DNA from: Escherichia phage KKE7M
Sequence record: PQ356295.1
Length of the DNA: 64,000 bases
Direction: 5' to 3' (one strand)
Below the pieces are notes generated by a model. It saw only the letters and a list, made by a program, of their open reading frames with translations. It had not been told where the DNA came from and did not search any database. Positions 1 through 64,000 of the stretch are shown here, piece by piece. Positions within the stretch are counted from its first letter, which is position 1. Each line of letters begins with the position of its first letter. A program made the position numbers and the translations under genes.

Positions 1-5
1 TAACT

Positions 6-194
6 ATGACATTTATTGAAGAACTAACGAGAATTGCAAACGCACCTAACAGTAGCGAAGATCCTTACTTTATGGTGGATGATTACACTGGTGGTAATAT
101 TGATGATGCCTATGAACTAGGCAGACTACACGGTGAAATTGAAATGGCTAAATGGGTTCTTTCGCAACTGGAGGTTAAAGATGAAACAAACTAA
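6..194 (+). CDS. hypothetical protein (62 aa)
   Basis: ORF from ATG at 6; acidic; 3' end overlaps next gene start. Confidence 0.4.
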   Translation: MTFIEELTRIANAPNSSEDPYFMVDDYTGGNIDDAYELGRLHGEIEMAKWVLSQLEVKDETN

Positions 195-1296
195 TCCTAC
201 ATTATATGGTAAAACTTCTACAGGTAAAATTAAACAGTGGTCAGTCTATACCGAAGGTAGTGTTGTAACTGTTGCTCATGGTCAATTAGGTGGAAAGATT
301 ACTAGCAAATCTTATACAGCAGAACCTAAAAATATTGGTCGCTCAAATGAAACAACAGCAGAAGAACAAGCTGAAATAGAAGCTCTTGCCAAATGGACAA
401 AGCAACTTAAGAATGGGTATTATAAAACAAAAGAGGAAGCTGAAAACCATGTTCCTTCCACACCCATGAAATGTCAGGATTATAAAGATTATGCTGATCG
501 TGTTTTGTTCCCAGGTTATGCACAATATAAATTGAATGGCCTACGTTCAATGATTAACATGCAAGGTGAATGTTTATCTAAAGCTGGGGAGGTATATAAA
601 CTTCCACCTCACTGGAAAGAAATTCCAACCTTCATTAAAGAAGTAGTTGGTCATCCTCTTGACGGTGAAGTTTTTGCTGGCTTGGGTGTCCTTAGCCTTC
701 AACAAATTAATAGTGCGTGGAAAAAGCATAATGCTAACACTCCGCTTCTTAAATACTATGTATATGATGTTCCTGTGCCATCTGTACCATTTGAGAAGAG
801 GGTTCAAGTTTTAGCTGCTCTAAAAGAAGTTGTTGAAGATAAAGGTTTAGATGAACTTATTTGTGTAGTACATACAGAATACATTGAAAACCAAGAGCAG
901 TTTGATGAATTCTATGCAAAGGCTCTACGTGAAAAAGCGGAAGGTGTGGTGTATCGTAACGCACAAGGTGTTTACGAGTTTGATAAACGTTCTTATGATG
1001 TTATTAAACGTAAACCACGGCAGACTCTTGAAGTTAAGGTAGTCAGTGCAAAACGTGATAAAAATGGTGACGGGGTATTGACAGGCGAGATGGAAAATGG
1101 TAAAGTAGTCGAATTCCTGATGCGTAAGGATTCAGATGAAACCATTAACTATCGTAAAGAAGAAAATGCTTTGACACTTATTGGTCAATTTGTTGAAATT
1201 GAGTACGAAGAATTTTCAGACGAAGGTATTCCTACCAAGCCTGTTGGGGTACGTGTACGTAAGATGATTCCAGGTACTTGGGAACCAGCAGAGTAA
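181..1296 (+). CDS. ATP-dependent DNA ligase-like nucleotidyltransferase (372 aa)
   Basis: ATG 181 after GGAGGT; KLNGLR lysine motif, EGVVYR and KRKP segments resembling ligase motifs I, IV, V; size like small phage ligases. Confidence 0.55.
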   Translation: MKQTNPTLYGKTSTGKIKQWSVYTEGSVVTVAHGQLGGKITSKSYTAEPKNIGRSNETTAEEQAEIEALAKWTKQLKNGYYKTKEEAENHVPSTPMKCQDYKDYADRVLFPGYAQYKLNGLRSMINMQGECLSKAGEVYKLPPHWKEIPTFIKEVVGHPLDGEVFAGLGVLSLQQINSAWKKHNANTPLLKYYVYDVPVPSVPFEKRVQVLAALKEVVEDKGLDELICVVHTEYIENQEQFDEFYAKALREKAEGVVYRNAQGVYEFDKRSYDVIKRKPRQTLEVKVVSAKRDKNGDGVLTGEMENGKVVEFLMRKDSDETINYRKEENALTLIGQFVEIEYEEFSDEGIPTKPVGVRVRKMIPGTWEPAE

Positions 1297-1305
1297 GAGG
1301 TAAAT

Positions 1306-1485
1306 ATGGTATTAGCAACAGTTCTTATGATGTTAATTGCTATTGCAATTATAATGTTAGCCTCGTTTCCAGTGGACAAATGGTACTGCAATTTTTGTAG
1401 ATTTGTTGTTTTCCTCTGTGCTGGGGCGTATATGGGCGAATCGGTAGTTCGCATTAGTGTTTTGTTAGAACAATATTTTAAATAA
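1306..1485 (+). CDS. small hydrophobic protein (59 aa)
   Basis: ATG 1306 after AAGAGG; hydrophobic N-terminal half; below ORF-track size cutoff. Confidence 0.35.
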   Translation: MVLATVLMMLIAIAIIMLASFPVDKWYCNFCRFVVFLCAGAYMGESVVRISVLLEQYFK

Positions 1486-1494
1486 GGAGAAACA

Positions 1495-2217
1495 ATGATC
1501 GAGAATTTTTTCAAACAAGTAAAAGTGGACAATAGCTTCTTTATCAAAGCTGCCGATCAAATTGTTGCTTGGAATGCTAAGGCACGTGGTGGAGTAACTC
1601 CAGAGTTTACTCAAGAGATGTTTGAAGCTCAACTTTCTTTTGTACGAGAAGAACTTAAAGAGTTCCAAGCAGCAGCACAGGAAAATGATCACGTTGAATT
1701 ACTTGATGCAGCAGCAGATATTTTTGTGGTAGCATCCTACCTGGCGTTTATGTTCTTTGGTAAAGAAGGTGTTGATAAAGCTCTGGAAATGCCGACAGGA
1801 GATGTTCTGGCAGAAAACATCTACGATGTTATCATTGAATTTGATAAAATGGTAGAAAATGACTTGCAATTTGCCCTAATGTCTCTTACACTTACACGTA
1901 TGGCACGAGATACTTTGGTACGTTCTGTTTATAACGAGAAGAAGGTTATGCGTGAAGTGTTGAATAGCAATGAGTCCAAGTATCCTACCAAGAAGCAACT
2001 CCTGGCTATTTGGGAAACTAAGGATATTATTGAAGCTCTTGAAAAAGAATGTGATGCTATCGAGATGCGAAGCAAAGATCGTGCAGAAGGTTCTTATACT
2101 GGGGTACACGCTGTATATAACGAAGTTCAAAAGGTGTATGTATTCTTTGATGACAAAGGTAAAATTATGAAACCATCTACCTTTGTTAAACCTAATATCG
2201 CAGCAATCATTGCTTAA
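1495..2217 (+). CDS. hypothetical protein, possibly MazG-like NTP pyrophosphohydrolase (240 aa)
   Basis: RBS AAGGAG; acidic helical segment EELKEF...ELLDAAADIFVV weakly like all-alpha NTP-PPases. Confidence 0.3.
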   Translation: MIENFFKQVKVDNSFFIKAADQIVAWNAKARGGVTPEFTQEMFEAQLSFVREELKEFQAAAQENDHVELLDAAADIFVVASYLAFMFFGKEGVDKALEMPTGDVLAENIYDVIIEFDKMVENDLQFALMSLTLTRMARDTLVRSVYNEKKVMREVLNSNESKYPTKKQLLAIWETKDIIEALEKECDAIEMRSKDRAEGSYTGVHAVYNEVQKVYVFFDDKGKIMKPSTFVKPNIAAIIA

Positions 2218-2223
2218 GAAATA

Positions 2224-2244
2224 AAGCCCCTTCGGGGGCTTATT
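2224..2244 (+). terminator. stem-loop AAGCCCC-TTCG-GGGGCTT after preceding gene
   Basis: GC hairpin with short T tract. Confidence 0.45.
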
Positions 2245-2253
2245 GGAGGTATT

Positions 2254-2532
2254 ATGTTAACAGCAGAAGATATCTTTAAACACGGTTTGCGTCAGGTGAT
2301 CAAATCCTTGAAGAATGCAGGTATTGAAGATATCACACAGGAAATTGTTGGTTTAGAAAAAGAAGGTAAGAGAACAGAATTTAAGTTTTACACAGAAGAA
2401 CAGTGGTTGAGTAACCCGCAAAACAAAGCTAATGAGGCTGTTAGTCTGTTTGGTAAATCTTATAAAGGATTTAAATATCCTGATCATATTGTCGAATATG
2501 ATGGTGTAAAATATTTTGTAGTTGTTATTTGA
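2254..2532 (+). CDS. hypothetical protein (92 aa)
   Basis: ORF with GGAGG RBS. Confidence 0.5.
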   Translation: MLTAEDIFKHGLRQVIKSLKNAGIEDITQEIVGLEKEGKRTEFKFYTEEQWLSNPQNKANEAVSLFGKSYKGFKYPDHIVEYDGVKYFVVVI

Positions 2533-2542
2533 GGAGAAAACT

Positions 2543-3427
2543 ATGTTTGCTAAAAATTTCAAATCTTGCGTAACCCTGATTTCTGGTGATGGCCTGTCTA
2601 TTTCAGCACTGAACACAGTAACAGACAAACCGCTGGATTTTGTTGTGGCACAGGGGCAACAAGCACATACCATTGGTCTTGTTCGTTTTGAAGATGATGG
2701 TTCCTATGTAAAAGTGTTCTCTGGTTTAGAGGTTATTAAAGTAGGGCAATCTGTTAAGAAAGTTAACAAGAAGAAAGTTAAACGCATTCTTAATGAAAAA
2801 CTCCAGGAGATGGAACAAGAGTTTATTGCTGCAAATCCTACTAAAGAATTCTTCTTGGATAAAGAAAGTAAAAAAGCAATTGAGGCTGATATCGTGTTTT
2901 CTCTGCTTCCAGAAACAGAGGCAGATGATTTCTACAACTATGTTGTTGTAGACACTGAAAACAGTATTACCTATGTTCTTAATGGTTCTAAGAAAATTAG
3001 TGAAGATATTGCTGTATTTCTTCGTGAGGTGTTGGGTACTTTCCCAGTTCTGCCGTTTAGTGTACACGAAGAAGCCATTATTAAAGGTTTTGATACCATC
3101 TTAGAAGAACATGAGGCTGAACGACTGACCCTGGGTAATTATATTAAACTTGAAGATTCTGAAGGTGTGGTTGTATGGAGTAAAGAGTCCCTTTATGAAT
3201 CTCGTGCAGTAGAACTTATGGAAGATGGTAAGCACGTTGTTGCCATTGGCCTGGAATATGACGGTTTCGTTAACTTTATTGTCGATAAAGAATTTAAGTT
3301 GAGTGGTATTAAATTCCCTAAATACTTTAACGATGAAGAAGGATCTTTTGAAGCATCTGTCCTTCTGTGCTTTAATGAAATCCGTGGTATTATGCAAGAC
3401 CTTATCAAGTCAACTATTCAAAAATAA
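2543..3427 (+). CDS. RdgC-like recombination-associated protein (294 aa)
   Basis: ATG 2543 after GAGGAG; MFAKNFK N-terminus and LLP...VVDTEN...LREVLGTFPVLPF segment resemble RdgC. Confidence 0.5.
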   Translation: MFAKNFKSCVTLISGDGLSISALNTVTDKPLDFVVAQGQQAHTIGLVRFEDDGSYVKVFSGLEVIKVGQSVKKVNKKKVKRILNEKLQEMEQEFIAANPTKEFFLDKESKKAIEADIVFSLLPETEADDFYNYVVVDTENSITYVLNGSKKISEDIAVFLREVLGTFPVLPFSVHEEAIIKGFDTILEEHEAERLTLGNYIKLEDSEGVVVWSKESLYESRAVELMEDGKHVVAIGLEYDGFVNFIVDKEFKLSGIKFPKYFNDEEGSFEASVLLCFNEIRGIMQDLIKSTIQK

Positions 3428-3430
3428 TAC

Positions 3431-3488
3431 TTGACTTACTAATTTAATATGTGTTAATATGCCTACCTACTTAGTTAGGTGGGCTTTT
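3431..3488 (+). promoter_or_regulatory. sigma70-like promoter (TTGACT-N17/18-TAATAT) followed by stem-loop GCCTACCTA/TAGGTGGGC and T tract
   Basis: Read directly; lies between genes ending 3427 and starting 3502. Confidence 0.45.
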
Positions 3489-3501
3489 AAGGAGACACAC
3501 C

Positions 3502-3714
3502 ATGAAAAAACTTCTTGTCGGTTTACTTTTAGTAATCAGTTCTTATTCTTATGCTGGTCAAATAACTTTAATTAATTCTGGAGAACAAGTTTCTGGAAGT
3601 ACAAAATACTGTTTTTACTCTAACGGTATGTACGACAAGGTTATAGAGGTTTCTGCAAGTCGTCAGTGTCCCTACACACGAACATTCTCAACAGAGAGTT
3701 CAGATGATGAATAG
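3502..3714 (+). CDS. small secreted protein with signal peptide (70 aa)
   Basis: N-terminus MKKLLVGLLLVISSYSYAGQ is signal-peptide-like; GGAG RBS. Confidence 0.55.
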   Translation: MKKLLVGLLLVISSYSYAGQITLINSGEQVSGSTKYCFYSNGMYDKVIEVSASRQCPYTRTFSTESSDDE

Positions 3715-3722
3715 GAGGTAAT

Positions 3723-4841
3723 ATTAGCGGTTACATTTTAATCCAACCGGAAGACCTGCACAAATATGTTGACGAGAACACAATTCTTGCAATAGACTAC
3801 GATCAAGTGGCGTTCCAAGCGTCTTCAGCTTTAGAGCAAAGAAAAATCCACGCTGTACATAAGGCTTCCGGTAATGTAAAAGAGTTTGAAACAAGAACAG
3901 ATTTTTGGGGTAAGTCTTCAAAAAATATTGGAGGATGGTTAGGAGCACTTAACGCGCAACGCGAAGCTGCTGGTAAGAAGTTGTTCTCTAGAGAAGATTT
4001 TGAAATAAAAGATGTTCAAATAGTTCCAGATAATATTTCTTTTACGTTTCAAGCTGCAAAGACAAAAATAACCCAGATGATGGATCACCTAAAACTTCAA
4101 AAGTATTGCGGTGTCATCGGGGTAGGAAAAACCTTCCGGCATTCTTTCAAAATGCCAAAAGAATATAAATCAGAACGATCAGATTTAAGACCAATCCATT
4201 TATCAGATACTAAAGATTATCTAGTTGAAAAACATAACGGTGACGTTGTTACTGGTATTGAGGCAGATGATGCTTTAGAAATCTATGGGTATGCAGGGTA
4301 TAAAGCCTACAAGGAAACTGGTAAGTTTTCTCATATTGTAGCGTCTATCGACAAAGATAGCTTGCACACACCAAGTTTACTCTTTAACTTTTATAAAGAG
4401 GATGGTGTTTATAAAAATCCTTGTATTATTCTGATTGATGAATCTATCGGCGATATCTGGATCGTAGAAAAAGGTAAGAAAAAAGAAATTAAGGGCTGGG
4501 GTAGTTACTGGTTAGCTTATCAAATGCTAATGGGCGATAAGACAGATAGTATTCGACCTTACCAAGATTTCGATGTTAAGTTTGGAGATATTACTTGCTT
4601 TAATCTTATTTCCAAATGTAAAACACAGGCTGAACTTTTTCAGACAGTTAAAGATCAGTATTATGAATGGTTCCCAGATGGCGTTAAATTTACTTCTTGG
4701 GATGGTGAAGAAGTAGAGATGACAACTGACGAATGGATAGAGACAATTTTTCAGTTGGTATATATGAAACGTTGGGCGAATGATGAAACAACTTTTGAAA
4801 GTATGCTACAAGCATATATTTCAGAGCAGGAGGAACATTGA
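3723..4841 (+). CDS. rnh: FEN-family 5'-3' exonuclease / RNase H (T4 rnh or T5 D15-like)
   Basis: GIEADD, SIDKD, GDKTDSI acidic motifs; conserved N-terminal ILAIDYDQ lies upstream of the first GTG (3807), so start is probably non-canonical ATT at 3723 after AGGAGG. Confidence 0.55.
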   Translation: MSGYILIQPEDLHKYVDENTILAIDYDQVAFQASSALEQRKIHAVHKASGNVKEFETRTDFWGKSSKNIGGWLGALNAQREAAGKKLFSREDFEIKDVQIVPDNISFTFQAAKTKITQMMDHLKLQKYCGVIGVGKTFRHSFKMPKEYKSERSDLRPIHLSDTKDYLVEKHNGDVVTGIEADDALEIYGYAGYKAYKETGKFSHIVASIDKDSLHTPSLLFNFYKEDGVYKNPCIILIDESIGDIWIVEKGKKKEIKGWGSYWLAYQMLMGDKTDSIRPYQDFDVKFGDITCFNLISKCKTQAELFQTVKDQYYEWFPDGVKFTSWDGEEVEMTTDEWIETIFQLVYMKRWANDETTFESMLQAYISEQEEH

Positions 4842-5800
4842 GTAAATTAACAGACGAACAGAAAGCCTTGATTGTATCTATGAAAGCACAAGGTTACTCT
4901 TCGCGTAAGATTGCACAAGAGGTGTTGGGAAGTTCTACTAAGAAGAGCACAGTAAATGATTACTTAGCTCGTGTAAATTCACCACATCGCGGTGCTCCGC
5001 AAGACAAAGGTGGGCCAGTAATTAAAATTATTGACGTAGAGACAGCACCGGAGATTGTGTATAGCTTCTCACGTTTCAAAGCCTTTATTTCACCTGAACA
5101 AGTTATTCGTCGAGGTTACTTGCTTTCCTATTCATCTGCTGACTTAGAAACAGGAGAAGTAGAAGGTAAGAACCTTAGCAATTACCCTCTGTTTGACATA
5201 GATCATACCGATGATTGGGAATTATGTCAAGATCTGTGGCACTTGCTTGACGATGCAGATATTGTGATCGCGCATAACGGTATTAAGTTTGATAAGGCTT
5301 ATATTAACCAACGTTTTGCTTTTCACGGTATGGAGCCACCATCACACTATGTTGTAATTGATACACTCAAGGCAGCTAAGAAGCAGTTTGCACTACCTTC
5401 TAATGCGCTTAAAGAAATGTGTTTGTATTTTGATACAGAAAACTTTAAACTTGACAATGAAGGTTTTCCTTTGTGGAAAGCATGTTGTGAAGGAGACAGA
5501 CACGCCTTCTTCCGTATGCAAACATACAACGATGGTGATGTTGTTTCTCTTAGAGATCTTTACATCAAACTTCGTGCGTGGATTCCACAACATCCTAACG
5601 TATCTGCATTCTATGACGATGAAAAACTTCGTTGTCCTCGTTGCGGTAAAGAGCACCTTGAAGTTGTTCCTGGTAAGGTTTACACAACAGCGGTTAGTAC
5701 ATTCCAAGTGCTAAGATGCACATCATGTAATAGCCTGTCTCGTGGACGTGTTAATTTGCGTAGCAAAGAGAAGCGTGTAAACACTGTTATTGGAATTTAA
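4838..5800 (+). CDS. DEDD-type 3'-5' exonuclease with N-terminal HTH and C-terminal zinc ribbon (320 aa)
   Basis: TTG start after GGAGGA; IDVETAP, IAHNGIKFD, YNDGD exo motifs; CPRCG...CTSCNS. Confidence 0.6.
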   Translation: MSKLTDEQKALIVSMKAQGYSSRKIAQEVLGSSTKKSTVNDYLARVNSPHRGAPQDKGGPVIKIIDVETAPEIVYSFSRFKAFISPEQVIRRGYLLSYSSADLETGEVEGKNLSNYPLFDIDHTDDWELCQDLWHLLDDADIVIAHNGIKFDKAYINQRFAFHGMEPPSHYVVIDTLKAAKKQFALPSNALKEMCLYFDTENFKLDNEGFPLWKACCEGDRHAFFRMQTYNDGDVVSLRDLYIKLRAWIPQHPNVSAFYDDEKLRCPRCGKEHLEVVPGKVYTTAVSTFQVLRCTSCNSLSRGRVNLRSKEKRVNTVIGI

Positions 5801-5803
5801 TAA

Positions 5804-5829
5804 AAAGGGGCGGAAGCCCCTTTATTTTT
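5804..5829 (+). terminator. rho-independent terminator
   Basis: GGGGC-GGAA-GCCCC hairpin followed by TTTATTTTT. Confidence 0.65.
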
Positions 5830-5838
5830 GGAGGATTT

Positions 5839-6240
5839 ATGACTACAGCACTGGATATTCAAATTGATGGTGATCACTACAAACGTATGCGTATGCAACC
5901 TTTGGAACTTGCATATCTAATTGGTGCAACTCCTTGTTTCACTAAGTTAGCTAAGTATGCTTGTCGAAACAAAGGTGATCGTGTGATCAACCTAAACAAA
6001 GCGATTCACGTTATTCATATTGAAAAAGAATTGAGTGATAAGTATTACAATATGTTGTATGAAGCCTACCCTAATCTAAAAAACCCTGTAAAAATTGAGT
6101 TAGCTAATCAGCTAATTGATTTATACACAGACGATGATCTTGTTCGTAAGGCTTTAAAAGCAATGTATAAAGGTAAGTACATTGAAGCAGCAGATGCTAT
6201 TGAACAATTGAAGGAGAGTGTAGATGGCTTCTCACGGTAA
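5839..6240 (+). CDS. DUF3310-like protein (133 aa)
   Basis: GDHY...QP...KYACR.KG...NLNKAIHVI pattern recalled from DUF3310 phage proteins. Confidence 0.45.
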   Translation: MTTALDIQIDGDHYKRMRMQPLELAYLIGATPCFTKLAKYACRNKGDRVINLNKAIHVIHIEKELSDKYYNMLYEAYPNLKNPVKIELANQLIDLYTDDDLVRKALKAMYKGKYIEAADAIEQLKESVDGFSR

Positions 6241-6418
6241 ACAATACGGAGAGGGTGAAGTATATAAAATATACAATAAACGTGGAGATAAACTCCTATA
6301 TACAATCACAATCCCAGAAAACATGTGTAAGGCTGGTTTAGACCGTATGCTTTTCTTTAAGTATAACATTCCACCCGGAGATTATGTAGCTAAAAAGGTG
6401 AGCACTATTGGAAAATAA
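6224..6418 (+). CDS. hypothetical protein (64 aa)
   Basis: ATG overlapping upstream stop; short. Confidence 0.3.
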   Translation: MASHGKQYGEGEVYKIYNKRGDKLLYTITIPENMCKAGLDRMLFFKYNIPPGDYVAKKVSTIGK

Positions 6419-6983
6419 AGAACCTAAAGTTATTTGGGGAGATGGAACACCTTGGAAAACTCAAGCAGCCTTTTATACATATTTAAGGGGTTGCTTAAGG
6501 AAAGCATGGGTGAGACACCCGAATAAGATAAAAAAGATCCAATCTGTACGATTTAAAGCCGATAGGTTGGATAAAGATGGCAATGTAGTTTTAGATAAGA
6601 AAACAGGCAAACCGAAACAGGTTTGGAATTGTAAATGTGAATTGTGTGGACATACAGGAGGTATGAAAGACTTTCAAGTAGACCATATTAATGCAGCAGG
6701 TACATTAACCTGTTATGAAGATATCCCAAGTTTTGTTTTACGCCTATTGTATGTAACAGAAGACGACCTGCGTGTAGTTTGTAAGCAGTGTAACGCTATC
6801 CTGGCTTATGCTGACAAGCACGATATGACATTCAGGGAAGCAAAAGCGGAGAAAGAAGCGATAGCTTTATGCCAGTCTAAAAAGGATAAAAATTGGCTAA
6901 CGAAGCGCGGAATTTCACCAGAAAGTACAATAACTAAGCGAAGAAAACAGATAGTAAAAATTCTTCTTGACGAAGAGAAATAA
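6408..6983 (+). CDS. HNH endonuclease-like protein (191 aa)
   Basis: TTG start after AAGGTG; CKCELCGH...VDHIN...CKQCN zinc-finger HNH pattern. Confidence 0.5.
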   Translation: MENKEPKVIWGDGTPWKTQAAFYTYLRGCLRKAWVRHPNKIKKIQSVRFKADRLDKDGNVVLDKKTGKPKQVWNCKCELCGHTGGMKDFQVDHINAAGTLTCYEDIPSFVLRLLYVTEDDLRVVCKQCNAILAYADKHDMTFREAKAEKEAIALCQSKKDKNWLTKRGISPESTITKRRKQIVKILLDEEK

Positions 6984-7028
6984 TAAAGTATTATCGCTCC
7001 CACAAATGGGAGCGTTAGAGGAGAAAAT

Positions 7029-7592
7029 ATGGCTAAACTTTATTTCCGATATAGTCCAATGAACAGTGGTAAAAGCACACATCTGCTACAAACAGCTTGG
7101 AACTATAAAGAAAGAAATATGAAAGTTCTTCTTTTAACTTCAGCTTTAGATACCAGATCTGGTTGTGCTATTGCTTCTAGGATAGGTATTAAAGAGGAAG
7201 CAAAACCAGTTAAAACAAAAGAAGATATGCTGGAAATTTATACACAGCTTAAAGAAAATCCAGTAGATGCAGTATTTGTGGACGAATCACAATTCCTAAC
7301 TAAAGATATGGTTGACATTCTTGGAGATGTGGTAGATAATTACGATATTCCTGTATTCTGCTATGGACTTAAAACAGATTTTGCTACAGAATTGTTTGAA
7401 GGTTCTGAACGGCTATTAGCCATAGCAGATTCAATTACAGAATTGAAAAGCATTTGTAAATGTGGAAGAAAAGCTATTTTCAATGCTAGACTTATCGACT
7501 CTAAAGAACAGATTGTTATTGGGGGAGAAGACATTTACGAAACAATGTGTAGAAAATGTTATAACAGGAGAAATAATGCGTCTAGTATGTGA
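7029..7592 (+). CDS. tdk: thymidine kinase
   Basis: P-loop SPMNSGKST, VFVDESQF, C-terminal zinc ribbon CKCG...CRKC; typical Tdk length. Confidence 0.9.
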   Translation: MAKLYFRYSPMNSGKSTHLLQTAWNYKERNMKVLLLTSALDTRSGCAIASRIGIKEEAKPVKTKEDMLEIYTQLKENPVDAVFVDESQFLTKDMVDILGDVVDNYDIPVFCYGLKTDFATELFEGSERLLAIADSITELKSICKCGRKAIFNARLIDSKEQIVIGGEDIYETMCRKCYNRRNNASSM

Positions 7593-8166
7593 TTGGGATT
7601 TAGTAATAGCTCCTGCGGATATAGAATGGTTAAATTGGTTAAATGCGGTAAGTAGATCTAATATCAAATTTGATAAGACACATAAAACTGTGCATTATGA
7701 TATTACGAAATATTTCCCTGATTTTAAAAAGCAATTTGGTGTAGATCCTTACTCTTTTTGGGATAACCAACATCTATATGATACTATGGGCGTAGTACCT
7801 AATAGTACAGATGTTGTTCATCGTATAATTGCAAATGGAGCTAATATATCTATAGCAAGCCACACTAAGGGTGGACACCTTAGTTCTAAATATAGACACG
7901 TAACACGGTCTTTAGATAAAGTGGATTTTAGTAGAACATCTGGTAATGGTTTTTTCGCAACAAAAGAAAAATACTTATTACCTTGCGACGTAACTATTGA
8001 TGATAGGGCTGAAAATCTTGTCCTATTTCCAGATGAAACGTTGAAAATATATTTCAACACTATTTACGAAGATCCGTACTTGGAAGAGTTAAAGAAACTT
8101 CCTAATGTAATTATCACTGGTTTAGATAATCAGTGGGAAGAAATTGAAAGTATTTTACTACCTTAA
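7576..8166 (+). CDS. HAD-family 5'(3')-deoxyribonucleotidase (NT5C-like)
   Basis: ATG 7576 overlapping tdk stop; N-terminal DWDLV (DxDxV) HAD motif. Confidence 0.5.
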   Translation: MRLVCDWDLVIAPADIEWLNWLNAVSRSNIKFDKTHKTVHYDITKYFPDFKKQFGVDPYSFWDNQHLYDTMGVVPNSTDVVHRIIANGANISIASHTKGGHLSSKYRHVTRSLDKVDFSRTSGNGFFATKEKYLLPCDVTIDDRAENLVLFPDETLKIYFNTIYEDPYLEELKKLPNVIITGLDNQWEEIESILLP

Positions 8167-8175
8167 GGAGAAATA

Positions 8176-9147
8176 ATGGCAGATTCTATTTCAGCAAAAA
8201 TTATTGCACACTCTCAAACATCTGAAGGTAAGGATATTGTTACCTTTGAACTTGAATATCCTCGAATCATTCACTCTGAATTGATGACGCATCGTTTGTT
8301 TTCTCGTAATGCTGCATCAAGTCGAGCTATCCCTGTTAAAACTCTAATTGAAATGGTACGGCAATCTCCAGCACGTCCTTATCGTTTTGGTGCTAACCAA
8401 CCAGGTATGCAAGATAAAGGCACAGATCACGATGCCCTAATTGATGCAGGTTACACTGCAAAAGAATGGTGGGACTTGGCTGCACTAAGTGCTGCACGTT
8501 TTGCAGAAGAGTTTGCCCTTGCTGGTTATCATAAACAGGTTGCAAACCGATTACTAGAACCATTCCAGCGTATGAAGACTGTAGTAACCACTACAGAGTT
8601 AGAAAACTTCTTGTGGTTGCGCGTAGATGCTGATGCAGATCCTACTATTGAGGCTCTTGCTAAAGAAATTAAAAAACTGTATGAATCTTCTGAACCATAT
8701 CTTCTTTTCCCAGGGGAGTGGCATACACCTTACGTTAATCGTGATCGAGATCCAGAAACTGGTATGATCCGTTATTTCTTGGGTGAAACCTTCTCCAACG
8801 AGAAAATGTTGACAGAAGACGAAGCAAAAGCTATTTCAGCTTCTTGTTGCGCTCAGGTAAGTTATCGTAAGTTGAATGATACTAAAGATAAAGCATTGGA
8901 TATCTATTCTCGTTTGCTGTCTGGACAAAAGGTACATGCATCTCCGTTTGAACACCAGGCAACGCCAATGAAAGAAATGGATTTGTCAGGATTAAAACAA
9001 CAGAAAGGTGGTATTAATATTCCTCCGTTCCCTTCCTCTTGGGAAGAAGGTATTACACATATGGATCGTAAACATCGTTTGTGGAGTGGAAACTTCTGCG
9101 GTTGGATTCAACATCGTCAACTTTTGACTAACCATACAAAATGGTGA
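8176..9147 (+). CDS. thyX: flavin-dependent thymidylate synthase ThyX
   Basis: ELMTHRLFSRNAASSR (ThyX RHR-x7-S-like motif) and HASPFEH. Confidence 0.7.
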   Translation: MADSISAKIIAHSQTSEGKDIVTFELEYPRIIHSELMTHRLFSRNAASSRAIPVKTLIEMVRQSPARPYRFGANQPGMQDKGTDHDALIDAGYTAKEWWDLAALSAARFAEEFALAGYHKQVANRLLEPFQRMKTVVTTTELENFLWLRVDADADPTIEALAKEIKKLYESSEPYLLFPGEWHTPYVNRDRDPETGMIRYFLGETFSNEKMLTEDEAKAISASCCAQVSYRKLNDTKDKALDIYSRLLSGQKVHASPFEHQATPMKEMDLSGLKQQKGGINIPPFPSSWEEGITHMDRKHRLWSGNFCGWIQHRQLLTNHTKW

Positions 9148-9164
9148 TCAACTTAAAATTATAG

Positions 9165-9223
9165 TTGACTTTTAATTGAGATTCGTGTAGTATAGGCTAA
9201 CGTTAGGAGAGCTATGCTCTCCT
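9165..9223 (+). promoter_or_regulatory. sigma70-like promoter TTGACT-N17-TAGTAT followed by perfect 8-bp stem AGGAGAGC/GCTCTCCT
   Basis: Read directly upstream of gene starting 9245. Confidence 0.45.
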
Positions 9224-9244
9224 TAAAAGAGAGAAGGAGAATTT

Positions 9245-9655
9245 ATGTCACTAATTAATACAACCATTTGGGCGACCGTAAGTATGTCTACCATTAAGGC
9301 TACACCGATCTGGAAAGAAATGGCTAAAAAGCACGGAGGAAAAATTCCTCACGAATATCATAACACTACATTGCGAGCAGCATTAGTAATGCTTGGTATG
9401 TCTACCGATGGACATTATACAGTAGAACGTGGTGTTAATATTCGTAGTAACAACAATCGACGTGTGGTGTTTGCAAATACTACATTGTATACTTTCCCAG
9501 TTCGACAGGACTATAAATATAAGCGAATCTATCAAGGTGTAGATATTTTGCACTTTGGAGAAGAAGATTTTACAGGTTGGGGTAGCTCTCATATCAAAAT
9601 GGAAGACTTCGGAAATGAACATGATCCATCACGAGATGATGATTCTGAATTCTAA
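9245..9655 (+). CDS. hypothetical protein (136 aa)
   Basis: ORF with GAAGGAG RBS. Confidence 0.5.
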   Translation: MSLINTTIWATVSMSTIKATPIWKEMAKKHGGKIPHEYHNTTLRAALVMLGMSTDGHYTVERGVNIRSNNNRRVVFANTTLYTFPVRQDYKYKRIYQGVDILHFGEEDFTGWGSSHIKMEDFGNEHDPSRDDDSEF

Positions 9656-9916
9656 TTGAGAGGCCAAATGACAGAAAGTAATAAATATGAAGGCTGTGAA
9701 ATTGAAGTCTATTTTGATGAAACATTAGGTTGCAATGTAACAGTTATCCTTGATACATCTAAAAGATTATCCCCAAAAAGACAAGAAGCAGACCGCAAAG
9801 CAAAGGCAAAAGGTTTTGAAGGTATAGATCATTTTGAAGGTTTTCTATACGCAAATGGCTTATATAATGAGATGCGTGGCGGTTATGATGTAGATGTTCT
9901 AAACATGCACAATTAA
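9656..9916 (+). CDS. hypothetical protein (86 aa)
   Basis: ORF abutting upstream stop. Confidence 0.45.
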   Translation: MRGQMTESNKYEGCEIEVYFDETLGCNVTVILDTSKRLSPKRQEADRKAKAKGFEGIDHFEGFLYANGLYNEMRGGYDVDVLNMHN

Positions 9917-9927
9917 TAGGAGAGGAA

Positions 9928-12189
9928 GTGACTCAGTATCTAAGCAAATCTATCCGTTATGTAACAAAAACAAACGGCAAGAAAGAAGAATTTAATCCAG
10001 AAAAACTTCGTAAATGGTCAGAGTTTGCTGCTGGTAAATTAAATTGGTCTGAAATTGAACTCGAAGCTGTTAAACGTTGTTACGACGGTGTGCCTACTCG
10101 TGATTTACATAAAGCTATGATAGCAGCATGTATTGATAAGAAAGATCAGGCATATAGTGATATGGCAGGTCGGTTACTTCTTGGTATGATTTATAAACAG
10201 GCTCATGGGGGATATCATAATATCCCCTCCCTCCTGGATTTCTACAATATGTCTGTAAGTAAAGGCTATTGGGGAAAAATGGATTATACAGAAGAAGAAA
10301 TTATTGAGATTGGTAAAATTGTCGATCACGATAAAAACCTAACTTATGGTTATTCCGTACTGCGCCAGATGGTTGATAAGTATCTTGTGAAAGATGCGAT
10401 CAATGATGTTGTTTTTGAATCACCACAGTTTTTATTCATTGGTGTAGCAATGAAGGTAATGGAAATTCAACCAAAAGATCGCAGAGTAGAAGACATTAAA
10501 CGTCTATATACCTACGTAAGTGATCTCAAGATTAATTTACCATCGCCTTATTTAACAACTTTGCGTACTAAGATTAAAGGTAGTGCTTCTTGTTGTCTGT
10601 TTAGAGCAGATGATACAGCAGAATCTTTAGCAATTGCTAACTATCTTGCGCATGAATATACATTGAATAATGCAGGTATTGGTGTTAACCTCCAAACCCG
10701 TGCTACAGGACAAGGTGTTAAGAACAACCGTATCGTTCACGGTGGTCTTTTACCATACCTGAAATGGATGGAGACAAGTGTTGGAGCATCAAAACAAGCA
10801 AGTCGTGGTGGAAGTGCAACAGTAACGTTTACAATATTAGAACCTGATTTTGAAGATCTGGTACGTTTGAAAAACCCAACTACTGTTAGTGAAAAACGAG
10901 TAGATAAACTTGATTACTCTATCGTAGTAAACAATGCTTTCCTGCGTCGTGCAGCAAAAGGTAAAGATTGGATGCTAGTCAGTTATGACGAAGCACCAGA
11001 ACTCTATGAGGCGCTTTATAAAAGCGAGGAAGAGTTTGAAGAAGTATATGAAAAAGTTAGTCGCAAACGAATTAAGAAGAAGTTTGTAAAAGCACGAGAT
11101 CTTCTGGCAGAAATTATTACACAAAGAGCAGAGACAGGACGTATTTATATGTTCTTTGCGGATAATGCTAATAAGCATACTCCGTTTAAGGATGTTATTT
11201 ACCAGTCAAACTTGTGCCAAGAAATTTTCTTACCTACGAAAGCATTTCACAATATGACTGATCTTTTCACAGGTGAGAATACAGAAGATCAAGAATTGGC
11301 ATTATGCTTCCTGTCTTCTATTGTAGCTGGTCGTGTTACACCAGAAGAATATGAAGATGTTGCATATTATACCGTTCTGACTATTGATAATGTTATTGAA
11401 ACAATGCAGTATCCGTTTAAACATAACGAAATCACTGCTAAAGCACGTAGGTCTATCGGTGTAGGTATTACAAACCTTGCACATTATCTGGCAAGTAATT
11501 TTGTTACTTATTCAGATCCTTACGGCAAAAAACTAATTCATGAATTAGCAGAAAGACATTATTATTGGTTAGCAAGAGCTTCTCTTCGTTTGGCAAAAGA
11601 GAAAGGTAATGCAGAATGGATGCATAAAACCAAATGGCCTGGAGGATGGTTGCCTATTGACACCTACGCTAAAGCTGTAGACGATATTGGCAATTTTAAA
11701 CTTAAAATGGATTGGGAAGGTTTACGACAAGATATCATTGCACAGGGCGGTATCCGAAATAGTGTATTAGCAGCTATTGCTCCAAATGAGTCCAGTAGTC
11801 TTGTAAGTAATACGACTAACTCTGTGTATCCTGTACGTGATACTATAGTTTATAAACAAAGCCAAAAGGGTAATGTTCTGTTTATTGTGCCAGACTACGA
11901 TAAACTAAAAGATATTTACCAATCGGCTTGGGATACACCAGATAAAGATATGGCTGAAGCATATGGACTGTTGACTAAATTCTTAGATCAAGGTGCATCA
12001 TGTGATAAGTGGATTGACTATTCTAAGATGGAAGGTGGTCGTTTATCCATTAAATCAGAAATGCAATATATTCTTCAGTTTGCAAAACTTGGTGGTAAAT
12101 CTTTGTACTATCTAAATAGCAGAACAAAATCGGCAACCTCACTCGCTCAAGAGGATGAAGAATCCGGTTGTGAGGCTTGTAAGATGTAA
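9928..12189 (+). CDS. nrdA: ribonucleotide reductase class Ia large subunit
   Basis: 753 aa; GTG start after AGGAGAGG; NLCQEI active-site motif, C-terminal CEACKM tail. Confidence 0.9.
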   Translation: MTQYLSKSIRYVTKTNGKKEEFNPEKLRKWSEFAAGKLNWSEIELEAVKRCYDGVPTRDLHKAMIAACIDKKDQAYSDMAGRLLLGMIYKQAHGGYHNIPSLLDFYNMSVSKGYWGKMDYTEEEIIEIGKIVDHDKNLTYGYSVLRQMVDKYLVKDAINDVVFESPQFLFIGVAMKVMEIQPKDRRVEDIKRLYTYVSDLKINLPSPYLTTLRTKIKGSASCCLFRADDTAESLAIANYLAHEYTLNNAGIGVNLQTRATGQGVKNNRIVHGGLLPYLKWMETSVGASKQASRGGSATVTFTILEPDFEDLVRLKNPTTVSEKRVDKLDYSIVVNNAFLRRAAKGKDWMLVSYDEAPELYEALYKSEEEFEEVYEKVSRKRIKKKFVKARDLLAEIITQRAETGRIYMFFADNANKHTPFKDVIYQSNLCQEIFLPTKAFHNMTDLFTGENTEDQELALCFLSSIVAGRVTPEEYEDVAYYTVLTIDNVIETMQYPFKHNEITAKARRSIGVGITNLAHYLASNFVTYSDPYGKKLIHELAERHYYWLARASLRLAKEKGNAEWMHKTKWPGGWLPIDTYAKAVDDIGNFKLKMDWEGLRQDIIAQGGIRNSVLAAIAPNESSSLVSNTTNSVYPVRDTIVYKQSQKGNVLFIVPDYDKLKDIYQSAWDTPDKDMAEAYGLLTKFLDQGASCDKWIDYSKMEGGRLSIKSEMQYILQFAKLGGKSLYYLNSRTKSATSLAQEDEESGCEACKM

Positions 12190-12196
12190 TGAAACT

Positions 12197-12219
12197 AGGG
12201 GGCTTTGTCCCCCTTTCTT
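12197..12219 (+). terminator. stem-loop AGGGGGC-TTTG-TCCCCCT plus TTTCTT
   Basis: Read directly after nrdA. Confidence 0.5.
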
Positions 12220-12229
12220 AAGGAGGAAT

Positions 12230-12565
12230 ATGCCTACATTAGTTGTATTACCTGGGGCAACACCACAAAGACGCTGGGGAAATTATACACTGGTAGATAG
12301 TAAAGATTTTACATTCGATTGGTGTTGTCATTATATTGCAGGTTTTCAATTTTCCAGTGTTGAAATATGGGCTTCCAATGATCCCATAGCTACCTGGTAT
12401 GCTTTAACCAGAGCAAGGTATGAGGGAGAGGTTACTATATTACTCACAAAGAGTGTATGGGACGCATTAGAGAAGGCTTACCTAGAGGATGGTATGGAGA
12501 GAGAACACATTGATACAATAAAAGCAATGTGTGATATTGTGGAGGATTTAAATGGCAGCAATTAA
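12230..12565 (+). CDS. hypothetical protein between nrdA and nrdB (111 aa)
   Basis: ATG 12230 after AGGAGG. Confidence 0.45.
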   Translation: MPTLVVLPGATPQRRWGNYTLVDSKDFTFDWCCHYIAGFQFSSVEIWASNDPIATWYALTRARYEGEVTILLTKSVWDALEKAYLEDGMEREHIDTIKAMCDIVEDLNGSN

Positions 12566-13637
12566 CTTATACAACGACACTTACAAAGAAGGTTTCTACC
12601 CTGTATTTTTGGGAGAACAGTTAGGTATTTTTGATTCTATTAATGTAACATACCCAGAAATGCATCGTCTGTACAAACTACAAAAACAGCAAGATTGGGA
12701 TGAAAACGAAGTAAACTTAGATCAGACACGAAAAGATTTCGTAGCTTGTTCTAAAAGCAACTATGATGTTATGATCAAAAACCTATCCTTCCAATGGGAA
12801 AATGATTCACTTGCTAAATCAATCATCACTTTGTTTGCACCATTTTTAAGCAACAATGAAGCATGTGCAATGATGATGAAGCAATCAGAAATGGAAGTTT
12901 TACACGCTTTGACATATTCTGAAATTATTCGTCAGTGTATCCCTAATCCAAATGAAGTTATCGATCAGATTATGGAGAACGAAAGAATCTTCCAGAGGAT
13001 GGGTATAGTTGAAGAGATAATGAGTGATCTGGCAGAGGCAGGACATAAATATGCTCTAGGTCTGATTGAGAAGGATGATAACCTTCGTCTACTGATTCTG
13101 AAAGGAATGATTGCACTTATCGGTCTGGAAGGCATTCAATTCATATCATCTTTTGCTGCAACATTTGCCTTAGCAGAGCAGCAACTGTTTGTAGGTGCAG
13201 CTAAACTCATTCAAAAAATTATGTTGGATGAACTATTGCACGTTAAAATGGATTATGCTATTATTGATGCACTGCTGAAAGATCCTGTCTGGAGAAAAGT
13301 ATACGAAGATAATATCGACGTTCTGACAGAAATTCTTGACACGGTAGTTGGACAAGAGGAAGATTGGTGTGACTATCTGTTTAGTGAAGGAAGGATTATC
13401 GTTGGTGGTAACGCAGAGTTGTTCAAACTTTGGGTTTACTTCAATGCTGCGCCTATCTATCGCAGACTGAAAATGAAACACAAATTCCGTGCACCGAAGA
13501 AAAGTCCACTACCTTGGATGGATGTTTGGTTAAATCCAGACCAAATTCAAGCAGCAGCACAAGAGATCCAAATTACAGCTTACAAACTGAATTCAGCAAA
13601 TAAAGATGTAAGTGATGACGAGGAGTTAGACTTCTAA
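12552..13637 (+). CDS. nrdB: ribonucleotide reductase small subunit
   Basis: 361 aa; EMEVLHALTYSE and LEGIQFISSFA diiron-site motifs. Confidence 0.85.
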   Translation: MAAINLYNDTYKEGFYPVFLGEQLGIFDSINVTYPEMHRLYKLQKQQDWDENEVNLDQTRKDFVACSKSNYDVMIKNLSFQWENDSLAKSIITLFAPFLSNNEACAMMMKQSEMEVLHALTYSEIIRQCIPNPNEVIDQIMENERIFQRMGIVEEIMSDLAEAGHKYALGLIEKDDNLRLLILKGMIALIGLEGIQFISSFAATFALAEQQLFVGAAKLIQKIMLDELLHVKMDYAIIDALLKDPVWRKVYEDNIDVLTEILDTVVGQEEDWCDYLFSEGRIIVGGNAELFKLWVYFNAAPIYRRLKMKHKFRAPKKSPLPWMDVWLNPDQIQAAAQEIQITAYKLNSANKDVSDDEELDF

Positions 13638-13855
13638 TGAAACTACTTTGTGTTGGATTAATTTCTGACTTCAAAGACGTTTTCGAAAAGGGAGCCTCTT
13701 ATGAGGCTTCCGAATTACAGAATGGTTTCTGTGATGTTTACGGCAAACGTTTAAAAAAGAATGGTGATCATTGGCTAGGAGTTATGTCTTGCGGTCATAT
13801 TATAGTTAATGGTGTAGCCAAGTTTGAAATTATCAAAGGAGAAAAAGATGATTGA
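13637..13855 (+). CDS. hypothetical protein (72 aa)
   Basis: ORF overlapping nrdB stop. Confidence 0.4.
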   Translation: MKLLCVGLISDFKDVFEKGASYEASELQNGFCDVYGKRLKKNGDHWLGVMSCGHIIVNGVAKFEIIKGEKDD

Positions 13856-14030
13856 TTTTGTTGATGTAGATATTAATTCTGACTTAACAGAAGATGAAGG
13901 TGGTGCTTTTGTGTGTTCAGATGGAGAGAAATGTTTTACTCTGATGGTAGAAACTTATGATGGTATCACAGAAATTCTGTTAACAGAGAATGAGTTAAAA
14001 CAGATGTTAGAAAAGATTGAGGAGCTTTAA
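13848..14030 (+). CDS. hypothetical acidic protein (60 aa)
   Basis: ATG 13848 after AAAGGAG. Confidence 0.4.
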   Translation: MIDFVDVDINSDLTEDEGGAFVCSDGEKCFTLMVETYDGITEILLTENELKQMLEKIEEL

Positions 14031-14032
14031 TA

Positions 14033-14179
14033 ATGGACGATGTAAGTATTTGTCCTATCTGCGGCGGCACTGGGAATTTTATTGTTAGTATGGAACAATT
14101 TATTCCTTGTTGGAATTGTAACGGCTTAGGTTTCGTTCATACAGAAGAAAAAGAAGAGGAGGAAGATAGTGGGAGTTGA
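14033..14179 (+). CDS. small zinc-ribbon protein (48 aa)
   Basis: CPICGG...CWNCNG double CxxC; below ORF-track cutoff. Confidence 0.4.
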   Translation: MDDVSICPICGGTGNFIVSMEQFIPCWNCNGLGFVHTEEKEEEEDSGS

Positions 14180-14495
14180 TATTGCATGGCGTATGTTACA
14201 GGGTGCACCTTTTAATAAATGGGAAGAGGCTGTAGGAGAAGATCCTAAAATTGAAGAAGAATTTGGTGGAGATTTGAACTGGTTCTTACAAGAAGGTCTT
14301 GATTTAAGTCGTATCTCTCCTTTCTATGATGCTGATGAATCTTATTGCATATATGGCATTTATTTAGAAGGTGGCGAAGGAAGTATAGCTGTAGATCTTG
14401 AGCAACTAAATAAGAATGCAAAAGAAGCCTATGCACAACTTCTTGAAAAATATAACATTGAAACGGAAACTATTATTTCTCAACACGTTTGGTAA
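14169..14495 (+). CDS. hypothetical protein (108 aa)
   Basis: GTG start after GAGGAGG. Confidence 0.45.
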   Translation: MGVDIAWRMLQGAPFNKWEEAVGEDPKIEEEFGGDLNWFLQEGLDLSRISPFYDADESYCIYGIYLEGGEGSIAVDLEQLNKNAKEAYAQLLEKYNIETETIISQHVW

Positions 14496-14508
14496 GGAGG
14501 ATAGTAGA

Positions 14509-14706
14509 ATGATGCTAGATCAACTGATCAATGCTCCTCGCGTAACAGTAAGTCCAAAAACATTTGCATCACTTTTAGAAGATGCTAGAGAGGTTTATAA
14601 CTTTACTGAAGAAGAGCTTCCTGTTCCTGTTAAAAAAGGTTCCAGATGGTTATTTTATGAAGGTATTGTTTTTACTGAAGGGAATAATTGGAAGGAGACT
14701 AAATGA
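14509..14706 (+). CDS. hypothetical protein (65 aa)
   Basis: ATG 14509 after AAGGAGG. Confidence 0.4.
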   Translation: MMLDQLINAPRVTVSPKTFASLLEDAREVYNFTEEELPVPVKKGSRWLFYEGIVFTEGNNWKETK

Positions 14707-15692
14707 AATACTTAGTAACAGGTGGTTTAGGCTTTATTGGAAGTGCGGTAGTTCGTTTCCTGGCTAAAAACACTAAGAATGATATTTACGTTATAGATAA
14801 ATGGGGTTACGCTTCAGACCCTAGAAATTTATCAGAAACACCTAATGTAAAGTTTTGTCGTGTTGACTTGACAAATGCTCAGTTAACTGCTAAGATTGTG
14901 GCAGATGTTAATCCAGATTATATAATGCATCTTGCAGCAGAAAGTCACGTAGATAATTCAATAGCATCACCGAGTGTTTTTATAAATTCAAATATTGTTG
15001 GAACATTTAATCTTCTAGAAGCTGTTCGTTTAATGGGAGATAAATCAAATCTTAAAATGTTTCATCATATTTCAACAGATGAAGTGTATGGTGATATGGA
15101 AGAAGGGGATTATCCGTTTACAGAACAGAATCCTTATAAGCCAAGTAGTCCATATGCTGCATCTAAGGCAGCAAGCGATCATTTGGTAAGAGCGTGGCAT
15201 CGTACTTATGGTATTCCAACAGTTATAACAAATTGTTCAAATAATTTTGGAGCGTATCATCATCCAGAAAAACTAATACCTAAAACGATAACAAATATCT
15301 TGATGCATAAACCAATCCCTGTTTATGGCAATGGTCTTCAAGTAAGAGATTGGTTATACGTTGACGATCACGCAGAAGCATTACACCTAGTAGTAACTAA
15401 AGGCAAATCTGGAGAAACATATAATATTGGGAGCAGAAACCCTAGAACTAATATTGATGTAATCTATATGATTTGTGATTATATGGATGCGGTGTATCCA
15501 TCTGAAACAGATGCTTGTAGCCTCATTGAGATGGTTACAGATAGACCTGGACATGATTTAAGATACGAAGTGAATCCTTATAAGATTGAAAAGGAATTAG
15601 GGTGGAAAGCTAAAGGCACATTTGAAGAAAAACTTTATTCAACCATTGATTGGTATGTAGATAACAAAGAGTGGTGGGAAAATAAAGTTTAA
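14703..15692 (+). CDS. rmlB: dTDP-glucose 4,6-dehydratase
   Basis: TGGLGFIGS Rossmann motif, YAASKAASD catalytic Yxxx[10 protein letters not shown]. Confidence 0.9.
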
Positions 15693-15700
15693 GGAGGAGT

Positions 15701-16570
15701 ATGAAAGGTATTATCTTAGCAGGTGGTAGTGGAACAAGACTTTACCCAGTTACTAAAGGGGTTAGTAAACAACTATTACCAATTTATGATAAGCCTATGA
15801 TTTATTATCCACTCTCTGTCCTAATGCTTTCTGGAATTAGGGAAATACTAATAATTACAACACCAGAAGATCAAATTAATTTTGTAAATCTTTTAGGTGA
15901 TGGTTCTTCTTTTGGTATTTCCCTACAGTATGCAATACAGGATAGCCCAAGAGGTTTAGCAGAAGCGTTTATTATTGGTGAGAACTTTATTGGTGAAGAT
16001 TCTGTAGCACTTGTGCTAGGTGATAATTTATTCTTTGGTCAGAGTTTTGGTAGCATTTTAGATTCTGCTAAAGAACATATTGAAAAGAATGGTGGAGCTA
16101 ATATTTTTGGGTATCACGTAAATGATCCTGAAAGATTTGGTGTTGTTGAGTTTGATTCTGAAGGTACAGTGGTGAGTATTGAAGAAAAACCAAAAGCACC
16201 AAAAAGCAACTATGCAGTTACAGGCTTGTACTTTTACGATAATTCTGTTATACAGAAAGCTAAAAGCGTTAAACCTTCTGCTAGAGGGGAGTTAGAGATT
16301 ACAGATATAAATGAGATGTACTGGAAAGAAAAGACTTTACGTGTCTGTAAACTAGGAAGAGGTTTCACTTGGTTGGATACAGGAACACATGAAAGTCTTA
16401 TGGAAGCATCTCAATTTGTTCATGCAATAGAGAAGCAACAAGGTATGAAGGTTGCATGCCTAGAAGAGATTGCTTTTAAAAATGAATGGATTACTTTAGA
16501 TTCTGTAAAAAGTTCTGGAGAGGTTTTAAGTAAAACAGACTACGGTAAGTATTTACTTAAATTAAAATAA
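15701..16570 (+). CDS. rmlA: glucose-1-phosphate thymidylyltransferase
   Basis: [16 protein letters not shown] and [18 protein letters not shown] signature. Confidence 0.9.
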
Positions 16571-16581
16571 AGGGGAATTAA

Positions 16582-17136
16582 ATGATTCAAGCAACAAAAA
16601 TCGAAGACTTGTTGATCATTCAACCTGACGTTTATGGAGATGAACGTGGCTTTTTCTTAGAAAGTTTTAATCAGGCTTTATATGATCAATACATAGGTAA
16701 ACAAAACTTTGTCCAAGATAACCATTCACGTTCTATCAGAGGAGTTCTACGTGGGCTTCATTTTCAAAAGAAAAACCCACAAGGGAAGTTAGTACGTTGT
16801 GTTCGTGGTGAAGTTTATGATGTTGCTGTAGATATTAGGGTTGGTAGTCCAACATTTGGAGAATGGGTAGGTGTTCTCTTATCTGAAAAGAATAAAACAC
16901 AATTTTGGATTCCTCCTGGTTTCGCTCATGGCTTTGTTGTGATTAGCGATATTGCTGATTTTGAATACAAATGTACAGAATATTACGATCCGACTTCAGA
17001 GTGTAGTCTTGCGTGGAATGATCCAGATATCAATATAGATTGGGGTTTTGATTTAATCTTTAATGATATTAATTTTAAACCTATCTTGTCACAAAAAGAT
17101 CAGGAAGCCAAAACACTAAAGGAGATCATATTTTGA
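16582..17136 (+). CDS. rmlC: dTDP-4-dehydrorhamnose 3,5-epimerase
   Basis: 184 aa; RGLHFQ and FVQDNHS cupin motifs. Confidence 0.85.
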   Translation: MIQATKIEDLLIIQPDVYGDERGFFLESFNQALYDQYIGKQNFVQDNHSRSIRGVLRGLHFQKKNPQGKLVRCVRGEVYDVAVDIRVGSPTFGEWVGVLLSEKNKTQFWIPPGFAHGFVVISDIADFEYKCTEYYDPTSECSLAWNDPDINIDWGFDLIFNDINFKPILSQKDQEAKTLKEIIF

Positions 17137-17963
17137 CAAAATTTTTAGTCTTTGGTTCAAAAGGTCAATTAGGACAGTCTTTGGCAAAAGTTGCGCCAGA
17201 AGATGTTATTTTGATTGAAGCAAGTGATGTAGACATTACCAACTTTAAAGATGTTATGGATAGTCTTGTACAACATATGCCTGATGTTGTTGTGAATTGT
17301 GCGGCTTACACGGCAGTAGATAAAGCGGAAGAAGATGTTAACACCTGTATAAATGTTAATGCATACGGTGCAACAAACATTGCCAAAGCATGTAATGATT
17401 TACTGATACAGTTTGTACATATTTCAACAGATTATGTTTTTGATGGGAATGTTGCTGGCACAGAAGATAGTAAAACAAACCCCTTGAACATCTACGGTTA
17501 CAGTAAACAATTAGGTGAAACTTTAGTACAAACAGTTTGTCCTACAGCACTTATTATCAGAACAGCTTCTGTTTATAGTGAATTTGGACATAACTTTTTG
17601 AAAACTATGTTGGAACGCTACAACGGTGGTCAAAAAGAATTTAATGTAGTGTGTGATCATTTATCATGTCCTACTTATGCACCTGATCTTGCAGAAACAA
17701 TTTTTAAACTTGTAAAAGATGGTGTAAATAGTAAAATTGTACACTATGCAGGTGCAGATTATATTTCTTGGTATGATTTTGCACGAAAGATATTTCTTGT
17801 TATAGATTTATCTGTTACAGTTAATCCTGTATCTGCTTCAACCTATAATTCAAAAGCAGTCAGACCAGCAACATCTTATTTAAAAACAGATCCTACTTTA
17901 AATCCGCGAAGTGTTGATAGCGGTATTGTAAGAACTTTAACTATACTTTTAAACAAGGAGTGA
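17133..17963 (+). CDS. rmlD: dTDP-4-dehydrorhamnose reductase
   Basis: TTG start overlapping rmlC stop; FGSKGQLGQ Rossmann motif; operon context. Confidence 0.85.
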   Translation: MTKFLVFGSKGQLGQSLAKVAPEDVILIEASDVDITNFKDVMDSLVQHMPDVVVNCAAYTAVDKAEEDVNTCINVNAYGATNIAKACNDLLIQFVHISTDYVFDGNVAGTEDSKTNPLNIYGYSKQLGETLVQTVCPTALIIRTASVYSEFGHNFLKTMLERYNGGQKEFNVVCDHLSCPTYAPDLAETIFKLVKDGVNSKIVHYAGADYISWYDFARKIFLVIDLSVTVNPVSASTYNSKAVRPATSYLKTDPTLNPRSVDSGIVRTLTILLNKE

Positions 17964-17965
17964 AA

Positions 17966-18226
17966 ATGAATTTTATTATCTACGGTAAACCAAATTGTCC
18001 TTTCTGCACTAACGCTAAGATTCTACTGGAACAGCGTGAACAGGATTTTAAATACCTTACCTTAGATGAAGACTATTCTTTAGATCAGATTCAGAATCTG
18101 GTTTTAGAGAAAACAGGTGTTCTACCACGCACATTTCCTCAGATTTTTGTGGAAGATGGTGAACAGCTAACCCACGTAGGAGGTTTTTCTGAACTACGTG
18201 AATTCATGGCTCAGATTGCGGAGTAA
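17966..18226 (+). CDS. glutaredoxin/thioredoxin-fold protein (NrdC/NrdH-like)
   Basis: CPFC active site in IYGKPNCPFCTNAK; ~87 aa. Confidence 0.8.
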   Translation: MNFIIYGKPNCPFCTNAKILLEQREQDFKYLTLDEDYSLDQIQNLVLEKTGVLPRTFPQIFVEDGEQLTHVGGFSELREFMAQIAE

Positions 18227-18230
18227 CAAT

Positions 18231-18374
18231 ATGAAAGGTAAACAGAAACGTAAGATCTTTTCTCGTGCTTTGGCAACAGAGCTTAAGTCCCAAACTAAAA
18301 AGACGAAGCCTAAACGTGAAATGTCTCCTGAACACCTACTGTTTCAAGAGCTAGATCATGGGGAGGGCGACTAA
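18231..18374 (+). CDS. small basic protein (47 aa)
   Basis: ATG 18231; Lys/Arg-rich; short. Confidence 0.3.
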   Translation: MKGKQKRKIFSRALATELKSQTKKTKPKREMSPEHLLFQELDHGEGD

Positions 18375-18386
18375 TATAAGGAAAAC

Positions 18387-18887
18387 ATGGCTAAAGTAGT
18401 TGATGTGTTTGATATGTTACGTTTTGATGAAGGACTAAAGCTAACTGTATACACTGATACCGAAGGGTATTGGACAGTTGGTATTGGACACCTTCTGACA
18501 AAACTCAAAGATAAAGCAGAAGCTATACGCATTCTTGATAACTTAGTAGGTAGAAAAACCAATGGGGTTATTACTGAAGCGGAGGCTAGAAAAATCTTTG
18601 AGGGTGACGTAAAGAAAGCGATACAACAAATCCATTCAAGTACCATATTATCTCCTATTTACGATAAAGTAAGTCCTAATCGTAAAATGGCTATTATCAA
18701 TATGGTATTTCAAATGGGGTTGAAAGGTGCAGAATCTTTCAAAAATAGCTTGACTTTAGTGAGTAATTCATATTATACTCAAGCCTCTATAAATTTACGT
18801 AAAAGTAAATGGTATCGCCAAACGCCTAATCGCGCAGAGCGTGTAATTCAGGTGCTTAAAACTGGAACATTAGACGCTTATAACTAA
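18387..18887 (+). CDS. e: T4-type lysozyme (endolysin)
   Basis: Near-collinear match to T4 lysozyme recalled from memory: MLRFDEGLKLTVYTDTEGYWTVGIGHLLTK ... INMVFQMG ... WYRQTPNRAERVI. Confidence 0.95.
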   Translation: MAKVVDVFDMLRFDEGLKLTVYTDTEGYWTVGIGHLLTKLKDKAEAIRILDNLVGRKTNGVITEAEARKIFEGDVKKAIQQIHSSTILSPIYDKVSPNRKMAIINMVFQMGLKGAESFKNSLTLVSNSYYTQASINLRKSKWYRQTPNRAERVIQVLKTGTLDAYN

Positions 18888-18890
18888 ACA

Positions 18891-18910
18891 AAGGGGCGAA
18901 AGCCCCTTTT
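18891..18910 (+). terminator. rho-independent terminator
   Basis: AAAGGGGC-GAA-AGCCCCTTTT. Confidence 0.6.
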
Positions 18911-18925
18911 ATAAGGAGTGCAAAC

Positions 18926-19678
18926 ATGGGAAATAAAACCGCAAAGGCTCGTCGTCAATCAGCAGCCAATGATGACAAACGTGCCAGTCGTTATGCGGCT
19001 AAAGCAGTAGGAAATGATGATTACCGTCTTGATGAATTTACCCCTATTGGGAATCAAGAAGCTATTGTAAGAAGCATGGTTTGGAATGACTTAACCATTG
19101 TTAATGCCCCAGCAGGAACAGGAAAAACAACAACAGCACTATGGAAAGCATTGCAAATGCTTAAAGCTGGTGACTTCAGAAAGTTGATTTTCCTTAAAAA
19201 CCCGACAGAAGTAGGTGATGATCAAATTGGTTTCTTATCTGGAGATAAGACTGATAAACTAGCAGCACACTATGAATCAACTAAAAGAATTTTCCAACAG
19301 TTTATGACTGCAAATAAATTGGAAAACGATATTGCAAGTGGCAAAATTGAACTTAATATTCCAAACTATGCACTAGGTGCTACGTGGGATAACAGCATTA
19401 TTCTTATTGATGAAGTTCAACTTATGTCACCAAATACAGTAAAACTTCTCCTTGAGCGAGCAGGTCTTAATACACGTATTGTCATTATGGGCGATGTTAA
19501 TCAAACATATGCAATTAAACGAAGAGCTAATGGGTTAGGTGATTTGTTAGATCGTGTTGTTCCTATTAACGAAGAAGGAGAAAGGGAAGCTATTGTAGAT
19601 TTTATTGGTTATGTTGAAATGACAACTGCTGATAACCAACGTTCCCGTTTGTCTCAGTTCATCACGGAAGTATATTAA
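18926..19678 (+). CDS. phoH: PhoH-like ATPase
   Basis: Walker A NAPAGTGKTTTA, Walker B ILIDEVQ. Confidence 0.9.
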   Translation: MGNKTAKARRQSAANDDKRASRYAAKAVGNDDYRLDEFTPIGNQEAIVRSMVWNDLTIVNAPAGTGKTTTALWKALQMLKAGDFRKLIFLKNPTEVGDDQIGFLSGDKTDKLAAHYESTKRIFQQFMTANKLENDIASGKIELNIPNYALGATWDNSIILIDEVQLMSPNTVKLLLERAGLNTRIVIMGDVNQTYAIKRRANGLGDLLDRVVPINEEGEREAIVDFIGYVEMTTADNQRSRLSQFITEVY

Positions 19679-19714
19679 TAATTACAAGGCAAGGATGCCT
19701 ATTATGGAGGTTAA

Positions 19715-20206
19715 ATGACGCTAATTGAGATTGATCGCAATGGTATTGATGAATGCTATCAAGCTGGCTTAGTTAAGCCGAATGAGTTTAGACAGATTTA
19801 TATTGACAAGATTGAAAAAGAAATATCTCTTCGTTTAGAGAACATGACAACTTTGCAAAAAGTTCAGATGTTTTTTAGTTGGTTGAAAGGGGAGGATTGG
19901 CTAACTAAATATTACCAGGAATTATCTGATAGTCAAGAAGGCTTGTTTGAGTGTATAATAAATGTAGCTGGGTCTAATTCAGAATTACTCCTGATCGATG
20001 AAGAAGATTGTAAACTTCTTTTTCTTAGCAGCATCTTTCACAAGAAATCTATGTTAGTAAGAAATTGCAGTGATTTACTAAATCATCCACTAACAAGAAC
20101 TAATAAAATTCTTGTGGATAAAGAAACACTAAGAGCTATTGATTACCTCCGTAAATATGTAAGCGGTGGTAAAGCAGTCCTTAAAACACTACAGGAGGAA
20201 GTATAA
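19715..20206 (+). CDS. hypothetical protein (163 aa)
   Basis: ORF; stop overlaps next start. Confidence 0.5.
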   Translation: MTLIEIDRNGIDECYQAGLVKPNEFRQIYIDKIEKEISLRLENMTTLQKVQMFFSWLKGEDWLTKYYQELSDSQEGLFECIINVAGSNSELLLIDEEDCKLLFLSSIFHKKSMLVRNCSDLLNHPLTRTNKILVDKETLRAIDYLRKYVSGGKAVLKTLQEEV

Positions 20207-20859
20207 TGACAACAATTATTGCAACACGTAACAAAATTCTGTCTGACGGTAAGGTAACAGTAGGTAGTCGTGTAGACACTTTAAATTTCAAGAAAGTGCG
20301 TAAAATTGGGGACTACCTTGTTGGTGGTGCAGGACGTCTGTCTTCTATCCTGACTTTCTTTTCTTGGTTTGAACAAAACTTACAATGCCAGGCAGCACAA
20401 GAGACAATCCCAGGTTTGGTGATCCAGTCAGATCCCGATAAAGAAGATGAAGAGTTTGTGGCATTGGTTGTTCACCCAGACGGTAAAATTTATATGCACG
20501 AGGGTAATAATCCAACTCGAGCATATCCTTTAACTGAAGATTATTATGCAGTTGGTAGTGGGGCAGATTTTGCTTTAGCAGCTTTAGATGCTGGGGCAAC
20601 CCCGGAAGAAGCGATGGAAGTTGCAAAACTACGAGATGCTTTTTCAGGTGGTGAAACTTTTGTCGAAGAGATCGAAGAACAACTGGAGTTAACAGCGGAA
20701 GATATTCTGAACTTCAGCAAGGAGCAACTAATTAGTATGCTGTTGACTGGTGATCCTGATAGTGATGAAGCTGAAAGTATTTTAGCAGAAATGAAAGAAT
20801 CACAAGAAAAAGTATTGACAGTCTCTGAAAAACTTGATAAAGTATCCTCTGATAATTAA
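20206..20859 (+). CDS. HslV-like Ntn-hydrolase peptidase with acidic C-terminal tail (217 aa)
   Basis: N-terminal MTTII (Thr after Met), GGAGRLSS and YAVGSGADFALAALDAGAT glycine-rich segments like HslV. Confidence 0.45.
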   Translation: MTTIIATRNKILSDGKVTVGSRVDTLNFKKVRKIGDYLVGGAGRLSSILTFFSWFEQNLQCQAAQETIPGLVIQSDPDKEDEEFVALVVHPDGKIYMHEGNNPTRAYPLTEDYYAVGSGADFALAALDAGATPEEAMEVAKLRDAFSGGETFVEEIEEQLELTAEDILNFSKEQLISMLLTGDPDSDEAESILAEMKESQEKVLTVSEKLDKVSSDN

Positions 20860-20868
20860 TCTATCATA

Positions 20869-20888
20869 AACCCCCTCAAGGGGGTTAT
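20869..20888 (+). terminator. stem-loop AACCCCC-TCAA-GGGGGTT
   Basis: Read directly; weak T tract. Confidence 0.4.
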
Positions 20889-20899
20889 TAGGAGGAGAT

Positions 20900-21328
20900 A
20901 TGTTACCAGTACCTGTAATATTTGTAGAAAAAGCCTACTACTCTTTAGAACAAAACTGTAAAAGAGCTAAAAATTTTATTGAAAGTTTAGCAGAACAACG
21001 TTACACTGTATCTAAAAAGGGATGGTTTAGAAATTCACAATATTTAGTCAACCCTTTCGGAGAAGTTCGTGTGTTGTACGGCAACACAGAAAACATCTTA
21101 GAAAGAATGTTAGAACTAGATAGGATCTCCTCCTGTGATTATCAACTGTTGAAATTTTACGATGTGTCAGAAAACATTAAAAACTTTCTTGACGATTTGT
21201 CTAAACGAAAAACAGAAGAAGATACAATACCAGTATCTATGGAAGAATTAACGTTCTTAAGAGATATTATGGTTTTTGAAGAAAACCCTGAAATTACAAA
21301 AGAGGAGATTTTAAGTAGTGGCAAATAA
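20900..21328 (+). CDS. hypothetical protein (142 aa)
   Basis: ORF with AGGAGG RBS. Confidence 0.5.
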   Translation: MLPVPVIFVEKAYYSLEQNCKRAKNFIESLAEQRYTVSKKGWFRNSQYLVNPFGEVRVLYGNTENILERMLELDRISSCDYQLLKFYDVSENIKNFLDDLSKRKTEEDTIPVSMEELTFLRDIMVFEENPEITKEEILSSGK

Positions 21329-21827
21329 GTATGATCGTCCACCAACTGATTACTATCCTACTCCACAAAAATGTATAAATGCATTATTTAGTGTAATAGA
21401 TTTTAATAACCTTAAAGAAGAAGGTTTTATTTTTGCAGAACCGTGTAAAGGCGCTGCTGCTGCAATTTATCAACATTTTCCAGAAGGATCAGAATATTGT
21501 GAGTTAGAAGAAGGGAAGGATTATTTTAACCACGAATGGCATACTAAGCCGGATATTATAATCACAAATCCACCATTCAGACTTGCACTTGAGTTCTTGC
21601 AAAAGAGCTTAAAAGAAGCAGACGTTTGCATATACTTGTTGCGTCTTGGGTTCCTAGAGTCTATTAAACGAAGGGAATTCCATAAACAGAATCCACCAAC
21701 AAATTTGATTGTTCTCTCTGAACGACCATCTTTTGTTGCAGGTGGCACTGACAAGACAGCATATGCTTGGTACGTCTACGACCCAAAAAACAGGCTGGGT
21801 TTAACTCAACCTTTCTATTTTGTTTAA
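21318..21827 (+). CDS. minimal SAM-dependent methyltransferase-like protein (169 aa)
   Basis: YYPTP...FAEPCKGAAAA...DIIITNPPF resembles gamma-class amino-MTase motifs X, I, IV; no target-recognition domain. Confidence 0.4.
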   Translation: MANKYDRPPTDYYPTPQKCINALFSVIDFNNLKEEGFIFAEPCKGAAAAIYQHFPEGSEYCELEEGKDYFNHEWHTKPDIIITNPPFRLALEFLQKSLKEADVCIYLLRLGFLESIKRREFHKQNPPTNLIVLSERPSFVAGGTDKTAYAWYVYDPKNRLGLTQPFYFV

Positions 21828-21840
21828 GAGGAGCATTTTT

Positions 21841-22071
21841 ATGACCGAGAAATTTATTGTTACTATGGAACTCACCTTTGATGAAGAAGATTTTGATCTT
21901 CACGTATCAACTAAAGCAGATAACATTCACACAACACAGAGTGTTGCAATCGCTATGTTCTTTAAACAAGCAATTGCAAAACAAGCTGAAGTGTGTGCTG
22001 GTTTAGCTGTAGAGTATGCAGAAGTTGTCAAGGTTCTTGAAAATGCTCGTAACAACGATTGGGAAGAATAA
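21841..22071 (+). CDS. hypothetical protein (76 aa)
   Basis: ATG 21841 after AGAGGAG. Confidence 0.4.
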   Translation: MTEKFIVTMELTFDEEDFDLHVSTKADNIHTTQSVAIAMFFKQAIAKQAEVCAGLAVEYAEVVKVLENARNNDWEE

Positions 22072-22274
22072 TGGCATACAATTACTATCTGGTATATTTT
22101 AACGAAACTAAGAAAAAAGACACAGGGACTAATGTTTATGCGGAATCCGAAGAACACGCAAAAGCTATTGGTTCAGTGCTTCTTTCTAGAATAGCAGGTG
22201 AAGAAATTCCTGTAGAAGCTATCTTTGCAGAAGTTGATCCTGGTATTCAAGAAGATGATATTACCACTACTTAA
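22071..22274 (+). CDS. hypothetical protein (67 aa)
   Basis: ATG 22071 overlapping upstream stop. Confidence 0.4.
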   Translation: MAYNYYLVYFNETKKKDTGTNVYAESEEHAKAIGSVLLSRIAGEEIPVEAIFAEVDPGIQEDDITTT

Positions 22275-22331
22275 CTGTTGACTTTAACGTTAAGGTAGTG
22301 CATACTTCCTGTAACAGAACAGGAGGGTATT

Positions 22332-22994
22332 ATGAAGTTTGTACTGTATCATCGACTTTCTAAGAAGAAACAACAAGGCAACCAGTATGGTATAGAATCA
22401 CAGGAAGCAGATATCCAACGCTTCCTGGATTCACAAGAAAATTATACTATTGTAGGTAGCTTTGCAGAGTTTTATTCTGGTAAAGGCGATTGGAAGCAAC
22501 GTAGAGAGCTTGTAAAAGCTGTTAATCTTTGCAAAGAAACAGGTGCTACACTTGTTGTTGCTAAGGTTGACCGTCTTGGACGTAACACAGCTTCTGTTGC
22601 AACCTTGTTAGAGATGATTAATGTACGAATAGCAACGATGCCCTCCGCTGAAAATATGATAATAAATATTTTAGCAGTTCTGGCAGAAGAAGAGGCTCGT
22701 GCAATATCGGATCGTGTTAAGAAGAGCCTTAAGGTAGCAAAAGCGAAGGGAACGCTTCTTGGTGCAGCAAACCCTAAATACAAAAGAACAGATTATACGA
22801 AAACGGAAGAAGCAAAACGCTCAAAAGAGTTTGCGCTTTCTTTAAAAGATTCTTTAGTTGCATACAGGGCTTGTAAAACGCCATATATGACGATTGCAAA
22901 GCATCTGAATGAATCAGGAAAGAGAACTATTCGTGGGAGTTTGTTCGATGCCAAAGCGGTACAACGTCTTTGTGCAAAATTGAATATTAAATAA
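22332..22994 (+). CDS. small serine recombinase (resolvase/invertase family)
   Basis: YHRLSKKKQQ...ESQ catalytic Ser region, LVVAKVDRLGRN motif, C-terminal HTH-like segment. Confidence 0.65.
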   Translation: MKFVLYHRLSKKKQQGNQYGIESQEADIQRFLDSQENYTIVGSFAEFYSGKGDWKQRRELVKAVNLCKETGATLVVAKVDRLGRNTASVATLLEMINVRIATMPSAENMIINILAVLAEEEARAISDRVKKSLKVAKAKGTLLGAANPKYKRTDYTKTEEAKRSKEFALSLKDSLVAYRACKTPYMTIAKHLNESGKRTIRGSLFDAKAVQRLCAKLNIK

Positions 22995-23003
22995 GGAGGA
23001 AAC

Positions 23004-23207
23004 ATGGCAGTTCAATCTTTTGAGGAGACTGTTAAAAAACAATTCCTATCGAAGCGAGCGATGGTTGAATTTTTGCATTTTCTCGAAGTAGATAGGGTAC
23101 TTATTGAGACTACACCAGATGGTAACTGGCAAGTCTCGTATATTGCCACCAGGCATATCGTAGACAGTACGAAAGAAGAAATTTCGGAAGTTACGGTTGC
23201 TAGTTAA
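23004..23207 (+). CDS. hypothetical protein (67 aa)
   Basis: ORF with AAGGAGG RBS. Confidence 0.4.
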   Translation: MAVQSFEETVKKQFLSKRAMVEFLHFLEVDRVLIETTPDGNWQVSYIATRHIVDSTKEEISEVTVAS

Positions 23208-23218
23208 AGGAGTTAAAT

Positions 23219-23791
23219 ATGCGTTTAGCTTTTAACGGGAAGATAAGCACAGCAAACATATTATCAGCAATAGGATTATTAGGTAAAAAATTCACACCTT
23301 TCAGTTTACCCGTTTGTGTAGATTTTGATCATGTATTTGATATTAATAATCCTTCACGTTGTATCGCCAGAAGTAATATTGATAACCCAAGTGAAAATCT
23401 GTTTTATATTACTAAACCATCCCAAGCAATTTTGAATCAATGGGAAGCAGGTCTGATTAAACCAGGTAAATATTTTGCATTACTACCTTGTAAATCATTG
23501 GCTATAGAGGACAGTCTAAACTATGCAAACAATCTTATTGTTACAGCATTCATTGTCTCAGAAAAAGAAGAAACTGCGGCACTTGCAAACACTGTTAAAT
23601 CTTTGTATGATTCTTTGGGTGTTACTTACACTACATTCGTTTGTGAAGATATTCCTCATTGCGTTGAATTTGTAGTAAATGGTGTAACTGTATGTCGTGT
23701 AGAAACAACGCAAGATGAGGACGTTTTTATTACTGTAGCCGATGTAATATCTGAACCTGTGTTTAGTTACGCAGTTTCATTAACACATTAA
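23219..23791 (+). CDS. hypothetical protein (190 aa)
   Basis: ORF with AAGGAG RBS. Confidence 0.5.
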   Translation: MRLAFNGKISTANILSAIGLLGKKFTPFSLPVCVDFDHVFDINNPSRCIARSNIDNPSENLFYITKPSQAILNQWEAGLIKPGKYFALLPCKSLAIEDSLNYANNLIVTAFIVSEKEETAALANTVKSLYDSLGVTYTTFVCEDIPHCVEFVVNGVTVCRVETTQDEDVFITVADVISEPVFSYAVSLTH

Positions 23792-23801
23792 GGAGAAGGG
23801 G

Positions 23802-24128
23802 ATGAAAATAACGACAGAACAGGCTTTAATAGACAAAGGAAGGGAAATCTTAGAAAGTCATTTGGAGGATATTCAAAGGACTCCAGGGTATCTCGGCTGG
23901 CGTATACAAGAAGCCGTCGATTTTCTACCCCGAAAAAATAAAGAGATTGAGGTAAGATCTCTATTCCTCCTTGTTAAAGTAGATGGTGACGCTATATACA
24001 AAGATGTAGCGTCTCACATTGAACAAATAGAAGAAAAAGCCTACAAAGAATTTGCAGATCTTGTTGTAGAACATAATATAGAAGGTAAAGTTAATATCTT
24101 TATACTTATGGATTTTGAGGAGAATTGA
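23802..24128 (+). CDS. hypothetical protein (108 aa)
   Basis: ORF with AGGAGAAGG RBS. Confidence 0.5.
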   Translation: MKITTEQALIDKGREILESHLEDIQRTPGYLGWRIQEAVDFLPRKNKEIEVRSLFLLVKVDGDAIYKDVASHIEQIEEKAYKEFADLVVEHNIEGKVNIFILMDFEEN

Positions 24129-24871
24129 TGCTAGTATATCAAGAAATTAGTGTAAAAGATGATCAAGACCTGTTTATTATTGGTGATTTACATGGTTGCT
24201 TTGATTTGTACCAGAAAGGTGTTAATACTTTAGGTATCCGAGATCAAGATGTTGTTGTATCTTTAGGAGATCTTACAGATCGCGGCAAGCAGAATTTTCG
24301 TTGTACCGTTGAATTCACCAGAAAGCTAAATCGCTATGGTATTCGTGGAAATCACGAAGATATGATGATTAAAGGGTTGCTAGAAGGTGATAGACGATAT
24401 TACGAATGTTGGTTTCAGAACGGAGGCCATACAGTTCTAAATGAGTGTGGAGAAGAAGGTGCAACTGCTCTTGCTTTGATGCTAGAAGACTTACCTGTTG
24501 TACTTGTTGTCAATTATCGTAATATGAAACTAGGCTTTATTCACGGAGGATATCCTTCAGTTTTGGAACATCTGCCAGTGACGGAAGTTTTGCCATTTTG
24601 TTCGAATATGAATAAAGAACAAGTATCTCGATTCACAGAATCTTTAATGTGGGATCGTGATATGATAGATTGCGCCCTTGAAGGGATTCTTCTTCCTAGA
24701 GTTTCAGGAGTAGATTATGTATTTCACGGGCATTCTTATGTTCCTAAACCTGTGATTAGCAGTAATAGGGTATATATGGATACAGGATCTTGCTTCAATG
24801 GTAATTTAACCTTTGCATATTTTGATGATTCAAATACGTTACAATTTTATTCTACTTTAGAGGAGGACTAA
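24128..24871 (+). CDS. Ser/Thr protein phosphatase (calcineurin-like metallophosphoesterase)
   Basis: GDLHGC, GDLTDRG, GNHE motifs. Confidence 0.85.
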   Translation: MLVYQEISVKDDQDLFIIGDLHGCFDLYQKGVNTLGIRDQDVVVSLGDLTDRGKQNFRCTVEFTRKLNRYGIRGNHEDMMIKGLLEGDRRYYECWFQNGGHTVLNECGEEGATALALMLEDLPVVLVVNYRNMKLGFIHGGYPSVLEHLPVTEVLPFCSNMNKEQVSRFTESLMWDRDMIDCALEGILLPRVSGVDYVFHGHSYVPKPVISSNRVYMDTGSCFNGNLTFAYFDDSNTLQFYSTLEED

Positions 24872-25191
24872 TGTATAAAGTCACAATTAAAGAGACGGTA
24901 GGGAATATTACGAAAGAAACTACTATTGAAACAGAAGATGTTGAGTTAGTCAAAGAGCTTTTATTTCCAAAACCAGAAATAAAAGATAATGACGAACAGT
25001 TGGATGAAGATAATGAGACAGCAAGGGATAAATGGAAGAAACAACTAGCGGAGATTTGGAAAAAGCCTCAAGTAACGCCTCCATTTGATCCTCGTACACC
25101 TTATAATCCCTGGGAAATTGGAAGCCCTTGGTATACGTATCCTATTACTCCAATTGTTACTCCTAATATTATTCCCAATATTACTTGTTAA
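24871..25191 (+). CDS. hypothetical protein with Pro-rich C-terminus (106 aa)
   Basis: ORF overlapping upstream stop. Confidence 0.4.
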   Translation: MYKVTIKETVGNITKETTIETEDVELVKELLFPKPEIKDNDEQLDEDNETARDKWKKQLAEIWKKPQVTPPFDPRTPYNPWEIGSPWYTYPITPIVTPNIIPNITC

Positions 25192-25201
25192 GGAGAAAAC
25201 C

Positions 25202-25780
25202 ATGAGCGATTTATTCTACACAGGTGTTGGTAGCAGAGACATTACAGACGAAGAATGGGACACTATGGTAGCTGTTGCAAAATGGTTATCTACATGGTTC
25301 ATTTTGCGATCTGGTAAAGCAGAAGGTGCAGATTCCGCATTTGAATGCGGGGTATATGATAGTGGAAACAATACAAAGAAAGAAATATACATTCCTTGGC
25401 CTTCGTTTAAAGGTAATGAGATAGAGGGAGAGGTTATTGTTCTTGACAGACCCGATAGTGTAAACTATGCTCTAACTTTGCAATATGCAAAAGAATTGCA
25501 TCCAGCTTGGGACAGATTATCTCAAGGTGCTAAAAAATTACATCAAAGAAATATCCACCAAGTTCTTGGCAGAGATCTTGAGAATCCAAAACCATCTTGT
25601 TTTCTTTTAGCTTGTGCAAATACAGATAAGAATGGAGATCCTTTAGGTGGTACAAGAACAGCTTGGATGTTGGCTAAAAAGTTTAATGTTCCTTGTTTTA
25701 ATATTCGAGGTAAAAGTAAAAAACAAATCTTCGAATTTATTAAACCTATTTTAGAGGAGAATGGTCTTGTCCAGAAATAA
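25202..25780 (+). CDS. Rossmann-fold LOG/DprA (SLOG)-like protein (192 aa)
   Basis: ATG 25202 after AAGGAG; GVGSRD and PLGGTRTAWMLA (PGGxGT-like) motifs. Confidence 0.4.
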   Translation: MSDLFYTGVGSRDITDEEWDTMVAVAKWLSTWFILRSGKAEGADSAFECGVYDSGNNTKKEIYIPWPSFKGNEIEGEVIVLDRPDSVNYALTLQYAKELHPAWDRLSQGAKKLHQRNIHQVLGRDLENPKPSCFLLACANTDKNGDPLGGTRTAWMLAKKFNVPCFNIRGKSKKQIFEFIKPILEENGLVQK

Positions 25781-26285
25781 TATAAGTGTCATTAAAGATA
25801 GCTTTATTGATGTAACAAACGATATTGTACCTACAATACAATATATAGTTGAGGCACAAGGTTTAAACTTCATACGTGATAAAGTTAAGATTGTTTTTCA
25901 TAACACTCCAGGTTTTGTAATAGTAGGTTCAACAGAAACGATGTATCCTACAGATCTGATCACTTTAGACAAAAACTTAACACAAGAAGAAGTAGAAATT
26001 CTTAACCTCTATTGGTTAGGTTTTAAAAGATATGAGGATACAGCTTTATCCCGAATGTCAACTATTTTAGCTAATATTCTGGTGCGGAAAATTTCTAAAA
26101 TATGGGATGAAGAAAACCCAGATGAAATAATTTTACACTTTGCTAAACCGGAAGACGGGGCATATGATATAGACACATCTGAAATGGCTTATGGGTTTAT
26201 TATTTCTGGTAATGTATTACAGATGGAATCTTTATTGTATGTTGAGACAGTAAAACACAATAACAATTACGAGGAGGTTGTATGA
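25761..26285 (+). CDS. hypothetical protein (174 aa)
   Basis: ORF. Confidence 0.5.
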   Translation: MVLSRNNISVIKDSFIDVTNDIVPTIQYIVEAQGLNFIRDKVKIVFHNTPGFVIVGSTETMYPTDLITLDKNLTQEEVEILNLYWLGFKRYEDTALSRMSTILANILVRKISKIWDEENPDEIILHFAKPEDGAYDIDTSEMAYGFIISGNVLQMESLLYVETVKHNNNYEEVV

Positions 26286-26539
26286 AAGGTTTAGAGTTTA
26301 ACTTTGTAGATGCGTGGGAAGGATGGGATGAACTAGGAGTAGGGGATTTATGTTTTTATGATGTTACCTTGAAGGAAGAATACAAACATCTAGCTCCTAG
26401 TGAAGATTGCGATGTGATTCTATCTATTCTATTAAGTCAGTCTATAGTGCAATTCGATTTCTTAAAAGGTAGTGAATGTATTGAAAGTAAAGCATTCCGT
26501 TTGGAAGTTTCTCTTGGTGAAGAAATTCCTGTAGAATAA
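26282..26539 (+). CDS. hypothetical protein (85 aa)
   Basis: ORF overlapping upstream stop. Confidence 0.45.
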   Translation: MKGLEFNFVDAWEGWDELGVGDLCFYDVTLKEEYKHLAPSEDCDVILSILLSQSIVQFDFLKGSECIESKAFRLEVSLGEEIPVE

Positions 26540-26541
26540 TA

Positions 26542-26565
26542 TAAACCCGCTTCGGCGGGTTTTTT
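26542..26565 (+). terminator. rho-independent terminator (AAACCCGC-TTCG-GCGGGTTTTTTG)
   Basis: Perfect hairpin with T tract; same hairpin family recurs at 31648 and 58113. Confidence 0.7.
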
Positions 26566-26594
26566 GTTGACAACACCAGTTTTTTCGAATAAAC
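26566..26594 (+). promoter_or_regulatory. sigma70-like promoter TTGACA-N17-TAAACT
   Basis: Immediately after terminator, upstream of gene at 26622. Confidence 0.5.
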
Positions 26595-26621
26595 TACAGA
26601 AAAACAGAAGAGGAGATTAGC

Positions 26622-27035
26622 ATGTACTATAGTGACTATTTTGTAAACCCAACAAAAGAACAACTTCAATCGGCAGTGGATAAGATGCAGATTGTAGTTA
26701 AAGAATGTGAGAAAATAAGAAAACAACTACAAGAAGAAACTGTTGTTGTTAATAAATGGTTTGGTCTTAGAAAGAAGGTTGTTAGTAAACACAATATCAT
26801 CCTTGAAAAAGCAAAAACGACAGGGACTAGTTACGCCTTACAAGGCTTGTTGCTAAATTACATTGATATAGAACAACATTCTCTTCTGCACTGTTGGCTT
26901 CACAGTCCTAGTATTGAGGATCTCTTGTTCTGGTTGTCGTGTGAATCTGTACTTTTAAACGAAAATGAGGCTTACCGTTTAAACTTCTGCCTTAAGGCAG
27001 AGTTACCAGCTAGTGTTAAGGAGAAGAAGCAATAA
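26622..27035 (+). CDS. hypothetical protein (137 aa)
   Basis: ORF with GAGGAG RBS. Confidence 0.5.
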   Translation: MYYSDYFVNPTKEQLQSAVDKMQIVVKECEKIRKQLQEETVVVNKWFGLRKKVVSKHNIILEKAKTTGTSYALQGLLLNYIDIEQHSLLHCWLHSPSIEDLLFWLSCESVLLNENEAYRLNFCLKAELPASVKEKKQ

Positions 27036-28024
27036 TGAAAGTTTTAAGTCTTTTTGATGGTATGTCAGGAGGAATGCTTGCACTAAAAAGCGCAGGTATT
27101 GAAGTAGATAAGTATTATGCCTCAGAATTGGACAAATTTGCCATAGCTGAAAGCCAAGCCAATTTTCCAGATATTATTCAATTAGGTGATGTTACAAAAT
27201 GGAGAGAATGGGATATCCCGTGGGGAGAAATTGATCTTTTGTTAGGTGGTAGCCCGTGCCAAGGCTTCTCTTCTTCTGGTAAGGGTTTGAACTTTCAAGA
27301 TCCGCGATCTAAACTGTTCTTTGAATATGTTGAAATTCTTGAACATATTAAAAAGTTTAACCCTAATGTTAAGTTCATGCTTGAAAACGTTAAGATGAAG
27401 GTGGAGTGGGAAAACGTGATCACAAGTTACTTAGGTGTTGATCCCGTATTCATTAACTCCGCAGATTTCACGGCACAGAATAGGCAACGTTTATACTGGT
27501 GCAATTGGGAAATAAAACCTTGGGATATTACCAATGAAGTGTTGCAAGATATCATTGAAGATGATAGTATCGTAGACAGAGATAAGGCTTATTGCATAGA
27601 TGCAAATTATGCCAAAGGTGGTAATATAGAACAGTATTTTGAAAAGAGTCGCAGACAACTGGTTTTTTATCCGGCAGCAATATATGGGCGTAGAATTAAT
27701 GAAAATGGCAAACGTAGTACATCTAAAACTGATCGTTTGGTACATTGTTTGGAAGTTCAGGACAGTGAAAAAACTCGTTGCCTCACGACTGTGCCTAAAG
27801 ACGTACTACTAGCTTACATTCCACCTGGAAGATATCTAGATGCCTTTGAAAAATTGAGTGAAGGCGTACATTATAGAAAGTTAACGGTTAAAGAGTGTTG
27901 CCGCTTACAAGGTGTTCCAGATGATTACTTTAAAGTGAGTAGTAACACACAAGCATATAAGATGTTAGGCAATGGTTGGACTATACCTGTCATTGCGCAT
28001 ATTCTTAAATCTATGGAGGAATAA
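27035..28024 (+). CDS. DNA cytosine-5 methyltransferase
   Basis: LSLFDGMSGG (motif I), GGSPCQGFS (PCQ motif IV), ENV (motif VI), C-terminal LGNGWTIPVI. Confidence 0.85.
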   Translation: MKVLSLFDGMSGGMLALKSAGIEVDKYYASELDKFAIAESQANFPDIIQLGDVTKWREWDIPWGEIDLLLGGSPCQGFSSSGKGLNFQDPRSKLFFEYVEILEHIKKFNPNVKFMLENVKMKVEWENVITSYLGVDPVFINSADFTAQNRQRLYWCNWEIKPWDITNEVLQDIIEDDSIVDRDKAYCIDANYAKGGNIEQYFEKSRRQLVFYPAAIYGRRINENGKRSTSKTDRLVHCLEVQDSEKTRCLTTVPKDVLLAYIPPGRYLDAFEKLSEGVHYRKLTVKECCRLQGVPDDYFKVSSNTQAYKMLGNGWTIPVIAHILKSMEE

Positions 28025-28147
28025 TGGAAACATTGTGGAAAGGCTGGAAGACTGCTCTGATAGCTTTTATAATTCCATTAACTTTTCTTGGTTGGTGTTT
28101 TTGGGAATTTATCTTTTGGGTAATTTCCCATATACATTGGGGGTAAT

Positions 28148-28759
28148 ATGACTCAAAAAGTTGCATATCAAGTAGATCGTGAAGATGGTGAAGGTAGCGT
28201 TGTAGTTTTTGATACACATGGTCTTGCAGCAAGACGCAGAGGCGCTTGTCTATTGGACATTGGTGGTGAAGATGAATACTGCACTGTACGTAGAGTAAAA
28301 GAATTTGATCAATACGCTGAAAAAGGTTTTGTACCTGCAAAAGCACTATTAGAAGCTGGATGGTGGATACCTAGTGCACATGATTATGATATTTTGGAAT
28401 CAGATACAGACGAGTTTAACAGTGAAAATTTTGTTTTCTCTCTGGATGAAAAATGCGTTTGGAAAGATTGGGATGAAATGGAACGCCATGCTTATTTTAT
28501 AAACGAAGCATTAGATCGTAAAACTTGGTTTGAAAATACAGTTAAAGCAGCGTATCCTCAATTTACTTTTACAGAGTTTTGGGGTGGCCCACACCATATT
28601 ACTCATGTGGCATACTTCGAGTTCCCAGGCTCACGCTATAAAGGTACTGTCTACTGGGATTGGGACGAGGACAAAGAACCTTCTGCTCAAGACTTCCGTT
28701 GCTATGTTTGTCAAGGTGATCAAGAAGCCCTTGACAAGTACCTTAAAAGTCTGGTATAA
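28148..28759 (+). CDS. hypothetical protein (203 aa)
   Basis: ORF. Confidence 0.5.
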   Translation: MTQKVAYQVDREDGEGSVVVFDTHGLAARRRGACLLDIGGEDEYCTVRRVKEFDQYAEKGFVPAKALLEAGWWIPSAHDYDILESDTDEFNSENFVFSLDEKCVWKDWDEMERHAYFINEALDRKTWFENTVKAAYPQFTFTEFWGGPHHITHVAYFEFPGSRYKGTVYWDWDEDKEPSAQDFRCYVCQGDQEALDKYLKSLV

Positions 28760-28775
28760 TCCGTAAAACTTAACC

Positions 28776-28800
28776 AAAGCCCCAAGCAGGGGCTTTATTT
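28776..28800 (+). terminator. rho-independent terminator
   Basis: AAAGCCCC-AAGCA-GGGGCTTTATTT. Confidence 0.6.
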
Positions 28801-28813
28801 GTCTGGAGGATAT

Positions 28814-29347
28814 ATGGGTTTTGATGACATGTTATTATATGAGGAGGCTTGTGTGAAAGAAGCTATGGCTTTACCAGTTTTATCTATTGATATTACAACA
28901 GTAGACACTTTTTCAGATTGTGAAACGTGTGGATCGTATTCATCTATTGTACATGAAGTCAGTGGGGATTTAGGCACTTACGAAGATGGAGATTATGCAA
29001 GTTGTTTAGGTGATAATCGAGATGGTGAAGTGGCGAATGTTGCAAACTGGATCGCTTCTAAGTTAAAAGAAAGAAATCGTCCGTTCCCTAATCTTCTTAC
29101 ACCAGAATCTATGCTTAAAGCTGAACAAGAGATGGATGACTATGGTTATAAAGTAGATTATGACTATAATGATCCTACTTATAAAAAATTGAGTGACAAG
29201 TATTGGGAACTAGCTAATGCTTATGATAAATACTACTCTACAGAAAACATTGTTAAATTATTTTTAGATTTTGGAGTAGAAATTAATTGGGATTTCGAAG
29301 AGGAAGAGCGTTACGATGCATCTTATTGGGAGGACGAGGGTGAATGA
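28814..29347 (+). CDS. hypothetical acidic protein (177 aa)
   Basis: ATG 28814 after GGAGGA. Confidence 0.5.
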   Translation: MGFDDMLLYEEACVKEAMALPVLSIDITTVDTFSDCETCGSYSSIVHEVSGDLGTYEDGDYASCLGDNRDGEVANVANWIASKLKERNRPFPNLLTPESMLKAEQEMDDYGYKVDYDYNDPTYKKLSDKYWELANAYDKYYSTENIVKLFLDFGVEINWDFEEEERYDASYWEDEGE

Positions 29348-30084
29348 TAGAACGAAAACCCTTACCAGATAGAGATTACTTGTTATCAAGGTTTAGTGTG
29401 GAGAATGGTCGTCTTGTTTGGAAACCTAAACCTTCTACAACAAAAGAGAACAAAAGGTGGAATAGCAGATACGCAGGGAAGATTGCAGGGACTATTGATA
29501 AAGTTGGTTACTCTCATGTCAAAATAGATGGTATTGTATATTTGGAGCACAGAATTTGTTTTAAAATGTATCATAATTACTGTCCAGATGTTATAGACCA
29601 TGACGACGGCAATAAACTTAATAATGCGGAAAGTAATTTATTGGATAGTAACTATTTATTAAATAATAACAATAGACACGTAGATGGGTTAGAAGGTATT
29701 TATGAAAAGGATGGTGTTTTTCTTTGGGTTATAAACTACAACCAAGAAACTTTCTCTGTTTCAGGTTTCAAAACTAAAGAGGAAGCTACTGTAGCTAGAG
29801 CTTTAGCAAAACAAGAAATTTTGAAAGGATCTTATATCAAAAAAGAAAAGAAGCGTATAGATAACACTTCAGGATTAAGTTGTGTGTTTGTGGCAACAAG
29901 AGAGAGAACATTCTTTTTCAAGTTTGTGTTTGACAAGACCGCTTATTGCAAATATGGTTTCAACGATCCAGAGAGATGTGCTATAGCTCTGGAGAAGTTA
30001 AGGTTGAAGGTGATGAAAGAAAAATATAAACCTGCAAATAAAAGCATTTGCGAAAAATATAAGGAGGAGATTTATGCCGCGTAG
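29344..30084 (+). CDS. HNH endonuclease-like protein (HNH_3-type, 246 aa)
   Basis: GYSHVKIDG...LEHRI...VIDHDDGNKLNNAESNL pattern. Confidence 0.5.
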   Translation: MIERKPLPDRDYLLSRFSVENGRLVWKPKPSTTKENKRWNSRYAGKIAGTIDKVGYSHVKIDGIVYLEHRICFKMYHNYCPDVIDHDDGNKLNNAESNLLDSNYLLNNNNRHVDGLEGIYEKDGVFLWVINYNQETFSVSGFKTKEEATVARALAKQEILKGSYIKKEKKRIDNTSGLSCVFVATRERTFFFKFVFDKTAYCKYGFNDPERCAIALEKLRLKVMKEKYKPANKSICEKYKEEIYAA

Positions 30085-30889
30085 AGTCATATTCATAACT
30101 GGCGCAGGACTATCTGTGGATAGCGGTATCCCAGCTTTTAGAACAGATACTTCTTCAGGGGAGGCGTTATGGTCTTCTTATGATCTTTCTGAGGTCTGTG
30201 ACATTTTCAACTTCCGTGATGGTTATCAGCAAGAACAAGGTGTTCTTGATGCTATGGGTGGTTTAGATGCGGAAGGATATAACCTCTACCGTAAAACTCA
30301 CGACTTTTACAATAAACGTCGCGTGGAATTAGCGAAAGTTGACCCGAATCCAGCACATCTTCAGATTGGAGAATGGTTCAAAAAATATGGCCCAGAACGA
30401 ATTCTTAACATTACTACTAACGTGGATGACCTCCTTGAACGAGCAGGAGTAAATAGGGAAGAAGTGCTACATGTGCACGGTTTTCTTCCTGAAATTACTT
30501 TTCAAAGAAAAGCTGGACAACCTACAATTGTAAAAGATGTTGGTTATCAAGCCATAGATGTAGATGACTACCATTATGTAAAACCTAATGTAATTTTCTT
30601 TGGAGAAGCTGCTCCACTTTACACAGATATGTATCATATTCTTGATACACTAACGGCTCAAGATATGGTTGTAGTAGTAGGATGTTCAAACCAAGTTATC
30701 AATTTTAATTGGGAATTATTCCCTGCACTTAATATGGGTACAAAAATGATCGTTGTTAACCCAGGAATTAATTACGAAGAAACTCTTCTTTACGAAGATA
30801 GAGGAGTCTTTGTTTATCGAGAAAAGGCCGCAGATGCTTTTAGCAATCCTGCTTTCATAAAAATGATAGAAGATCATTTGACTAAATAA
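30074..30889 (+). CDS. SIR2-family (sirtuin-like) protein lacking zinc-binding cysteines
   Basis: GAGLSVDSGIPAFR, NPAH, TTNVDDLLERAG, HVHG, VIFFGE, VVVGCS, VVNPGIN match sirtuin motifs; no CxxC...CxxC module. Confidence 0.75.
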   Translation: MPRRVIFITGAGLSVDSGIPAFRTDTSSGEALWSSYDLSEVCDIFNFRDGYQQEQGVLDAMGGLDAEGYNLYRKTHDFYNKRRVELAKVDPNPAHLQIGEWFKKYGPERILNITTNVDDLLERAGVNREEVLHVHGFLPEITFQRKAGQPTIVKDVGYQAIDVDDYHYVKPNVIFFGEAAPLYTDMYHILDTLTAQDMVVVVGCSNQVINFNWELFPALNMGTKMIVVNPGINYEETLLYEDRGVFVYREKAADAFSNPAFIKMIEDHLTK

Positions 30890-30896
30890 CTTAACC

Positions 30897-30920
30897 AAGG
30901 GGGCGAAAGCCCCTTTTCTT
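30897..30920 (+). terminator. rho-independent terminator
   Basis: AAGGGGGC-GAA-AGCCCCTTTTCTT. Confidence 0.65.
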
Positions 30921-30933
30921 ATAGGAGAATATT

Positions 30934-31191
30934 ATGACCACAGAACAAATCGTTAAAGACCATTTTATGATGCACTACGTTTATTACTTCAATAATAATC
31001 AGCAGAAAGGTGAGGGATTTTGTTATCTATCCGCACAACAAGGTTTTGGTATCCGTCAAGCAGATATTAACGGGGCAGTAGCTGGGATTACAAAAGGCTT
31101 GGTTGCAAACCTTAAAGATAATGTTGTTGTTGTCCCAACGTGCATTTCTTATCTCTCAACCTGTCCTGAAGAAGATTTTATGCATTCCTAA
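30934..31191 (+). CDS. hypothetical protein (85 aa)
   Basis: ORF with AGGAGA RBS. Confidence 0.45.
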   Translation: MTTEQIVKDHFMMHYVYYFNNNQQKGEGFCYLSAQQGFGIRQADINGAVAGITKGLVANLKDNVVVVPTCISYLSTCPEEDFMHS

Positions 31192-31257
31192 AACCTCCTG
31201 TAACGCATTCTAACGCACTTTTTATTTTAGTAATACGTTTCCCTACCTTATGCAAAC

Positions 31258-31293
31258 AAAAGCCCCTAGAAGCGATTCTAGGGGCTTTATTTT
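31258..31293. terminator. bidirectional terminator at convergence of plus and minus gene blocks
   Basis: AGCCCCTAGAA-GCG-ATTCTAGGGGCT hairpin flanked by A and T tracts. Confidence 0.65.
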
Positions 31294-31366
31294 AGTCTTC
31301 TGTAAAATATCCTATGACAACAATGATAAAGATGATTAACACTACAATACTCTCTAATAAAGTCAT

Positions 31367-31588
31367 CTATAGATCTCGTTCATATAGTTCAATTATCAAT
31401 TCATCCTCTGCTGTTATCGTACCAATTTGCCAAGTGTGAAGATAAACCTCTGTATAAGAGTGTATCTTACTATCTAACAAGCACAGCCACGTATTGTTGC
31501 TTACCTTTTCTTGAATATGAACCTTAACCACGAAAGGGTGAGGGTTATCTACTAAGAAACCAATACTACCTTCTACAACTACAGACAT
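31367..31588 (-). CDS. hypothetical protein (73 aa)
   Basis: ORF, minus strand. Confidence 0.45.
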   Translation of the reverse strand: MSVVVEGSIGFLVDNPHPFVVKVHIQEKVSNNTWLCLLDSKIHSYTEVYLHTWQIGTITAEDELIIELYERDL

Positions 31589-31647
31589 AATACCTCCTAT
31601 TGTTTATGCTAAAAGTGTTTATAACATATAAAGAGCATATATACAAG

Positions 31648-31667
31648 AAAACCCGCCGAAGCGGGTT
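31648..31667 (-). terminator. terminator hairpin AAACCCGC-CGAA-GCGGGTTT
   Basis: Downstream of minus gene ending 31674; T tract on minus strand. Confidence 0.55.
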
Positions 31668-31673
31668 TATGCG

Positions 31674-31997
31674 TCATACAATGTGTTTTGTTTTAACGTG
31701 CGAAGATTTAAAAATCTTGTTATGTAATGAAATACGATTATCACGGAACACATAATAGTTAGCAACATCTGGTTTATCAACACAGAGTGTAGCCACAACT
31801 TTCATAGGTATAGATACATTCTCACGAAGAGTAACACTACCTTTCAAACGTTCAGATGAAATGTGAATCAAACCTTCTTTTTCATCAATGATGACTTCTT
31901 TAACATTTTTGAAATTATAACAAGAGTTATCAATATAAGACACCCTTGCTTTTGTTTGCTTCTGTTTAGGACGAGAACCAGTGTTTATTTTTTGCAT
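31674..31997 (-). CDS. hypothetical protein (107 aa)
   Basis: ORF, minus strand. Confidence 0.5.
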   Translation of the reverse strand: MQKINTGSRPKQKQTKARVSYIDNSCYNFKNVKEVIIDEKEGLIHISSERLKGSVTLRENVSIPMKVVATLCVDKPDVANYYVFRDNRISLHNKIFKSSHVKTKHIV

Positions 31998-32005
31998 AGT
32001 TTTCC

Positions 32006-32293
32006 TTATTTGCTTTCACGAGCAAAATAATAATTTTCATATTCATTACGTGTAACGATTTCTGGATGATCAGGTTCACCGTAACTAAGTTTAACTTCAG
32101 GATACACTTTGGTGTTGAATAGACACGTAACACCTCTCATATAATATCCTGTAGGACTTAAAACAACATCATCTTCACTTACACTTGAGAATTTTATTTC
32201 ACCATTAGTATCTTTGACGACAATAAGAGCATGTTCAGGCCAATCAAGATTCTCTTCTTTTAGTTTTTCATAAACTTCTTGTACTAGTTCCAT
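32006..32293 (-). CDS. hypothetical protein (95 aa)
   Basis: ORF with GGAGG RBS. Confidence 0.5.
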   Translation of the reverse strand: MELVQEVYEKLKEENLDWPEHALIVVKDTNGEIKFSSVSEDDVVLSPTGYYMRGVTCLFNTKVYPEVKLSYGEPDHPEIVTRNEYENYYFARESK

Positions 32294-32302
32294 ATTGCCT
32301 CC

Positions 32303-32476
32303 TCAGATTACAAATTTTTCTTCTTCTGGTTTCTCGTAGTTGGGAGAATAAACGTGGGATGGATTAAAACCTTTAAAGCTACCTCGCCCTTTTCGTGGAC
32401 AATTGAACGTCTTAGCTTGGTGATCACCAAAAGATTTACCACAATGTACACATTTATAATTGGTATCTTTGAACAT
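32303..32476 (-). CDS. small zinc-finger protein (57 aa)
   Basis: CVHCGK...CPRKGRG; AGGAGAG RBS; preferred over overlapping 65-aa track ORF in another frame. Confidence 0.4.
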   Translation of the reverse strand: MFKDTNYKCVHCGKSFGDHQAKTFNCPRKGRGSFKGFNPSHVYSPNYEKPEEEKFVI

Positions 32477-32632
32477 TTTACTCTCCTTTGAAAGATAGGC
32501 TGCACAATAGTACAGCCTTTTAGAAAATTAGTGTTTAAATTTTTCGATTACTTCGTCAACTTTAGCGATGATAACATCCTGATACTTGTGACCAAAATAA
32601 CCAACAACAACACCAACAATAAACGTCATCAT

Positions 32633-33232
32633 TTACTTCTCCTTTTTAACTATAATGGCTTCTTCATTCAGAGTAAACAGCAAGGAAGATGTATCACCAA
32701 CACACCTTGCACCTGGAATGAGTTCTAAAATTTTAGAGGATATAGCAATAGTAGTGTCATCCAGTACGTATTCCCCAGGTAACAATCTTAATGTTATTGG
32801 AAAATCTACAGATGCCAGACCAGAGAACATCCCATCATTCAGAAGAATAACTTCTAAACCGCTATCTTCTTGTTGTGCATTATGCACTTTTTCAGGTAAG
32901 AAGTCAATACATTGATTTAAAATTTCTACATCTAATTCTACACCAGTCCTAGCCTTATAAACTCTAGCCAAATCTATGATCCGAGAATCAATGCTGGCGT
33001 AAGGAGATTCCAAGTGTTTTGGGTCAATAGGAGCAACGCGTAATTTACTATCGAGAGATATCCACGTTACAATCCACATTTCACCAACCCCAGGTTGATC
33101 TCGCGCAGTAAGGAATTCTACTAATGCTCCAGGATTAGGCATTATGTAATCTTGTGTGATCAACATGTTCTTTACTCGCAAAAGCATTCCTGGCTTTAGC
33201 AAGCCCTTCTCACCACTCCAATATTCTTTCAT
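32633..33232 (-). CDS. hypothetical protein (199 aa)
   Basis: Start refined to internal ATG with GGAG RBS. Confidence 0.5.
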   Translation of the reverse strand: MKEYWSGEKGLLKPGMLLRVKNMLITQDYIMPNPGALVEFLTARDQPGVGEMWIVTWISLDSKLRVAPIDPKHLESPYASIDSRIIDLARVYKARTGVELDVEILNQCIDFLPEKVHNAQQEDSGLEVILLNDGMFSGLASVDFPITLRLLPGEYVLDDTTIAISSKILELIPGARCVGDTSSLLFTLNEEAIIVKKEK

Positions 33233-33245
33233 TTTTACTCCTGAT

Positions 33246-33518
33246 TTAATGTCGTAGTTCACTAAACTTACAAACAAAGTGAACGTTAAGAAAAGTTAGT
33301 TTTCGATCTGGTGTAAACTCTGTTACTGTTTTATACACCTGTGCAATACCGAACCTGTTGACAGCAGGTACTGACAATTGGCTTATACACTTTATAGCTG
33401 ATAGTTTTGCCTCTTCTTCAGATGCAAAATAAGTAAACATACCTTCTTCGTCAACTATAATTTCTTGTGTAACGCAATCTACAAAACAAAAGAAAACGTT
33501 AGGTAATTTTTCCGACAT
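33246..33518 (-). CDS. hypothetical protein (90 aa)
   Basis: Start refined to MSEKLPN. Confidence 0.45.
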   Translation of the reverse strand: MSEKLPNVFFCFVDCVTQEIIVDEEGMFTYFASEEEAKLSAIKCISQLSVPAVNRFGIAQVYKTVTEFTPDRKLTFLNVHFVCKFSELRH

Positions 33519-33519
33519 A

Positions 33520-33732
33520 TTAGTTGTTCCTGTACTTAGAGAACAAAGTATTGACCAACCAATCAGCAAACAGTAGTCCAAGTGTACCAATACCGTAACC
33601 AATAAGCATAATGTAAGGCACGGCTTTATTTTCATTACCTGTCATTACTTCAGGAAAAATCAAAAATACGATACCGTTACCAACGATAATCCAGAACATA
33701 AGAAACACAAAAATACGAAGCAACATTGTCAT
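33520..33732 (-). CDS. small membrane protein, two predicted TM helices (70 aa)
   Basis: Hydrophobic stretches FVFLMFWIIVG and LIGYGIGTLGLLF. Confidence 0.5.
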   Translation of the reverse strand: MTMLLRIFVFLMFWIIVGNGIVFLIFPEVMTGNENKAVPYIMLIGYGIGTLGLLFADWLVNTLFSKYRNN

Positions 33733-33733
33733 A

Positions 33734-33916
33734 TTATTCTTCCTCCTTCACTTCTTCAACTTTACGAAGCATACGTTTATCAAATGTAGCTTTCTGTAGT
33801 TGCTCATTAACATCAAACCACACTACTTCGCAAGTATCATAAGTAGATACCATTACAGTCATTAACATTTCTTCACTGGCAAGACGTACAATATCACCTG
33901 TTTTAATATTTACCAT
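33734..33916 (-). CDS. hypothetical protein (60 aa)
   Basis: ORF abutting neighbours. Confidence 0.4.
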   Translation of the reverse strand: MVNIKTGDIVRLASEEMLMTVMVSTYDTCEVVWFDVNEQLQKATFDKRMLRKVEEVKEEE

Positions 33917-34320
33917 AACTCCTCCAGAAGTTTACCAAGTTTAGTTTTAAATTCATTATCCCACGCTGTGCTAACTATGTCAAGATTACCTTGTGAATTA
34001 CGTTTTGTCTCTAAATAGTAACCACCACGCTCATAGCGATGTTTTATATGCTCGATCAGACGTTCTTTATCACTCTTAGATAAATAATCATCAAACTCCC
34101 CATTGAAAAGATCTAAGATTGTTTGTCTATTATCTCCTAATTGAGTGATTCTAAAACTAATCAAACATCCCTGTAAACCTATATCTGTTTGTTTAAGGGA
34201 AAACCCATGACCAAAGCCGCCTGTAACTATAACAAGCGGTTTTCCTGTGATAGAGCTTTTAATAACATCTTGCTTAGGTTCTGCCAAAGATGTTAGAAAC
34301 CCTTTTAACCATTTGAACAT
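33910..34320 (-). CDS. hypothetical protein (136 aa)
   Basis: ORF. Confidence 0.5.
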   Translation of the reverse strand: MFKWLKGFLTSLAEPKQDVIKSSITGKPLVIVTGGFGHGFSLKQTDIGLQGCLISFRITQLGDNRQTILDLFNGEFDDYLSKSDKERLIEHIKHRYERGGYYLETKRNSQGNLDIVSTAWDNEFKTKLGKLLEELW

Positions 34321-34425
34321 AAACTCTCCTATGTGGCGTGGCTTTGCCTAAGCGCCGAAGGCGCGGATCAAATATAAGCTGAATTTATTACGCCCAGGTA
34401 GCCAGGGCGCATAAATATCAGAAAT

Positions 34426-34674
34426 TTACCATCGAATAACTATTCGAGTAAAGTTTTCATCGTAGTGGGATGTTTCTGTATCAATAAAAGTTGAAAAACC
34501 TTCAGCATCCAAGCTAACTTTTACAAAAGTTGGATAAAGCGTGTAGATAGCAACTTCTCTGTCCCCGTCTTTAGCTGCTCTCTCAATATACGCGTAGATA
34601 TTTTGTAAACTCTCCTTTGCTTTGTTAAGTTCTGCGTTTTCTGCCAGTTCTCTCATTTTATCTGCTACAGTCAT
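34426..34674 (-). CDS. hypothetical protein (82 aa)
   Basis: ORF. Confidence 0.45.
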   Translation of the reverse strand: MTVADKMRELAENAELNKAKESLQNIYAYIERAAKDGDREVAIYTLYPTFVKVSLDAEGFSTFIDTETSHYDENFTRIVIRW

Positions 34675-34943
34675 TTGTCAGTATCCTTTTCAATAAAGCC
34701 TGTGGTTTTACAAGGTACACATTCATACATTTGTCCAACATCTGCAACCACCCAACCCATTCCACTGCAATAAGGACATATTGTTTTGTTCTCTTTAGCA
34801 TACACAGCCAGAAGTCTTTCTTCTAGCTTATTGTAATCAGCAAGAAGAACATAATCCCCTTCTGGATCTGGTACAATATCACATTGACCAGCAGCACCTT
34901 GGCTGTACACCTCTAAACCATATCGTGTAACCATTATTCCCAC
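34671..34943 (-). CDS. hypothetical Cys-rich protein (90 aa)
   Basis: CPYCSG...CVPCKTTG zinc-ribbon-like. Confidence 0.45.
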   Translation of the reverse strand: MGIMVTRYGLEVYSQGAAGQCDIVPDPEGDYVLLADYNKLEERLLAVYAKENKTICPYCSGMGWVVADVGQMYECVPCKTTGFIEKDTDK

Positions 34944-35152
34944 TCCGCAATCAGTTTTGGATTTTCTGCACGAGAATAGAATGTTGTAATGTCACCGTAA
35001 GTGTACTCTTGTTCTGACAGCTTTACAAGAGAGATCATTTCACGATCTGGAGTACCAGAGATCCAATCAAATACAGCAACACCTCGTGGTGTTACATAGA
35101 AACCAGATGTATTACCCGTAAACTTATCTTTTGCTTTATATAATTTGTACAC
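34934..35152 (-). CDS. hypothetical protein (72 aa)
   Basis: GTG start after GAGGAG. Confidence 0.45.
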   Translation of the reverse strand: MYKLYKAKDKFTGNTSGFYVTPRGVAVFDWISGTPDREMISLVKLSEQEYTYGDITTFYSRAENPKLIAEWE

Positions 35153-35209
35153 TTTCTACTCCTCATAGATAAAATCTATTAAAAACCTGCTATCAATCAG
35201 TATAAACAG

Positions 35210-35310
35210 TTTTACTTTTCGTAAAAAACATGCTACCCTAATCTTATATACCGAGCGATAGCGAGGTAGAGAATATTCCATGTTATACATGGAAAGAGTA
35301 TATGTAATGT
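35210..35310 (+). repeat. conserved noncoding element, copy A (promoter-like TTTACT-N17-TACCCT plus GAGCGATAGCGAG)
   Basis: Shares 18-mer AAAAACATGCTACCCTAA and extended similarity with 63039-63150. Confidence 0.5.
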
Positions 35311-35359
35311 TACTAACTCTATAACTAACTATATACTCTTTATATCTTACTTACTACTC

Positions 35360-35623
35360 TTATTGCAGTTCAAAGATATCCCCATCTCCATCATATCCAT
35401 ACTCTAACTCTCCTGTATCATATAATACAATAAAGTCTGTATCATCTTCAATAAAAGATTTAGCATAATCTACTAACTCTTCATTATCTTCATAACCTTC
35501 CAGGTACTCAATACGACCATTGATACACTTAGCTGCAACAATTCCTGGGCCATTGCTTGGAGTCCACTCACTGTATACTCGCATCCCTAATTCTTTAATC
35601 ATTGTTTGTCTCCTCATAATCAA
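35360..35623 (-). CDS. hypothetical acidic protein (87 aa)
   Basis: ORF. Confidence 0.45.
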   Translation of the reverse strand: MIMRRQTMIKELGMRVYSEWTPSNGPGIVAAKCINGRIEYLEGYEDNEELVDYAKSFIEDDTDFIVLYDTGELEYGYDGDGDIFELQ

Positions 35624-35819
35624 TGTAATTGTAACACTTATTCTTTAAGAAATCTTCTGCTTGTTTATTGTGTTTTAGAATGGTGCACTTCTCTATATTG
35701 TGTTCTACATTATTATGTAGCTTGTATAAGTTAGATGCACCATACAGAATACCAATTAACAAAAGCAAAAAGATTGCTGTTGATAACAAAAATTGTTGCA
35801 ACTTGTTTACAGACTTCAT
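35595..35819 (-). CDS. small membrane protein (74 aa)
   Basis: Hydrophobic segment LLSTAIFLLLLIGILYG. Confidence 0.45.
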   Translation of the reverse strand: MKSVNKLQQFLLSTAIFLLLLIGILYGASNLYKLHNNVEHNIEKCTILKHNKQAEDFLKNKCYNYIDYEETNND

Positions 35820-35872
35820 AAACCCTCCTTATCGTTAGTACATACTGATACTAACAAGAAGTTAAGATCGTG

Positions 35873-36046
35873 TCAACATCTTTGTGTTAATTTTATCCAC
35901 TGTTCACATTCCTCTTTTGTGTCATACTCTACAGGCTTCCCTGTATCATTTCCACAACCATCTCCGAACGTAGCCCACCAGGAGAATAGAAAACAAGTTT
36001 CTCTTACTCTCCACTTATTGGCATAGGGTACAACATAATAACTCAT
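35873..36046 (-). CDS. small Cys-rich protein (57 aa)
   Basis: ATG overlapping upstream stop (ATGA); below ORF-track cutoff. Confidence 0.3.
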   Translation of the reverse strand: MSYYVVPYANKWRVRETCFLFSWWATFGDGCGNDTGKPVEYDTKEECEQWIKLTQRC

Positions 36047-36294
36047 AAGATTGTGATCCTTAGCTCATTTTCTAAGGTATGTCTCACACACTCTTTGAAA
36101 TTGTTATCAATATACACCACACGTACTCCATGAGGTGTGTCTTTACATTCAAACACATTATATACAGTATCAGATAAGACATGTTGTACGTTTACTTGTC
36201 CAATGCCATCTTTAACCACAACCATTACTTTCAGTAAACTTGTATGGTTTTTAACTTCATCTTCTACGTATGCTACAACATCTTTGATATTCAT
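36043..36294 (-). CDS. hypothetical protein (83 aa)
   Basis: ORF. Confidence 0.45.
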   Translation of the reverse strand: MNIKDVVAYVEDEVKNHTSLLKVMVVVKDGIGQVNVQHVLSDTVYNVFECKDTPHGVRVVYIDNNFKECVRHTLENELRITIL

Positions 36295-36590
36295 GGTTTC
36301 TCCTGTTTAAGTACGATATAAGATTGACGAGATTTCCATCGCCCTATCTTAACAAGGCAAATAATGCCTCTCTTTAACAAATATTTCATATCTTCGTCAT
36401 AAGCTGTTTGCAATTGCCACTTACTGTTAACAGGAAGCGAACCATGTACCCTTAAATGAGCTAACAAATACTTTCTTCGCTCTTTTCCATAAGGCAGGTA
36501 TTGCCATTCTTTCTTTGATACAGGTTCATGTACTTTGCGATGCCAGTAAGTAAGGTGTCTTCTTTTATGTAAACCCCTATTCCTTACCAT
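36291..36590 (-). CDS. hypothetical basic protein (99 aa)
   Basis: Arg/Lys/His-rich. Confidence 0.45.
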   Translation of the reverse strand: MVRNRGLHKRRHLTYWHRKVHEPVSKKEWQYLPYGKERRKYLLAHLRVHGSLPVNSKWQLQTAYDEDMKYLLKRGIICLVKIGRWKSRQSYIVLKQEKP

Positions 36591-36829
36591 TATACCTCTA
36601 CCTCCGTTACCCCAGGATCTCTAGTCCAGGTGTAGTAGAGCATACCATCTTCTTTCAGTGCAATGCGATCACTTTCGTCTCGAAGATATAGGTCACAAAC
36701 CACACGCAGTTGCGGATCTGATCCTAGTAGTTCGGAAACAATAAAGTCATCACCACTCATACGAGCAACAATCACTGCATATTGACCAGTATCTTCATCA
36801 AAAATTGGTTGTCCGATGTTTAATTGCAT
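36590..36829 (-). CDS. hypothetical protein (79 aa)
   Basis: ORF. Confidence 0.45.
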   Translation of the reverse strand: MQLNIGQPIFDEDTGQYAVIVARMSGDDFIVSELLGSDPQLRVVCDLYLRDESDRIALKEDGMLYYTWTRDPGVTEVEV

Positions 36830-37016
36830 TGTGTTGTCTCCTTATTCAGTACGTTGTTTTGTGCTGCGCACCAGCACTCATAAAAACCTTGGGTTAATGG
36901 CATAGTGTAGTTTCCAGAAGGATCTCTTTCGAGATCCCCCATCTGCATAACAACCACTACCTAAGAACCATTTTTCAAAATCGGATAAATCATCCCAATC
37001 TACACTATGTTTCATA

Positions 37017-37508
37017 TTATACAGTCTTATACCCGACAATAGCAACCTGATTCGTAGGCTTCCAACGACCAATAATCTCACCAGAAATCTCTGTGCTACT
37101 GTTTATGTATTGGTAATGGGTATCATCATGATTAACCCACGCCATAATGTCAAGGGTAGGGGTTTTCACGTGTACCAGTAGTGTAGCCCATTCTGGGGCT
37201 TCTTTAATATCCACAGAATCTTGCCAATCTTCTTCGATGTGCCAAGTAGGTTCACCATCAACATCTGTAACGAAGAAACGAGCTTTCATACGTTTAAAGA
37301 ACATTGGTGTATACCCATGATCGCACTCTGGGATAAAATCATCCATCGTCTCGTCATAGGTGAAATATTGTCCATCTTTGTAATGAAAAGATGCACAAAA
37401 CAGTTCATTACGAGCAGGAACATGCCATACAGCTACAAAACTACGACCATGTGGATAATGTTTAACCTCTTGCATAGTTTTCTCCTTATTTTTATTCAAA
37501 AGAATCAA
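37017..37508 (-). CDS. hypothetical protein (163 aa)
   Basis: ORF. Confidence 0.5.
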   Translation of the reverse strand: MILLNKNKEKTMQEVKHYPHGRSFVAVWHVPARNELFCASFHYKDGQYFTYDETMDDFIPECDHGYTPMFFKRMKARFFVTDVDGEPTWHIEEDWQDSVDIKEAPEWATLLVHVKTPTLDIMAWVNHDDTHYQYINSSTEISGEIIGRWKPTNQVAIVGYKTV

Positions 37509-37836
37509 TTCGATTTTGTTCTATGTCAATTGCAGCATCTAGGATAAGTTTTAATGCTTCAAATTGCAAGTGTTCTTCTAAAGAGAAGACATATAAAACA
37601 ACGGATTCCAAGTAAGACAGCACCCCAAGACTAAGAGTTGCAATTTCTACTCCTGCATCGGAGAAGCCTGTTTGCAAAACTTCTTTGAAGAAACGTTGTT
37701 TATCAACAATAGCAGATAAAATAAGCGTTTTACGCTCCTCTGCTGATCGTACTGTGCAGTATATGTTGCTAAAAGAGTCCAGCCACATTTTGATCATACC
37801 TTGTCGGTACATAAGGATTTCAATATCAGCCAACAT
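37492..37836 (-). CDS. hypothetical protein (114 aa)
   Basis: Start refined to ATG with GAGGAG RBS. Confidence 0.45.
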   Translation of the reverse strand: MLADIEILMYRQGMIKMWLDSFSNIYCTVRSAEERKTLILSAIVDKQRFFKEVLQTGFSDAGVEIATLSLGVLSYLESVVLYVFSLEEHLQFEALKLILDAAIDIEQNRIDSFE

Positions 37837-37837
37837 A

Positions 37838-38005
37838 TTATTTCTCCTCTGGAGAGAGATTCGAATTGATTTGATAGTAAAAATCAAAATCCTTGTGTTG
37901 ATTGCACCATTCTTGAGCTTCTTTAAACGACGCAAATTGCATAGTGAATGTTGCCATCCACGTGTTCATATTTTTATTGAACTTGTCGATAAAAAATGTT
38001 TGCAT
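37838..38005 (-). CDS. hypothetical protein (55 aa)
   Basis: ATG with GGGAGG RBS. Confidence 0.35.
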   Translation of the reverse strand: MQTFFIDKFNKNMNTWMATFTMQFASFKEAQEWCNQHKDFDFYYQINSNLSPEEK

Positions 38006-38238
38006 TATTCCTCCCATTTTATCCAAAGGCAGTATTCTGGAACATAAACCTCTTTCCCTTTGTTATTCACAAAGGTGTACTCCACAAATTCTGCTTTATA
38101 TGTTTTGTTATATTCCTGTGCTGCTGGCACAGGACATTTTGTAATGCGCGTTTCAGTCCAACGGCGGTGTATAACCGCCTTGTTCTTTGGATCAAACGGA
38201 TGTATAAAGTGTGTTTTACTCATGTGCCATTTCCACAA
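38005..38238 (-). CDS. hypothetical protein (77 aa)
   Basis: ORF. Confidence 0.45.
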   Translation of the reverse strand: MWKWHMSKTHFIHPFDPKNKAVIHRRWTETRITKCPVPAAQEYNKTYKAEFVEYTFVNNKGKEVYVPEYCLWIKWEE

Positions 38239-38620
38239 GATTTTTAATCATAGTTTCTCGACAGAGATTCCACATATCTGAAGCAACCATAGAGGCATAT
38301 TCATCGGGGTTGGATTCTGGTAAAATCTCTTTGACTGCTTCTGGTGTCGGATTGCACATAGCAGGTAGTGCTTTAAGTGCATCTTCAATAGAGAGCTTCT
38401 TACCTTCACTGTAAATAATCTCGTAATCATAGTCATTTACATCTTCCGAAATATCCCGATCCAGGTAACGTACAGTGGAGTTATGCATTTTGTTCATAGA
38501 TTCACTAACACCAGCACCACAAAGCTGTGCAACTTCTTTAGAGATACAGTCACAAATAACAACTTCGTAAGGCTTTCCACCATAATACTGCGCATTATAT
38601 TTGATTTTAACAGACCACAT
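38216..38620 (-). CDS. hypothetical protein (134 aa)
   Basis: ORF. Confidence 0.5.
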   Translation of the reverse strand: MWSVKIKYNAQYYGGKPYEVVICDCISKEVAQLCGAGVSESMNKMHNSTVRYLDRDISEDVNDYDYEIIYSEGKKLSIEDALKALPAMCNPTPEAVKEILPESNPDEYASMVASDMWNLCRETMIKNLVEMAHE

Positions 38621-38630
38621 ATTACTCTCC

Positions 38631-39317
38631 TTATTTAACGTGTTTTAGCAATTCAATGTTAGCAGAATAGTTTTCACCACAATTAGTAACGCTCAACAGT
38701 GACCATTTACAAGAGAATACACCTTTTAGATGATCTGGAATACACATCAACGGAACATAAACTGTTTCTGAATCTTCTGTTTGCTCTGTTTTGTTAACAT
38801 TGCAACAAAATGGCAATACATCATCATGAATCATTTTACATTCACTCAAATTGTCTAACATATGTGAAACTTGTTCTGAAGTTTCAAACATTTCTGCTTC
38901 ACAAGCCAGTGCACCAACCACTTGATAAGCCTCTCCACACAAATCTTCTAGTTCTAAAATACGTTCAGACATAGTTTCGATGATTGCTGATCGTGCTTTC
39001 ACTTTAGTTTCTGCTTCTTTAATTTTATTCTCAAGTTCGGCAATGTACTTCAGTAGTGCACTAACAACATCTTGAGTATTTTCTTGATCATCTTGGGAAA
39101 TTTTTACCAAAGAAGAAGCTGCTTTGCAGCGCACTTTAGGCTCTACGTAGCCAAAAGTCATATTTTCCGAAGAAGATTGTTGTGAAAACCAGTGTTTGTT
39201 CGAAGAAAACACAGGTTCATCTTCAAACCAGAACACATCCCCAGTAATATCACGAGCCATGAAGTTTGCATTATCTGGAACTTCGTAACGATGCCCTTCA
39301 AACATAATCTCTTTCAT
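38631..39317 (-). CDS. hypothetical protein with coiled-coil segment (228 aa)
   Basis: Heptad-like LLKYIAELENKIKEAETKVKAR. Confidence 0.5.
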   Translation of the reverse strand: MKEIMFEGHRYEVPDNANFMARDITGDVFWFEDEPVFSSNKHWFSQQSSSENMTFGYVEPKVRCKAASSLVKISQDDQENTQDVVSALLKYIAELENKIKEAETKVKARSAIIETMSERILELEDLCGEAYQVVGALACEAEMFETSEQVSHMLDNLSECKMIHDDVLPFCCNVNKTEQTEDSETVYVPLMCIPDHLKGVFSCKWSLLSVTNCGENYSANIELLKHVK

Positions 39318-39901
39318 TACACATCCTCCATTTGGAACATCTCTTTGTGGTTAGAATAGATCTGTTTGAAAATCTTGTCAAGGCGTTCATATGATTCTTT
39401 ATGCTCTTGTTTCCATCCGTGATTTCGGATTTTATCTGCCAGGTCATAAACCTCGCATAAAACTTTGGCAAAGTTGGTATTATTTATAGCACAAGCCTCA
39501 AAACCTTGAACTAAACCCTCTACATCGTACCACGTATAGTCAGAGTCACTAGGAGGCTTTCCTGCATCGGCTAAACGTTGCCTTACCCATTCAATACGTT
39601 TTTCATTCAAATGGCACTTACCTTCTCTGCACTCTTGTTCTAATTCTTCTTTAGATTCATTGAATGGGTGAAGGACAGGAAGTTCTGCTTTTTGCAATTG
39701 CTCCAGGTATTCACCTACAATGCGCATAGCTTCACTGTGTGTACACTTTCTGCCTGTGTGCCAGTAACGGAAGATACTTTCTGTTAAACAGATGTTTTTA
39801 CTAAACATCGCATTGTCTTTAACATTCGATCTAGTAACCCAGTCTATATAATATACATAAAACTGCAATAATTCATAACTGCTTGGTATAATTTTACTCA
39901 T
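39317..39901 (-). CDS. hypothetical protein, paralog family member 1 (194 aa)
   Basis: Shares SxYxLLxFY, LHPFN, HLNEKRIEWV motifs with 40525-40893 and 42821-43186. Confidence 0.5.
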   Translation of the reverse strand: MSKIIPSSYELLQFYVYYIDWVTRSNVKDNAMFSKNICLTESIFRYWHTGRKCTHSEAMRIVGEYLEQLQKAELPVLHPFNESKEELEQECREGKCHLNEKRIEWVRQRLADAGKPPSDSDYTWYDVEGLVQGFEACAINNTNFAKVLCEVYDLADKIRNHGWKQEHKESYERLDKIFKQIYSNHKEMFQMEDV

Positions 39902-39910
39902 GACTTCTCC

Positions 39911-40078
39911 TTAGTTGTGCAAAATGTTATCGATCAGTATGACTAGTAGTACGAGGATAGAAGGGAGCAGGAATAGAAATCTTAACATTATGTGATGCGT
40001 GTGAGAAGCGGCTTTAGCTCCAGCCGCCAATAAGCCTACTAGTCCTACAATAAAGAGGAGTTGTTCAGGGACACCCAT
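39911..40078 (-). CDS. small membrane protein (55 aa)
   Basis: Hydrophobic; below ORF-track cutoff. Confidence 0.3.
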   Translation of the reverse strand: MGVPEQLLFIVGLVGLLAAGAKAASHTHHIMLRFLFLLPSILVLLVILIDNILHN

Positions 40079-40079
40079 A

Positions 40080-40304
40080 TTATGGAACACTTGGATACTC
40101 CGTAAGTTTAGCTAACAGTTGAATATGTGGACACGTAAATTGTTGTCCTGGATAGCGTGAGCTAATATCCTCCAGTAAAGCGATCACAGCATTGTGCAAT
40201 GCTTCGTAATCTTCATAATACACCATTTCTCCATTAGGATCTTCAACAATATCGCAGTGACAAGCGTGAGCAGTACACGCATCCCATTCCAGACGTTTTA
40301 CCAT
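40080..40304 (-). CDS. hypothetical Cys/His-rich protein (74 aa)
   Basis: CTAHACHCD motif. Confidence 0.45.
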   Translation of the reverse strand: MVKRLEWDACTAHACHCDIVEDPNGEMVYYEDYEALHNAVIALLEDISSRYPGQQFTCPHIQLLAKLTEYPSVP

Positions 40305-40313
40305 AAATCCTCC

Positions 40314-40532
40314 TTACTTATACATTTGATATGATACATAACGATTGCAATCAAGTGCGAGAAACTTTTCAGCATCCCTTTGATGCTTGAACACAATACA
40401 CTGTTCTTTTTTAGCTTCACTTTCACGAGCTTCTCTTGCCATATAATCACCTAAACGAACGATATTAGAGAACAATACGTATGCAAGAATAAGACAAACA
40501 GTAATTGCACAGAAAATTTTAAACTTAACCAT
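40314..40532 (-). CDS. small membrane protein (72 aa)
   Basis: Start refined to ATG with GGAGGG RBS. Confidence 0.45.
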   Translation of the reverse strand: MVKFKIFCAITVCLILAYVLFSNIVRLGDYMAREARESEAKKEQCIVFKHQRDAEKFLALDCNRYVSYQMYK

Positions 40533-40893
40533 TGTATCCCTCCATATCACGAATACGATCAATCACCCATTGTACACGTTCTTTGTTAAGGTGTGCAGTG
40601 CCTAGCTCTGTTTCCGTAAAGTAATGTGAGAAATCTGTATTAAATGGATGTAAATGGTTCAAACCCGCTTTCTTAAACTGTTCCTTCATTTCCTCTCGTA
40701 CAGAGGATTGGAGTTTTGATACATTTTCAACATCTTTTATCCAAGCGATGTTATATAAGAAGTCTACAAGACACGTGCAAAGACCATAGTGCTTTTTGCT
40801 AAAGTTTGTATCTTCTTGTTCCAACCACCACTCATAAAATTGTAGCAAATAGGGGCTGCTTTTCATGTTACACACTTTATTATTCTCTTGCAT
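40525..40893 (-). CDS. hypothetical protein, paralog family member 2 (122 aa)
   Basis: SPYLLQFYEWW, GLCTCL, LHPFN, HLNKERVQWVIDRI. Confidence 0.5.
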   Translation of the reverse strand: MQENNKVCNMKSSPYLLQFYEWWLEQEDTNFSKKHYGLCTCLVDFLYNIAWIKDVENVSKLQSSVREEMKEQFKKAGLNHLHPFNTDFSHYFTETELGTAHLNKERVQWVIDRIRDMEGYNG

Positions 40894-40902
40894 GGCTTCT
40901 CC

Positions 40903-41202
40903 TTAATGCCAGTCTACGATCACTGAATCTACAAAACCCTCTTTGGTGTTTAAAGCATACACCTTACTAAGTCCACGCTCTCGTAGTGCTTCCATAGCAA
41001 GATCAATCAAATCAACTTGGCGTTTCCTTGCTTGTTCATTTGTCGGGTAGTCATCCAAACCGAAAACAGATGGTTTAAATGCTTTGGAGTATTTACCAGT
41101 CTTAGCCTGATCATAACAGTCCTGAATGACTTCATCAATAGGAAACCACAAGCCTTCTCCACTTTGTTTTGCAATACAACGCAGTTTTTCTGTAACAGTC
41201 AT
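40903..41202 (-). CDS. hypothetical protein (99 aa)
   Basis: ORF. Confidence 0.45.
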   Translation of the reverse strand: MTVTEKLRCIAKQSGEGLWFPIDEVIQDCYDQAKTGKYSKAFKPSVFGLDDYPTNEQARKRQVDLIDLAMEALRERGLSKVYALNTKEGFVDSVIVDWH

Positions 41203-41420
41203 TCTTCCTCTCCTTTCAATTTACACTCAAAGATACCATTCTTAATGTTATCTGTCAAATAAAGGCTATCTTCTATCTCTTCTTTTGTATACACATAAGC
41301 CTCCTTTTCCACGTCAGTCAGACCTTGCATCGGAGCTAGTAGCCACCAGCCCCGCCAGTCAAACATAGGAGACTTATCAGATACACGAAGAATGTATCTG
41401 TCATTACACATATTATACAA
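41199..41420 (-). CDS. hypothetical protein (73 aa)
   Basis: ORF. Confidence 0.45.
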   Translation of the reverse strand: MYNMCNDRYILRVSDKSPMFDWRGWWLLAPMQGLTDVEKEAYVYTKEEIEDSLYLTDNIKNGIFECKLKGEEE

Positions 41421-41865
41421 TGTTCACATGAACATCTGCAACACCAATAAGAGAATAGACTTCAACTACACTCTGTGTACGATCCAGCTTGTAACGTTTT
41501 GCCTCTTTTTCAACTTCCTCACGGTAGATGGTTTCCACGATTGGAACTCCATCCACTACAAGCAGGTATTTCTCTTCATGCTTACTTTTTGGTGCTTCTT
41601 CTAATACCTCTACAAAGTATTCAAACTCACTCTCTACAAGCAATGTGTAACACTGAAGAAAATCTCCTTCATTTTGAGTGATAATTTCTTGCTCTCCTGC
41701 TAAGGATTGCAAAGAAGTGACACCATACCAGTCATCAATATCTAATACACGAAAATAGGAATCACCTAAGAAAGAAGCAATCCTGCTATTGAACTCAGAC
41801 ACATTAGCAAACTTACGGATATAAGATTCGTTCTTAAAACGATACACTTTACCAATTTCAAACAT
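41413..41865 (-). CDS. hypothetical protein (150 aa)
   Basis: ORF. Confidence 0.5.
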   Translation of the reverse strand: MFEIGKVYRFKNESYIRKFANVSEFNSRIASFLGDSYFRVLDIDDWYGVTSLQSLAGEQEIITQNEGDFLQCYTLLVESEFEYFVEVLEEAPKSKHEEKYLLVVDGVPIVETIYREEVEKEAKRYKLDRTQSVVEVYSLIGVADVHVNIV

Positions 41866-41876
41866 TACACAACTCC

Positions 41877-42059
41877 TTATTGTTCAATAGTAAAAGGAAT
41901 GATTTCACCATAACTGTGTTGCATTTGCATGGCATCCACTTCTGCTTCTGCGCGTTGTGCTAGTTCTAATGTTGCACAGATCTTGTAAGGGACAGTGCTG
42001 CATTGGTTCCAGTCTAGGGTATTCTTTGTTACTAAGTACACAGTAGTTTGTTTATCCAT
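41877..42059 (-). CDS. hypothetical protein (60 aa)
   Basis: ORF. Confidence 0.4.
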   Translation of the reverse strand: MDKQTTVYLVTKNTLDWNQCSTVPYKICATLELAQRAEAEVDAMQMQHSYGEIIPFTIEQ

Positions 42060-42074
42060 CTTCTTTTCCTCTCT

Positions 42075-42335
42075 TTAAACAGTATATTCGTGTGGAAGGA
42101 AAACATAGTCTTCTCCTTCAACAACATCAACTACTTCCCAATTCCAGCCAGGTACTTGGCTCATTGTCTTGAATGACACATAAGCAACTCCGCTGTAAGC
42201 TATATCGGCATCCAATATAAGAGGGAAAGCAACGTGTGTCAACCCCAGATAGCCACAATTATTCTCGATACACACCCTAATGCTTTTCATGTTATGCTCC
42301 ATTAAAGACGGGGCGTGTAGCGTTACGTTCATCAT
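42075..42335 (-). CDS. hypothetical protein (86 aa)
   Basis: ORF. Confidence 0.45.
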   Translation of the reverse strand: MMNVTLHAPSLMEHNMKSIRVCIENNCGYLGLTHVAFPLILDADIAYSGVAYVSFKTMSQVPGWNWEVVDVVEGEDYVFLPHEYTV

Positions 42336-42750
42336 TCACTGTAATAAGGTTTTTCATAACCATAACACCCTGAATATAGCCTAGCCAACGATGGCGTTTG
42401 GTTTCAGACATACCATTACACCCATCCTGAATTTCATTCAACATCCACAGCAAGTGGGAAGCACCTGTTTCACTAGTATCTGGATCTTCTACAGAACTAA
42501 GAATCGTTTCATAGCGTTCACAAATTTCTGGGTAGAATTCATAATCCTGTAGTACATCTCGCATTTCTTGAATGAAGTGACGAGCAATAGGTTTTCCACG
42601 AAAATATTCATTGAGGAAATCAATAACACACATCTCACTGCCTGTCACCACGGAAGGCTTTCCTATGTTAAATTGAACACTCACACCGCATTCTTTTACA
42701 AGATTATGTACACGCTCCGTGTTAGCAAGATACAAAGATACAGTTTTCAT
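42292..42750 (-). CDS. hypothetical protein (152 aa)
   Basis: ORF. Confidence 0.5.
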   Translation of the reverse strand: MKTVSLYLANTERVHNLVKECGVSVQFNIGKPSVVTGSEMCVIDFLNEYFRGKPIARHFIQEMRDVLQDYEFYPEICERYETILSSVEDPDTSETGASHLLWMLNEIQDGCNGMSETKRHRWLGYIQGVMVMKNLITVNDERNATRPVFNGA

Positions 42751-42820
42751 TTACACCTCTCATTAGTAGTTTGTTATGCGCGATATTGTATATCTTATGG
42801 AACACAGTGTACAGACATTT

Positions 42821-43186
42821 CTATTCAATGCAAGCATTATTTGCATCTTCGATTCTGTCTTTCACCCACTGCAATCTCTTTGGGTTGGTATGGCAAGAAT
42901 GTGTCTTACCTTCATCTTCATAACACAGAAGATCATAATTAAAGGGTAGGAAGGAGGATAGCCCAGCACACGTGAATTGCAGTTTCATCTCTTCCAGTGT
43001 TTTACTACGAACCATCTTGAAATATTCTATATCTTCTTCCGTAGGTTTTTTCTTTGACATAGTGGTTGCCAGGTAATCCATAAGGCAATTACACAAACCA
43101 ACATTCTCACGATGCATTGAGGAATGATCTTCCATCCATGCTTTGTAAAATTCTAACAGCAGAGGACTGCTAAGAGGAACACACAT
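42821..43186 (-). CDS. hypothetical protein, paralog family member 3 (121 aa)
   Basis: Start refined (AAGGAG RBS); SPLLLEFYKAW, GLCNCL, LPFN, RLQWVKDRI. Confidence 0.5.
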   Translation of the reverse strand: MCVPLSSPLLLEFYKAWMEDHSSMHRENVGLCNCLMDYLATTMSKKKPTEEDIEYFKMVRSKTLEEMKLQFTCAGLSSFLPFNYDLLCYEDEGKTHSCHTNPKRLQWVKDRIEDANNACIE

Positions 43187-43546
43187 ATCAGACTCCTTTA
43201 TAAATTTACGTTTCATGCTACACATCATACAGCGTCTTTTCATCTATTACAAGAACAGCAACCTAGAAACATCATTAATAGAGGAATTAGTATAGGATTT
43301 CCCTATCAATTATTCTATATATACCTAATATTTTTAACACACCCCTTTGTACATAATATAGACAAATAAATATCTATGCCACAAAAATTTTCCGGTATAC
43401 CCGATTTATTTCGACACACCCCCTTTTCATAAGCGTAAAGCCAATAATATCAATAACTTGCCGCAAAATACTGCTCGCTTGCGAGAGGTGCTTAACGCGA
43501 TTTTTAGCGCCCCCGATTTCTGCCGACCGTCCCCCTCAAATATCAA

Positions 43547-43561
43547 TGAGAATTATTATCA
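43547..43561. promoter_or_regulatory. Fur-box-like 7-1-7 palindrome TGAGAATTATTATCA
   Basis: 14/15 match to TGATAAT-N-ATTATCA. Confidence 0.45.
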
Positions 43562-43741
43562 TTTGCATTATCATTCAATGACTTATAAGACTTTTGATTA
43601 TTTTCTGAGCAAGAAAGGCACTACTCACAACAAAACAGATAAATTATAAGTAAATCAATGACTTGGCAAGTCTAAACATCTATATACACCTTGCCAAATG
43701 AAATGATCCTGCGTGAAATAGTGCTACCCGTGGAAGATAGC

Positions 43742-43756
43742 TGATAATGATTATCA
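43742..43756. promoter_or_regulatory. Fur-box-like palindrome TGATAATGATTATCA (perfect 7-1-7 match), with TATACT -10-like hexamer 14 bp downstream
   Basis: Exact match to Fur 7-1-7 consensus TGATAAT-N-ATTATCA. Confidence 0.55.
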
Positions 43757-44279
43757 TTTGCATATTTTCTATACTATAAAACTACCTAAAAATCAAGATA
43801 ATTCTGATTTATTGCGCTTTTAAGAGAATAGGCTCAACAAATAGGCTATAACTATGCTCAACAAATGATAGGTTATATGGGGCAATAGTATGAAAAACCA
43901 TCTATTCAGATATAAATAATTTTGCGCAATAATGGTGATATTTTTCTTGACAAGAAAGATTTCTTTGTGTTCACATAGCGTCCCCTGGAAGGTGGCGCAT
44001 TATGATCATCAATGTCATTGTTCACGATGTTTATTATTGAATAGCTTATTATATGTAGCTTATATTATAGCCAATGTTCCAAACATTAGCTAATAATAAC
44101 GCACCGCAACAATGTAAGGGATACAATATACCATGTATATTGTTGCGCTTGCAATTGTTGCAAGCTACATAAGCACAAATAATAACTATCGGTGATGGTT
44201 ATTATGTGGGGTGTGTAGTTGCGTTATTATTAGCCGCCTATGTGTCCGGCATAGGCTGCTAATGATACGCTTGCTAATT

Positions 44280-44640
44280 ATATTTCTTGTTATAATTATT
44301 GTATGAAATGATTACGGTATGAAATGATTATTTAGGTAATAGATAGTAAGGTAAAGATTAGATCATAAATAGATAGGATATTAATTATTTAGTAATGTTA
44401 CTAACAATTTAATAGTTACTTTGTGCAACAATTCGATAGATTATAGTTATAGTTTTAAAGGTTAGATAGATTATATTTAGCTTGGTAATGATTTATATTA
44501 GTTATTGTTGTTTAATATAAGGTTATCAATGAGATAGTAACAGTAAGTTATAAATAAAGGTGAAATAATTAGCTTTAATTTAGTTAGATAACTTATTATT
44601 TTATAGGTTAGATGGTCATAAGTTAAGAATGATTATCATT
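44280..44640. repeat. AT-rich iteron-like repeat block (TAGATAG repeats, 14-bp direct repeat GTATGAAATGATTA x2)
   Basis: Read directly; ORF-free. Confidence 0.5.
44624..44638. promoter_or_regulatory. Fur-box-like palindrome TAAGAATGATTATCA
   Basis: 13/15 match to 7-1-7 consensus. Confidence 0.4.
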
Positions 44641-44681
44641 ATTGCATTATGCAGTTTATTGCATAAATAATCAGCTATAAA

Positions 44682-44696
44682 TGAGAATGATTATTA
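44682..44696. promoter_or_regulatory. Fur-box-like palindrome TGAGAATGATTATTA
   Basis: 13/15 match to 7-1-7 consensus. Confidence 0.4.
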
Positions 44697-44903
44697 TTTA
44701 AGAGGAAAGACAAGAAAAAGGCTGTTTTTGCCAGATAGTTACATGGAGAAATTAAAAATAAGCGGTCTAAAACACGTTGTAAGCGCCTTATGATCTTCAT
44801 GGTATGGTTGTTCATCTGCTCCTTGATTAGCTCGATACCGCGATCTATTCACTTTTTTCGGTGAACGTTTTTGATAGGTAAAAGCTATCATCTTTATTTA
44901 GGT

Positions 44904-44930
44904 AAAAAGAAAGGGCGCTTTGTGCGCCCT
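44904..44930 (-). terminator. terminator hairpin GGGCGC-TTTGT-GCGCCC with flanking A/T tracts
   Basis: Downstream of minus gene ending 44946; same hairpin family at 46082 and 50473. Confidence 0.55.
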
Positions 44931-44945
44931 GGTGTGAAATGTTAT

Positions 44946-45329
44946 TTACTGATAAGCTGGATCGTTTGTTATATCAATCCAATGAGCTAAATTAATTTTA
45001 TTTTTTGCTTTCATTTTCTCGATCAAACGTTCGGCTAATGTCTCGGAACGAATATAAACATGCTCGCTAAAATCTTGCCCCGTTTCCTCGTCGATCATCT
45101 CGCGATATTCAATTTTCCCGATAAACGCATGATTCAGCGCATAAGTTTTACCCGTGTACCAGTTGTGCAAATGAATCTCACATTTATAATCATCGCTATA
45201 ACCTTCGGTTGTTCTAACTTCAACCAGATCGCCTTTAAACACTGATAAGCACCACATAGGATCACGATCTACAGCGCCGTTAAAGTCTTTACCGTTTACA
45301 GTAGCCGCCAGGTTGATGATATTGCTCAT
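44946..45329 (-). CDS. hypothetical protein (127 aa)
   Basis: Start refined to MSNIINL with GAGGAA RBS. Confidence 0.5.
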   Translation of the reverse strand: MSNIINLAATVNGKDFNGAVDRDPMWCLSVFKGDLVEVRTTEGYSDDYKCEIHLHNWYTGKTYALNHAFIGKIEYREMIDEETGQDFSEHVYIRSETLAERLIEKMKAKNKINLAHWIDITNDPAYQ

Positions 45330-45416
45330 GGTGATTCCTCGTTTACCGTTTAAAATGATTTGCCCTACGTGATAAATAATAATGTAAGCGCGATCCGGTG
45401 TCAATAAGAAAGTTAA

Positions 45417-45653
45417 TTATTTTGCATAATCAATAACAGCGCAGATTTTATCATTTACATCTTGTAAATCAAAAGCATAGGCGATCTTACCTTGCAATTT
45501 CCCACGGGTGAAACAGATACGATAAACGCCGTTTTTACTATCCTCTTCTGATTTTAGTATTTTTGCAACCGTTGCAATTAACAGATCATCAGAGTAAGCG
45601 ATAAAGCCACCACGTAAAATAGGTGATTTTTTGAGGATCATGACTTCTTTCAT
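45417..45653 (-). CDS. hypothetical protein (78 aa)
   Basis: ORF; promoter TTGACC-N17-TAATAT upstream (rc of 45702-45730). Confidence 0.45.
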   Translation of the reverse strand: MKEVMILKKSPILRGGFIAYSDDLLIATVAKILKSEEDSKNGVYRICFTRGKLQGKIAYAFDLQDVNDKICAVIDYAK

Positions 45654-46074
45654 TTTCTTTTTCCTGTTTTCGTTTTGGGTATGTTCTACCCTCTAAAAAC
45701 AATATTAAACTGCTATGATTTATCGGTCAATAGATGAGATTGTAAAGATTTGATAGTTTATTCCTTTGATGTTTTGTTGTTTGATAGTTATTAGCTATCA
45801 ATATATAGCGGGATCTTCCGGTGATTATCTTCCCCTGTCCCCAGGTGCCGCCCGTTCCATAATAATAATCAAAAGCAGGGTAAAAGGCAAGATAAAAAGC
45901 AAATTATTTCCTATGTGCTTTAAACGCTCTAAACAGCTTTATAACAGCTTTTTCATCCTGGTAAGGGGATTAATCATCCCTACCTTGTTTAAGCGGTTAC
46001 AGTCGGTTTTAGATGGTTTTACGCCACCTTTACGCCTATTCTTTACGTGTTGTTTCCATCGTGAAAAAAGAATA

Positions 46075-46107
46075 CAAAAAAGGGCGCTTAGTGCGCCCCT
46101 TTCTTTT
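46075..46107. terminator. bidirectional terminator hairpin GGGCGC-TTAGT-GCGCCC
   Basis: A tract before and T-rich tract after. Confidence 0.55.
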
Positions 46108-46115
46108 ACCGTGTA

Positions 46116-46505
46116 TTAATATTCGTTATAATACATCGCTAATTTTTCATCAAAAGCCGATTGACGATCAGCATACTCCCAAAACATTTCCTGATCCTGT
46201 TGGTCATCTTCATCCATCATGTTAAACTGTGCTACTTCCTGGTAAGTGATCGCCATATTATAACGATAGGTGATCTCTTCTGCGATGTTTTCCGGTAAAG
46301 ATGATTCTACACTGTCTAACAGCATATTTAACATCATTTCAGCCGCTTTTTCATCATTATCAAAGCAGTAAGCAGACCATGCCGCATGATGCTTATTCTT
46401 CATCTTTGCAATCAAGCCATTGACTAAAAAAGGCGCTACGTTGTTAACGATACCCTGTAAAGATTGGAATTTTTCAACGTTAGAAACAGAAACCAGGTTG
46501 CGCAT
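46116..46505 (-). CDS. hypothetical protein (129 aa)
   Basis: Start refined; track start ATG lies inside the 5' stem-loop. Confidence 0.5.
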   Translation of the reverse strand: MRNLVSVSNVEKFQSLQGIVNNVAPFLVNGLIAKMKNKHHAAWSAYCFDNDEKAAEMMLNMLLDSVESSLPENIAEEITYRYNMAITYQEVAQFNMMDEDDQQDQEMFWEYADRQSAFDEKLAMYYNEY

Positions 46506-46528
46506 AGTATTTACCTTTTTGATTACCT

Positions 46529-46587
46529 GGCGGGAAACCATTTCCCGCCTACGTGGTAAATAATACCATACTGGGGATCGGTGTCAA
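46529..46587 (-). promoter_or_regulatory. promoter plus 5' stem-loop cassette (TTGACA-N16-TATTAT then GGCGGGAAATGGTTTCCCGCC)
   Basis: Read directly; hairpin 46529-46549. Confidence 0.55.
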
Positions 46588-46593
46588 TACTTT

Positions 46594-46980
46594 TTATTCA
46601 ATATAAATCAAATTATCTTCACCAATGTAAGCATGCACCGATGGCATTAATTTAGCGGCATTTGTTAGGCGGTTCGCCGTGTTAGTGGTGTATATTTCAG
46701 GGCGATCCCAAAAGCCTACGCCGTGACCGTTACGGGTAAAATGTAAATCATTCCCGATCTGGTTTGCTGTAGCGCCGTCGCTCATTGCCTCAGAGATAGC
46801 TGCAACATTGGCATTACAAAAGGCGGTCACATCGCTGGTAATACGTTTCAGGGCGCTAGAAGAAAAATCATAATCGTCTAGATTCTCAATATATTCCCCA
46901 TTGTGATCCGTCGCTGGTTCGGCAAAAATAAAGGCTTCTTTATAGCCGTTGATCATTTCGTTAATGATTTCTGTTTTCAT
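46594..46980 (-). CDS. hypothetical protein (128 aa)
   Basis: ORF. Confidence 0.5.
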   Translation of the reverse strand: MKTEIINEMINGYKEAFIFAEPATDHNGEYIENLDDYDFSSSALKRITSDVTAFCNANVAAISEAMSDGATANQIGNDLHFTRNGHGVGFWDRPEIYTTNTANRLTNAAKLMPSVHAYIGEDNLIYIE

Positions 46981-47192
46981 GCTGTACGCTCAACAATAAT
47001 AATGGTTTGCGGGATCTCGTTTTCTACTACTATCAAGGCTTTTTTCTGCGTGATAGATATCTTTACCCGCTTCAGCGTGGCGGTAAAGTCTTTCATTTCG
47101 TCACGTGGTGTTTTAGTGCAATACCAGATCTCAGGTTTACCTATTTGCAAGCCGCGTAAAAATTCCGTTTTACCTGTCTTATTCGTGATCAT
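46977..47192 (-). CDS. hypothetical protein (71 aa)
   Basis: Start refined to ATG with AAGGTG RBS. Confidence 0.45.
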   Translation of the reverse strand: MITNKTGKTEFLRGLQIGKPEIWYCTKTPRDEMKDFTATLKRVKISITQKKALIVVENEIPQTIIIVERTA

Positions 47193-47202
47193 TTGTTTCA
47201 CC

Positions 47203-47307
47203 TTATCCAATACCGTGGGAAGATAGGATCATGTTAGCCATAGTTGCAATCACTCCAACCGATAACGCCAGGCCCACTATTACAACCGTGAAAATTTTCT
47301 CTAACAT
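47203..47307 (-). CDS. small hydrophobic peptide (34 aa)
   Basis: Preceded by promoter/stem-loop cassette; short. Confidence 0.3.
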   Translation of the reverse strand: MLEKIFTVVIVGLALSVGVIATMANMILSSHGIG

Positions 47308-47325
47308 GATGCTACCCTCATTAGT

Positions 47326-47387
47326 GGGCGTTGCCTTATTGCCCCGCCCTATGTGATACATATTATCAGCTTATTAGCCGTTGTCAA
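47326..47387 (-). promoter_or_regulatory. promoter plus stem-loop cassette (variant hairpin GGGCG...CGCCC)
   Basis: TTGACA (rc of 47382-47387) and CCTATGTGATACAT box. Confidence 0.45.
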
Positions 47388-47492
47388 TTACTTTTTTAAA
47401 CTTCTTTCAAAGAGAAGATCATCGATCTCAGAAACAATAAGCGTTATCAAAGGAATAATAACCGCCGCGCACATCATGGTAAGAATAATCAT
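47388..47492 (-). CDS. small hydrophobic peptide (34 aa)
   Basis: MIILTMMCAAVIIPLITLIV...; preceded by cassette at 47511. Confidence 0.3.
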   Translation of the reverse strand: MIILTMMCAAVIIPLITLIVSEIDDLLFERSLKK

Positions 47493-47510
47493 TTTAGTTC
47501 TCTCTATTCT

Positions 47511-47570
47511 GGCGGGAAACCATTTCCCGCCCTACGTGGTACACTTTACCAGATAACCGCATATTGTCAA
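47511..47570 (-). promoter_or_regulatory. promoter plus stem-loop cassette (GGCGGGAAATGGTTTCCCGCC)
   Basis: Hairpin 47511-47531; TTGACA rc at 47565-47570. Confidence 0.55.
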
Positions 47571-47571
47571 A

Positions 47572-47766
47572 CTATTTTTTACAAGGGATCAGTAAACTTC
47601 TCGCTACTGCTTCACGAAAACCTTTACTTTTTATTAGATCTATTGTTGCAGGGTGACAAGTAAAAGCCTTTGACCATTTTTGATCACCTGGTTTACGGGC
47701 GAAAATGTATACTTCCCCGTCAATTTCATCCCAACGAGTATTGCTTGTTAGTTTTTTAAGCGCCAT
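47572..47766 (-). CDS. hypothetical protein (64 aa)
   Basis: Start refined to MALKKLTS. Confidence 0.45.
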   Translation of the reverse strand: MALKKLTSNTRWDEIDGEVYIFARKPGDQKWSKAFTCHPATIDLIKSKGFREAVARSLLIPCKK

Positions 47767-47789
47767 GATGATTTCTCTTTTAGTTGTGA

Positions 47790-47845
47790 GCGGCACTATT
47801 GCCGCCCTACGCAATACATTCTACCCTATTTATAATTGTTGTCAA
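47790..47845 (-). promoter_or_regulatory. promoter plus stem-loop cassette (GCGGCAATAGTGCCGC variant)
   Basis: TTGACA-N16-TAGAAT then hairpin. Confidence 0.5.
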
Positions 47846-47846
47846 A

Positions 47847-48116
47847 CTATTTTTTCAAGCTCGCCCAGTCAAAACACGGCGGGATCTCGTTAAAACTTGT
47901 GCCCTGTAAAGCACATAATTTTTTAGCAATAGCCGCCGTGACCTGGCGCTGTACGCGCGGATCTGCTACTGATTGGAGAAAGTAGGCGGCTTTATATGTG
48001 ATCATGCTTTCGCCTGTTTCCTTGTTAACATGATGCACTATTTTAGCCTTATCATCTTTTACCAGGGTGTAACCGGATTCGATGGCCTTGATTGCAACGT
48101 CCAATGATATTTTCAT
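47847..48116 (-). CDS. hypothetical protein (89 aa)
   Basis: ORF. Confidence 0.45.
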   Translation of the reverse strand: MKISLDVAIKAIESGYTLVKDDKAKIVHHVNKETGESMITYKAAYFLQSVADPRVQRQVTAAIAKKLCALQGTSFNEIPPCFDWASLKK

Positions 48117-48162
48117 GATTTATCTCTTTATTGATGGCGGGGAATACTCCCCGCCTTATTAA

Positions 48163-48333
48163 TTACTCTTCATCGTCGCCGTTGTAGTATTCAATGCCGT
48201 TTTCATCGGTTACGGTAATATTAACGCCACCGATAGCAACACGATCACGGGCAAACGTCATGGCTTCATTTAAATCTTCAGACCAAAAAATATTGTGACC
48301 TTTGCGCGATACGTAAAACATAGTCGGGATCAT
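48163..48333 (-). CDS. hypothetical protein (56 aa)
   Basis: Below cutoff; preceded by cassette at 48357. Confidence 0.35.
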   Translation of the reverse strand: MIPTMFYVSRKGHNIFWSEDLNEAMTFARDRVAIGGVNITVTDENGIEYYNGDDEE

Positions 48334-48356
48334 GATTTGTTTCTCTTCTGCTGTGA

Positions 48357-48416
48357 GCGGGAAACCATTTCCCGCCCTATGTGATAAACTTTACTACGTT
48401 GTTTGCCTACTGTCAA
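48357..48416 (-). promoter_or_regulatory. promoter plus stem-loop cassette
   Basis: Hairpin GCGGGAAACCATTTCCCGC 48357-48375; TTGACA rc 48411-48416. Confidence 0.55.
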
Positions 48417-48417
48417 A

Positions 48418-48702
48418 TTATTTTTTAATGTTTTGCCCTACAAAATTGATCACATCTTTAAGCTGTTTCTCAGTCATGATCGTGCCTGGTAGTTCCTCTT
48501 TGATTTCTTGCGGTAAATAGATATTACCGCGCCAGGTTAATAAACAACCGTTTTGATCTTCGCAGATAGAATAAGAGAAGATCCACTCATTATCATTCTC
48601 AAGCTCCCAAAAGCACAAAAAATCTTCTTTCCCTAAGTTTTCAACGGTTAAGCATAAGCCGCGACGTGCTGCATAGTTGGAAAGTGCTTTTGTGATCTTC
48701 AT
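48418..48702 (-). CDS. hypothetical protein (94 aa)
   Basis: ORF. Confidence 0.45.
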   Translation of the reverse strand: MKITKALSNYAARRGLCLTVENLGKEDFLCFWELENDNEWIFSYSICEDQNGCLLTWRGNIYLPQEIKEELPGTIMTEKQLKDVINFVGQNIKK

Positions 48703-48721
48703 ATCTTATCTCTTCTGTTAA

Positions 48722-48784
48722 GGCGGGAAAACCATTTCCCCGCTCTATGAGATACAATATACCCCTTATCAGGTGTGCTGTCAA
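48722..48784 (-). promoter_or_regulatory. promoter plus stem-loop cassette
   Basis: Hairpin 48722-48743; TTGACA rc 48779-48784. Confidence 0.5.
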
Positions 48785-49108
48785 TCAATAATCTTTAATA
48801 TTTTCCACATTTACAAAAGTGTGTTTATTTTCTAAGTTTTCGCCGTACCATTGCCCAATGTTGATTTCTGCGGTGCGCAACCAGGACATGCCGCGTTCTA
48901 TCTTTTTGCTTGCAATGTCGATCCGGCTTTTACATAGTGCTTTCGCTTGCAATGTAAAAACACTATTGCCCTGTAATGCTTCCAGGTCATCATGTGCAAG
49001 GCGATACTCTTTAAAGCCTGATTCTATCATTTCAATAGCATCAAGTAAACGCGCGCGATGATAGAAAAAATCAGAGTTATCCAAATAAACACCGATCACA
49101 GATTTCAT
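48785..49108 (-). CDS. hypothetical protein (107 aa)
   Basis: Start refined to MKSVIGVYL. Confidence 0.45.
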   Translation of the reverse strand: MKSVIGVYLDNSDFFYHRARLLDAIEMIESGFKEYRLAHDDLEALQGNSVFTLQAKALCKSRIDIASKKIERGMSWLRTAEINIGQWYGENLENKHTFVNVENIKDY

Positions 49109-49437
49109 AATTTTACCCTTTTGTTTGCGGCCTTTGCCGTTTTCAAGATATAGTTTAAAGCATAACAAAAAATTGTCAAGCCTTTAAAGCGTACAACTAT
49201 AAAACCTATTAAAACACAATGTATAACAACATGGCTATAGTAGCAATACAACATAAAGCCATGCTTGTTTTCCTTCCTTCCTCGTATGCTGGATTTATTA
49301 CGCTATATTGTACGGGAATAATTTTCATGCTGTTTCCTTAATGTCTTAAAACGTGGTTTACAATAGAAACAAGTATACAGAAGAAAAAAGATCCTGACAA
49401 TAAGATCCCGAAAAATAAATGTAAATAGGGCATGGTT

Positions 49438-49740
49438 TTACTCCTTAAAAAAATCATTGACAATTAAACTGATAACGCCCAGCACCAGATCACCAGGTAG
49501 CGCCGCGCTTTCGTTGTTGCTTGTTTGCACTTCCTCACTAGTACCAGCATGATAGATTGCATGGTAAGCAATAGTATAATAACCTTTCGTTATTTCTTTA
49601 AGATTAATGATTAGCACGTTATTTGTTTCATCTTGAAACAATTTAGCGGTGATAGTATTGTTTTCTTTTACACTATCGACTTTTATTGATGGATCATTTA
49701 CACCAGAAAAAAGAAAAAACGTTTTAGCTATGCCGTTCAT
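49438..49740 (-). CDS. hypothetical protein (100 aa)
   Basis: ORF with GGAG RBS. Confidence 0.45.
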   Translation of the reverse strand: MNGIAKTFFLFSGVNDPSIKVDSVKENNTITAKLFQDETNNVLIINLKEITKGYYTIAYHAIYHAGTSEEVQTSNNESAALPGDLVLGVISLIVNDFFKE

Positions 49741-49787
49741 GTAGTTCTCCTTTGTTGTGTGTATCTTATAACGTGCTTTCTATGTTG

Positions 49788-50189
49788 TCAATCTTTTATT
49801 TCGGTGCATTTTGCTAGGGTATACGTTGCAAGTGCTGACACTAGTTTTTCATTGTTACGATCTGCGGCTGTACTGTGTACTTTTTGGATACTTTTTAACC
49901 ACGGTGTAAAATTTTGAGTAGTGAGCACACTGGTAATAATTTCACATGGCACGTTTTCATTTAAGCCATTAACAATAGATTTATCTATTTTTGCCGTTAA
50001 TTGTGTAACAGCACCATAAGCGATCATGTGTGAATCCTCCATGATTTCATCGGGGATCGCATTATTAATGATCATGACGTTTTCCATTGCATCAACGGCG
50101 CTTAATTCTGCTACTGTGGAGGATATCGCCGCGTGAGATGTTCCAACCATGCCAAAAGAGATTAAACCAGCGATCAATAATTTTTTCAT
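49788..50189 (-). CDS. secreted/periplasmic protein with signal peptide (133 aa)
   Basis: MKKLLIAGLISFGMVGTSHA signal-like N-terminus. Confidence 0.5.
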   Translation of the reverse strand: MKKLLIAGLISFGMVGTSHAAISSTVAELSAVDAMENVMIINNAIPDEIMEDSHMIAYGAVTQLTAKIDKSIVNGLNENVPCEIITSVLTTQNFTPWLKSIQKVHSTAADRNNEKLVSALATYTLAKCTEIKD

Positions 50190-50197
50190 TTCTTGCC

Positions 50198-50440
50198 TCA
50201 TATATGTTTTATTGAGATTATATTGTCACTATATACAACGTTTTTCAACGTGTCAATAAAAATTTTATTGTCTTCAATCCCCAGGATCACGCCGCTAGTT
50301 ATAAAGCCATATTGATCACGATATCTGGCGCATAACCTTTGCCCCTGGGCTAGTGCCTTGCTTATTTCGTCTAATTTCATTTTTAAAGCTCCTGTAAAGC
50401 CGTCTAACGTTGATTTATAGGCTTGCCCTGGCGTTACCAT
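50198..50440 (-). CDS. hypothetical protein (80 aa)
   Basis: ORF. Confidence 0.45.
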   Translation of the reverse strand: MVTPGQAYKSTLDGFTGALKMKLDEISKALAQGQRLCARYRDQYGFITSGVILGIEDNKIFIDTLKNVVYSDNIISIKHI

Positions 50441-50472
50441 TGCCTATGGGTAACAAGCCTCTATATAAGCTA

Positions 50473-50497
50473 AAAGGGCGCTTATTGCGCCCTTTTT
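50473..50497. terminator. terminator hairpin AAAGGGCGC-TTATT-GCGCCCTTTTT
   Basis: Perfect hairpin with T tract. Confidence 0.6.
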
Positions 50498-50498
50498 G

Positions 50499-50636
50499 TT
50501 ATTCGTTCCAGTGTCTTTTTGTGCTGCGATCTCTTTTTGTTTTGTTCCGCTTATCGCCTTTCTTGGTAATCTCTTCGTTCCAATTTTTACGCGCCTTGCT
50601 GCGGTTGAATTTTTCGATCTGCTGTGATGCGTTCAT
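50499..50636 (-). CDS. small highly basic protein (45 aa)
   Basis: Lys/Arg-rich; short. Confidence 0.3.
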   Translation of the reverse strand: MNASQQIEKFNRSKARKNWNEEITKKGDKRNKTKRDRSTKRHWNE

Positions 50637-50651
50637 GTTTTTTCCTCTTAA

Positions 50652-51011
50652 TTACGCAACGTTATGCTGTTTTGCCAGGGTTACAATCATGCTTGCAATA
50701 TATAACCAATAATTTTCCCTCTCACGGGTAACGGTTGTTTCTTTGCTTGTTTCTTTTATGTACTTCCATTCAATTAACAAGTGATCGATCTCGTTATAAT
50801 CAAAAGCAATATTGACTTCTGACGGTAAACCTTGTAACCATGAGGCTATTGCCTTGATCACGTTATAATTGTAACGTTTTTGATTATCGGGATACCAGTA
50901 TTCAGAGTTAAAACGGCGCATCAGTTCGGTGATCTTTTCTTTTTCGGTTGTAGTACCATCAAAAGAAATAGCCGACACAATGTAAGTTTTAATTGCTTTT
51001 ACTGATTTCAT
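50652..51011 (-). CDS. hypothetical protein (119 aa)
   Basis: ORF. Confidence 0.5.
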   Translation of the reverse strand: MKSVKAIKTYIVSAISFDGTTTEKEKITELMRRFNSEYWYPDNQKRYNYNVIKAIASWLQGLPSEVNIAFDYNEIDHLLIEWKYIKETSKETTVTRERENYWLYIASMIVTLAKQHNVA

Positions 51012-51031
51012 AATCTTATCTCTTTATTGAT

Positions 51032-51090
51032 GGCGGGAAACCATTTCCCGCCGTTGTTGTTACTTTACTTATAAATGATGCTACTGTCAA
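51032..51090 (-). promoter_or_regulatory. promoter plus stem-loop cassette
   Basis: Hairpin GGCGGGAAACCATTTCCCGCC 51032-51052; TTGACA-N17-TAAAGT. Confidence 0.55.
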
Positions 51091-51097
51091 GCGAATA

Positions 51098-51268
51098 TTA
51101 TTTATTTTTTAACGTTAATGTTCCCAGCTTATCAGCGTGACGCAGACCAGGAAAGATCCATTTTCCTGATTCATCTTTCACCGGGGCTTTAAGCGTAGCG
51201 CCCAGGTTGGCGGCGTTAACTTTACGTGCAACGTTGCGAGCGGCTTCACGGGTGGCGAAAGTGATCAT
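51098..51268 (-). CDS. hypothetical protein (56 aa)
   Basis: Below cutoff; preceded by cassette at 51292. Confidence 0.35.
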   Translation of the reverse strand: MITFATREAARNVARKVNAANLGATLKAPVKDESGKWIFPGLRHADKLGTLTLKNK

Positions 51269-51291
51269 GATGTTTCCTCTTCTCTTTGTTA

Positions 51292-51354
51292 GGCGGTGGG
51301 CTATTCCACCGCCTTAATGAATATAATTTACTTTATTGATGGCCCTGGAGTCAA
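51292..51354 (-). promoter_or_regulatory. promoter plus stem-loop cassette (hairpin GGCGGTGG...CCACCGCC)
   Basis: TTGACT-N18-TAAATT then hairpin. Confidence 0.5.
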
Positions 51355-51372
51355 GGCCATCTAAAAATAAAT

Positions 51373-51714
51373 TTACTCGTTTTCTTCCAGCTCTGAAAGA
51401 TCTTCTTTCACTTCTTCGAGCTCTGTCTGCAATTCTTGGTACTCTTCATCGTCCTCAATATCCAGGCTGCCGATGTAGTCGCTAAATCCGCAGCGGTAAG
51501 CGATAGGATCTAACTCCTTGAGGATACGCGACGGAAGAAAAGAAATGTCTCCGATCATAATTTCGCCGTAGATCTCGTCTAACCATTCATCATAGTTTTC
51601 GTCGTACTTGTCCTCGTCGATTTCAAAGTTATCGATCTTGTTCTCAAGGTCTGCGATCTGTTTTTTCAGCGCGGCGATCTGCATAGCTTTTTCTGCGGCG
51701 GTCATAGTAGTCAT
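51373..51714 (-). CDS. hypothetical acidic coiled-coil protein (113 aa)
   Basis: ORF. Confidence 0.5.
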   Translation of the reverse strand: MTTMTAAEKAMQIAALKKQIADLENKIDNFEIDEDKYDENYDEWLDEIYGEIMIGDISFLPSRILKELDPIAYRCGFSDYIGSLDIEDDEEYQELQTELEEVKEDLSELEENE

Positions 51715-51739
51715 GGTGTTTTCTCCTTTTGTGTATTCT

Positions 51740-51793
51740 GGGAAGTTTTCCCGTTTACGTGTTTAAGTATATCGATTTTAGTTATCTTGTCAA
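51740..51793 (-). promoter_or_regulatory. promoter plus short stem-loop (GGGAA-GTT-TTCCC)
   Basis: TTGACA rc at 51788-51793. Confidence 0.4.
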
Positions 51794-51801
51794 TATTATT
51801 T

Positions 51802-52029
51802 TTAGTTTAACTGATCCAGGCACAACAAGCGATCAACATTTAGATCGGTTAGGCTAATCGTTGGCACTTGGTAGGCTTCGATGTACTCAACGCTCGACCA
51901 TTGCCCAAAGTTAGCGACCGCCCAGCTATTCAAGGAGGAGTGAAGATCATCCCCTTTCTTCTCGGTGATAACTGCTACTACCTGGGATATTCCAACCGTG
52001 CCGGATACGCGAACAATAACGATAGCCAT
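51802..52029 (-). CDS. hypothetical protein (75 aa)
   Basis: ORF. Confidence 0.45.
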   Translation of the reverse strand: MAIVIVRVSGTVGISQVVAVITEKKGDDLHSSLNSWAVANFGQWSSVEYIEAYQVPTISLTDLNVDRLLCLDQLN

Positions 52030-52051
52030 AATGTTAACCTTTCTTTGATTT

Positions 52052-52111
52052 GGCGGGAAACCATTTCCCGCCCTATGCGATAAACTATACCAGATTAAAA
52101 AACGTTGTCAA
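52052..52111 (-). promoter_or_regulatory. promoter plus stem-loop cassette
   Basis: TTGACA-N16-TATAGT then GGCGGGAAATGGTTTCCCGCC. Confidence 0.55.
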
Positions 52112-52120
52112 CTGCTTTTA

Positions 52121-52360
52121 TTACATTCCTACCATAGCGGCGCGGATACTGGTTTTACTGAATTTATAGCCATCTGGCGTAGTATTTTGGCCCATTTCGT
52201 TAAGTAGTGACATCATTTCACGCGCGGCGTTATCTTTATTGTTGTTCACGGCTATAAATTCTTTTGCCATATTATAAAAACCTGGATCGTTATTAATCCA
52301 AAGGCTTACATTCCAATGAGTTTTATTTTTGTGACCGTTGTACATTTTAGATTTAGCCAT
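52121..52360 (-). CDS. hypothetical protein (79 aa)
   Basis: ORF. Confidence 0.45.
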   Translation of the reverse strand: MAKSKMYNGHKNKTHWNVSLWINNDPGFYNMAKEFIAVNNNKDNAAREMMSLLNEMGQNTTPDGYKFSKTSIRAAMVGM

Positions 52361-52384
52361 GATGTTAATCTCTTTTTCAGTGAG

Positions 52385-52442
52385 GCGGGAACTATTCCCG
52401 CTCTCGATATAAGTATTATATGCTTTTTATTCGTGCTGTCAA
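52385..52442 (-). promoter_or_regulatory. promoter plus stem-loop cassette
   Basis: TTGACA-N16-TATAAT (perfect -10) then GCGGGAATAGTTCCCGC. Confidence 0.55.
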
Positions 52443-52448
52443 TGCTTT

Positions 52449-52814
52449 TTATAAATCTTTTTTGCGTTTAACATCGCTTGCATGACTGTATACAGCGATC
52501 CCATTGTCACGGCAAAAACGGGAAAGGTAAGCATAATTTGAAAAGTCTTTACCTTCCAGGTTGATAACCTTGCTAAACTCTTCCAGGGCAACGGTATCAA
52601 AATGATCACCATAACCATATTGAAACGGAACGTTAACGACTTCAATCAGTTTACCGCCGATCTCAACGTCAACCATCAAAGAGAAATAAGTATTACCATA
52701 CGACTTTTGAAACCAGCGACGGGCGCTAATATGTACCGCTTCAATGCTGGATAGCTCAATTTTAGCAGTGTTAGCCAGGGTAGCATAAGCAGAAACATTG
52801 ATATTTTTAGCCAT
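52449..52814 (-). CDS. hypothetical protein (121 aa)
   Basis: ORF. Confidence 0.5.
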   Translation of the reverse strand: MAKNINVSAYATLANTAKIELSSIEAVHISARRWFQKSYGNTYFSLMVDVEIGGKLIEVVNVPFQYGYGDHFDTVALEEFSKVINLEGKDFSNYAYLSRFCRDNGIAVYSHASDVKRKKDL

Positions 52815-52909
52815 AGTCTTTAATCTCTTTTGATTAGTTAGGAGTATTCCCGATAAAAGTTATTATGCTTGTGCTATCGTTCGTTGTCAATAGCACAAGA
52901 CTAAAACTT

Positions 52910-53089
52910 TTAACGATAATCATCATAGGCTTTATTGACCTGGCGAATATAGCATTCAAAAGCTAGATCAATAGATTTATATTCACGGATATAATCACCA
53001 TAGGAAACCACATACATTTCTATAGCTTCCTCATATGCCAGGATGATAGAATCTAAACCTACGATCTCAGTCTTTGCAATAATAGCCAT
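52910..53089 (-). CDS. hypothetical protein (59 aa)
   Basis: Below cutoff; own promoter TTGACA (rc 53149-53154) and TATAAT. Confidence 0.35.
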   Translation of the reverse strand: MAIIAKTEIVGLDSIILAYEEAIEMYVVSYGDYIREYKSIDLAFECYIRQVNKAYDDYR

Positions 53090-53176
53090 GCTTTTATTCC
53101 TTAGTAATGTTTCAATCTATATAAGCATTATAGCTTACTGATTTCAGGTGTCAAGTGATTTTTTATTTCACCTTAT

Positions 53177-53232
53177 GGGGCGTTGCCCCGCTTTATGTGG
53201 TACATATTACGGGGCTTATTTGCATATGTCAA
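53177..53232 (-). promoter_or_regulatory. promoter plus stem-loop cassette (GGGGC-GTT-GCCCC)
   Basis: TTGACA rc 53227-53232. Confidence 0.45.
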
Positions 53233-53235
53233 GCC

Positions 53236-53790
53236 TTACACAATGCAATTTTCATAATTTTTTAGGGCTTGTCTTTTTTCCTCTTCTGTCGGCATGTATG
53301 GCTGGATCTCTTCCTCTTCCAGAGTAGGCATGATTTCTTCCTCTTCCTCCTGGTCGCCCTGGTCTTCCTCTTGCGCTATGGTAACAAGTTTATTGATCTT
53401 CTCCTGGGCTTTAATCAATTTTGCATCTAGCACCATTTTAGCGGTGTTGTATACAGTCCAGGCCATGCGCTTTTCTTCGTATGCCTTATCTAGTGCGGCT
53501 AATTTAGCGGGATACTCTTCCAACACCTTAAAAGCCGGATCAATGTTGTACAAGGGATTATTTTTAGCGTCATCGCTTGGATCTGCGGCGCTTGCAATGT
53601 CAGCGTTACCATTCGCCAGCCATCCAGGACGAACGGATCGCGTCCTGGTGTTGCCGTTGCTCTTTGCCGCTCGATTTCCTATCTGCTCCCCGCTATACCC
53701 TACCATGTGATCGATCATGTCATCTGGTATTATGCGCGGATCATTTGCGTCATGCTTTACCCAGGACTGGATCACATATTCACGCCCCAT
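53236..53790 (-). CDS. hypothetical protein with acidic C-terminal tail (184 aa)
   Basis: ORF. Confidence 0.5.
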   Translation of the reverse strand: MGREYVIQSWVKHDANDPRIIPDDMIDHMVGYSGEQIGNRAAKSNGNTRTRSVRPGWLANGNADIASAADPSDDAKNNPLYNIDPAFKVLEEYPAKLAALDKAYEEKRMAWTVYNTAKMVLDAKLIKAQEKINKLVTIAQEEDQGDQEEEEEIMPTLEEEEIQPYMPTEEEKRQALKNYENCIV

Positions 53791-53791
53791 G

Positions 53792-54052
53792 CTAGTTCGC
53801 CTCTTCTGTTAGTAGTTTACATACCTTAAACATGCTTGCAGCGTCTTTTGACGGTAGCCAGCCTATTCGATACACTCCAGGATCTGGATTAGTTACATCA
53901 GTCAGTTGCGCGTTGCGATGATTAAAAATAGTGTAACCGCCGCCAGCACGGGGATAAACATTATCTTTAAACCTGATAGCGTATCTCGCCAGGTCGAACG
54001 TTGTAGCATGTTCAAAAGCGATCACATTATCAAAAACTTTTAGAAAAAACAA
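53792..54052 (-). CDS. hypothetical protein (86 aa)
   Basis: TTG start after GGGGAGGA. Confidence 0.45.
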   Translation of the reverse strand: MFFLKVFDNVIAFEHATTFDLARYAIRFKDNVYPRAGGGYTIFNHRNAQLTDVTNPDPGVYRIGWLPSKDAASMFKVCKLLTEEAN

Positions 54053-54220
54053 GATTATCCTCCCCAGCGTTTAAAGCCCGTTGCACGGTTATTTTTTAGC
54101 TCTCGTTTTAGTCTCTTGCAACGGTTTACAAGTGCAAACCGTGCCGGAGTCGTAACAGTAGCGCCGTTTTTGGTATGAATACTCATTACATATTGTTTCA
54201 TAAAGTTTTATCCTATATAA

Positions 54221-54273
54221 GCGGGAACAATTCCCGCTTTAAGATAGCTTATCAGGTTTTAGTGCAATGTCAA
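54221..54273 (-). promoter_or_regulatory. promoter plus stem-loop cassette
   Basis: Hairpin GCGGGAACAATTCCCGC 54221-54237; TTGACA rc 54268-54273. Confidence 0.5.
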
Positions 54274-54279
54274 CCGTTT

Positions 54280-54642
54280 TTATTCGTAAATTTTACCGCT
54301 TTCTACCCATACCATAACACGGCGCATGTTATCCCATGCATCTTGTTGCAGATTTAAGGCATGCAATTCTTCCGTGGTGCTCATACCTAGAACGGGCTTG
54401 CTATATGTTACAAAGAGATCGCCAGCATATTCATAAGCCAGGGTAAGATCACATTGAATCATCTTTTTAATCATAGCATCAAGCATCATATTAGCGGCAT
54501 GTTGATCACGTTTCAGCGGTAACGTTGCGATCTGTGTGCGATAGCTTTCGATCCGTGCATCCACTGCATCACGCGAAAGGTTTTTCACGTCATCGCGGAA
54601 AGATACCAGATTAAACATGATAGTATTGATTTGCTTGCTCAT
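54280..54642 (-). CDS. hypothetical protein (120 aa)
   Basis: ORF. Confidence 0.5.
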   Translation of the reverse strand: MSKQINTIMFNLVSFRDDVKNLSRDAVDARIESYRTQIATLPLKRDQHAANMMLDAMIKKMIQCDLTLAYEYAGDLFVTYSKPVLGMSTTEELHALNLQQDAWDNMRRVMVWVESGKIYE

Positions 54643-54664
54643 TGTGTTACCCTTTCTTTGATTT

Positions 54665-54724
54665 GGCGGGAAACCATTTCCCGCCTTATGTGGTATATAT
54701 TACCAGATTATTTTTCAGTGTCAA
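54665..54724 (-). promoter_or_regulatory. promoter plus stem-loop cassette
   Basis: Hairpin 54665-54685; TTGACA rc 54719-54724. Confidence 0.55.
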
Positions 54725-54727
54725 GCC

Positions 54728-55000
54728 TTAAAACAAAAATGCTATATCTTGCGCTTTTAGTGTAGTGTCGATCATTTTCGGGCTTTTATAATCGACAAAG
54801 CGCGCGGTTTTTTCAATAACGAAGCCGAGGTAATCTTGTTTATTGAAATCACATTCTTTTTTAAATGTTTCCCGTGCCACTGTGATCGCTGCGTCCAGGG
54901 ATAAACGTCCATCAATATTGATGTTAGCGAAAGATCCGCCACCGCGCATAGGTTTACCAGTGATACCCTTTACGATCATTGATGCGCTATATGATGCCAT
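54728..55000 (-). CDS. hypothetical protein (90 aa)
   Basis: ORF. Confidence 0.45.
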   Translation of the reverse strand: MASYSASMIVKGITGKPMRGGGSFANINIDGRLSLDAAITVARETFKKECDFNKQDYLGFVIEKTARFVDYKSPKMIDTTLKAQDIAFLF

Positions 55001-55024
55001 GATTATTTCTCTCTTCTGTTATGA

Positions 55025-55080
55025 GCGGCACTATTGCCGCCCTATGTGATACATCTTATCAGATTAAAAAACGTTGTCAA
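55025..55080 (-). promoter_or_regulatory. promoter plus stem-loop cassette
   Basis: TTGACA-N16-TAAGAT then GCGGCAATAGTGCCGC. Confidence 0.5.
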
Positions 55081-55089
55081 GAATATTTT

Positions 55090-55185
55090 TTAGAAAATAA
55101 CAACCGCTACTACAATCCAAAATGGAACGGCTAGAATGATAGCGTTAATCGTTCCAACCGTCAAGCTGTTTTCTTTCTTGATCAT
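55090..55185 (-). CDS. small membrane peptide (31 aa)
   Basis: Hydrophobic; strong promoter TTGACG-N17-TATTAT upstream; short. Confidence 0.3.
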   Translation of the reverse strand: MIKKENSLTVGTINAIILAVPFWIVVAVVIF

Positions 55186-55451
55186 CGTTATCAACCTTTT
55201 ATAAGTAATGTTATTGTGACGGTGGATTGTGGAGATCCTCACCTTTGCCCGTCCTGCATTGCACCCGCCTTTTATTTATTGTCGTTGTGCCTTGCCCCCC
55301 TCGACAAGATGAATAATATGTTATTACCCTGGTAACGTCAACCATTTTTTTAATCTTTTTTCATTTCTTTTTTGCTTGCTATCTATAAAGGAAACGGCTA
55401 TTATCTTTCTACCGCGCCAACCAGGGCGCACATCAAAGAAAGGGCGATACC

Positions 55452-55718
55452 ATGACAAATACTCCTTTACATCTCATGCACTCATTGGGCTGGCAAGGCG
55501 GCACGGTGCACCAGGTAGCAAGCGCAACGGGCTTAAAGGTTGAAACCGTTCTCAACCTGGGCGATCATAAGGTGGAAGAGATAGATCATTTTGATACGTT
55601 CGCAAATGGTTATCTATGGGCTTGCAGTGGCGGCGGGGAAAGCAAGATCCCACCAGGGGCGCGGGGCGACATGTATTTTTGGTTAGGTGTCCTATCCTGG
55701 CAAGAAAACAAAAAATAA
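55452..55718 (+). CDS. hypothetical protein (88 aa)
   Basis: ORF; promoter-like TTGCTA-N17-TATTAT upstream. Confidence 0.45.
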   Translation: MTNTPLHLMHSLGWQGGTVHQVASATGLKVETVLNLGDHKVEEIDHFDTFANGYLWACSGGGESKIPPGARGDMYFWLGVLSWQENKK

Positions 55719-55721
55719 TCT

Positions 55722-55750
55722 TGACAAGCCCAGGGATCGGGCTTATACTG
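55722..55750 (+). promoter_or_regulatory. sigma70-like promoter TTGACA-N17-TATACT
   Basis: Points into ORF-free Fur-box/repeat region. Confidence 0.4.
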
Positions 55751-55981
55751 TTTTACATACAGAAGAGGAAGCGCCACCCCCACGGCGTAAAGGCGGGGCT
55801 AACATACCAGGGGGGCACTGGTTGGAAGGTTGATCGCCGGTAGCTCGTCTAAAATAAATTTGTAAAGAAATGTAAAGATAAAAATAATCGCTTGCTTTTG
55901 TTGTTGGTTATGCTATTCTTATTGTATGGCGAGGGGACACGGGAGCGCGAGACAAACACCACCCCTGCGCGTTATTCTCTA

Positions 55982-56000
55982 AATGAGAAAAATTCTCATT
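55982..56000. promoter_or_regulatory. palindrome AATGAGAA-AAA-TTCTCATT
   Basis: Perfect inverted repeat related to adjacent Fur-box-like sites. Confidence 0.4.
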
Positions 56001-56024
56001 TGCTAACGATTCTCATTCTCTTAC

Positions 56025-56039
56025 TGAGAATGATTATCA
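56025..56039. promoter_or_regulatory. Fur-box-like palindrome TGAGAATGATTATCA
   Basis: 14/15 match to 7-1-7 consensus. Confidence 0.5.
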
Positions 56040-56053
56040 CTTACATAATTAAA

Positions 56054-56068
56054 TGATAATGATTCTCA
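56054..56068. promoter_or_regulatory. Fur-box-like palindrome TGATAATGATTCTCA
   Basis: 14/15 match. Confidence 0.5.
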
Positions 56069-56076
56069 TTTACAAA

Positions 56077-56091
56077 TGAGAATGATTATCA
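56077..56091. promoter_or_regulatory. Fur-box-like palindrome TGAGAATGATTATCA
   Basis: 14/15 match. Confidence 0.5.
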
Positions 56092-56116
56092 TACGCACAC
56101 CTATAAAAACACGAAA

Positions 56117-56320
56117 TTGAACTTTTCATTTTTGATTTTTCTACGGAAAAAGGCAAAAAAACTTTAAATAAACTGGGGAATTTTTAAAAAATTGAAGTTT
56201 TCATTTTCAAAATCTGGATAGAAATACATACAAAAACTTTAAATAATTTTGACCAAACTTGAACTTTTCATTTTCTAAATTTGTACCCAAAAATCTGTAA
56301 AAACTTTAAATAATTTTGTA
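56117..56320. repeat. three tandem ~67-77 bp repeat units, each with boxes TTGAA(C/G)TTTTCATTTT and AAAAACTTTAAATAA
   Basis: Box 1 at 56117, 56192, 56259; box 2 at 56154, 56231, 56300. Confidence 0.6.
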
Positions 56321-56532
56321 CTTTTTATAAAAATGATTTTACTGTTCTGTTATAAGTAGTAGTTAAGAGATAGTATGTCTTTTAAAGATCAGATACCATA
56401 GTCCAACAAACAAATTAAATACTTTATTAACAGGGTATAGAATACTACTTACTCTGGATATATTATTCAGAGGGTGAATTTCCGTACATGAAACCCACAC
56501 CCCTTTTTATAAAAATAAAAATTTTCAAAATA

Positions 56533-57084
56533 TCAGGAAATATCAGATTGTGCTTTTAGATAAACAGCAAGGTCTGTATGCCATTTTCCTAAAAGATTTT
56601 GTCCTTTCCAACAATCCTTATTTTCCACGTCACGATCCCACATCCCCATTTTGATACCATAAATAGAATCATAAGGGCTTGCCTCTACGAACTCCTTATC
56701 TGCGTAAGCGATAAGTTTATTTTTGAGATCTTCATTTTGTGTGTATTTAAGATACAAACCACGCTTGACAATCTTCTCCCGTAAAGAAGCCCAAGTATCT
56801 TCATCGTAATCTTTAACTAATCTACCTAGTCGCTTATAATATGCCTGTTCTTTTTCTCCTGTATATCTTAGATCTCCGGTTAAAATAGAAGATGCAATGT
56901 TGTAATCATAAAACAAACATGCTTTTCTCCACATCATATATTGTTCCACACAAGTAAATTCAACAGAACTTGTAATAGAATTATTATACTTGGGTGCTAA
57001 AGGTTCAATAAAAGATGATAGATACCAGTTGCTAAATTCATCTTTTGCTGAAAAGAAGAACACATACTTATCAGTAATCCGCAT
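56533..57084 (-). CDS. NADAR (YbiA-like) family protein
   Basis: VFFFSAKDEFSNW and CVEQYMMWRKACLF match YbiA FYS...FSNF and SEHYFQAQKF; NLLGKWHTDLAVYL C-terminal match. Confidence 0.65.
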   Translation of the reverse strand: MRITDKYVFFFSAKDEFSNWYLSSFIEPLAPKYNNSITSSVEFTCVEQYMMWRKACLFYDYNIASSILTGDLRYTGEKEQAYYKRLGRLVKDYDEDTWASLREKIVKRGLYLKYTQNEDLKNKLIAYADKEFVEASPYDSIYGIKMGMWDRDVENKDCWKGQNLLGKWHTDLAVYLKAQSDIS

Positions 57085-58074
57085 TTACATCTCCTTACTG
57101 TATACTAATTTGCCACCATATTGTGTAATAATTTTTTGAAGATTTTCCAAATCAGAAACACTTACTGTTTCTGTATAACCGTCTTTCAACTCTCTTTCCG
57201 TTAAAATACCAGTTTTTAATTTTTTCTTTATAGCTCTTTCAGCAGCCTTACATTGTTTTACTGTGCTAAAATCATATAAACAAATACGCTCCATAGGAAA
57301 CATATTACGGCTATTTTGAATTTTTAATCGTCTATCACTATCTTTAGCTATACCAAACTTAAGAGCAACTATAATATTATCATCCTTAACAATATTAATA
57401 TATAACTGCTGCTGACTATGACCAGCACACATAGGACAACCTCGACCGAGGCTTAATAAATTATGAGCACTCCCTATCTGCTCACCATGCACAAGACAAA
57501 AATATTTAAACTTACCTATAGAAGAGGGTTTGGTAATCCAATCTACCCAGACATACCCTTTCCCTTCTACTTCCTTTTTTACCCTATAGGTGATCTGGTC
57601 TTCTGTATACCGATAGTTCCCACAACGACACGGAATATACCCTCGTTTAAGGTTATCTCCTTCAGAGTAAAATTTACCATCACAAACACCTGCTTGAACA
57701 TATTCATCATGAGAGCAAACAGGACATTCAACCATCCAGATAATATTCCTACATCCTTTACCCCGTGTTCCTGTGTTAGTGAAGATAGTGCCTTCCTTAA
57801 ATTCCCCTGTAGAAAAGAAATCTGCAATATGTTGATCGTCGGACATTGTTTGTGACTTCCTTATATTCTTCCTCCTACATTGTGGACAACCGCTACCACA
57901 TTTAAAACTGTTAATACTTGTAGTATCCCATTTATAACCACAATGGCACAACAAATCAAGTTTTGTGTGGACCCCTTTCCATTGTCCCGTCCATCCTAAG
58001 ATTTGGATTTGCTTACTCTCTGCTATTGGTATACACTCTTCTTTATATTGTTCCCATGATTTTGGTGCTGCCAT
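57085..58074 (-). CDS. T5orf172 (GIY-YIG-like) domain protein with N-terminal zinc-ribbon repeats (329 aa)
   Basis: Repeated CxxC pairs; C-terminal LYINIVKDDNIIVALKFGIAKDSDRRLKIQN resembles T5orf172 domain. Confidence 0.45.
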   Translation of the reverse strand: MAAPKSWEQYKEECIPIAESKQIQILGWTGQWKGVHTKLDLLCHCGYKWDTTSINSFKCGSGCPQCRRKNIRKSQTMSDDQHIADFFSTGEFKEGTIFTNTGTRGKGCRNIIWMVECPVCSHDEYVQAGVCDGKFYSEGDNLKRGYIPCRCGNYRYTEDQITYRVKKEVEGKGYVWVDWITKPSSIGKFKYFCLVHGEQIGSAHNLLSLGRGCPMCAGHSQQQLYINIVKDDNIIVALKFGIAKDSDRRLKIQNSRNMFPMERICLYDFSTVKQCKAAERAIKKKLKTGILTERELKDGYTETVSVSDLENLQKIITQYGGKLVYSKEM

Positions 58075-58112
58075 CTACTACTCCTCTTATTAAATCTGGC
58101 ATTAATGCAAGA

Positions 58113-58134
58113 AAACCCGCCGAAGCGGGTTTTT
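58113..58134. terminator. terminator hairpin AAACCCGC-CGAA-GCGGGTTTTT
   Basis: Between AAA+ gene and T5orf172 gene. Confidence 0.55.
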
Positions 58135-58148
58135 ATTTGCTGGCTTAC

Positions 58149-59276
58149 TTAAAACACACTTGCCAAAGTTGCACCATTGGTGATAGTTGGTTCCAGAACA
58201 ATACGGAAAGAATCTTCTGGATCATCACTAAACACAACGATTTTACCGCCTGTGATAAGATCTGCTTTCATTTTTGTCGCATTCAATGGAATTCGAGCAT
58301 CGCCTTCATCATCAAAAACCACGTAAGAGCTATTAGCAAGGGCTTCTTTAGAGTCTGCATCACTTGGAGATGACAAGTACACGTCTAGTGTGCACGAACC
58401 ACCTAAAAAGATTGCAGGTGTAAAGTTATGCCAACTAGATACCCAGCTAACTTTCTGAAGTTTTCCATTAATAACAACGCTGCTGATATCCCATTTATTA
58501 CCACCACCTAAAGAAACGCCCATCATAGAGATGCATTCTTTAAAGGATAAATCAGGGTAGAAATTAAGTTCTTCTACTATACCTTGGATCACATCAAAGG
58601 ACAACTCTAAACTTACATCCCAAAGTCTTTGGAAATTATCAAAGTGTGCTTTGTTATCCAGGTTTTTATCTAAATAGTCAATCATAGTTTCTAGTGAGAT
58701 TTTATCATAATTAAAATTATAAAACACACGACTAGGACGATTTAAAAAGAATTCAGAGATAAAACCACTGTTTTTAGTCAGAATAAACAGTTTATTACCA
58801 CTGCCAGTACCATCTAACAAAGTGAGAAGTGCTTCTTGATCTTGTTTCTTCTCATATACTTTATCAAACTCGTCAAAAATAATCACTGCTTTGTCGGTGA
58901 TCTTGCTAATAAGTTCAATGAAATTAGCATCACTGTAGGCTTGAGTAACCATAATAGTTGGAATACCTTCTTCTACAAGATCACGACTAATGAGTTTGGC
59001 TAACATAGTTTTACCACTACCCTTAGTTCCTGTCAGAAGCAAGCCTGTATTTTTACCTTGTGCACTCCGGCGATGGAATGTACGGATAACGTGATTTGCT
59101 CGTTTTTCTGTTTCACCATACAGAACATCCGGTACACCTGTTAGATTACCACGGCTTAAAAAATAATTGCCAAGGGGATCACGACTAACAGTATAGAATC
59201 CAGGTGGAAGATAGTTAGATTCCACGCCCATATCTTTATTTACACTTACAATATCACCATAAATCGTGTATTTCAT
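58149..59276 (-). CDS. AAA+ / P-loop ATPase (375 aa)
   Basis: Walker A GTKGSGKT, Walker B VIIFDEFD; C-terminal domain unassigned. Confidence 0.6.
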   Translation of the reverse strand: MKYTIYGDIVSVNKDMGVESNYLPPGFYTVSRDPLGNYFLSRGNLTGVPDVLYGETEKRANHVIRTFHRRSAQGKNTGLLLTGTKGSGKTMLAKLISRDLVEEGIPTIMVTQAYSDANFIELISKITDKAVIIFDEFDKVYEKKQDQEALLTLLDGTGSGNKLFILTKNSGFISEFFLNRPSRVFYNFNYDKISLETMIDYLDKNLDNKAHFDNFQRLWDVSLELSFDVIQGIVEELNFYPDLSFKECISMMGVSLGGGNKWDISSVVINGKLQKVSWVSSWHNFTPAIFLGGSCTLDVYLSSPSDADSKEALANSSYVVFDDEGDARIPLNATKMKADLITGGKIVVFSDDPEDSFRIVLEPTITNGATLASVF

Positions 59277-59287
59277 TTTAACCCCTT

Positions 59288-59725
59288 TTATTTTTGTTGA
59301 GATGAACGAATTAAATCAGCAGCAAATTCAATCAGATACACTTTTGGTGCAATAATGATTTTTAGCCAATCAAAATTCGAAAAGAAAATAACAAATCCTA
59401 AAAAGAAAAAGAAAGCACAGACAACAAGACCAACAATAGGTAAAGCAGATACTTCACCATAACGATCTCGTGACCACAGGCATTCTTTATCTTTAATTGC
59501 TTTTACGATGTTCCGCACAGCAATAAAAGTAATAAACATAAAGCAAATACTAAAAAGTTGCCATAAACCTGCGGATACTGCTTTCCACACTAATAATTGA
59601 TGGATTACTTCTGGAATTTGTTGTTTTCCAAACTCTACAACATCACTCATTGTTTGAATAGTGACGTTAACCATGTTCAGAAGTACATCCGTTGCTTTAT
59701 CTGCGATTACGTTTGTTTTACTCAT
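59288..59725 (-). CDS. membrane protein, two predicted TM helices (145 aa)
   Basis: Hydrophobic segments LWQLFSICFMFITFIAV and LPIVGLVVCAFFFFLGFVIFF. Confidence 0.5.
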   Translation of the reverse strand: MSKTNVIADKATDVLLNMVNVTIQTMSDVVEFGKQQIPEVIHQLLVWKAVSAGLWQLFSICFMFITFIAVRNIVKAIKDKECLWSRDRYGEVSALPIVGLVVCAFFFFLGFVIFFSNFDWLKIIIAPKVYLIEFAADLIRSSQQK

Positions 59726-59739
59726 TCTTTATTCCTCAC

Positions 59740-59913
59740 TTACCTTTTAAGGAAACCAATCATAATGAAGAACCACATCCAGGCAGGAGAGATAATAAAG
59801 CCAAAGAAACCGCAAATAACCGCTTTCTTAATCTCTTCCAGACAACCCACTAGGAAAAGAACGAGTGAGACTACAATCCAAATAGCCATAAATACTGTAA
59901 CAAAGAAACTCAT
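59740..59913 (-). CDS. small membrane protein (57 aa)
   Basis: Hydrophobic; below cutoff. Confidence 0.35.
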   Translation of the reverse strand: MSFFVTVFMAIWIVVSLVLFLVGCLEEIKKAVICGFFGFIISPAWMWFFIMIGFLKR

Positions 59914-59933
59914 ACCTTTCTCCCGTCTGTATT

Positions 59934-60185
59934 TTAAAATTCAACCACCACTTTATCGAGGTGCTCTGCTTCAACTTGATCTAATGTTAACACCTCAACT
60001 AAACCCTTGTCAATACCTAATTTAATAACATCAACATATTGTCCAAACAGATCCTGGATAGATATCTTGTGTTCGACAACAACAACCACTTCATTCCCTT
60101 TTGTGAATTCTCTCCATACACGTCCACATTTGAAAATAAAGTCTGCTTCATCTGCTGTTATCATTTTAGGTTTGATACTTAACAT
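59934..60185 (-). CDS. hypothetical protein (83 aa)
   Basis: ORF. Confidence 0.45.
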   Translation of the reverse strand: MLSIKPKMITADEADFIFKCGRVWREFTKGNEVVVVVEHKISIQDLFGQYVDVIKLGIDKGLVEVLTLDQVEAEHLDKVVVEF

Positions 60186-60736
60186 TATAAAACTCCGTAT
60201 TCCGGCTCAAAATCATATTTTTCACAAATCATGTCCCAGCGTTCGTTACCGAAGCTGCGACCACAAATTGCATCGTAAGCATAATGCTCTGCTAACCATT
60301 TTACAACAGTGTCTACATCATTATCAAGTGGTAATCTGAATTCTTTGCCATAGCGCATACGAAGAACAAATTCACCCCCTTCTTCAAACAAGTGCATATG
60401 GCTTTTTGCATAAGAAGCCAGGTTGAAAAAAGATACCTCTTCCCAGCATTCTTTTTCCACTGCAATCCCGTGATCAACAACTAAAGCACCGATGACGCGA
60501 TACATAATAGGGCTAAACAGTGCGCTTGAGTTAGGCTGATCTTCAACTATAGACCAACCTGTTCCCTGCCAAATTTCATTTTTGAACCATTGTTCCATGT
60601 TATTTCCTTTTTCGTCTACAAGGGATTGGTTACGCATTTCAAACCATTCCCCTTCGCAAAAGTATGTATGTTTAACACGTTTGCCTTTTAACATTGCTTC
60701 TTTGGCTTCTACCCAAGTCAGATCGGTGTTTTGCAT
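60185..60736 (-). CDS. hypothetical protein with DUF2829-like N-terminus (183 aa)
   Basis: Start refined (GAGAGGAG RBS); TWVEAKEAMLKGKRVKH resembles DUF2829 phage proteins. Confidence 0.45.
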   Translation of the reverse strand: MQNTDLTWVEAKEAMLKGKRVKHTYFCEGEWFEMRNQSLVDEKGNNMEQWFKNEIWQGTGWSIVEDQPNSSALFSPIMYRVIGALVVDHGIAVEKECWEEVSFFNLASYAKSHMHLFEEGGEFVLRMRYGKEFRLPLDNDVDTVVKWLAEHYAYDAICGRSFGNERWDMICEKYDFEPEYGVL

Positions 60737-60852
60737 TCGTTTATCTCCTCTCATTTGTGTATGCATTAAGATTAGCACAATAAAACAGTATGTCAATACT
60801 TGATCTGAAATTAGTTTCTGGTACTCTGTGTGTATCGTAACAAAAGAGGTAG

Positions 60853-61146
60853 ATGATGAACATTACTTTAGCAACTAAGAATATTTCTGAAACAATTAAC
60901 GGTTTTGGTGTGATTGTAGCCTTGCACGGTAACAATGAGAAATGGTTGGCTTCTTTTGAAGAGGATCGTCAGCACAACATCATTTTAGATGCTCCTATAA
61001 AAGTTATGCATATTGTTGGTGAAAGCAAAGTGCTCACTTCCTCCCGTTCAAGGGAACAAATTACAAATGAATTAGTAAAACTGCTTGACAATGTTCTTAA
61101 CATGTTTGATGATGCTCCCATCAACACAAAACGTGTCTTAATGTGA
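60853..61146 (+). CDS. hypothetical protein (97 aa)
   Basis: ORF with AGAGG RBS. Confidence 0.45.
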   Translation: MMNITLATKNISETINGFGVIVALHGNNEKWLASFEEDRQHNIILDAPIKVMHIVGESKVLTSSRSREQITNELVKLLDNVLNMFDDAPINTKRVLM

Positions 61147-61158
61147 GAGGAGAACCAA

Positions 61159-61446
61159 ATGTATTATTCACAAGACGAAGTAGCAAACATTAAACTGGCA
61201 GTGGGCGATCTTATTGTGTCACCTAACTACTATTGGGATAACACAGACTTGGTTGAAGTAGTAACCTATGTTGGAGTTGAAGGTATTGTGCTCTACACAC
61301 TAGGTGGAGGTGTTGTTGGGGAAATGGAACGTTATACGACAACGAAGAAACTGGTAAGCTCTTATCACATGTTTTTACACCAAGGTTCGGAAGAGTATAC
61401 AGATTTCTTGTTGAAATTAGATGCAGATCGGGAGAAGGCACGATGA
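61159..61446 (+). CDS. hypothetical protein (95 aa)
   Basis: ORF with GAGGAGAA RBS. Confidence 0.45.
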   Translation: MYYSQDEVANIKLAVGDLIVSPNYYWDNTDLVEVVTYVGVEGIVLYTLGGGVVGEMERYTTTKKLVSSYHMFLHQGSEEYTDFLLKLDADREKAR

Positions 61447-61796
61447 AAATTGTACACGATGAAATTCAATTTGAAGAGAGTGATCTTCTTGATCTGGATG
61501 TGACACTAAGTAAACTGATCTACAATGCACTTTCTGCGTATCGTGCAAAAGTGATAGCCACAAACAATGTTAAAATTCCTAGTGGGTTACTTCGTCGGAT
61601 GTACCCACACGCTAAAGGTGACTATCTACCTTATATGGAAGAACGAGCAGCAGAACACTGGTTAGAAATTCTTGAAAAAATGGAGTCTTCTTTTAAGGAC
61701 TCAACTCCACCAGAAGAAGTTAATGAAAAACAACGGCAAGATCGTTTAGAAGGTCGTATTTTGTTTGCTAAGTATTTTCATAACCTGTGGATGTAA
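61443..61796 (+). CDS. hypothetical protein (117 aa)
   Basis: ORF overlapping upstream stop. Confidence 0.45.
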   Translation: MKIVHDEIQFEESDLLDLDVTLSKLIYNALSAYRAKVIATNNVKIPSGLLRRMYPHAKGDYLPYMEERAAEHWLEILEKMESSFKDSTPPEEVNEKQRQDRLEGRILFAKYFHNLWM

Positions 61797-61808
61797 CAAG
61801 GAGTAAAG

Positions 61809-61964
61809 ATGGTTATCTACAAAAATAAGTTCACTGGCTGTCTGCGTAAATTTATTGACAAAAAAGGGTATGTTTCTGTTGACAATGGTGTTACGTGGGT
61901 GCAAAATGGCACTTCAGAACAACTGATCAGGGCTTTACCTTACTACGAGGAGTCTACAAAATGA
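61809..61964 (+). CDS. hypothetical protein (51 aa)
   Basis: ATG after AAGGAG; below cutoff. Confidence 0.3.
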   Translation: MVIYKNKFTGCLRKFIDKKGYVSVDNGVTWVQNGTSEQLIRALPYYEESTK

Positions 61965-62161
61965 CAGAATGGGTAAAAGTAGAAGATCCATACGATATCC
62001 CACTAGGTGAGTATGTGGTGGTAATGGAAGATGGTGGAAAAGGGTATTGTGAAGTGCATAAAAGTATGTCTGGTAAGATTATTGTGGTGAACCATCATTT
62101 TCACTTTGATTACCCTCCCATTGTGGCATATATGCCTTTACCTAAATATGAAGGGGATTAA
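61961..62161 (+). CDS. hypothetical protein (66 aa)
   Basis: ATG 61961 (ATGA overlap). Confidence 0.4.
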   Translation: MTEWVKVEDPYDIPLGEYVVVMEDGGKGYCEVHKSMSGKIIVVNHHFHFDYPPIVAYMPLPKYEGD

Positions 62162-62304
62162 ATGTTATTCTTTAGACTTAATATTGCTTTTTGTTTGTTT
62201 GCAAATATTGCATTCTGGGTATTGGGTAGTGTAAAATTAGGCTACTTCTTTATTGTACTACAAGCTATTTGTTTAGCTGGTCAAATAATCACTAAGGGGC
62301 GAGT

Positions 62305-62733
62305 ATGACACAACAAATCCAAGACAAGTTTAATGAACTCTATCCAGCAAGCGAAAGCGGCACTCATAACGTGCGTAAATCGCTCTATAACGTCTTTAAA
62401 GCAGGATGGGAGGCTTGCCTTCAGGCTCAAGAGGAACCAGCGTCAGGGACGCGTAACGGCTTTTATATCCCGATTGTTGAAAGTGAGGAAGGATGGGGTA
62501 GCAAACATGATGGTTATATGGTAGGATTCACCATAGAAGATCTTGAAGAACGCCGTAAAGTCTTTGAGGCAGCTAATACAGAAAAGTATGGCTACTATTA
62601 TGAACGACCTGTTCGTTACATTCCTGTTGTGCTTAGTCCTAAAGCTGTTGAAACAATGTCTGCAACAGAAAAAGAAAGGACTCGCCATTGTGTATGGTTT
62701 GATGATATTGACGATTTTCGATTTGGAGAATAA
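62305..62733 (+). CDS. hypothetical protein (142 aa)
   Basis: ORF. Confidence 0.5.
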   Translation: MTQQIQDKFNELYPASESGTHNVRKSLYNVFKAGWEACLQAQEEPASGTRNGFYIPIVESEEGWGSKHDGYMVGFTIEDLEERRKVFEAANTEKYGYYYERPVRYIPVVLSPKAVETMSATEKERTRHCVWFDDIDDFRFGE

Positions 62734-62736
62734 ATT

Positions 62737-63009
62737 ATGAAAAATAAACACCCTTACTATAAATTATTGCATGTACTGCGCCGATTGCGCAATAAACAGA
62801 TTGAAGATTTCCGTCACTTCAAGCGTGATCGTGTGAATCGTCAATGGATGGATCATCGTTTCTTCTCTCTAACTATACGTAAGTTCCGTGAAGAGATTAA
62901 GAAGACAGACCAGGTAATTGCAGGTGCTAAACGTGCAATCTCTATGTCAAAGATCACAGGTGTAAATCATATGTACGACTTCAAAACAGACTCTGTTGTA
63001 CCTATGTAA
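62737..63009 (+). CDS. hypothetical basic protein (90 aa)
   Basis: ORF. Confidence 0.45.
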   Translation: MKNKHPYYKLLHVLRRLRNKQIEDFRHFKRDRVNRQWMDHRFFSLTIRKFREEIKKTDQVIAGAKRAISMSKITGVNHMYDFKTDSVVPM

Positions 63010-63038
63010 AAGTATTTTGTAAAGTTTTGTGGAGAGTA

Positions 63039-63150
63039 TTGACTTTTTCAGAAAAACATGCTACCCTAAACCTGAAAGGTGACGAGCGAAGCGAGTTAGT
63101 ATTCTCTATAGATATTGTTCCTGTCACTCATGGAGGGGCAGGAACAGAGT
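63039..63150 (+). repeat. conserved noncoding element, copy B (TTGACT-N17-TACCCT plus GAGCGAAGCGAG)
   Basis: Same architecture and shared 18-mer as 35210-35310. Confidence 0.5.
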
Positions 63151-63173
63151 ATATTACTGTATAGGAGAATACT

Positions 63174-63440
63174 ATGGATGTTACTACACTAAGGTTTATA
63201 CTTCTCTTCTTACTTATAGTTATAGGATTAATTGTTATACCCTATCTATATGTCTACATGTTATCTTGTAAGTATGGTTATGATCGTATACCATTTTACT
63301 ATTTAATACCTGTCTTAATTATCTATCTATTTCTCTTTTGTAGATATTGCCCTGAATTAGTCCCTGAACACTGGAAGTTAGAACCTGTTGAAGTTTACTA
63401 TTGTGAATGGAAGACAGAATACAGATCTAACAGTAATTAG
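63174..63440 (+). CDS. membrane protein (88 aa)
   Basis: Hydrophobic N-terminal half; GGAGAA RBS. Confidence 0.45.
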   Translation: MDVTTLRFILLFLLIVIGLIVIPYLYVYMLSCKYGYDRIPFYYLIPVLIIYLFLFCRYCPELVPEHWKLEPVEVYYCEWKTEYRSNSN

Positions 63441-63500
63441 TTATTGACTCTATCTACTAAATAATCTAGACTCTATGTAAAATTTACTAAGGAGACTACT

Positions 63501-63665
63501 ATGCAAAACATTTCTATCACTAAAACAAAAAGATCTGTACCTAAACTTACTCACTCTACATATCCTGTTATCATCCGTAAAGGAAAAGAATGGATTAAAG
63601 ATGATCATGGTGGTTATGTAGAAGTGTCAAAGCTGAAAGAAGCAGAAGTTAACTTTGTACGCTAA
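63501..63665 (+). CDS. hypothetical protein (54 aa)
   Basis: ATG after AAGGAG; below cutoff. Confidence 0.3.
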   Translation: MQNISITKTKRSVPKLTHSTYPVIIRKGKEWIKDDHGGYVEVSKLKEAEVNFVR

Positions 63666-63675
63666 GGAGTAGACT

Positions 63676-63957
63676 ATGACTGAAGAATTTAAGCAATGGT
63701 TTGATAAAACCTTCCCACCACATATGTGGCCTAACGAAGAAGAACGTCAAGAAGTGATGATCTACACTTGGCTTGCCTGGCGGGATGGTATCCGTAGCAA
63801 AGAAGCACAGGAAGAGGAACCTATTGCCTACATCTTTAAACATCCAGCAGGTAAGTTGTTTTGGGCTTTAACAGATGAAAGTAATAAAGATCAACACGAT
63901 GTTATTCCTGTGTATACCAAGAGCAATGTAAAGGATCAATCAGATGACAAGGTATAG
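63676..63957 (+). CDS. hypothetical protein (93 aa)
   Basis: ORF with AAGGAG RBS. Confidence 0.45.
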   Translation: MTEEFKQWFDKTFPPHMWPNEEERQEVMIYTWLAWRDGIRSKEAQEEEPIAYIFKHPAGKLFWALTDESNKDQHDVIPVYTKSNVKDQSDDKV

Positions 63958-64000
63958 CATATGGGGTAGAATGGGCGAAGACCATGATTACTATTGCTTG

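Follow-up and report, generated by a model that had tools for sequence, protein, structure and literature searches.

Three tandem bipartite repeats in a conserved noncoding module of phi92-like phages suggest an iteron-like binding array

The DNA considered here, from the phi92-like myovirus Escherichia phage KKE7M (Justusliebigvirus; PQ356295.1), is a stretch of 64,000 nucleotides, referred to below as the window, and near its right side lies a gap of about 810 bp (55720-56530) that holds no credible genes. The left neighbour of the gap is a small + strand gene (55452-55718), and its right neighbour is a - strand operon that ends at 56533 and encodes a NADAR protein, a CapR/T5orf172 endonuclease and an AAA ATPase. 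Left of 55350 there is a long series of small - strand genes, which are probably early, since a strong sigma70 promoter accompanied by a conserved 5' hairpin was found in the intergenic gaps examined on that side. The homologous gap of phage phi92 is unannotated; gp223 and gp224 flank it, and the right direct terminal repeat (DTR) is 11.2 kb away. An earlier note on this DNA had placed three tandem repeats next to an array of Fur boxes. The adjacency holds, but the repeats are one part of a larger conserved module that the note had missed and that comprises, in order along the + strand, a promoter (P1), a GC-rich segment, a CpxR-consensus box, a second promoter (P2), a G-rich structured leader, the Fur boxes, the repeats, an AT-rich segment of about 150 bp and a terminator.

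Promoter P1 (TTGACA-17-TATACT; 55721-55749, + strand) was recovered by a sigma70 scan with a match of 11/12. Downstream of it, the GC-rich segment (55757-55858, + strand) is a candidate noncoding RNA that shares 70-90% identity with distant phages; it is kept as far as phages of Klebsiella, Cronobacter, Pectobacterium and Erwinia and has no match in Rfam. Just 5' of the -35 hexamer of P2 stands GTAAAGAAATGTAAA (55862-55876, + strand), which matches the CpxR consensus GTAAA-N5-GTAAA exactly and is conserved in all lineages. P2 itself (TTGCTT-16-TATTCT; 55892-55919, + strand), read from the sequence, is directed at the Fur boxes and repeats. Its hexamers are retained across 8 lineages although the spacer sequence diverges, and in other lineages the promoter is stronger (TTGCAA-17-TATATT). 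The Fur-box-like palindromes (55975-56095) lie immediately upstream of the repeats and are found in every lineage examined; within them, a weak promoter-like site (TTCTCA-18-TATCAT, 56063-56092) would read into the repeats.

To the right of the repeats, the AT-rich segment (56321-56471, GC 0.26) is variable, with no similarity between lineages detected by BLAST, and would be the candidate unwinding zone if the locus were an origin. It is followed by a terminator-like hairpin on the + strand, also read from the sequence (GGGTGAATTTC..GAAACCCACACCC and then TTTTTAT; 56472-56510). The hairpin of Citrobacter phage Tr1 has an altered inner stem (TTTCTG/CAGAAA), and phAPEC8 has an annotated terminator in the equivalent relative place. 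A direct repeat phased at 10 bp, AAATATCAGG AAATATCAGA (AAATATCA twice; 56528-56547, + strand), forms the right border of the module, and relatives of it occur at the equivalent border in Tr1, KP2025, phAPEC8, KB57 and phiTE, though the adjacent gene differs.

The array consists of three tandem units whose starts are 75 and 67 bp apart. Box 1, TTGAASTTTTCATTTT, is present in three copies (56117, 56192 and 56259), as is box 2, AAAAACTTTAAATAA (56157, 56232 and 56299), and the offset from box 1 to box 2 is a constant 40 bp in 3/3 units. Three tandem repeats of about 70 bp with two conserved boxes each had been described earlier, and this description is confirmed. The period of 67-77 bp given with it is right as to the repetition and wrong in its upper value, the actual spacings being 67 and 75 bp. 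Unit 1 (56114-56188, + strand) contains box 1 at 56117-56132, box 2 at 56157-56171 and the linker CTGGGGAATTTTTAAAAAA; unit 2 (56189-56255, + strand) contains a TTGAAG variant of box 1 at 56192-56207, box 2 at 56232-56246 and a short linker; unit 3 (56256-56322, + strand) contains box 1 at 56259-56274 and box 2 at 56299-56313. Unit 1 is set apart from units 2 and 3 by its longer linker. In each unit a T-tract is followed by an A-tract. The tandem-repeat searches that had been proposed for defining the units agree with this division: a repeat search returned a single family of three 79-nt copies (56114, 56189 and 56256; identity 65-72%) at intervals of 75 and 67 bp, and TRF reported units 2-3 as two copies with a period of 67 (score 171). 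The array is not CRISPR-like, as had already been noted, since a CRISPR array has short identical repeats (24-48 bp) with unique spacers of similar length in between, whereas here every unit pairs two unlike boxes of 15-16 bp whose offset is fixed, and the units are 65-72% identical.

Over 55300-57300, phage 92CQ matches the window at 100% identity, and about 50 genomes of Justusliebigvirus (Stephanstirmvirinae) match it at 97-98%; a comparison with E. coli genomes gave no match. When the gap was aligned for 7 genomes (about 97% identity), 7/204 columns varied in the array, and all of these fell in spacers (7/111) and none in boxes (0/93; Fisher p=0.013). The right flank varied far more than the array (30/160 versus 7/204 columns, p=1e-6), and 18/142 columns varied in the Fur-box region. 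Unit 1 has no variable position among the 7 relatives, unit 2 varies at the spacer positions 56219 and 56228 only, and the variable positions of unit 3 (56276, 56286, 56288, 56296 and 56320) are every one outside the boxes. The array is the best-conserved AT-rich portion of the gap.

The boxes are confined to this locus. In the window, all remaining matches to either box have 2-3 mismatches, and dinucleotide shuffles give an equal background; in the complete 148,442-bp genome of a relative (Justusliebigvirus alia), the sites with at most one mismatch are these six and no others. Spread of the boxes through the genome and their absence from close relatives, both raised in the earlier note as possibilities that would speak against it, were not seen: the boxes are conserved in close relatives and the architecture even in distant phages. 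A scan of IMG/VR for tandem box 2 found two phi92-like contigs and, beyond these, two unrelated coding repeats only, and copies in satellites or other viruses were dismissed on that ground. Tandem box 2 had no Enterobacterales match in bacterial genomes; copies in host genomes were likewise dismissed, the contig scan having given only unrelated AT-rich repeats (Methanobrevibacter, Calothrix and others). Over 56057-56362 there is no open reading frame of at least 40 aa on either strand, in agreement with the earlier view that the repeats are not coding, and a coding repeat was rejected on this basis and because only one of the two unit lengths (67 and 75) is divisible by 3. Small open reading frames are annotated across the repeats in some records and are not conserved, and the record of phage inny has a bare repeat_region feature at the array. 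The array is real, unique and noncoding, it is under selection, and it is unstructured as RNA.

Each unit might be a middle or late promoter for a redirected host RNA polymerase, a reading that the sequence comparisons essentially exclude. Box 2 contains TTTAAATA, which is one mismatch from the T4 late promoter, TATAAATA. However, the boxes are found nowhere else in the relative genome, no gene follows the array, and neither TTTAAATA nor TATAAATA is enriched upstream of genes: each motif has no more than 7 intergenic copies on a given strand, and three of those are these repeats, so that the pattern of a phage-specific promoter class, a motif placed before many genes, is not seen. A T4-late-like motif has been reported upstream of rV5 late genes, but homologues of gp33, gp45 and gp55 are missing from rV5-like phages (PMC3606486). 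A generic promoter motif was rejected because the boxes are unique and the short cores are not enriched. As for host promoters, the sigma70 scan of the array yielded one weak 9/12 match and nothing better, which bears out the earlier remark that the repeats form no convincing sigma70 promoters; tandem promoters of this type would have hexamers 16-18 bp apart in each unit, and the boxes are 40 bp apart.

The promoters upstream and the terminator-like hairpin downstream, all on one strand, could also point to a role at the RNA level. The repeats would then be part of an early noncoding RNA of about 400-600 nt that starts at P2 or the Fur-box promoter and reaches the terminator at about 56510. 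Its three unstructured AU-rich modules would serve to bind a protein or titrate it, the candidates being Hfq, CsrA, an RNA-binding protein of the phage and a type III toxin (as with ToxI/pseudo-ToxI). Linkers that contain GGA (CTGGGGAA) recur after box 2 in several lineages, and AAAU lies within box 2; both features suit such a role, but the boxes of Vequintavirinae have neither. Folding gives no thermodynamic signal, with z-scores from -0.1 to +1.2 in 5/6 units, -1.7 in the remaining one and -0.6 for the whole 418-nt stretch, and the predicted structures differ unit by unit, with no fold common to the units. Rfam returned no match over 54500-57000 except one at chance level elsewhere in that interval, and a structured or Rfam-listed RNA was rejected on the empty search at the array and z-scores near zero. 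For a type III antitoxin-like RNA, too, the folds differ per unit and there is no toxin gene downstream; indeed, no toxin or RNA-binding gene adjoins the array at all. Phage phiTE, of the same subfamily group, expresses a repeated RNA that mimics an antitoxin (PMC3475682), but its sequence at this locus, compared by eye with the ToxI repeat, showed no resemblance to that repeat, and a pseudo-ToxI link to phiTE was abandoned. Finally, a spacing that is kept within 1-2 bp despite replacement of the sequence suits a DNA helix better than a flexible RNA, and we regard an RNA-level role as improbable.

That spacing is best appreciated across distant phages. In a BLAST search with the gap, its left 280 bp matched at 70-90% identity in Phapecoctavirus and in Vequintavirinae, the latter including phages of Klebsiella, Cronobacter, Salmonella, Pectobacterium and Erwinia. 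The order P1, GC-rich segment, GTAAA-N5-GTAAA, P2, leader, Fur boxes and tandem repeats is constant at every locus read, and the noncoding module of about 810 bp is common to Stephanstirmvirinae and Vequintavirinae. The spacings of 75/67 in phi92-like phages become 76/67 in Tr1 and 75/66 in Klebsiella phage KP2025, both of which have three units and a box 2 identical to that of the phi92-like phages. In Phapecoctavirus (phAPEC8, Ro121c4YLVW and phiWec186), units 1 and 3 are kept 138-139 bp apart, and the middle unit has decayed, with loss of box 2. Vequintavirinae have three units; seven loci, GAP31 and five IMG/VR contigs among them, show spacings of 67/74-76, and other spacings are 66/74 in KB57, 68/74 in one contig and 63/78 in phiTE. 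GEC_vB_MG was 67/75 in one reading, and in another survey GEC_vB_MG and L034 showed the first interval only. The Vequintavirinae boxes are wholly different (…GAAAAAATACG… and TCGATCGAGAACC), and Erwinia phage pEa_SNUABM_56 and E. coli phage A73 have a third type, with spacings of 71/74 and 64/84. Three box types can therefore be told apart by lineage (ACTTTAAATAA, GATCGAGAACC and CCTCTCAAGT, the last being that of pEa_SNUABM_56 and A73), and the type tracks the phage lineage rather than the host genus. In all lineages the span from the first to the third unit is 138-148 bp. The geometry of the array is kept while the sequence of its boxes is replaced lineage by lineage.

The internal structure of the units is equally regular. 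In the alignment of Stephanstirmvirinae, the box 1 side of the unit consensus reads AAAnTT(T/G)A(A/G)nTTTT(G/C)nTTTT and is followed by about 24 free positions, by GAAAAACTTTAAATAAT and often by GGGGAATTTTT. The unit core is free of indels in 11-12 aligned units from 4 divergent phages of this subfamily, the sequence of the spacer is unconstrained, and differences in length are confined to the linker between units. In phAPEC8, Tr1 and KP2025, box 1 includes AAACTTTAAAT, giving two direct copies of the core per unit, 46 bp apart.

With its GC of 0.196-0.216 (about 0.20-0.22), the array is the lowest-GC stretch of 204 bp in the window. A wedge model places its curvature at the 99.97th percentile within the window and makes it the top peak across the whole 148-kb relative genome, ranks that are indicative rather than exact. 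By the same model, the arrays of Tr1, KP2025, phAPEC8 and A73 are local curvature maxima too, and most Vequintavirinae arrays show neither such a maximum nor AT-richness.

A spacing held within 1-2 bp while the sequence is wholly replaced is what the geometry of a protein-DNA complex would produce, and the array is very probably a protein-binding DNA element. The earlier note had proposed iterons of an origin or a binding array for a regulator; of this, the protein-binding array is well supported, and the case for a replication origin is circumstantial. That a protein binds, what kind of protein this is and what it may do in replication are what we infer here. The three units would be phased bipartite sites at which a sequence-specific protein, varying between lineages, contacts double-stranded DNA, and because this protein would differ from one phage lineage to the next, it is most likely encoded by the phage. 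Once bound, it may form a higher-order complex that bends the DNA across about 200 bp.

Several candidates for this protein were considered. The AAA ATPase at 58149-59276 was rejected as an Orc/DnaA-like initiator because it belongs to the classical PF00004 family, in the 'SpoVK/Vps4' clade with about 390 homologues, and not to an initiator clade of AAA+ proteins; one source labels the family SpoVK/Ycf46/Vps4-type. The 88-aa gp224-like protein encoded at 55452-55718 has a motif resembling a helix-turn-helix (HTH; GGTVHQVA..TGL.V) that is common to Tr1 and phiTE_079. It was discarded as a universal binder, the equivalents in GAP31 and KB57 being without the HTH-like part and the motif being similar across phages with different box types. 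A phrog_12959 protein beside the Vequintavirinae arrays has no phi92-like homologue and no domain match, and was set aside as well. GAP31 has a 98-aa HTH_36 protein (Pfam HTH_36, 4e-10), encoded in the operon convergent to the array, that matches phrog_8102 'replication initiation protein' (2e-34) and, more weakly, O-like initiators. By tblastn this protein occurs in 64 phage records of the Seuna-, Mydo- and Henunavirus type and in none outside them, and its gene lies about 4-5 kb from the array in GAP31, KB57 and GEC_vB_MG, the three with array coordinates. In the phi92-like genome, tblastn and a profile search found no HTH_36 or O-like homologue.

What the bound protein would do is a more delicate question, and an iteron-type phage replication origin activated by transcription is our preferred, if tentative, reading. 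The array would serve as the site where the initiator is loaded, the melting zone would comprise the array and the variable AT-rich 150 bp on its right, and early transcription from P1 and P2, possibly also from a Fur-controlled promoter, would enter the array and activate or prime the origin. Origins that are activated or primed by transcription include T4 oriF/oriG, T7, ColE1 and lambda ori. An origin is favoured because the array is a cis element without a gene to regulate, because no other DNA in the genome is as meltable or as bent, and because strong promoters are directed into it. In addition, lineage-specific boxes match the expected product of co-evolution between an initiator and its iterons, and some relatives encode an O-like DNA-binding domain nearby. 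Measured against iteron origins, the locus has clustered direct repeats at one place (3 units, 6 boxes) and adjacent AT-rich DNA for unwinding; host-factor sites are not found, with no DnaA box, IHF consensus or GATC over 56098-56386, and neither is a cognate initiator in the same replicon. Clusters of GATC occur in the Vequintavirinae versions of the array only, whose boxes are GATC-rich.

Other observations count against an origin. This phage has no initiator gene, replication genes or DnaA boxes near the array, the neighbours being small early genes, NADAR and a homing endonuclease, and the period of 67-75 bp is three times that of classical iterons. The curvature and AT-richness are absent from most Vequintavirinae arrays. 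The GC skew is uninformative, with no inflection at the array; for rV5, changes in skew were reported to track transcription only, and the skew analysis in its genome paper, where only a 'non-coding' box is marked, failed to locate an origin (PMC3606486). T5-like phages have an analogous untranslated region, also with Fur-box-like arrays and further repeats, which is not considered to be an origin (10.1101/866236). Furthermore, the array is enclosed in what is probably a + strand transcription unit and adjoins binding sites of host transcription factors, and regulation fits this position equally well.

A regulator or roadblock array is accordingly the main rival to the origin, although we consider it rather unlikely. 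An early or middle phage protein would bind the six boxes, bend the DNA and block or modulate + strand transcription from P2 or the Fur-box promoter, or the array would insulate that transcription from the convergent - strand operon ending at 56533; the p4/p6 switch region of phi29 offers a comparison. P1, P2 and the Fur boxes on one side and the + strand terminator-like hairpin on the other put the array within a transcription unit, in one continuous stretch with the Fur boxes and the CpxR consensus, which resemble operators of host regulators. The curved DNA, with its T-tract and A-tract in each unit, fits as well, and all of the evidence for protein binding counts equally here. Yet no gene starts 3' of the array: some 150 bp of variable noncoding DNA lead to the terminator, beyond which a convergent gene has its 3' end, so that there is no obvious regulated product except an untranslated RNA. 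Moreover, a simple roadblock has no need of three units whose 67/75-bp geometry is kept across two subfamilies.

The position of the module in the phi92 genome bears on another alternative, namely that it is a cis site connected with genome entry or the genome end, a counterpart of the untranslated repeat region of T5 (the injection stop signal) that would bound a terminal early block entering first. In phi92 the module is 11.2 kb (7.6%) from the right physical end (DTR 148270-148612), and between the two there are only small genes on one strand, with strong sigma70 promoters in the gaps examined, as expected of an early block. The terminal-repeat untranslated region of Gostya9, a T5-like phage, has Fur-box-like arrays, DnaA boxes and phage-specific direct repeats, and has been described as an iss region (10.1101/866236). 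However, the resemblance to T5 amounts to Fur-box similarity over 69 bp, rV5- and phi92-like phages are not known to inject their DNA in two steps, and phiTE, where conservation of the module is just as good, is a generalised transducer, which suggests headful packaging without fixed ends (PMC3475682). The same distance from the DTR shows that the array is not a packaging site, and pac/cos and genome-end functions were rejected for this reason. A role in genome entry is therefore very unlikely.

In the literature searched, neither the array nor the module is described, and nothing specific was found on Fur boxes, repeats or an origin in these phages. Phages like rV5, PVP-SE1, phi92 and phAPEC8 are common in therapy cocktails and collections, and their origin is unmapped in the literature found. 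The array provides a concrete candidate cis element of 200 bp with six defined boxes, and its three natural box variants could be used in specificity swaps to find the binder. The conserved unannotated RNA, the exact CpxR consensus and the Fur-box array together suggest that these strictly lytic phages read the stress and iron status of the host, a link that, if true, would be of wider interest than the repeats alone. One could go further and speculate that the module is an origin gated by the state of the host, with CpxR (envelope stress) and Fur (iron) setting transcription into the array, and with a binder from a fast-evolving family of initiators of Vequintavirinae and Stephanstirmvirinae. 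This extended proposal is improbable as a whole; were it true, the phage would couple the start of replication to the physiological state of the infected cell.

Among known systems, iteron origins (ori-lambda/O, P1 oriR and P4 ori/crr) share with the array direct repeats at a unique locus, AT-rich meltable DNA, bending, lineage-specific repeats in a kept layout and transcription that enters the repeats. They differ from it in their period, classically about 20 bp as opposed to 67-75 bp with two boxes per unit here, and in that the array has three units only, no initiator gene at or near it and no DnaA boxes; an origin is something that we infer for this locus. The T4 origins oriF/oriG, which combine a promoter with an unwinding element and are primed by an R-loop, are similar in that strong promoters immediately precede the region's most AT-rich DNA and a G-rich structured leader RNA comes before the AT-rich part. 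T4 has no iteron array, whereas the module has host sigma70-type promoters, a CpxR-consensus box and Fur boxes. In T5-like phages, Untranslated Repeat Region 3 (the injection stop) is likewise large, conserved and untranslated. It, too, delimits a block of terminal early genes, brings together host-factor sites in arrays (Fur-box-like and DnaA in T5-like phages) and phage-specific direct repeats, and is conserved better than many neighbouring genes. Unlike the module, the T5 region lies within a terminal repeat of 10 kb and is tied to two-step injection; the repeat families are unrelated, and the DTR of phi92 is just 343 bp long and 11 kb away. In contrast to the phi29 p4/p6 switch and the R1-R3 sites of lambda cosB, the array has no flanking early or late promoters and is not at a packaging site or genome end. 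What it shares with them is a set of three or four phased sites in 120-220 bp of bent DNA; in phi29 and lambda cosB such sites are bound by a small phage protein, and lambda-like phages swap the specificity and keep the architecture.

The noncoding module opens with a near-perfect sigma70 promoter, P1 (TTGACA-17-TATACT), followed by a GC-rich segment of ~100 nt, the two together occupying 55721-55858. The segment is 70-90% identical throughout Stephanstirmvirinae and Vequintavirinae and has been kept far better than the adjacent proteins. It has no match in Rfam and probably represents a phage noncoding RNA that has not been described before. It contains a hairpin with the stem CGCC/GGCG and the loop CCCC, which could pair with a GGGG further downstream. 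The counterparts in Citrobacter phage Tr1 are CCAG and CTGG, and these potential pairings suggest a pseudoknot.

The 3' part of the same segment is the site of a 727-bp insertion in phage cardinal (1620-2350 of the cardinal sequence, equivalent to ~55833-55842 in the window), with an overlap of ~10 bp at the junction. The inserted DNA carries a gene for 197 aa that has a ribosome-binding site of its own and is probably a mobile gene of the homing type. In the window, the module is adjoined by the gene of a CapR/T5orf172 endonuclease (57085-58074), which appears to be mobile and is 329 aa long compared with 390 aa in the E. coli phage JohannJBalmer; Tr1 and Klebsiella phage KP2025 do not carry the gene.

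The second promoter, P2 (55892-55919), is closely preceded on the side of its -35 hexamer by GTAAAGAAATGTAAA (55862-55876), an exact match to the CpxR consensus GTAAA-N5-GTAAA. This box is kept in all nine lineages compared, and through it a strictly lytic phage may read the envelope-stress response of its host. Downstream of P2 is a G-rich leader (55925-55975) with the long-range pairing GCGAGGGG…CCCCTGCGC and an unpaired stretch, GAGACAAACACC, which is conserved in most lineages and looks like a small-RNA seed. At the right border of the module, a direct repeat with 10-bp phasing, AAATATCAGG AAATATCAGA (56528-56547), overlaps the NADAR stop codon. In all lineages this border is occupied by related copies, while the adjoining gene varies between NADAR, DUF6939 and phrog_12959; a conserved factor may bind to the repeat.

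Promoters of the TTGACA-N17-TATAAT type are also present in most intergenic gaps between 51715 and 55089, each followed, at the 5' end of the transcript, by the conserved hairpin A(T/G)AGGGCGGGAA…TTCCCGCC. This is what the annotation of phage phAPEC8 calls the 'PHIRE' motif. Further upstream, at ~43000-44700, is a noncoding AT-rich stretch of ~1.5 kb, where GC content falls to 0.20 at ~44378 with a reversal of GC skew. By synteny it corresponds to the physical genome ends of phi92 and their 343-bp direct terminal repeat, so that the window extends across the ends of the virion DNA.

The terminal repeat of T5 type includes an untranslated stretch, the injection-stop region or Davison's Repeat Region 3, and a Fur-box reading of its repeats is not given in the section concerned of bioRxiv 10.1101/866236. 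In the T5-like Escherichia phage Gostya9 (2340-2600 and 2630-3440) the region carries ~10 tandem Fur-box-like repeats of 23 bp beside two DnaA boxes, followed by at least eight copies of TGTGCAAATCCGAC.

Follow-up and report, generated by a model that had tools for sequence, protein, structure and literature searches.

Does the short leftward gene that follows a T5orf172-type gene in Escherichia phage KKE7M encode an enzyme able to reverse the ADP-ribosylation of DNA by DarT-type toxins? The first-pass annotation, made from the letters of the sequence, had proposed so: it read the ORF at 56533-57084 as a YbiA-like NADAR protein and as a plausible counter-defence factor. We addressed the question in the 64,000-nucleotide stretch of sequence record PQ356295.1, hereafter called the window, by profile searches, structure prediction, and comparison with orthologous phages and with the published literature. 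The window derives from a Justusliebigvirus, one of the E. coli myophages of the Stephanstirmvirinae. The features discussed below are collected in Table 1.

Table 1. Position and basis of assignment of the features discussed in the text
Feature	Position	Strand	Length	Description and basis
adfN-type gene	56533..57084	-	183 aa	Stand-alone NADAR-domain ADP-ribosylglycohydrolase (predicted); Pfam, AF2, Foldseek, orthology
Shine-Dalgarno AAGGAG	57091..57096	-		6 nt 5' of the NADAR ATG; read from the sequence
CapR/T5orf172 protein	57085..58074	-	329 aa	Two CapR zinc-ribbon-type repeats and a C-terminal T5orf172 (GIY-YIG-related) domain; Pfam, PHROG
AAA-type ATPase	58149..59276	-	375 aa	phrog_2376 (E=7e-108); Pfam AAA at residues 79-170
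ORF in GC-rich island	55452..55718	+	88 aa	Opposite strand to all neighbours; 'hypothetical' in Bas61 (bas61_0109)
SIR2-family (sirtuin) protein	30074-30889	+		Pfam SIR2, 74 bits; ~27 kb from the NADAR gene
ORF, longest form from a TTG start	60185-60796	-	203 aa	phrog_22208/3474 at residues 20-87, phrog_11295 at residues 93-202

The proposed reading frame was borne out to the nucleotide, with an ATG at 57084, a stop codon ending at 56533 on the minus strand and a Shine-Dalgarno motif 6 nt upstream of the ATG. This AAGGAG sits within the 3' end of the CapR/T5orf172 gene, and the TAA stop codon of that gene (57085-57087) directly abuts the NADAR ATG, an arrangement which suggests that translation of the NADAR gene may be coupled to that of the CapR/T5orf172 gene. 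The two segments in which a NADAR signature had been recognized, FSNW and EQYMMWRKA, are indeed there, as F17-S18-N19-W20 and E47-Q-Y-M-M-W-R-K54-A55. In profile alignments, the former faced the LSNF of the P. nicotianae NADAR (8BAU) and the FSNF of E. coli YbiA, and the latter the EQYFMKRKQ of 8BAU and the EHYFQ of YbiA. S18, E47, and K54 were invariant in a set of 58 diverse homologues. A profile built from these homologues matched no other ORF of the 64-kb window, so there is no second NADAR copy within it.

The comparison with NADAR profiles, which had been suggested as one of the checks to be made, gave a strong match. The Pfam NADAR model PF08719 (DUF1768) was hit at E=2.5e-36 and 125.8 bits, for a cutoff of 35.1, over profile positions 9-154 of 163. 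The NCBIfam model TIGR02464 ('riboflavin biosynthesis intermediates N-glycosidase'), which works at the level of the domain, gave 110.5 bits for a cutoff of 73.7, and phrog_1017 was matched at E=4e-50. In the PDB, a search with the single sequence matched 8BAU only (E=2.7e-13), and the profile search matched the same structure at E=1.2e-36. Judged by these scores, the protein is clearly a NADAR-domain protein, and its family assignment lies far beyond chance.

The fold and the active site were consistent with this assignment. The AF2 model, computed from the 58-sequence alignment, reached a pLDDT of 97.3 and a pTM of 0.91, and a Foldseek search of the PDB returned two significant fold matches only, namely 8BAU, whose structure contains ADP-ribose (TM 0.77), and YbiA (2B3W, TM 0.68-0.73). 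The model displays the YbiA-type alpha+beta fold, with a helical core and two small flanking sheets. Schuller 2023 described the residues of the P. nicotianae NADAR that contact ADP-ribose, that is, E43, K50, R79, W89, R93, E125, D130, and W133. In sequence and profile alignments, these correspond to E47, K54, R88, W98, R102, E134, D139, and Y142 of the window protein, of which E47, K54, W98, E134, and D139 were invariant and R88 was at least 90% conserved among the 58 homologues. By transfer of the roles assigned by Schuller 2023 through the alignment, E47 would be the catalytic Glu, K54 the phosphate-binding Lys, and E134 the acidic residue of the last strand, so that the protein carries, together with D139, the residues that define the NADAR superfamily. 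Since the ADP-ribose-contacting positions are conserved, the active site is intact.

We then looked for the closest relatives of the gene. The 4 kb around it were 99.7% identical to Escherichia phage 92CQ and 96-99% identical to about 55 other Justusliebigvirus E. coli myophages. At the protein level, 182 of the 183 residues (99.5%) were shared with bas61_0107 of the BASEL phage Bas61 (EmilieFrey) and 180 of the 183 (98.4%) with bas60_0111 of the BASEL phage Bas60 (PaulScherrer). As in the window, each of these two genes lies downstream of a CapR-domain gene and an ATPase gene. The near-identity and the conserved gene neighbourhood make the window gene, at the level of sequence, an orthologue of the Bas60 gene, known as AdfN^Bas60. 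The differences from the Bas60 allele are N62S, A99T, and A178T, none of which falls on a mapped active-site residue. A99T adjoins W98, one of the ADP-ribose-contacting positions, and is probably neutral, because Thr and Ala alternate at this place among otherwise near-identical phage alleles. Further away, a Phapecoctavirus orthologue, 57-63% identical, occupies the same genomic position, and more than 650 additional phage records, the majority from large myoviruses that infect Staphylococcus, Listeria, Bacillus, Enterococcus, and Klebsiella, hold remoter relatives (32-46% identity).

This orthology is important because the function of AdfN^Bas60 has been published. In February 2025, Johannesman, Awasthi, Carlson, and LeRoux (Nat Commun 2025, PMC11825919) reported, in the main text of their article, a search for NADARs in the BASEL collection and named the proteins AdfN, for 'anti-DarT factor NADAR', the AdfN^Bas60 type being present in Bas60, Bas61, and Bas62. 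According to their Fig. 5 and text, AdfN^Bas60 neutralized the toxicity of DarT1 in uninfected E. coli, and its ectopic expression allowed RB69, T5, and Bas25 to plaque at full titre on DarTG1 hosts. The thymidine-targeting DarTG2 was not affected, and T5 was not helped against it. It acted alone, with no other phage factor required. In the tree described there, AdfN^Bas60 groups with bacterial NADARs that are neither DarT-associated nor of the YbiA or DarG1 type, and the authors suggest that the Bas60-type AdfN was acquired independently of the T4-type AdfN. Thus, the experiment that the first-pass annotation had proposed, rescue of phage growth on a DarTG-carrying host, had already been carried out with a 98.4% identical protein and had succeeded for three phages on DarTG1. 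The idea of a NADAR that reverses the guanine ADP-ribosylation made by DarT, and so serves as a counter-defence factor, was therefore correct, but it is not new, as the function was published for the orthologue in 2025.

Taken together, the data make it very probable that the window gene is an orphan, antitoxin-like NADAR ADP-ribosylglycohydrolase of the AdfN^Bas60 type that counters DarTG1. The anti-DarT1 phenotype of the window allele itself is predicted by transfer from its near-identical orthologue. The mechanism would be as follows. The DarT1 toxin of a host DarTG1 toxin-antitoxin system would ADP-ribosylate guanine, at N2, in the phage DNA and thereby block replication. The NADAR would cleave, by hydrolysis, the N-glycosidic bond that links the guanine to the distal ribose, ADP-ribose would be released, and replication could proceed on DNA that is unmodified again. 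The chemistry of these steps is documented in the literature, including Schuller 2023: DarT1 modifies guanine at N2, NADARs hydrolyse that bond, and members of all four NADAR families remove this guanine-linked ADP-ribose (G-ADPr) in vitro. A separate study showed, however, that G-ADPr hydrolase activity is no guarantee of protection in vivo, as YbiA and the T4 NADAR failed to rescue cells from DarT1 toxicity. In PMC11825919, AdfN^T4 and its mutants are the only proteins that the Methods describe as purified and assayed, and neither an in-vitro assay nor a catalytic mutant of the Bas60-type protein is described in the main text and Methods. Hydrolysis in vitro has been demonstrated for AdfN^T4, DarG1, and other NADARs; for the Bas60-type clade, we infer from the intact active site that the phenotype is due to G-ADPr hydrolysis. 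Likewise, the gene would presumably protect its own phage in nature; the main text of PMC11825919 reports neither a knockout in Bas60-62 nor a test of the native resistance of these phages to DarTG1.

The name of TIGR02464 points to a different function, that of a YbiA-like housekeeping N-glycosidase destroying reactive intermediates of the riboflavin pathway, and the window protein does exceed the curated cutoff of that model, as given above. Several GenBank records carry labels in the same vein, either 'YbiA-like N-glycosidase' or 'GTP cyclohydrolase II'. We consider this reading barely credible. The clade profile scored 129 bits against the P. nicotianae NADAR and 69 bits against YbiA, and the orthologue has an anti-DarT1 phenotype, whereas YbiA itself does not rescue from DarT1. 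The protein is made of a single domain, and no ribA or ribD fusion or neighbour, nor any other annotated gene of the riboflavin pathway, was found in ~70 kb of the curated Bas61 record; the same annotation has no NAD-salvage neighbour either, apart from the distant SIR2 gene. As for the cyclohydrolase label, Pfam detects no cyclohydrolase domain in the protein, and the label comes from the naming of RibA fusions. The qualifier 'YbiA-like' used in the first-pass annotation is a loose one for a protein that is closer to the P. nicotianae type.

A second alternative accepts that the protein is an ADP-ribosylglycohydrolase and questions its target. Its main natural substrate would not be the DNA guanine modified by DarT1 but another ADP-ribose conjugate or a soluble molecule derived from ADP-ribose, with cytidine-ADPr, RNA guanosine-ADPr, and NAD-derived immune signals as examples. 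The enzyme would then be a de-ADP-ribosylase of wider scope, and its action against DarTG1 one of several effects. The active site provides an argument for it. In a study published in Toxins 2026, enzymes of the Glu-type NADAR and YbiA families cleared DNA and RNA of G-ADPr as well as of C-ADPr, while the Asp-type DarG1 and the His-type T4 NADAR acted on G-ADPr only; the window protein carries the matching Glu-type motif, E134-A-S136-x-x-D139-x-x-Y142. Moreover, G-ADPr on RNA was removed by all NADARs tested in the literature, and Iyer et al. 2022 had proposed soluble ADP-ribose-derived signals as targets of phage NADARs in general. The distribution of related NADARs, present in more than 700 phage records that include Staphylococcus, Listeria, Bacillus, Enterococcus, and Klebsiella phages, is also wider than selection by DarTG1 alone would predict. 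Against this, the sole experimental phenotype of the orthologue, as reported in the main text of PMC11825919, is anti-DarTG1, the NADAR literature that we examined describes no phage defence based on C-ADPr or on RNA G-ADPr, and that literature shows no NADAR activity on soluble signals. A main substrate other than DarT1-modified DNA guanine appears improbable to us. A less demanding proposal, which leaves the anti-DarTG1 role in place, is that the Bas60-type AdfN acts as a broader-spectrum nucleic-acid de-ADP-ribosylase, whose protection of the phage could extend past DarTG1 to other ADP-ribosylating defences or toxins, among them some not yet described. We regard it as possible, and put it forward tentatively.

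If the NADAR protein counters DarTG1, one may ask whether it does so together with its neighbours. On the minus strand, the AAA ATPase gene is followed by the CapR/T5orf172 gene, the NADAR gene, and then ~800 bp without any gene on the same strand. The first-pass annotation had described the NADAR gene as the last one of a leftward operon that also holds a T5orf172 protein and an AAA+ ATPase. The gene order was confirmed. The single transcript, in contrast, is deduced from spacing only, and the T5orf172 assignment is marginal, with 20.6 bits for a cutoff of 20, which it barely reaches. The same protein matched Pfam CapR with 87.6 bits and phrog_681, a family that PHROG labels 'endonuclease', at E=1e-67. 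That the NADAR gene ends the operon is a reasonable reading of the layout rather than a demonstrated transcript end.

Justusliebigvirus phages share this order of the three genes, and so do Phapecoctavirus phages, in which two small genes are interposed. This conservation, together with the abutting stop and start codons, would fit a single functional module made of the three gene products. Yet AdfN^Bas60 was reported, in the main text of PMC11825919, to suffice alone in uninfected cells and for three unrelated phages, remoter phage NADARs have other annotated neighbours, and the number of CapR repeats varies between near-identical phages, as in a fast-evolving or mobile gene. We find a three-gene module very unlikely. 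Given the activity of AdfN^Bas60 on its own after ectopic expression, neither the ATPase gene nor the CapR/T5orf172 gene would be required for NADAR activity.

Both neighbours deserve a comment of their own. The CapR/T5orf172 protein differs in length between almost identical phages, with 329 aa and 2 CapR repeats in the window and 325 aa in Bas61; other orthologues have 396 aa and 3 repeats (muut), 467 aa and 4 repeats (Bas60), or 486 aa and 3 repeats (phAPEC8). This varying repeat number suggests a fast-evolving gene that gains and loses repeats and is possibly homing-endonuclease-like. The AAA ATPase is labelled 'FtsH-like protease' or 'ATPase or Zn metalloprotease' in public records. In Pfam searches, we found neither a peptidase domain nor any match to peptidase M41, and the C-terminal ~200 aa matched nothing, so the protease label looks unsupported as far as the sequence tells.

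The region 3' of the NADAR gene (gap at 55719-56532) contains an AT-rich repeat array and a GC-rich island that bears an ORF on the opposite strand. No canonical intrinsic terminator was found just 3' of the NADAR gene, where a hairpin at ~56466-56500 lacks a U-tract and has a fold z-score of -0.75. Rfam searches of the gap gave sub-threshold chance matches only, and the whole 64-kb window contains no tRNA. Between 56114 and 56334, three tandem repeats of ~70-75 bp, 65-72% identical to each other and with 22-26% GC, share the cores TTGAACTTTTCATTTT and AAAAACTTTAAATAA. Within the corresponding gap of phage muut, the sequence record lists repeat_regions; in phAPEC8, the gap 3' of the NADAR gene measures 1.26 kb. 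These repeats could be a replication origin, a promoter array, or a protein-binding array. Next to them, the segment 55980-56097 is crowded with copies of TGAGAATGATTATCA / ATGAGAA..TTCTCAT in direct and in inverted orientation; among these, two 19-nt arms, separated by 2 nt, show 95% complementarity. The segment has no Rfam match and looks like a putative cluster of binding sites, of the operator or iteron-like kind. The GC-rich island itself (55400-55850) has 50-53% GC, compared to ~37% for the window, and its 88-aa ORF matched nothing in Pfam or PADLOC. At 55721-55749, a strong sigma-70-like site (TTGACA-17-TATACT, 11/12) overlaps a terminator-like hairpin.

Two further loci of the window were noticed. 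The sirtuin is another NAD-consuming enzyme of this phage, and its gene shares 11 nt with the ORF located just upstream (29344..30084), for which an HNH_3 match stayed below threshold. The longest ORF at 60185-60796 has its matches to two different PHROG families lying end to end, and at its place a 339-nt gene is annotated in Bas61 and a 552-nt gene in muut. It may result from the fusion of two genes or from a start codon called too far upstream.

The main value of the present analysis lies in a correct annotation, since a protein almost identical to an experimentally supported anti-DarTG1 counter-defence factor is at stake. In many GenBank phage records, orthologues and homologues of the NADAR gene are named 'GTP cyclohydrolase II', and most of the others are called 'hypothetical protein'. 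The former name is erroneous and has spread from the annotation of RibA-NADAR fusions. In practical terms, Justusliebigvirus and Phapecoctavirus phages that are candidates for phage therapy are predicted to resist E. coli strains carrying DarTG1. What remains of scientific value is modest and, beyond the correction of annotations, concerns the enzymology of the Glu-type clade of phage NADARs and the range of its substrates; the active site of this clade makes it a convenient test case for the reversal of cytidine- or RNA-linked ADP-ribosylation by phage NADARs.

Finally, we compared the window protein with the systems already described. PADLOC matched it to PDC-M42C, an unnamed candidate NADAR component, and NCBIfam DS32_2 gave 26 bits for a cutoff of 240. 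Membership of a defence system was rejected because the gene sits in the genome of a lytic phage and its orthologue acts as a counter-defence factor. A DarG1/BC4488-type NADAR was considered and rejected too. DarG1, the BC4488-type antitoxin of DarTG1, shares with the window protein its fold, its reaction, and the toxin product on which it acts, but its catalytic position is occupied by an Asp, its N-terminus is extended by a DNA-binding segment, and darT1 lies next to its gene. The window protein has a Glu at that position (E134), starts directly with the first core strand (residues 2-10 in the AF2 model) and thus has no such extension, and is flanked by the CapR/T5orf172 gene and non-coding DNA, with no ART gene next to it. 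No DarG1-type structure was matched in the Foldseek search of the PDB or in the search of the PDB with the NADAR profile, which is weak evidence for a distance from DarG1.

AdfN^T4 (T4 gp30.3, of the 'phage NADAR' family) is likewise a stand-alone phage NADAR, which removes guanine-ADPr and is active against DarTG1, though not against DarTG2. It differs by the His that it carries at the last-strand catalytic position, where the window protein has E134, a residue invariant in its clade. According to the main text of PMC11825919, AdfN^T4 belongs to another branch of the NADAR tree, needs a T-even context for full activity, and, unlike the Bas60 type, does not rescue uninfected cells from DarT1. 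E. coli YbiA has in common with the window protein its core fold, the conserved Glu and Asp, and a match to TIGR02464; it is, however, a housekeeping N-glycosidase of riboflavin intermediates, a weaker match to the clade profile, and unable to protect against DarT1 in vivo. The P. nicotianae NADAR, of the SCO5665-type 'NADAR family', is the closest solved structure by both sequence and fold. It has G-ADPr hydrolase activity and the same Glu-type E-A-S-x-x-D-x-x-aromatic motif, yet it is only ~28% identical, with W133 replaced by Y142, and its family is eukaryotic or bacterial, unlike the phage-borne window protein. The closest known system is AdfN^Bas60, which is the same gene: its length of 183 aa, its flanking genes, and the phage genus are all shared, and the differences amount to three conservative substitutions in the protein and to a shorter upstream CapR gene in the window, with two repeats instead of four.

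Follow-up and report, generated by a model that had tools for sequence, protein, structure and literature searches.

The genes of Escherichia phage KKE7M (PQ356295.1) that correspond to phi92 gp217 to gp223 are a patchwork of separate phage genes and not a single defence machine. The span that they occupy probably combines three parts that evolve independently: a five-gene unit built around an AAA ATPase, a homing endonuclease gene, and a flank that carries a NADAR gene. The window, by which we mean the whole stretch of 64,000 nucleotides that was analysed, comes from a Justusliebigvirus (phi92-like) coliphage. The features discussed below are as follows, with positions counted from the first letter of the window and the basis for each in brackets.

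60530 to 61791, no strand assigned: inverted segment of roughly 1.3 kb (blastn against the relatives L003, L004 and L085)
60769 to 60796, minus strand: sigma-70-like promoter candidate (read directly from the sequence)
60185 to 60736, minus strand: gp217, a chimeric protein of 183 aa (PHROG match to each half separately)
59934 to 60185, minus strand: 83-aa protein, phi92 gp218, phrog_4868 (PHROG)
59740 to 59913, minus strand: 57-aa protein with two predicted transmembrane segments, phi92 gp219, phrog_22950 (PHROG)
59288 to 59725, minus strand: 145-aa protein with predicted transmembrane segments at residues 52-70 and 97-115, phi92 gp220, phrog_3054 (PHROG)
58149 to 59276, minus strand: classical-clade AAA ATPase of 375 aa, phi92 gp221, phrog_2376 (Pfam, PHROG, motifs and structural matches)
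58107 to 58140, minus strand: intrinsic terminator (fold and U-tract; annotated in related phages)
57085 to 58074, minus strand: free-standing T5orf172-family homing endonuclease gene, an allele of phi92 gp222, 329 aa (Pfam, PHROG 681 and variation)
56533 to 57084, minus strand: NADAR, phi92 gp223 (Pfam, 125.8 bits, and primer match)

An earlier note on this DNA had listed seven minus-strand open reading frames, all of which were found where it had placed them, and all of which match PHROG families at 1e-34 to 1e-108, gp217 through a separate match for each half. As more than 50 phage genomes (Justusliebigvirus) also carry the block at 95-99% identity, these are genes rather than chance open reading frames. 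The description of the span as one operon, by comparison, did not survive: the terminator divides it and leaves the T5orf172 gene and NADAR outside the five-gene unit. That hairpin, which the note had also proposed, is real. It reads AAACCCGC-UUCG-GCGGGUUU, a 9-bp GC-rich stem with a UUCG loop, followed by UUUUCUU; it folds strongly (-17.8 kcal/mol, z = -2.9) and is annotated at the same place in phages Paula and Schickermooser. Because A- and T-runs flank both of its sides, the terminator may be bidirectional. At the opposite end, the promoter candidate consists of TTGACA, a 16-nt spacer and TGcTAATCT, with a perfect -35 element and a -10 element that is TG-extended but weak. A consensus scanner omitted this site because its -10 fits only 3/6 consensus positions, and we infer that it would act as a promoter. 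The start of gp217 follows, with a GAGGAG ribosome-binding site at 60750-60745 and ATG at 60736.

The promoter-like site and the terminator enclose gp217, the 83-aa gene, the genes for two proteins with two transmembrane (2-TM) segments and the ATPase gene, spaced tightly at 0-20 nt. In the arrangement that we propose, these five genes would form one transcription unit that runs from the sigma-70-like promoter to the intrinsic terminator. The AAA ATPase would be its main product, and the four remaining genes (for chimeric gp217, the 83-aa protein and both small 2-TM proteins) would be co-transcribed accessory genes, with a functional tie between their products and the ATPase possible. From sequence, the span is probably the promoter-proximal end of a leftward gene array expressed early, and the unit itself is predicted to be early and co-transcribed.

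Both motifs noticed earlier in the ATPase, GTKGSGKT (residues 82-89) and VIIFDEFD (130-137), are present. The protein begins with a small, conserved beta-barrel (residues 1-45). Its ATPase module carries Walker A at 82-89, Walker B at 134-136, sensor-1 N169, R180 and R183 of the second region of homology (SRH) and a pore-loop-like Y114, and a helical lid (195-252) leads into an orphan beta-rich C-terminal domain (about 255-367) with no match among solved structures. The Pfam AAA model PF00004 scores 38.9 bits (cut-off 21.2), and GTKGSGKT, IIFDEF, N169, R180 and R183 are invariant in 56 homologs. The SRH sequence 'NRPSRV', with its two arginine fingers, aligns to 'LRPGRL' of p97. In pore-loop 1, F, W or Y occupies position 114 in 47/56 homologs, and Gly occupies position 116 in 37/56; KKE7M reads Y-S-D, the glycine being replaced by Asp in its ATPase clade. 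The best structural matches are protein remodellers, and full-length structural matches occur in BFVD. The family occupies at least 411 viral loci, with 360 phage records across phages of Proteobacteria and Firmicutes, and on the bacterial side 185,579 species genomes yield only 35 loci, almost exclusively on MAG contigs. By these searches it is a large, almost phage-restricted, classical-AAA family.

Several GenBank records name the protein an FtsH-like AAA protease, an identity that we rejected, as the C-terminal M41 zinc-peptidase domain (HEXXH) and the N-terminal membrane anchor are absent. Membership of the clamp-loader, DnaC or initiator AAA+ clades was likewise rejected, there being no family-level match and no closest structural likeness to RFC, DnaC or ORC. 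A function in replication or packaging, as a DnaC-like helicase loader, clamp loader or initiator, is nonetheless what several GenBank records state, under the names 'replicative helicase', 'DNA replication protein' and 'DnaC'. Weak P-loop-level matches to clamp-loader and DnaC PHROGs (1e-8 to 1e-6), matches to the Hda, IstB and RuvB NCBIfam models, albeit far under their cut-offs, and a paralog near nrdDG and a UvrD helicase gene are consistent with such a function. We nevertheless find it very improbable: the two-arginine SRH marks the classical AAA protein remodellers, the window has no replication genes close to the ATPase, and in other phages it sits among auxiliary genes (NAMPT, rIIA/B, SPFH and GDSL). 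The earlier judgement that the block is not replication machinery agrees with this textbook classical-AAA region and with top structural matches that remodel proteins. As a protein remodeller, the ATPase would form a ring and spend ATP on remodelling or unfolding a protein substrate shortly after infection, its conserved N-terminal beta-barrel serving as the substrate or adaptor site and its lineage-specific C-terminal beta-domain tuning specificity; ring formation, remodelling and early timing are what we infer, the models made being of the monomer only.

The first gene of the unit has its own history. The label "DUF2829-like" given earlier to gp217 fits residues 1 to about 68, a short Tad2/DUF2829-like module with a weak match, and does not extend to the remainder; gp217 itself has no Pfam match, and its C-domain (residues about 73-182) matches phrog_11295. 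PF11195 (Tad2-like) is matched by 9/33 gp217 family members, at E = 0.0028 in the best case. A PDB profile search ranked SptTad2 first, yet at E = 0.11, and three of the six top matches are Tad2 proteins (E = 0.11 to 0.41, Tad2 and ModTad2 at 0.4), none of them significant, so that the N-domain is at most weakly Tad2-like. In relatives, the two halves of gp217 are separate genes on opposite strands. Comparison by blastn indicates that the segment at 60530 to 61791 is inverted relative to other Stephanstirmvirinae. It holds the divergent promoter region and the coding sequence of the Tad2-like N-domain, and its left breakpoint falls within gp217. By these alignments, the gp217 fusion is the product of the roughly 1.3-kb inversion.

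Each of the 57-aa and 145-aa proteins does have two hydrophobic segments, as had been described; both are predicted 2-TM proteins, and no named family matches either in Pfam and PHROG searches. Relatives carry a small 2-TM open reading frame at the position equivalent to the 57-aa gene, with weak or no sequence similarity. The 83-aa protein is syntenic with the ATPase across the whole subfamily, and the order of 83-aa protein, small 2-TM protein, 145-aa protein and ATPase persists in relatives whose ATPase identity is as low as 48% (in L007), which could reflect a real functional link beyond shared descent. The 145-aa family is lineage-restricted, with 54 clusters only, in relatives of KKE7M with genomes of roughly 150 kb; in Phapecoctavirus, a different open reading frame of 119-128 aa, with no detectable similarity, takes its position. 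Across the ATPase family, transmembrane-containing proteins are not enriched among the upstream neighbours (10/70 versus a background of 16%).

These distributions bear on the earlier proposal that the ATPase, the membrane proteins and the nuclease make up one exclusion or defence module, which does not hold. The T5orf172 protein lies past the terminator and resembles a free-standing homing endonuclease in architecture and in population behaviour, and the narrow 145-aa family is set against an ATPase family found in hundreds of unrelated large phages, whose membrane-protein neighbours do not exceed background. PADLOC returned no significant match for the ATPase, membrane and nuclease proteins, only weak P-loop-level ATPase matches (E of at least 8.5e-4), and bacterial genomes almost entirely lack the ATPase family. 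What stands of the resemblance to defence and anti-defence systems is the nearby NADAR gene and, weakly, the gp217 N-domain; the anti-defence reading holds for NADAR only.

A smaller version of the module would combine the ATPase with the pair of small membrane proteins, and perhaps with gp217 and gp218 as well, in an early, membrane-anchored superinfection-exclusion or counter-defence machine in which the 2-TM proteins would recruit a soluble AAA ring to the inner membrane. In T4 Imm/Sp-like superinfection exclusion, a small early inner-membrane protein blocks entry of secondary-phage DNA. The tight packing of five genes between one promoter-like site and one terminator, the retained gene order and the closeness of NADAR and the Tad2-like domain would suit such a machine. 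The ATPase, moreover, has no transmembrane segment of its own by segment prediction, while several of its top structural matches act at membranes (Bcs1, Msp1/ATAD1 and FtsH-like proteins). We consider this arrangement quite unlikely, given the confinement of the 145-aa family beside a far wider ATPase family, the dissimilar Phapecoctavirus frame in its slot, the lack of transmembrane enrichment, the failure of all four co-transcribed proteins to match in PADLOC, where the ATPase itself matched at the P-loop level only, and an inversion that reshuffled the 5' end of the unit at no apparent cost. The patchwork reading is retained.

Beyond the terminator, the T5orf172/GIY-YIG-like character proposed for gp222 is borne out by PHROG 681 'endonuclease' (1e-67, residues 27-328) and, at 20.6 bits just above the cut-off of 20, by Pfam PF10544 (residues 231-288). 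The "four CxxC pairs" are in fact C43xC45...C63xxC66, C117xxC120...C149xC151 and C193xxH196...C213xxC216, which make three CapR-type zinc-finger units, and Pfam CapR (PF21817) matches in 3 stretches with 87.6 bits. These units span residues about 27-220 and the nuclease domain about 221-329. The T5orf172 family is defined with modular, sequence-specific DNA-binding zinc fingers (CapR, DUF723 or DUF4397), and CapR repeats joined to a T5orf172 nuclease are a homing-endonuclease architecture with described repeat dynamics (Barth et al. 2023, PMC10448857). In a comparison among alleles only, four alleles of 38-87% identity all share the putative catalytic residues Y225, R249 and E302 ('GYTE').

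The population behaviour of the gene is distinctive. Its alleles, of 329, 390, 396, 331 and 486 aa, vary in steps of whole repeats. KKE7M and phi92 have ATPases that are 100% identical and endonucleases that are only 54% identical, with nucleotide similarity breaking exactly across the DNA-binding region (57447-57958). The gene changes far more quickly than the sequence on either side of it. More distant relatives lack it: it is missing from L005, L084 and L007, and in KP2025-type phages and L007 it is missing together with NADAR; related phages without the endonuclease retain its flanking genes. A total of 354 phage records hold homologs, at 628 places; Vibrio phage ICP1 has 3-4 copies and the 64-kb window one only. 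The same slot is held in two genera, Justusliebigvirus and Phapecoctavirus. By architecture and population behaviour, gp222 is a free-standing T5orf172-family homing endonuclease, for which homing itself is a prediction. As a selfish element, it presumably cuts alleles that lack the gene and would spread via recombinational repair, carrying flanking DNA along, of which NADAR would be a part.

That constant slot would also suit a domesticated factor of benefit to the phage, either an Odn-like anti-satellite nuclease or a CapR-like transcriptional repressor, and the fast-changing DNA-binding array would suit an arms race with satellites. In the closely related phages Inny and Muut, T5orf172 proteins have been proposed as Odn-like anti-satellite nucleases, and CapR is a repressor that arose by domestication (PMC10448857). 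However, gp222 has CapR zinc-finger units and not the RepA_N domain that defines Odn-like proteins, the invariance of its putative catalytic residues in four divergent alleles argues against a nuclease-dead repressor, relatives that keep the flanking genes do without it, and no target was found for it. Domestication is rather unlikely on this balance, and we favor the selfish homing endonuclease.

The NADAR domain scores 125.8 bits in Pfam. Cloning primers from PMC11257639 match both ends of the gene, at 57060-57084 with 0 mismatches and at 56533-56562 with 1 mismatch, and the KKE7M protein is 98% identical to phi92 gp223. This correspondence makes it the ortholog of NADAR^Bas60, the DNA ADP-ribosylglycohydrolase shown by experiment to neutralise DarTG1 (PMC11257639). 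It would remove from guanine in DNA the ADP-ribose added by DarT1, so countering DarTG1. The flanking NADAR also matches the PADLOC candidate model PDC-M42C. The gene lies just outside the coordinates of the earlier note, though named there.

In the window, NADAR and the ATPase are separated only by the inserted homing endonuclease. A paralog of the ATPase has macro-like, phosphoribosyltransferase and HAD genes near it, and nine environmental phage loci place NAMPT a short distance upstream of the ATPase, in several of them as its immediate neighbour, with a macro-like phosphatase (phrog_335) within a few kb. This recurring neighbourhood of NADAR, NAMPT and macro-like genes suggested that the phrog_2376 family might be a widespread, phage-specific protein remodeller within an NAD+/ADP-ribose conflict toolkit, an idea that we hold to be decidedly improbable. 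Bacterial Trip13 resets HORMA/CBASS complexes, and by analogy a possible role for the ATPase would be to dismantle activated oligomeric host immune effectors, in KKE7M's phage lineage while tethered to the membrane, as it might be, by gp219/gp220. The adjacency may be no more than a general clustering of accessory early genes.

Set beside known systems, the parts of the span differ in how closely they follow their models. NADAR is the same gene as that of NADAR^Bas60 and the AdfN-type anti-DarTG1 enzymes, with activity demonstrated for the Bas60 allele and predicted for the KKE7M sequence. The gp217 N-domain resembles Tad2 (DUF2829, PF11195), the Thoeris anti-defence sponge, in its N-terminal 'A-x-E-A-M-K-x-G-K-x-V', which aligns with SptTad2, as does its C-terminal 'W...GW-x-I/V' motif; unlike Tad2, it is about 65 aa long rather than about 90 aa and is fused to an unrelated domain. 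The ATPase shares with classical AAA remodellers (Bcs1, bacterial Trip13/Pch2, NSF-D2, p97/Cdc48 D2 and YjoB) Walker A and B, the sensor-1 Asn, the SRH arginine pair, an aromatic residue at the pore-loop-1 position and an accessory domain that precedes the ATPase module. It differs from them in its low identity (only 14-19%), its own small N-terminal beta-barrel, its lack of a transmembrane anchor and a peptidase domain, and its essential restriction to large virulent phages. Finally, gp222, although it shares only about 32% identity with the ICP1 proteins, follows the gp174-type endonucleases of that phage (PMC10448857) in its N-terminal tandem CapR zinc-finger units and C-terminal T5orf172 nuclease, its free-standing place between conserved genes, its repeat-number polymorphism and DNA-binding domain swapping, and its patchy presence among relatives with many homologs in other phages.

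Three parts make up this mosaic span: a classical AAA ATPase, phage-specific and uncharacterised, that is probably transcribed together with small, lineage-specific membrane and soluble proteins; a putative free-standing T5orf172/CapR homing endonuclease; and a NADAR protein with known anti-DarTG1 activity. The earlier note had read it as one operon of an ATPase, membrane proteins and a nuclease-like protein, resembling an exclusion or defence module; its observation is largely correct and its interpretation partly correct. The elements on which the argument turns are as follows.

60796-60791, minus strand: perfect -35 hexamer TTGACA upstream of gp217
60736, minus strand: ATG of gp217
58149-59276, minus strand: gp221, the 375-aa ATPase (phrog_2376)
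57085-58074, minus strand: gp222, the T5orf172 protein, here called the endonuclease
56533-57084, minus strand: gp223, the NADAR ORF

This 4.3-kb block, whose genes are named gp217 to gp223 in phi92, is 95-99% identical to more than 50 Justusliebigvirus (Stephanstirmvirinae) genomes, which come from phi92-like myoviruses of E. coli and measure about 145-150 kb. An explanation already exists for most parts of the block, and its sequence is all but identical to that of published phages. From GC skew and the orientation of its ORFs, the block lies at the beginning of a long leftward gene array, from which a rightward array diverges at ~60.8 kb. All seven proteins match PHROG families (E 1e-34 to 1e-108, the halves of gp217 separately), so the ORFs are real genes; their positions were borne out, as were the ATPase Walker motifs and the two small membrane proteins, with two hydrophobic segments apiece. 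Scans of the region for tRNAs and Rfam families gave no matches. Four records labelled "Campylobacter phage" with C. jejuni as host (MG065639, MG065645, MG065656 and MG065689) are ~95% identical to the block over its full length, and are probably mislabelled or contaminant coliphage genomes.

Upstream of gp217, the -35 hexamer is followed by a 16-nt spacer and a TG-extended, weak -10 (TAATCT), with a GAGGAG ribosome-binding site before the ATG; because a consensus scanner did not report the site, we treat this promoter as a candidate. The five genes from gp217 to the ATPase are spaced 0-20 nt apart and end at a terminator. The hairpin described between the ATPase and T5orf172 genes is indeed a textbook intrinsic terminator (AAACCCGC-UUCG-GCGGGUUU, then a U-tract), folding at -17.8 kcal/mol (z = -2.9), and terminators are annotated independently at the equivalent place in two relatives. 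The endonuclease gene starts 33 nt past it with its own strong AGGAG site, and NADAR follows directly. As both lie behind the terminator, the operon comprises at most five genes and does not extend to them. Terminator-like and promoter-like scanner matches inside the block were no commoner than in shuffled sequence and were therefore ignored. A literature search for Stephanstirmvirinae transcriptomics returned nothing useful.

Downstream of NADAR, ~800 nt of AT-rich sequence (55720-56530) has no convincing ORF and carries three direct repeats of ~70 nt (56114-56334) and palindromic TGAGAATGATTATCA iterons (56025-56091). The stretch, whose similarity is kept even in KP2025-type phages, may act as a cluster of promoters, as an origin or as a regulatory region. 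Four matches to the 19-bp E. coli Fur-box consensus with at most three mismatches fall at three sites (43743-43761, 44625-44643 and 56055-56073), against 0.06 expected from shuffles; these may be iron- or Fur-responsive phage promoters, or may serve in Fur titration.

The first gene of the transcript has a history of its own. The description of gp217 as DUF2829-like applies weakly to its first ~68 residues and not to the rest. While gp217 itself has no Pfam match, 9 of 33 family members from an exhaustive search touch PF11195 (Tad2-like; best E 0.0028), and a PDB profile search ranks SptTad2 first, but at E = 0.11. A segment of ~1.3 kb (~60530 to 61791), with the divergent promoter region and the sequence that encodes the Tad2-like domain, is inverted relative to two Justusliebigvirus-like IMG/VR contigs (L003 and L004) and Phapecoctavirus Schickermooser. 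Uninverted genomes carry the halves of gp217 as two separate genes on opposite strands. Because the left breakpoint falls inside gp217, the protein (183 aa in the window, phi92, Paula and Bas62) is a fusion of two, a Tad2-like N-domain joined to a phrog_11295 domain. The genes ahead of the ATPase in the transcript have thus been altered and the ATPase left undisturbed, which argues against a tightly integrated module.

Sequence searches place the ATPase in a large family with members of about 350-400 aa. Aligning 56 members shows the Walker A and B residues, N169 (sensor 1), R180 and R183 to be among the invariant positions; several of the first 55 residues are almost invariant, and the C-terminal third is poorly conserved. 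In the AlphaFold2 model (pLDDT 88.8), a five-stranded barrel at the N-terminus is followed by an alpha/beta core, a helical lid and a C-terminal domain rich in beta structure. The segment LTKNSGFISEFFLNRPSRV aligns with GATNRPDIIDPAILRPGRL of p97, the second region of homology, which is the defining mark of the classical AAA family. The pore-loop position is aromatic in 47 of the 56 members and is Y114, within Y-S-D, in the window protein. We consider it about an even call that the ATPase is expressed early, forms a ring and remodels proteins; its substrate would be a host or a phage protein.

Other labels in public records fare less well. With no M41 domain, HEXXH motif or transmembrane segment, "FtsH-like protease" and "Zn metalloprotease" are unsupported, as are "replicative helicase" and "DnaC", for which P-loop similarity is the sole basis. 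Searching the literature for a similar phage AAA ATPase already characterised returned nothing useful, and neither the NARP3 papers nor those on viral NAD/ADP-ribose systems mention one.

The distribution of the family is that of a phage gene and not of a host-type defence gene. At least 411 loci were confirmed in IMG/VR, and 360 GenBank phage records carry a member, among them Stephanstirmvirinae (including the E. coli phages phi92 and Bas60-62), CBB-like jumbo phages and phages of Aeromonas, Proteus and Acinetobacter, as well as phages of the Gram-positive hosts Enterococcus, Bacillus, Staphylococcus, Brochothrix, Lactobacillus and Lactococcus. Among 185,579 bacterial and archaeal species, sampled at one genome each, the family has only 35 loci, and MAG contigs hold nearly all of them. 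Justusliebigvirus has a second, ~45% identical copy ~15 kb away, outside the window (located in L010, L012 and Bas62, as bas62_0073 at L083 7490-8650), flanked by nrdDG and by a HAD-like/phosphoribosyltransferase/macrodomain cluster; Phapecoctavirus records have one copy only.

Does the ATPase belong to a module with its neighbours? Clustering all ORFs around 80 viral loci revealed no universal partner; the two most "conserved" clusters were antisense ORFs within the ATPase gene itself. Recurrent neighbours (NAMPT, the macro-like phrog_335 "phosphatase", rIIA/rIIB, SPFH, GDSL hydrolase, CMD and metallophosphoesterase) belong to the usual run of auxiliary or early-region genes. Only 54 clusters make up the family of the 145-aa membrane protein, its longer contigs being ~150 kb, and Phapecoctavirus has a non-homologous ORF in place of the 145-aa gene; transmembrane proteins lie upstream of the ATPase in 10 of 70 loci against 16% of background ORFs, which is no enrichment. 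The association of ATPase and membrane proteins is therefore lineage-level synteny; it could be functional in the phi92-like lineage, and the comparative data do not require it. PADLOC and NCBIfam scans assigned the ATPase, membrane and nuclease proteins to no defence system. An anti-defence reading stands for NADAR alone.

NAMPT lies just upstream of the ATPase in nine environmental phage loci (L016, L031, L034, L038, L043, L052, L057, L063 and L068), directly adjacent in several, and these ATPases are mostly 52-85% identical to each other. phrog_335 is within a few kb of the ATPase in all nine, upstream in eight, and rIIA/rIIB are often near. Together with the NADAR and macro-like genes beside both E. 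coli phage copies, these loci hint at a link to NAD+/ADP-ribose conflict; the adjacency may equally be plain synteny. A role in such conflict, or membrane tethering of the ATPase, is a possibility and the most interesting remaining reading.

The NADAR ORF scores 125.8 bits on Pfam NADAR, and the published NADAR^Bas60 cloning primers fit both of its ends, one with 0 mismatches and the other with 1. With NADAR^Bas60, common to Bas60-62, DarTG1-sensitive phages plated several logs better; the enzyme also neutralised DarT1 toxicity without infection and did not counter DarTG2 (PMC11257639). The neighbouring gene thus encodes a counter-defence enzyme that has already been characterised. As its presence and absence coincide with those of the endonuclease in the genomes examined, NADAR may hitch-hike with it.

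The value of this analysis is mainly corrective: the "nuclease-like" gene is better read as a mobile homing endonuclease, protease and helicase labels on the ATPase are unsupported, and the anti-DarTG1 role of NADAR was already demonstrated. The ATPase belongs to a classical AAA family near-exclusive to large virulent phages of Gram-negative and Gram-positive hosts, present in hundreds of genomes and sometimes in two copies; this family is a reasonable experimental target in the BASEL phages.

Compared with phi92, the window has a 100% identical ATPase, membrane proteins of 98.6-100% identity and a 98% identical NADAR, and an endonuclease only 54% identical; nucleotide identity holds at ~95% down to 57958, collapses across the DNA-binding array and recovers inside the nuclease domain at 57447. 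Whole copies of a ~61-aa unit ('WEQYKEE...GEWKG..TKL..C..HG.W..T.I...K.G.GC..C') distinguish endonuclease alleles of 329 aa (window), 390 aa (Paula, Bas62), 396 aa (phi92) and 331 and 486 aa (Phapecoctavirus), and candidate catalytic positions are invariant across four divergent alleles. In KP2025-type phages (ATPase 74% identical), similarity is lost at the ATPase gene end and regained just past NADAR; in L007, a phage locus with a 48% identical ATPase, endonuclease and NADAR are both absent. KP2025-type phages (Klebsiella phage KP2025, L084 6167-7128) have two unrelated ORFs in this slot, one a DUF6939 protein, so the site immediately past the ATPase terminator resembles a variable cargo site. 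Homologs of the endonuclease were counted at 628 places, spread over 354 phage records; each ICP1 genome has 3-4 copies, and T5 and RB49 also carry homologs.

Possibly the T5orf172 protein has been domesticated as an anti-satellite nuclease, a role suggested for other T5orf172 proteins in the sister phages Inny and Muut, or as a CapR-like repressor; CapR itself, which the Vibrio satellite PLE uses as its capsid repressor, descends from phage T5orf172 endonucleases (PMC10448857). The architecture and allele variation of gp222 nonetheless bear the signature of a selfish, mobile homing endonuclease gene and not that of a subunit acting with the ATPase. In place of the "four CxxC pairs" once counted, Pfam finds three CapR-homology stretches (87.6 bits; CxC...CxxC, CxxC...CxC and CxxH...CxxC) ahead of T5orf172. 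Barth et al. described tandem CapR/DUF723/DUF4397 zinc fingers with a C-terminal T5orf172 nuclease as a major phage homing endonuclease family, in which recombination between zinc-finger repeats yields in-frame duplications and deletions (PMC10448857), and gp222 of the window has exactly the domain architecture of these endonucleases.
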